NCBI GenBank assembly: GCA_016840855.1
Contig: JAEORO010000206.1
Coordinates: 1-11,929 of the forward strand
Length of the DNA stretch: 11,929 nucleotides
Direction of reading: 5' to 3'
From: Candidatus Thorarchaeota archaeon
Lineage (GTDB): Archaea > Asgardarchaeota > Thorarchaeia > Thorarchaeales > Thorarchaeaceae
Part shown: positions 1 through 11,929 of the stretch, piece by piece
How the letters are laid out: every line of letters starts with the position of its first letter
Position numbering within the stretch: position 1 is the first letter of the stretch
Position numbers and translations under genes: made by a program
Notes under the pieces: generated by a model
What the model was told of the DNA's origin: nothing
Seen by the model: only the letters and a program-made list of their open reading frames with translations
Databases searched by the model: none

Positions 1-1
1 C

Positions 2-481
2 AACCATTTAGCTCAGTTAGACCAAGCAGATGCAAGAGTTGCGACCATATTGCAAAATCGAATGTATCACCTTGCTGTGCTTGCTCAGATTATGAAGTCA
101 CTTACAGTTCTAGCAGGGGGATTTGTATCACTTACATATCTTGGATGGTACGACCCGATTCCGTGGCTATTTCCAGTCCCACTAATTCCAGTATTATTCA
201 TATGCGGTTTTACAGATCTCCTTGCTAGCTACGGTTTCTATACAGGACAAGACTGGGGATTCCACATCACTGTAGCAATGGTGCCTGTTTCATTCATTGA
301 AACATTGCTAACTCTCAATAGTCTGGTCTTTCTCCTCGGGGTATGGACTCTCACAATCCTGATCCCATGCTTGGCAAAAGATGGGTTCTATGCGAAACTC
401 TTCAATCGATTAAGAACAAGTACAGATGGTCATACCCAAGAAGTAATTAAAACTCAAAAAGCGACATCAGTCAGTGATTAA
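2..481 (+). CDS. 5'-truncated integral membrane protein (about 4 TM segments), function unknown
   Basis: The frame is open from position 2 (NHLAQLDQADARVATILQNRMY...), so the gene probably starts left of the window rather than at TTG 50. It has several hydrophobic segments and stops at TAA 479-481, 2 nt before the next gene. Confidence 0.75.
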   Translation, partial: NHLAQLDQADARVATILQNRMYHLAVLAQIMKSLTVLAGGFVSLTYLGWYDPIPWLFPVPLIPVLFICGFTDLLASYGFYTGQDWGFHITVAMVPVSFIETLLTLNSLVFLLGVWTLTILIPCLAKDGFYAKLFNRLRTSTDGHTQEVIKTQKATSVSD

Positions 482-483
482 GA

Positions 484-939
484 TTGAGTCTAGTGTCAGA
501 AATAAGGAGCTGGTTATGGATTCCAGCTGTCTGGGCAATTGTTTACTCTTTGATGCTCATTATGGGAACTATTGTTGGAACAATGCTCAATCCAATGTAT
601 TACTGGTGGGTCATGTTGGTTGGAGTACCACTGATAATAACGCCAGTCACTTTCAAGAGCTTGGTTGGAGGCGGATGCAGTCTACGCTTTCAAATCTGTG
701 CACTCGTGAAAGGTATGTTTGCAGGTGTGGTTTTCCTTATGTTGACTATAATTACAGACTCTCTCTTATGGCCAAATCTTGCCTCTGTCATCGGCTGGAG
801 CCCGATTTCGTTGGGCGTTTCTCAATTGTTCTATCAGATTTGGTTCGTCAGCGGAATCATTGGAGGAATCGGTGCGAGAGTTGTTGAAGTCAGGAGTTAT
901 ACAACCAGTTCAGAGATTACAATTGTAGGGTTTGAGTGA
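484..939 (+). CDS. Hypothetical membrane protein, about 4 TM helices
   Basis: 151-aa ORF with TTG start directly after the upstream stop. Four hydrophobic stretches and Gly-rich helix motifs (SGIIGGIG). Confidence 0.8.
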   Translation: MSLVSEIRSWLWIPAVWAIVYSLMLIMGTIVGTMLNPMYYWWVMLVGVPLIITPVTFKSLVGGGCSLRFQICALVKGMFAGVVFLMLTIITDSLLWPNLASVIGWSPISLGVSQLFYQIWFVSGIIGGIGARVVEVRSYTTSSEITIVGFE

Positions 940-996
940 TACTCAAAAAGTACTTGATAAAAGGGAACTATCTTTTTCTCGTTGAGAGGAAATCAC

Positions 997-2178
997 TTGA
1001 CCACAGCCACTACGGAACAGCTCCTTTGGAATCAACTCAGGAAACAATCTCTTCTAGATGAGAAACCATCCAACTTTTTCCAAGTAATCAAAGAACAACT
1101 GGGTCTTCACTCAACCGATTATTGGACACCATACCTGTCAGTGTGGTCAAGAATTGGGGATTATGACTCAAAAGAGATGTTTGAATCGATTAACAGCGGA
1201 AGGGACATTATTCGAACTCATGCATTTAGGACAACTGTCCATGTTATTCATGTTGACAATCTATCATTGATTCTTAGTGCGACTGGACCTTCATTGTTCA
1301 GGGCTTATCGAAATGACAAATATAGAAAGATAGACCAGCTGAGTGATAAAGAGATTGAAAACATGCTTAATCAAGTGAAAGCAGCCTTGGAAGAAGGACC
1401 ACTCAGGACATCAGAACTAAAGAAAAAGGTACCAAAAGTTGGAGCTCATGTTCGGTCAGCCCTTCTGATGCTAATGGCACGAGGAGAAGTAGTTCGCGCG
1501 AAAGCAAACCATGCAAGGAACAATCTTACATCGTACGCATTGTTAGAGAAATGGGTTGATGGATTCAAGCTAAAGAGAATTGAGGAGAAAGAGGCGATTA
1601 CTCAACTGATAAGATGTCATATTGATCGGTTTGGCCCAGCGTCAATTGATGATATTGCATGGTGGTTAAGGCAAACTAAGACGGTTGTTACTAATGCGAT
1701 CCAGAGTTTTGGTGATGATGTCATTAGTATTTACGAGGGATCCATTGAGAAATTCATTCTGCAGGAAGATTTGGAAACTGCATCATCACTTTCAGTTCCA
1801 ACCGAAGATCTTGTTTGGTTCATCCCATATGAAGATCACTTTCTGAAAGCATTTATTGACCGAACTGGCGTTATTTCAGAGCATATTCAGTCAAAACTAT
1901 TTCCAGCTGATAAAAAACACTATTGGCCGTCCAATCCTGAAGAGCCTCGAAAGATGCCAAGTAAGGGAATAAGGGCAACAGGAGAAGCAAGACCATCAAT
2001 CTGGTTGAATGGTCAAGTTGTTGGAAGATGGGAATTAGATGACGATGAAGACTTGATGAAAGTCGTTACGAGTTTGTATTCAAAGATAACAAAATCGCAG
2101 GAAAGTAAGATTGAACAGGTCAGAATGCAGCTAGAGGAGTTCATCAATGGTTCAATGCTACCAATTTCAAGGGTATAG
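997..2178 (+). CDS. HTH_42 / AlkZ-YcaQ family winged-helix protein, putative DNA crosslink/alkylation glycosylase
   Basis: Family-like motifs: GLHSTD..TPYLSVWSR, RTHAFRTTVHV, RFGPASIDDIAWW, FIPYED, PSIWLNGQVVGRW. TTG at 997 follows GAGGA (986-990); the ORF track start at 982 is the alternative. Confidence 0.85.
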   Translation: MTTATTEQLLWNQLRKQSLLDEKPSNFFQVIKEQLGLHSTDYWTPYLSVWSRIGDYDSKEMFESINSGRDIIRTHAFRTTVHVIHVDNLSLILSATGPSLFRAYRNDKYRKIDQLSDKEIENMLNQVKAALEEGPLRTSELKKKVPKVGAHVRSALLMLMARGEVVRAKANHARNNLTSYALLEKWVDGFKLKRIEEKEAITQLIRCHIDRFGPASIDDIAWWLRQTKTVVTNAIQSFGDDVISIYEGSIEKFILQEDLETASSLSVPTEDLVWFIPYEDHFLKAFIDRTGVISEHIQSKLFPADKKHYWPSNPEEPRKMPSKGIRATGEARPSIWLNGQVVGRWELDDDEDLMKVVTSLYSKITKSQESKIEQVRMQLEEFINGSMLPISRV

Positions 2179-2243
2179 AGAATAGACAGGCATAAATAGT
2201 AAAATTCCAATGCTAAATACCCAACCATCTGGAGTTGAATCAA

Positions 2244-2456
2244 ATGGGAAAGGGATTAGCGTTACTCGGACTTATCCTAATCATAATCGGCATATTGCCT
2301 TTACTTATGCCAATGATTGGACTTGGAACATATGCTGCATATTTTGATCTTGGGATATACACCCTCGTCATATCAGCGGACATCTACTTTACTGAACTCA
2401 TGCTCATTCTACTTGGTCTGGGCGTAGTACTCCTAATCGTCGGAGCAGTAAAGTAA
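2244..2456 (+). CDS. Small 2-TM membrane protein
   Basis: Two strongly hydrophobic segments. ATG 2244 lies 9 nt after GGAG (2231-2234); alternative start TTG 2235. Confidence 0.75.
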   Translation: MGKGLALLGLILIIIGILPLLMPMIGLGTYAAYFDLGIYTLVISADIYFTELMLILLGLGVVLLIVGAVK

Positions 2457-2485
2457 GCGTGTCAAAACAAAGAATAGGAAAGCGT

Positions 2486-2505
2486 GGGGAGAAATGAATC
2501 TCCCC
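2486..2505. terminator. Stem-loop between convergent genes, putative terminator
   Basis: GGGGAGA-aatgaa-TCTCCCC, a 7-bp stem. On the minus strand it is followed by the T-rich tract CTTTCCTATTCTTTGTTTTG downstream of mscL. Confidence 0.6.
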
Positions 2506-2531
2506 TCGTAACCTGTAATCTAGAGCGCGTT

Positions 2532-2891
2532 TTATTTGATTCCAATACGTGCAGCAATCTTCACAATCAAGAAGACCACAAATGCCACGATTATGAATGT
2601 GATTATACTATCCATAATGGGACCAAATGATAGGATATACAATTCGCCTGTGGGATCAATGGGCGGATATACTATTTTTACGAGTGGCATAATGAGACTG
2701 CTCACAAGTGCCTGTACAATCACTCCGATATAGATACCCAAAATGAACGCAACAGCGAGTCCAAGTACCTTGTAGTTTGATATGAAAGCAACAAACTCAT
2801 TGATGAGCCCCTTTGGAGGTTCAGGTGCAGGTGCTGGTGTGAGTAGCTTCCGAATCTCTCTAAGTTCTTCTAACATTTCATCGTTTGACAT
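2532..2891 (-). CDS. mscL: Large-conductance mechanosensitive channel MscL
   Basis: LINEFVAFISNYKVLGLAVAFILG matches the S1 helix and TM1 start. LVSSLIMPLV and FGPIMDSIITFIIVAFVVFLIVK match the TM1 end and TM2. RBS GGGGTGA lies 4 nt upstream of the ATG. Confidence 0.9.
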   Translation of the reverse strand: MSNDEMLEELREIRKLLTPAPAPEPPKGLINEFVAFISNYKVLGLAVAFILGIYIGVIVQALVSSLIMPLVKIVYPPIDPTGELYILSFGPIMDSIITFIIVAFVVFLIVKIAARIGIK

Positions 2892-2949
2892 TTAGTCACC
2901 CCAAATGGTTGTACCAAAAGAGAAATGGCAGCTTGGTTATGACTTTTTC

Positions 2950-2957
2950 TAAATATA
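2950..2957. promoter_or_regulatory. Candidate TATA box in the divergent mscL / methyltransferase intergenic region
   Basis: TAAATATA on + (TATATTTA on -), about 36 nt upstream of ATG 2994. Sequence resemblance only. Confidence 0.3.
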
Positions 2958-2993
2958 CGTAGATTGATATATTGGAATGAGGCGGCCTAAACG

Positions 2994-3596
2994 ATGAGCT
3001 TCTGGTTTGTACTTTCAATGATAGGTCTAATCCTTGTCGTCCCAGTTCATTTCCTATCAGTTGAACATTCTAGATTGGACCGGAAATATGGAGAGGCGAA
3101 GGGATTCAAGATTGGAGCTGGGCTTGGGATGATCTCGGGATGGGGATTCTTCCTATTTTTGATTGGCCTTTGGATCTCTCCCCAGGATAGATTCTTGATA
3201 GAAATCTCAGATATCAACGTCATTGGCGTACCACTTTTTCACCTCCTATTAGCTATTGGGTTTCTTCTACCTGGAGCTTGGCTTGGTATCAAAGGAGTGA
3301 CTGAGATGGGCCTTAAAACTGCGGAAACACATAGAGCTGAAAGGGTGATTTCCACTGGCGTCTATTCAAGAATTAGACATCCACAATATCTAGGGTCTAT
3401 TCTAGCTCATATTGGTGCATCATTTCTTTTTTCAGCTTATTACGCGATTCTAACAACTCCACTTGTCGTTTTAATCAATTACATCCTTTGTTGGAAGGAG
3501 GAACAAGAGTTGATTAGAGAGTTCGGTGAGGAGTATCAGCACTATCGGGATAATGTGCCAATGTTTGTGCCCAGACTCGGAAGCAAGTTAGACTAG
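2994..3596 (+). CDS. Isoprenylcysteine carboxyl methyltransferase (ICMT/PEMT, Ste14-like) family membrane methyltransferase
   Basis: Signature motifs TGVYSRIRHPQYLG and EEQELIREFGEEYQHYRDNVPMFVP, plus multiple TM segments. Confidence 0.9.
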   Translation: MSFWFVLSMIGLILVVPVHFLSVEHSRLDRKYGEAKGFKIGAGLGMISGWGFFLFLIGLWISPQDRFLIEISDINVIGVPLFHLLLAIGFLLPGAWLGIKGVTEMGLKTAETHRAERVISTGVYSRIRHPQYLGSILAHIGASFLFSAYYAILTTPLVVLINYILCWKEEQELIREFGEEYQHYRDNVPMFVPRLGSKLD

Positions 3597-3794
3597 AATC
3601 AATAATTCAATTGAAATGAGGTTTGTCTGATTTTTTCATCAATCCTTTCAATTAATCGAACATAGGCCAAACAAGGAATAGTAATAACCTAAAATTATGA
3701 GCTTTCTGAGTTGAGTGGGCTCCACATATTCAATATCGGATAAATTAGCCAAAAAGCCGATTGAATTCCAAGCTTAGTATTCGAGGTGACCGAG

Positions 3795-6700
3795 ATGCAT
3801 GCCAAAAGATATGCCATTCTTACATTGATTGCATTTTCACTGATTTTGACACAACTGGCATTATCAACTCAGGAAAGCAATGAAGATGTTATCAATGAGG
3901 TTTCTAGTGGTACGGGAAAAAGCCCTGTGTTCAGAAACATCAACGAGGTGAATGATGGGAGATTCACAATCTCACAAGTTAATCATGCGGGAGTCATAAA
4001 TCCAGTATCAATACTGCAATCGGGGTATCAGACAACTGAATTGAAACGTGGAAGAACTGATACAGGGGGAAATACAGCAGGAAATATCACAATTGATGAG
4101 GCAAATGGGTGGTTCGTGAATAGCACAGGAATTGAGGTCACTGGCCTTAAGCGCTTATATGGACTAAACGGAACATTTGATGATGGGACAGATCCATGGA
4201 TACCGTACACAATTGATGGAGGAGCTAACACACAAATCAATTCCTATAATTCTACTGGGGGATTCATTGTGTGCAGAAATATGGGCAATTACAATCCATC
4301 AGGGGGAGGATACTATACTCATAGTGAACTGTCCGAGGCAGGATGGGAACAAGTAGTCACCAACACGCCAGAGTCATTAACTTTCAAGATGGAGTTTAAT
4401 TTCCGCTATGTAACGGGGCCCCTTGATCCAGAAGGTGATGATTCATTTGCTGGAGATGTTGGCGTTTTTTGGCAATTAGGATCTGAGGGTTATTACTATC
4501 CTATGCAGGAGTTTGATTCTAGAGAAACATGGTATTCTGTTAGTCATGTCTTTACAGTTAGTCCTGGATTGAGCACTTTCTCAATATATGTTGGTCTTTA
4601 CATTGGTGGCGGTAACGTCAGAGTGTACATAAATAATGACTATGACGATGATGGTGTTGGTGATGGTATAGAAAATGCACAGAATGTAACAGTGTATATC
4701 GATAATGTTGAGTTCACAAGTACAACGTCCCCTGACTTTGAAGATGTTGGCTTATCTTATCATGCGGGTGCGCTATCAGCTCCCATCTTGGGAACAGAAA
4801 CCGGAACAGCTACAATCACTAATCCAGATTTTTGGAACACATCACCTCTCGAATATCAAATTACAGCCAGTGCAAATGTCCTTTTCACATATTCAGTTAC
4901 TTCATTATTTCAACGTTACATCAATTCGTCATGGACAACAAGCCTTAGCAGCAATGGGGTTTCATACTCAATATCATCTGGGATGAGTTCGGATCTCACG
5001 TTCTATACATATATTACACAACCAAGCGGCTACTATGACTCCACGTTTGACATTTTGTTTCCAAGAGATTGGGAAAATACCACTGTCTGGGACCCCCTAA
5101 TGAATAATATAACAAGTTACTGTGATGTACAGCCAGGAAAGCTCCATATTCCAACTAGCGAGTTAAGTCGTAGTGGATGGTGGGAGATTAATCTCAATGG
5201 TTTAAACTATGCAAAGAACATTTCAGTTCAGGTATTTGATCAAGACTTAGGTCAATGGTCAGAAAATTCTCTTTTCCGACCGGGCAATGAAACGAGAATA
5301 GAAGTAGAGATAGGAACACCCAGTATAACGCCAGTAGGTAGCGACCCTGTTAATATAACATGGTTCCTGCCAAATGAAGACATCTGGACAATGGATTCAA
5401 TTACAACAATGACAGGTGGTGCTGTGACCAGTTCTAGATGGACATTTGGTTCAACCAACACTACTGCTGGAGAATGGTTAATCGATATACTCTGGACAAA
5501 TGGAACCGAAATAGCCTACCAATCAGTATCTTTCGACCTTTATCATTCAGCTTCTATTACTGCAACATACCCAATTATTGAATCAGACTATGGTCAGACT
5601 ATATCAAATCTTATCACACTCAAGGACGCCGATACGAACGAATTCCTCTTGGATGATAGTGTAACCATTGAGGCTAACTGGTCAAGCTCAATCATTGAAT
5701 TCACACAAAATTATGCAAAGAAATGGTGGGAAGCTGATTTTGATACATCATTAATTGGTGGAGGTGAATTCACTGTACTGGTTACTGCTTCAAGACCATA
5801 TTTTGATACAATTATAACTCAATTTACTGTAATCTCACTCTACAGGACAACCCTTGAAATCGTGAACACTGGATCAATCCCTATTGAGAATGGACTCAAT
5901 GAGGTTTTTACAGCTCAAATTGATTATGAGTTCCTTAATGGGACAGGTATTATCGGAGCATTGCCAATAATCACATTTTCGGGTCCAGTAGGCGGACTTT
6001 CGTGGACCAATTTCATTGACAATGACAATGGACACTATTCTGTGGACATAATTTGTGATATAGCCACAACCTACGGTGTCACAATCACTCTATCTAAACC
6101 ATATCATTACAACTCCTCAGACTCCTTTACACTCATCATAAGTGAAACTGGAACAGAGCTTGAATCTCTGAATGGCACTGCAGATGTTGTTAGATTTGGT
6201 GATAGCTATAGACTTGTGGTCGAATATCGAAACAGCACTGGCCAGGGACTATCTGGTGCAGATTTAGAGATTGTATCTATAACCCCTCAAACTGGACTAA
6301 TCAATGGAACATTCATTCCGATAACTAGTGGGTATTACGAGATTACTTTGACGCCAACCACTACGGGTACATATTCAATAGTAATCAGTGCGAGTCTCTT
6401 CAATCATGAAACTCAATATATCACCTTCACCCTAACAGGCGTGGTCATTCCGACGATTCTAACATCCATTCCATCAAGTGCTACAGTCGCGGTTAATCAG
6501 AGTTTCACTCTTCAGCTATTATTCCAAGATGAGAATCTAAATCCGATTGATTTAGCAACTATCACTGATATAGACCCACCAAGTGGAATTCTGATTTCAG
6601 GAGCTATACCGATTGGAAGTGGATTATATAATATTACTCTAAAGTCATCAGATATTGCTACCTACAACCTACTCTTTAGAGCTTCAGCTGTTAATTATCA

Positions 6701-9356
6701 GAGTTCGATTGTGGGATTCACACTATCGGTAACAGCCATACAGACCACCTTAGAAATTCTGAATGCGGGATCGATTCCGGTTGAAAATGGTCTCAATGAA
6801 ATTTTCAGAGTTCAATTGAGTTACCAACTCCTAAACGGGAGTGGAGTGGCTGGGGCTTTACCCACCATCATATTCACAGGACCTCAAGAGGGCCTTTCAT
6901 GGACCAATTTCAGCGACAATGACAATGGGCTGTATTCCCTAGATATTAAGTGCAATGTATCAGCGATTTATGGGATATCGATTACACTATCTAAGGCGTT
7001 TTATTACAGTACCACTGATGCCTTTACTTTGATTATTGATGAAACAGATAGCGAACTACTGCTTCTTAATGGCACAGTAGATGTCGTTCTATTTGGTAGT
7101 AATTATACTCTGGTTGTTGAATTTAGAAACAGCACTGGGACGGGTCTTGCAGGTGCCAATCTACAAGTCGTGACCATAACTCCAGCAAGTGGACTGACTC
7201 ATGATGGCTTTTCACATATTATTGATGGATACTATCAGATTACATTGACTCCTACAGCAGCTGGAGCATTCTCAATTGTAATCAGTGCCAGTATCATAAA
7301 TCATGTAACTCAATATAAGACGTTCACTCTGACTGCGACAGGAATTCCAACGATTCTTACATCATTGCCTTCAAGTGCAAGTATCGCTTTTGATCAAACC
7401 TTCACAGTTCAATTACACTTTCAGGATGAGAATTTGAATCCAATTGACTTTGCTAACTTCACAGTGACAAATCCACCAAGTGGTCTGATCATTTCAGAAG
7501 TTGTTTCAGTGGGGCCCGGGACAGGATTGTACAATTTCACGTTGACTCCGATACAAATAGGCACTTTCAATATTCTCTTTAGGAGTTCGATAGATAACTA
7601 TCAGAGTTCAAGTGCAGCTTTCACGCTTATCGTGACTGAGATTGAAACAAGAATTGAGTTTGCTGGTGGAGTTTCTTCTGCACTTGTTGAATTCCAGGAG
7701 TCATACCAACTAATAGTCTACTATTATCGTACCGACCTAGCAACGCTGGCAAATGTGAATGGAGCTAATGTTTCGGTCTTTGCCTATGATCCTGGACTCA
7801 ACATAGTTGTTAATGAAGTTGGAGGATATTATTTAATTACTATTACAGGCCAAACAGTAGGAACATGGTTCCTCACTATTTCAGCTAACAAGACAGATCA
7901 TTATGTAGCGACAAAGCAGTTTCTCTTTGAGGTTGCAGAGATTGATACATCAATTGAAGGATCTAATCCTCTAGAGTCACTCTTTGTTGGCCGATCCTAC
8001 TTGTTTAATTTCACTTATATGATTAAGTCAAACAGTAGTCATGTCTTTGGAGCAGATATCACACCATTAGGGGAAGGGGCAGATTGGATTTCGGTAGTAG
8101 AAATGGGTAGTGGTCAATATTCTATTGCACTGACTCCAGCTCTACTAGGGTCGCACAGCATAATTCTAGTATTTGGAAAATATGGATTTGAAACAGCCAG
8201 CTTCAGACTTACATTCAGCGTTTCCAGAGTACCCATATCAGTGGAAATCTTGGAAGGCCTTAGCGGTTTAGAGAAAACGCCAACTACTTTGAGAGTTAGC
8301 ATCACAGAGGCAAATACCGAAAATCCTGTTACAAATGCTACTGTATTCTATAGAATAAGATCGGCATTAACCGAGTATGCGGATGACCCAGTGAGAATGA
8401 CAGAGTCCAACATTCCTGGAATCTATATAGCGACATTGACTATGCCTGATGCAGACTCAGAATATCTTATCCAGATTTCTTGTGAGGCTGAGAATTACGA
8501 ACTCGATGAACCTCTTACAATGCCCTTCAGACAGACACGTAGCTTTACCTCACTCTTAATTGTATATTCAGAACGCTATTGGTGGATAATATTTGGTATT
8601 GTCGCTATTGTTGGAGCTGTAGGTTATAGAAGAAGTGCGAGAAAAAGAAGAATCAAACAAAACAAGATAACCCTCGCCATAAAGAAACGTTTTGATGATG
8701 TTAGAAGCTTGCTTGGTGTGATTGTACTTCACAAAGATAGCGGATTACCAGTCTACTCAAAAATCCTTAGGGAAGGTCTTGAAGAAAGCGTGATTTCAGC
8801 ATTCATATCAGCAATCACTAGTTTCCGAGGCGAGTTTGATATTGAAACGACAACTGAAGAATGGGGACTGATTCCAATCTCGGACATCGTCAGGGTTGTT
8901 TCTACAAACAAGCTAATTTGTGCCTTCATTACAACTAGCAATCCTTCACCTGAACAAAGGGAGAGAATGATCAAATTCGCAAAGACTGTAGGATTCATCT
9001 TTGACGAAACAATGGAAGATGTTCCAGTAGTTATTCTGGATCAACATACTACCAAGCAGTTTAATGCACTATTCGATGACATCCTCGATGGTTCCCTCTT
9101 GAGAATCTATAAGTTGGACGAGGACAAGAAGTTCGCAACAGCTACTTGTGCTGATGAACGGATAGCTCGCAAGCAAGGAGAGGAGTTCAAACTAGAAGAG
9201 CTTGCGTCGGAAATTGCAGCTTGCGGTCTCGAAGAGGGTCGGGTCTATCAAGCGATTATGCGTGCGTTGGAAAATCATTATCTAGTGGCTACTGATGAGT
9301 CCCCGTTTGCTACAAAGATAATCAGAGCACCTGACACTGTGGCGGAAGAGGGATAG
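3795..9356 (+). CDS. Giant single-pass cell-surface protein: signal peptide, CBM-like domain, Ig-like repeat array, TM helix, cytoplasmic longin-like domain
   Basis: Uninterrupted 5.6-kb ORF. RBS GAGGTGA (3783-3789) favours ATG 3795 over GTG 3786. N-terminal KR plus hydrophobic signal. S/T/N-rich beta-strand modules of about 100 aa. TM YWWIIFGIVAIVGAVGY (8577-8627) followed by RRSARKRR, then a ~240-aa alpha/beta tail. Confidence 0.9.
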   Translation: MHAKRYAILTLIAFSLILTQLALSTQESNEDVINEVSSGTGKSPVFRNINEVNDGRFTISQVNHAGVINPVSILQSGYQTTELKRGRTDTGGNTAGNITIDEANGWFVNSTGIEVTGLKRLYGLNGTFDDGTDPWIPYTIDGGANTQINSYNSTGGFIVCRNMGNYNPSGGGYYTHSELSEAGWEQVVTNTPESLTFKMEFNFRYVTGPLDPEGDDSFAGDVGVFWQLGSEGYYYPMQEFDSRETWYSVSHVFTVSPGLSTFSIYVGLYIGGGNVRVYINNDYDDDGVGDGIENAQNVTVYIDNVEFTSTTSPDFEDVGLSYHAGALSAPILGTETGTATITNPDFWNTSPLEYQITASANVLFTYSVTSLFQRYINSSWTTSLSSNGVSYSISSGMSSDLTFYTYITQPSGYYDSTFDILFPRDWENTTVWDPLMNNITSYCDVQPGKLHIPTSELSRSGWWEINLNGLNYAKNISVQVFDQDLGQWSENSLFRPGNETRIEVEIGTPSITPVGSDPVNITWFLPNEDIWTMDSITTMTGGAVTSSRWTFGSTNTTAGEWLIDILWTNGTEIAYQSVSFDLYHSASITATYPIIESDYGQTISNLITLKDADTNEFLLDDSVTIEANWSSSIIEFTQNYAKKWWEADFDTSLIGGGEFTVLVTASRPYFDTIITQFTVISLYRTTLEIVNTGSIPIENGLNEVFTAQIDYEFLNGTGIIGALPIITFSGPVGGLSWTNFIDNDNGHYSVDIICDIATTYGVTITLSKPYHYNSSDSFTLIISETGTELESLNGTADVVRFGDSYRLVVEYRNSTGQGLSGADLEIVSITPQTGLINGTFIPITSGYYEITLTPTTTGTYSIVISASLFNHETQYITFTLTGVVIPTILTSIPSSATVAVNQSFTLQLLFQDENLNPIDLATITDIDPPSGILISGAIPIGSGLYNITLKSSDIATYNLLFRASAVNYQSSIVGFTLSVTAIQTTLEILNAGSIPVENGLNEIFRVQLSYQLLNGSGVAGALPTIIFTGPQEGLSWTNFSDNDNGLYSLDIKCNVSAIYGISITLSKAFYYSTTDAFTLIIDETDSELLLLNGTVDVVLFGSNYTLVVEFRNSTGTGLAGANLQVVTITPASGLTHDGFSHIIDGYYQITLTPTAAGAFSIVISASIINHVTQYKTFTLTATGIPTILTSLPSSASIAFDQTFTVQLHFQDENLNPIDFANFTVTNPPSGLIISEVVSVGPGTGLYNFTLTPIQIGTFNILFRSSIDNYQSSSAAFTLIVTEIETRIEFAGGVSSALVEFQESYQLIVYYYRTDLATLANVNGANVSVFAYDPGLNIVVNEVGGYYLITITGQTVGTWFLTISANKTDHYVATKQFLFEVAEIDTSIEGSNPLESLFVGRSYLFNFTYMIKSNSSHVFGADITPLGEGADWISVVEMGSGQYSIALTPALLGSHSIILVFGKYGFETASFRLTFSVSRVPISVEILEGLSGLEKTPTTLRVSITEANTENPVTNATVFYRIRSALTEYADDPVRMTESNIPGIYIATLTMPDADSEYLIQISCEAENYELDEPLTMPFRQTRSFTSLLIVYSERYWWIIFGIVAIVGAVGYRRSARKRRIKQNKITLAIKKRFDDVRSLLGVIVLHKDSGLPVYSKILREGLEESVISAFISAITSFRGEFDIETTTEEWGLIPISDIVRVVSTNKLICAFITTSNPSPEQRERMIKFAKTVGFIFDETMEDVPVVILDQHTTKQFNALFDDILDGSLLRIYKLDEDKKFATATCADERIARKQGEEFKLEELASEIAACGLEEGRVYQAIMRALENHYLVATDESPFATKIIRAPDTVAEEG
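5847..7646 (+). repeat. Intragenic tandem duplication, two copies of about 900 bp (5847-6743 and 6744-7646)
   Basis: TTLEIVNTGSIPIENGLNEVF recurs as TTLEILNAGSIPVENGLNEIF at an 897-nt offset. The copies are colinear over 299 and 301 aa. By hand alignment 64 of 101 residues are identical in the first module. Confidence 0.95.
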
Positions 9357-9359
9357 AAA

Positions 9360-9385
9360 GAGAGGTGAGAGTGTCACCTCTCACC
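9360..9385. terminator. Stem-loop between convergent genes, putative bidirectional terminator
   Basis: GAGAGGTGA (9360-9368) pairs with TCACCTCTC (9374-9382), a 9-bp stem within the 37-nt gap between two stop codons. Confidence 0.6.
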
Positions 9386-9393
9386 AGAGATGT

Positions 9394-10203
9394 TTATTCA
9401 AGATTTCGAACCAAGTAATAGTCCACTATATTCTTCTTTCTAGCTAATGGCACTAAAAGAATCAGTAGAACTATGATGATGGTCACGACTGTGGCAGTCC
9501 AGAAGATTATCGGGATCGAAGACCACTTTGCAGCAATTCCTGGTGCAGCCCATACTACTACTAGAGCATAGGCAAGATCACGTCTTAGAACAATCATAAG
9601 AGATGTGATTAATAATGCCACGATAAGTACCAAAGCTGTCCAAAGATATTGGTCAGCATCAAGTAATGCAAATCCAGTTAATGTGTTGATTACCGATGCT
9701 GTGTTAGCTATAGTTGCTAGGGATATCCAACCAACATAGACACTGACAGGCAAATGAATAGCTATCTTCTGTTTCAGGGGTACTTCTTTAACACCAATTT
9801 CAAGCCTCACATATGTAAGAAGAAGGACCACTAGAAGACCAACAATCAAAGGTTCAGTCCAAACCAATAATGGACTATTCCCATATGAATAATGGAAAAC
9901 GAGTAGCCAGGCCACATTAAGAAATGCACCAATCAAATACAAGTAACCAATCTTTGCTAGGTATTCTTCACCCACTTGATTAGCTTTTGCTTGATAAAAG
10001 ACAAAGATCAAGAGGAGTACGTAAATCACACCCCAAATTGCGAAGACATAGCCTTGGGGGGTGAAATAGTTTGGAAAATAATCTGATACCTGACCAGTAT
10101 TTACACCATTAAATGGCAAGATATTTGCTAGCATATTCATCGCAATTGTGAACGCAACTGCGAAGATGTTTATTATTTGGAATGATTTGTAGTTAGCTGA
10201 CAT
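9394..10203 (-). CDS. TspO/MBR-related tryptophan-rich sensory membrane protein (long, about 8-TM type)
   Basis: Motifs NTGQVSDYFPNYFTPQGYVFAIWGVIY, LNVAWLLVF, PVSVYVGWISLATIAN and YALVVVWA. GGGAG lies upstream of the ATG. Confidence 0.8.
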   Translation of the reverse strand: MSANYKSFQIINIFAVAFTIAMNMLANILPFNGVNTGQVSDYFPNYFTPQGYVFAIWGVIYVLLLIFVFYQAKANQVGEEYLAKIGYLYLIGAFLNVAWLLVFHYSYGNSPLLVWTEPLIVGLLVVLLLTYVRLEIGVKEVPLKQKIAIHLPVSVYVGWISLATIANTASVINTLTGFALLDADQYLWTALVLIVALLITSLMIVLRRDLAYALVVVWAAPGIAAKWSSIPIIFWTATVVTIIIVLLILLVPLARKKNIVDYYLVRNLE

Positions 10204-10233
10204 AAAACTCCCAGCAATATTAACTATAGTTAG

Positions 10234-10241
10234 CTTATAAA
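10234..10241 (-). promoter_or_regulatory. Archaeal TATA box for the TspO-like gene
   Basis: TTTATAAG on the minus strand, about 30 nt upstream of ATG 10203, which would give a short leader. Confidence 0.5.
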
Positions 10242-10290
10242 TGTTACTGTTCTAATTTTGCCCTCGTATGAATTATTAACATAGAATGAC

Positions 10291-11076
10291 ATTCGAAACA
10301 ATAAGGATGAGCTTTCTAAACTTCTCTTTGAGCTTTCGAACGAGGACAGACTAAGAATCCTCAGGCTGTTACGCGATGATCCGACAAAGCTTACAAATCT
10401 GGCATCAACACTTGACTTGACAGTTCAAGAAACATCTCGACATCTCTCAAGATTGACGAAAGCGAAACTAATCCAGAAGGGCTCTGATGGAGCATACTCA
10501 ATCACAGTATATGGTTCACAACTTCAGGAAATTTTACCGTTCCTCTCATTTCTCACTAGGCACCAAGAGTACTTCATGACTCACACATTTCTTAAATTAC
10601 CACAGAGGTTCATCAGTCGTTTTGGGGACTTAGCAGAAGCTGAGTTGACAGACAATGCGATTGTATTATTCCAACATGTGGACAGTCTGATTTCGAGAGC
10701 GGCAGAGTATGTCTGGATACTTTCAGACCAAGCACTATCAAGTACATTCCCACTTCTCGAGCAGAGTCTTGCGAGAGGGGTTGAACTGAAAGTAGTTCTG
10801 CCAGCAGATATTGAAGTCCCAAAAATTCCAGAGGAAATGTTACCGGATTTTAGTAAATACAGAGGAAATCTAGTGCAACCAAGACACCTTGACAAGGTCA
10901 CACATGTAGTCATTCTATCTGAAGCAGAGGCGGTAGTTGTACTACCTGACCTTGATGGACGACTTGATTATCTTGGTTTTAAGATGGATGATGCAGTGGG
11001 ACATGCCTGGTGTCATGACCTCTTTCTTCATTTCTGGAACCAAACAAACCCAGTCAGTTATTACAGCTCTAGTTAG
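10291..11076 (+). CDS. ArsR-like winged-helix transcriptional regulator with a DUF1724/FilR1-like C-terminal domain; start uncertain
   Basis: The frame is open from 10285 and encodes DELSKLLFELSNEDRLRILRLLRDDPTKLTNLASTLDLTVQETSRHLSRL, an ArsR-type HTH that begins well before the track start at 10417. LPQRFISRFGDL and W..DLF..FW resemble this archaeal regulator family. The start given is the in-frame ATT. Confidence 0.8.
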   Translation: MRNNKDELSKLLFELSNEDRLRILRLLRDDPTKLTNLASTLDLTVQETSRHLSRLTKAKLIQKGSDGAYSITVYGSQLQEILPFLSFLTRHQEYFMTHTFLKLPQRFISRFGDLAEAELTDNAIVLFQHVDSLISRAAEYVWILSDQALSSTFPLLEQSLARGVELKVVLPADIEVPKIPEEMLPDFSKYRGNLVQPRHLDKVTHVVILSEAEAVVVLPDLDGRLDYLGFKMDDAVGHAWCHDLFLHFWNQTNPVSYYSSS

Positions 11077-11111
11077 AAGAGAGAGGTGTTATAGATGAAC
11101 TTGATTAAGTC

Positions 11112-11612
11112 TCATCTGGTTTTCTCCCAATCTTTCCGAATGGATGTTAGATGTCCTGTATGATAATTCAGATGTGTGAAAGCATTTGTCAACACTTCTC
11201 TATATGACATTCCAACAAAGAAAGATGGTGCAGTTCCTTTTTCGATTGTCCTTTCAAAATCAACTGACTTTGCTTTTTTCACCCAGTCAAACAAATTTGC
11301 CTCGCTGGCATCAAAATACTCCTGAATTTCAGAAAGTGGAGTCCCAATCCAATCCCCAGAAGTTCCGGGTCTATAAGCATCGAACAGCTCTGGATTCATT
11401 GGCGAGCCTTGCTCAATCAACATGTTCACAGTGAAGTCATAGACAGCGGCCTGATGTGCAAGAACCCATCCAAGGGAGGACATTCCACTCCGAGGACGAT
11501 AGGAAAGATTCTCACATCCAGCCTCTTTAAGGAGTCTGATTTCCATATCACGCCAGAGTCTCACACTCTTCGCAGCTAGCTGGACATGTTGAATATCATT
11601 CATTCTGATCAC
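11112..11612 (-). CDS. DinB/YfiT-like (DinB_2) four-helix-bundle metalloprotein
   Basis: SLGWVLAH and HLNYHTGHL supply the His triad typical of the DinB superfamily. Start is GTG 11612 or ATG 11603. Confidence 0.85.
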   Translation of the reverse strand: MIRMNDIQHVQLAAKSVRLWRDMEIRLLKEAGCENLSYRPRSGMSSLGWVLAHQAAVYDFTVNMLIEQGSPMNPELFDAYRPGTSGDWIGTPLSEIQEYFDASEANLFDWVKKAKSVDFERTIEKGTAPSFFVGMSYREVLTNAFTHLNYHTGHLTSIRKDWEKTR

Positions 11613-11677
11613 TTGCTGATTCGTGAGCTAGATTCTTTTTTACAATTTGTATTCGAGTAAAGATTACCATAGAAGGT

Positions 11678-11697
11678 GGGAGCGGCAAGCCGCTCCC
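11678..11697 (-). terminator. GC-rich hairpin just downstream of the upstream minus-strand gene
   Basis: On the minus strand GGGAGCGG-CTTG-CCGCTCCC, an 8-bp stem with a CUUG loop, 13 nt after the stop codon at 11711. Confidence 0.65.
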
Positions 11698-11710
11698 TGT
11701 TTCAATTACA

Positions 11711-11929
11711 TCATTTCCTCTCAGATCTAATTCTCAGACAAACAACGGAGATAGCGACTACACCAAGGATACCAACAGCAAATGAAGACACAATTAGACC
11801 CGTGATAAAGGCACTTGCGGCAGAGGGTGCAGTCGTTGGAAAGACTGAGAAAATTGGATCATGTGTAATTGAATAGCCATCCCATTGTGCGTAGCAGGAG
11901 CTGTAATAGTATGTCTGCCCCCACCAGCA
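11711..11929 (-). CDS. 3' end of a membrane-anchored surface protein (partial; not in the ORF track)
   Basis: Minus-strand frame open from the window edge: CWWGQTYYYSSCYAQWDGYSITHDPIFSVFPTTAPSAASAFITGLIVSSFAVGILGVVAISVVCLRIRSERK*. It shows a linker, a C-terminal TM helix and a basic tail. Confidence 0.8.
   Translation of the reverse strand, partial: CWWGQTYYYSSCYAQWDGYSITHDPIFSVFPTTAPSAASAFITGLIVSSFAVGILGVVAISVVCLRIRSERK

Follow-up and report, generated by a model that had tools for sequence, protein, structure and literature searches.

Few eukaryote-like proteins are as strongly expanded in Asgard archaea as longin and roadblock domains and small GTPases, and a gene in the stretch of DNA analyzed here (the window, 11,929 nucleotides of contig JAEORO010000206.1 from a Candidatus Thorarchaeota archaeon) raises the question of what a longin-like domain would do on the inner side of a giant surface protein. 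A first-pass annotation of the window had proposed a receptor-like protein in which an adhesin-type ectodomain is joined through one transmembrane (TM) helix to a cytoplasmic, longin-like tail. No protein with the order ectodomain-TM-longin was described in the literature covered on Asgard longin, roadblock, and NPRL2 proteins, a coverage that leaves out most subscription journals, and the word "transmembrane" is absent from the available part of PMC10933270. In this family, a longin platform has a precise location, right beneath a giant surface glycoprotein, which makes the Asgard longin question testable in terms of what binds the tail and whether contact at the ectodomain changes this binding. 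The family is relevant to the links among cell-cell contact, protrusions, and GTPase switches before eukaryotes; if the tail only anchors the protein, the family would be a modest addition to the known Asgard domain fusions.

The gene is a single intact open reading frame on the forward strand (3786 to 9356), with 1,856 amino acids when counted from a GTG codon. The ATG codon at 3795 encodes residue 4 of this count and agrees with the database gene call (P0002; 1,853 amino acids). The ectodomain has about 1,570 amino acids (residues 28 to 1597) and the tail has 242 (residues 1615 to 1856; window positions 8628 to 9353), the latter also being numbered from its own first residue in Table 1 and below.

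Table 1. Coordinates of the gene and of the parts of its product in the window
Feature	Position	Strand	Basis or remark
Whole gene	3795..9356	+	ATG 3795, in-frame GTG 3786, stop 9354-9356; 1853/1856 aa
Probable signal peptide	3795..3866	+	n-region HAKR, hydrophobic core residues 9-27, end ALS
N-terminal head of ectodomain, residues 28-590	3867..5555	+	Least conserved part
Stalk, ~100-aa Ig-like beta-sandwich repeats, residues 591-1597	5556..8576	+	Subthreshold Pfam matches, internal repeats
Tandem duplication in stalk, residues 688-986 and 987-1287	5847..7646	+	Self-comparison identity
Single transmembrane helix, residues 1598-1614	8577..8627	+	Hydropathy, family conservation
Basic juxtamembrane helix, tail residues 1-27	8628..8708	+	AF2, charge, conserved K-x-R-F-D-D motif
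Longin-fold domain, tail residues about 28-159	8709..9104	+	AF2, VIA, Foldseek
Invariant G-L-P motif, tail G39/P41	8742..8750	+	Family alignment; end of beta1-beta2 loop, start of beta2
Small acidic winged-helix-like domain, tail residues 160-222	9105..9293	+	AF2, VIA, charge
Short C-terminal end, tail residues 223-242	9294..9353	+	Low confidence for the most part, pLDDT <50 at residues 232-242

The receptor-like type-I layout that had been claimed is borne out by a signal peptide, one TM helix, a cluster of Lys and Arg, and the 242-amino-acid tail. Kyte-Doolittle hydropathy peaks at 1.96 from residue 9 to about residue 28, after an n-region with Lys and Arg; residues 9 to 27 together with this n-region fit a probable signal peptide, with a cleavage site that we infer. 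Residues 1598 to 1614 (YWWIIFGIVAIVGAVGY) form a 17-residue segment without charge; 8 of the 15 residues that follow it are Lys or Arg compared to 2 of the 15 that precede it. The upstream sequence was long enough for this comparison in 213 family members. In 191 of these, a stretch of 17 or more uncharged residues with a 17-residue-window hydropathy of at least 1.6 immediately precedes the tail, and 207 are richer in Lys and Arg after the TM segment than before it. N-glycosylation sequons number 35 in the ectodomain and 0 in the tail. Shuffled versions of the ectodomain (n = 1,000) contained 20.9 ± 4.0 sequons, with a maximum of 34, and the density in the ectodomain was 2.23 sequons per 100 amino acids versus a genome background of 0.63. 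Lys and Arg together make up 3.5% of the ectodomain and 14.4% of the tail. By these sequence statistics alone, all the characteristics of a type-I single-pass membrane glycoprotein are present, and the positive-inside cluster, the sequon counts, and the Lys and Arg contents agree with the cytoplasmic location that had been claimed for the tail. The gene product is a giant surface protein with a single membrane pass and probably a sugar coat.

The predicted stalk matched the Pfam families Filamin (23.5 bits; cutoff, 26.9), BatD, and Big_1, and the head matched MG2 at residues 493 to 568, all four of these ectodomain matches being under the gathering score. Homologues (e.g., P0004, P0015, and P0081) bear precomputed Pfam assignments to PF00630, PF02369, PF13620, and PF09134. 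Protein-atlas look-alikes of the head, all with scores below 0.9, were Ig-like Big_1 proteins and, in 33% of one cluster, CBM_4_9; both are leads only. A block of 299 amino acids, corresponding to about three repeats, is duplicated in tandem within the stalk (61% identity over 301 amino acids; E = 8e-120), and the duplication is recent. Ig-repeat adhesins of bacteria and archaea (Big_1/invasin, filamin-type, and BatD-like) likewise have a long stalk of ~100-amino-acid beta-sandwich units with recent internal duplication, and archaeal surface glycoproteins carry a heavy sequon load, as does the present ectodomain. However, such adhesins end in a cell wall or lipid anchor or in a bare TM segment, whereas a conserved, folded cytoplasmic module of 240 amino acids is found here.

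The structure of the tail was modeled with AF2 on a 34-sequence alignment (pLDDT, 81.1; pTM, 0.79). The juxtamembrane part, which has a net charge of +10 across the first 26 residues of the tail, is a helix in the model (tail residues 2 to 27; pLDDT, 86 to 91), and within its K-x-R-F-D-D motif F22 is kept in 195 and D24 in 210 of the 217 aligned members. It is followed by strands at tail residues 28 to 35 and 41 to 46, a helix at 53 to 69, strands at 88 to 92 and 96 to 102, and helices at 108 to 125 and 139 to 152; short strand residues, below the length required for this list of elements, appear at about 82 to 83 in the DSSP string. The model has the longin fold, i.e., five antiparallel strands with alpha1 between beta2 and beta3 and a C-terminal alpha2-alpha3 pair packed on the sheet.

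Comparison of the model with 48,161 chains in VIA gave a list of the best 50 rows, every one of which was a longin or roadblock chain (Z, 11.6 to 7.0). Sedlin was at the top (Z, 11.6; rmsd, 2.9; 127 amino acids), followed by Sec22 (10.5), AP-3 sigma (10.5), synbindin (10.4), and the longin domain of a Lokiarchaeota Roadblock-Longin protein (9.8), and the GTPase platforms among these best 50 rows were TRAPP, Mon1-Ccz1, Fuzzy, BLOC-3, SRX, GATOR1, FLCN, C9orf72-SMCR8, MglB, and Rag C-terminal domains. Alignments with longin-type chains reached tail residue ~155 to 162, whereas those with roadblock-type chains reached only ~125 to 141. The top Foldseek rows were also from the longin/roadblock superfamily but were weak (best E, 2.7e-3), and the alignments with SEA/GATOR1 chains, although 250 to 290 columns long, had TM scores of just 0.22 to 0.28. 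The longin-like character proposed for the tail is thus upheld by AF2, VIA, and Foldseek but is invisible to Pfam sequence searches. The Asgard origin of the gene is also supported. The tail in the window matched 0 Pfam families at an E value of ≤1, no family was matched by more than one of 34 tail family members, and no curated longin/roadblock family (among others, Pfam Longin, Sedlin_N, Sybindin, Robl_LC7, and Fuz_longin_1) was reached by the tail at the gathering score. NCBIfam gave 0 matches to the tail, and PDB sequence searches gave 0 with a profile at an E value of ≤10 and 0 with phmmer at an E value of ≤1. A protein-atlas look-up of the tail returned Asgard clusters of 222 to 236 amino acids without a name, with scores below 0.9, which are leads only.

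The C-terminal domain modeled alone in AF2 (pLDDT, 67.5) has the order strand-helix-strand-helix-helix-strand. A winged helix has the order helix-strand-helix-helix-strand(-strand) with a beta wing, and this topology appears with moderate confidence in both AF2 models, that of the full tail and that of the domain alone. The best VIA score of the domain was a Z of 7.3, with winged-helix, RRE, MCM, and Rpa2 rows at Z values of 4 to 7, and the best Foldseek E value was 0.5. The net charge over residues 1774 to 1856 (tail residues 160 to 242, the C-terminal end included) is −7. With moderate confidence in the model, the domain is regarded as small, acidic, and winged-helix-like.

No other part of the protein is as well conserved as the tail, which is under strong constraint. 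In nine orthologues, identity was 78 to 89% in the tail, 57 to 76% in the stalk, 37 to 76% in the head, and 24 to 53% in the TM segment, which is weakly kept in sequence yet hydrophobic throughout the family. Among aligned tails, G39 is universal (220 of 220), P41 was found in 213 of 220, F66 in 226 of 226, A62 in 224 of 225, E69 in 220 of 226, and R67 in 210 of 226. The G-x-P motif is also invariant or nearly so in two soluble Thorarchaeota families, A3 (291 amino acids) and A4 (431 amino acids), and R67, at the alpha1 C terminus, becomes Ser in the consensus of both.

The ectodomain-TM-longin layout is genuine and widespread among these archaea. The tail profile matched 368 of 400 sampled genomes of the phylum; within the family to which the window belongs, 84 of 85 genomes matched. 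In other families of the phylum the tail is borne by frames of 700 to 3,000 amino acids, and 139 representative clusters were found among 1.84 billion proteins. The same order was found in 115 large proteins of many sources, in closed single-contig genomes, and in all four tail-bearing copies in the Thorarchaeota genome under study. Several tail paralogues per genome are found, and tandem arrays occur.

Comparison of the tail family with the soluble families in hhalign (A3: 98.4%, E = 9e-15, 123 columns; A4: 94.4%, E = 9e-8, 90 columns) indicates, at the level of sequence profiles, that the tail longin is homologous to soluble Asgard longin proteins. In A3, 14 of 26 members match Pfam Fuz_longin_1 (PF19036) at an E value of ≤0.1, the best match (E = 6.9e-4; 20.3 bits) being under the cutoff of 26.1; Fuz_longin_1 corresponds to the first of the longin domains in the Rab exchange factors Mon1, Fuzzy, and HPS1. 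In A4, 23 of 30 loci have a Ras-family GTPase gene immediately downstream in the same orientation, both A4 copies of the genome under study sit before such a gene, and 7 of 22 members weakly match Pfam HTH_NPRL3. The hhalign comparison of the tail's C-terminal domain with the NPRL3-HTH-like region of A4 found no similarity (probability, 0.2%), and the Pfam NPR2 profile had no match in this genome up to an E value of 10. GTPase-linked A4 is only a distant relative of the tail, with just those 90 columns aligning.

Candidate partners of the tail in the genome under study are 25 Ras-family and 12 Roadblock matches, none of which is on the four short contigs of the paralogues. Around 20 tail genes on 16 stretches, where 104 of 175 neighboring open reading frames were examined by Pfam, no conserved neighbor was found, and a Ras-family GTPase gene adjoins 2 of the 20, which is about chance for a genome with 25 such genes. 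Longin domains also have roles that involve no GTPase, as in the autoinhibition of SNAREs and the cores of adaptors, and because of this the fold alone gives no partner.

Soluble Asgard proteins from the same phylum, namely, the Lokiarchaeota Roadblock-Longin protein (8yqg), Prometheoarchaeum Roadblocks (9jue/9jq8/7yh1), and Loki Rag-like GTPases (9m28/8yl2), have the fold in common with the tail (Z, 9.8, 8.2, 8.3, and 7.7). "NPRL2-like" Asgard families, and fusions of NPRL2-like longins with signaling domains, have been reported by Liu et al. (Nature 2021 and preprint), with no transmembrane or ectodomain fusion described in the available part of the text. It is possible that the Thor family meant in that study is the soluble 431-amino-acid A4.

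In the explanation that we favor, the variable head and the Ig-like repeat stalk of an N-glycosylated type-I protein face outward, and the conserved 242-amino-acid module, consisting of the basic juxtamembrane helix, the longin domain, and the acidic winged-helix-like domain, faces the cytoplasm and would act as a protein-docking platform at the inner membrane face. The tail would probably form a homodimer, or a heterodimer with a paralogous tail, like other longin platforms, and would draw a partner from the cytosol, for which a Ras/Rab/Arf/Rag-like small GTPase or a further longin/roadblock protein is the most probable candidate. Through such docking, a protein of surface adhesion or contact would be connected to GTPase-based organizing machinery, and both inward signaling and mere positioning or anchoring of the surface protein are compatible with it. 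As a whole, this explanation is put forward tentatively, with a chance of being correct that is close to even. That the tail docks a GTPase is something that we infer. The coupling of surface contact to a GTPase or to membrane remodeling, as proposed in the first-pass annotation, has indirect support alone, from the Ras-family GTPase genes at the A4 loci, and the likeness to eukaryotic adhesion receptors stays an analogy.

Longin and roadblock domains habitually dimerize, and the tail might only dimerize or oligomerize and so hold the glycoprotein coat, e.g., against a cytoskeletal or membrane-associated lattice, with no GTPase and no signaling. Consistent with such a passive role, the title of 8yqg, a longin domain from Lokiarchaeota, calls it "dimeric," the paralogues are several per genome and may be in tandem, the tail genes are without a linked GTPase gene, and, according to the available part of PMC9834061, the envelope of a cultured Asgard archaeon has no ordered S-layer and many complex surface proteins. 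However, a simple anchor hardly needs a 242-amino-acid module that is conserved above the ectodomain, and the invariant surface-loop residues G39, P41, R67, and E69, as well as the operonic association of homologous soluble longins with GTPases, argue against it. Passive anchoring is considered unlikely, but with an appreciable chance of being correct.

It is also conceivable that the tail is a membrane-tethered catalytic longin, either a GAP that uses the G-x-P loop and R67 or a TRAPP/Mon1-Ccz1-like GEF, in the form of a contact-controlled dimer. The dimer would be a homodimer or heterodimer of paralogous tails, the target would be a Ras/Rag/Arf-like GTPase, and ectodomain contact or clustering would be the control. 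TRAPP (sedlin/TRAPPC2, TRAPPC1, and synbindin), Mon1-Ccz1, Fuzzy-Inturned, and BLOC-3 have the fold in common with the tail over ~120 to 130 residues (VIA Z for TRAPP/Mon1-type chains: 2j3w_A, 11.6; 2zmv_A, 10.4; 7b6d_H, 10.2; 7q3d_C, 9.2; 8zwc_B, 8.7), and the likeness to Mon1, Fuzzy, and BLOC-3 by sequence comes only via the subthreshold Fuz_longin_1 matches of A3, the tail's closest soluble sister. TRAPP/Mon1-type systems are soluble multisubunit complexes, and tri-longin exchange factors have three longins per subunit, whereas the present giant surface glycoprotein has a single longin, in its cytoplasmic tail. GAP-type longins of GATOR1 (NPRL2-NPRL3), FLCN-FNIP, and C9orf72-SMCR8 (8fw5_C, 8.1; 7o2w_A, 8.0; 8adl_S, 7.8; 6ulg_N, 7.3) score under TRAPP, Sec22, and AP sigma in VIA. 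Their layout, a longin domain followed by a small helical or winged-helix C-terminal domain, resembles the one predicted for the tail. GAP-type longins have an arginine finger that is spatially adjacent to their GP motif, and the conserved R67 would be its candidate counterpart in the tail. The available part of PMC12290439 places the GP motif that is specific to GAP-type longins directly ahead of beta2 or at its beginning; G39-L40-P41 of the tail is at this place, but as G-x-P, with one residue between G and P. A catalytic tail seems improbable. If true, a prokaryotic surface receptor would be wired straight to a small-GTPase switch, a possible forerunner of membrane-anchored GATOR/Ragulator/TRAPP-type platforms.

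In the alpha subunit of the SRP receptor, SRX domains are longin folds that bind the SR-beta GTPase, and the tail might be a sorting or biogenesis signal that is read by trafficking machinery (ESCRT, vesicle budding, or SRX/SR-beta-like targeting), by which the giant protein would be sent to protrusions or extracellular vesicles or its membrane insertion would be aided. SRX domains are in the VIA list (5ck3_A, Z of 9.1; 1nrj_A, Z of 8.1), the sigma and mu longins of adaptor complexes are high in it, and Asgard proteins that join longin, Vps28-C, and Ig-like domains are noted in the available part of PMC11188069. However, an ordinary N-terminal signal peptide is present, and therefore a C-terminal targeting domain is needless; furthermore, none of the 20 family genes examined had ESCRT or SRP genes beside it. 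A sorting role seems quite improbable.

Longin SNAREs (Sec22b, VAMP7, and Ykt6; VIA Z: 3egd_C, 10.5; 2dmw, 9.9; 2vx8_A, 9.4; 1iou_A, 7.0) are also attached to membranes with a cytoplasmic longin domain. However, their order is reversed, with an N-terminal longin, a SNARE heptad motif, a C-terminal anchor, and no ectodomain, compared to signal peptide, 1,570-amino-acid ectodomain, TM helix, longin, and winged helix in the present protein. A coiled-coil SNARE segment is absent from the tail in both the sequence and the AF2 model, and the tail does not qualify as a longin SNARE.

The winged-helix-like topology of the C-terminal domain, with the DNA-binding proteins Fur/PerR, SAMD1, and MntR among its weak matches, could suggest a membrane-tethered transcription factor, perhaps acting after proteolytic release of the tail, but DNA binding was rejected because the domain is acidic. 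In addition, the best structural rows were winged helices that bind proteins or peptides (RRE domains, MCM, APC2, and Rpa2), and no site-2-protease-type gene was found in the contexts of the 20 family genes examined. Such a factor is very improbable.

A mis-joining of ectodomain and tail, against which the first-pass annotation had cautioned and to which a metagenome-assembled contig from a genome with a contamination estimate of 6.3% could be prone, was rejected as having a negligible probability because the architecture recurs in more than 100 proteins from independent assemblies, in single-contig genomes, and in the four paralogues. None of the listed sequencing runs with this stretch is recorded as RNA. 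The Logan contigs from the runs were ≤330 bases long, with some bins uncovered in single runs; contigs from three studies span positions 8487 to 8609 and 8580 to 8839, crossing the ectodomain/TM and TM/tail boundaries without joints.

The gene is one open reading frame of 1856 codons at positions 3786-9356 (+) of the window; its first ATG lies at 3795 (residue 4), and this start equals that of the 1853-aa database gene call P0002. At the N-terminus, a Lys/Arg n-region is followed by the most hydrophobic stretch of the protein (residues 9-27; Kyte-Doolittle, 1.96), a pattern that fits a signal peptide. The ectodomain of ∼1570 residues has many Asn, Ser, and Thr but few Lys and Arg (3.5%). It leads into an uncharged 17-residue segment, YWWIIFGIVAIVGAVGY (residues 1598-1614), with 8 Lys/Arg in the next 15 residues, and then a 242-residue tail in which Lys and Arg make up 14.4%. 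There are 35 N-x-S/T sequons in the ectodomain (2.23 per 100 aa) versus none in the tail; 1000 shuffles of the ectodomain gave 20.9 ± 4.0 (maximum, 34), and the mean for the genome's long ORFs is 0.63 per 100 aa. Among the 213 family members with sufficient sequence upstream of the tail, 191 have a transmembrane (TM)-like run (≥17 uncharged residues; hydropathy, ≥1.6) directly before it, and in 207 the 15 residues that follow the run have more Lys/Arg than the 15 that precede it (median, 7 versus 2). All of these sequence statistics point to a type I glycoprotein with a cytoplasmic tail. The layout proposed in the first-pass annotation, an ectodomain, a single TM helix, a basic cluster, and a tail of ∼240 aa, was correct in every measurable respect, and the sequon counts and the side on which the basic cluster lies argue against an extracellular tail.

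No Pfam family matched the tail at an E value of ≤1, none was common to more than one of the tails of 34 family members, and the tail-family profile had no match in the PDB at an E value of ≤10. AlphaFold2, run with an alignment of the 34 tails, gave a model with a pLDDT of 81.1 and a pTM of 0.79. When this model was compared by VIA-align with 48,161 chains, all 50 matches listed were longin or roadblock proteins, and Foldseek ranked the same superfamily first, weakly (best E value, 2.7e-3). Because longin-type chains aligned to tail residues 152-162 and roadblock-type chains only to ∼125-141, the modeled domain is best called longin-type, as the first-pass annotation had supposed.

Predicted elements of the tail (tail numbering), structural matches to the tail model, and genes upstream of the surface-protein gene (window numbering)
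Feature	Position	Strand	Z	rmsd	Aligned	Source
Juxtamembrane helix	tail 2-27					AlphaFold2
Strands	tail 28-35 and 41-46					AlphaFold2
Helix	tail 53-69					AlphaFold2
Strands	tail 88-92 and 96-102					AlphaFold2
Helices	tail 108-125 and 139-152					AlphaFold2
Small helix-strand-helix-helix-strand unit	tail 173-221					AlphaFold2
2j3w_A, sedlin			11.6	2.9	127 aa	VIA-align
3egd_C, Sec22			10.5			VIA-align
7p3x_S, AP-3 sigma			10.5			VIA-align
2zmv_A, synbindin			10.4			VIA-align
8yqg_B, Lokiarchaeota Roadblock-Longin protein, longin domain			9.8			VIA-align
AlkZ-like DNA glycosylase	982-2178
MscL	2532-2891	minus
PEMT/ICMT-family methyltransferase	2994-3596

Several soluble relatives of the tail are present in the window's genome (G000). 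By profile comparison, the closest relative of its longin is A3, a soluble family (291 aa) whose member in this genome lies at G000:C58:20464-21336 (-) (L056 and L060; relatives, L061-L089) and which aligns with the tail family across the complete longin domain (hhalign, 98.4%; E value, 9e-15; 123 columns). Fuz_longin_1, the first longin domain of Mon1, Fuzzy, and HPS1, was weakly matched by 14 of 26 A3 members (best E value, 6.9e-4; all below the Pfam cut-off), and no other Pfam family was matched by more than one of the 26. The C-terminal 160 aa of A3 are conserved, with the motif P-Y-F-P-x-R-A, and had no family match; in some genomes the gene is in tandem duplicate (G336:C7, G337:C126, and G317:C13). 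A second soluble family, A4 (431-530 aa; G000 C1:3148-5351 and C183:1458-3617 [L055, L090, and L116]; relatives, L091-L119), has an N-terminal longin with the same G-x-P motif as the tail, followed by helical/winged-helix repeats. It aligns with the tail family over 90 columns (hhalign, 94.4%; E value, 9e-8), and hhalign gave no profile similarity between A4 and the C-terminal domain of the tail. At 23 of 30 A4 loci (25 genomes), a Ras-family GTPase gene directly follows on the same strand. HTH_NPRL3 was weakly matched in 7 of 22 A4 members and PqqD in 7; A4 probably corresponds to the Thor family that Liu et al. call "NPRL2-like." Together, the A3 and A4 results place the longin of the tail in an Asgard clade with soluble members genetically tied to small GTPases, and this is the sole evidence, of an indirect kind, for the GTPase link proposed in the first-pass annotation. 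We tentatively favor the reading in which the tail, probably as a dimer, serves as a longin platform, held at the membrane, on which a small GTPase or another longin/roadblock protein docks; a surface contact protein would thereby be tied to GTPase machinery.

A 656-aa frame elsewhere in the genome (G000:C159:11059-13026 [+]), with a Ras/RagA-like GTPase domain and, at the C-terminus, a longin-like domain that weakly resembles the tail (E value, 0.018), is a Rag-type GTPase-longin fusion.

The tail family, A3, and A4 all have the motif G-[LIV]-P where the beta1-beta2 loop ends. According to PMC12290439, a GP motif specific to the GAP-type longins FLCN, NPRL2, SMCR8, and C9orf72 occupies exactly this structural position, next to the arginine finger of these proteins; some Asgard longins carry it too. 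In the motif of the tail, one additional residue separates G from P. R67, the Arg at the end of helix alpha1, is kept in 210 of 226 family sequences and, from the topology of the fold, should lie near the G-x-P loop, whereas A3 and A4 have Ser in its place. GAP-type longin chains matched the tail model at Z scores of 7.3-8.1, below TRAPP, Sec22, and AP sigma. The likeness of G-x-P/R67 to GAP-type longins is a lead, not a finding.

In nine full-length orthologues, identity to the window's protein is 78-89% for the tail, 37-76% for the head (residues 28-590), 57-76% for the stalk of Ig-like repeats (residues 591-1597), and 24-53% for the TM segment. In an alignment of 240 family sequences, tail residues G39 (220/220) and F66 (226/226) are invariant, and A62, F59, E69, P41, S44, P83, and R67 are each kept in at least 93%. 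No conserved neighbor was found for 20 tailed genes on 16 fetched stretches (Pfam scan of the nearest 104 of 175 neighboring ORFs). In 2 of the 20 (L043 and L049), a Ras-family GTPase gene lay next to the tailed gene or one gene off, about chance level for a genome with 25 Ras-family matches; neither these nor its 12 Roadblock matches lie on the (short) contigs of the four paralogues. It seems rather unlikely that the tail is a passive anchoring or clustering module, and a role as a sorting or biogenesis signal is more doubtful still.

The C-terminal 93 residues folded alone gave a pLDDT of 67.5. The best structural matches of the C-terminal unit were mixed (Z, ≤7.3), with frequent winged helices (RiPP recognition elements, MCM, Rpa2, APC2, and RecX), and its best Foldseek E value was 0.5; to call the modeled unit "winged-helix-like" is reasonable, though unproven. 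Winged helices could suggest a tethered transcription factor, but DNA binding appears unlikely because the last 83 residues (tail 160-242) are acidic, with a net charge of -7, and we consider this reading very improbable.

A census of the ectodomain-TM-longin architecture showed that it is genuine and widespread in the phylum. Four tailed proteins are encoded in the window's genome, every one with a large ectodomain, a TM segment, and a basic cluster. A diverged fifth (G000:C194:3-2912 [+]; L059) has at least 970 aa (frame open at the contig start), a TM segment, a tail profile match (E value, 4.6e-5), and an extra Lys/Glu-rich C-terminal extension of ∼120 aa. Exhaustive phmmer searching of 1.84 billion representative proteins gave only 139 clusters, and the source names seen were Thorarchaeota, save single Lokiarchaeota, Promethearchaeota, and Thermoplasmata labels. 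Of 400 genomes of the phylum, 368 were matched by the more sensitive tail profile, as were 84 of 85 in the window's own family; in five genomes from other families, TM and tail are both spanned by the matches, which lie inside 700-3000-aa frames. This recurrence rules out a chimeric assembly, and contigs from runs of three studies bridge 8487-8609 and 8580-8839 without joints, so the probability of an assembly artefact is negligible.

In some genomes three members lie in tandem, which suggests that the outward-facing part has expanded and diversified locally; adjacent groups of two or three tailed genes with differing ectodomains were seen at L039 (G353:C4), L041 (G329:C1), and L043 (G387:C84). 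In a 3031-aa member from a closed genome of another family (L049, G135:C1:1546000-1565999; ORF 6241-15336), the tail domain stops ∼390 residues short of the C-terminus; thus, some members carry further cytoplasmic sequence.

Pfam matches to the ectodomain were sub-threshold beta-sandwich families only (Filamin, 23.5 bits with a cut-off of 26.9; BatD; MG2; and Big_1), and NCBIfam and PDB sequence searches gave no match for the protein. Precomputed Pfam domains on homologues were Filamin, Big_1, CarboxypepD_reg, and Invasin_D3. A 299-aa block at residues 688-986 recurs in tandem at 987-1287 (61% identity; E value, 8e-120), and more diverged ∼100-aa repeats run on to about residue 1510. Protein-atlas look-alikes of the head (N-terminal 560 residues) all scored <0.9.

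Longin/roadblock proteins and their Asgard expansion are well described (Liu et al.; PMC10933270; PMC12290439; PMC11188069; 10.64898/2026.10.28.762692), and PMC9834061 reports complex surface proteins, not named there, on a cultured Lokiarchaeon. No description of an ectodomain-TM-longin protein was found in full-text literature with subscription journals mostly outside its scope, and Fig. 5c or the supplementary tables of Liu et al. may list one. Added here are the TM statistics across the family, the observation on G-x-P and R67, and the links, by profile comparison, with soluble families that are Fuz_longin_1-like or operonic with GTPase genes. With the finding of surface proteins that carry longin tails, the function of Asgard longins comes within reach of experiment.

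The gene at 9394-10203 (-), convergent with that for the surface protein, encodes a 269-aa multi-pass membrane protein with no Pfam match, and the relatives L005 and L007 have a gene of equal size and position. The upstream ORFs at 982-3596, which show no obvious functional connection with the surface protein, are matched in size, order, strand, and position in L005 and L007; of L005, L007, and L054, only L054 was scanned with Pfam, which confirmed AlkZ-like and MscL there. An actin-family gene one gene downstream of a 737-aa family member (L052 [G094:C21], 10586-11620) and a heliorhodopsin gene near another member (L047 [G138], 16558-17394) are single cases and probably coincidence.
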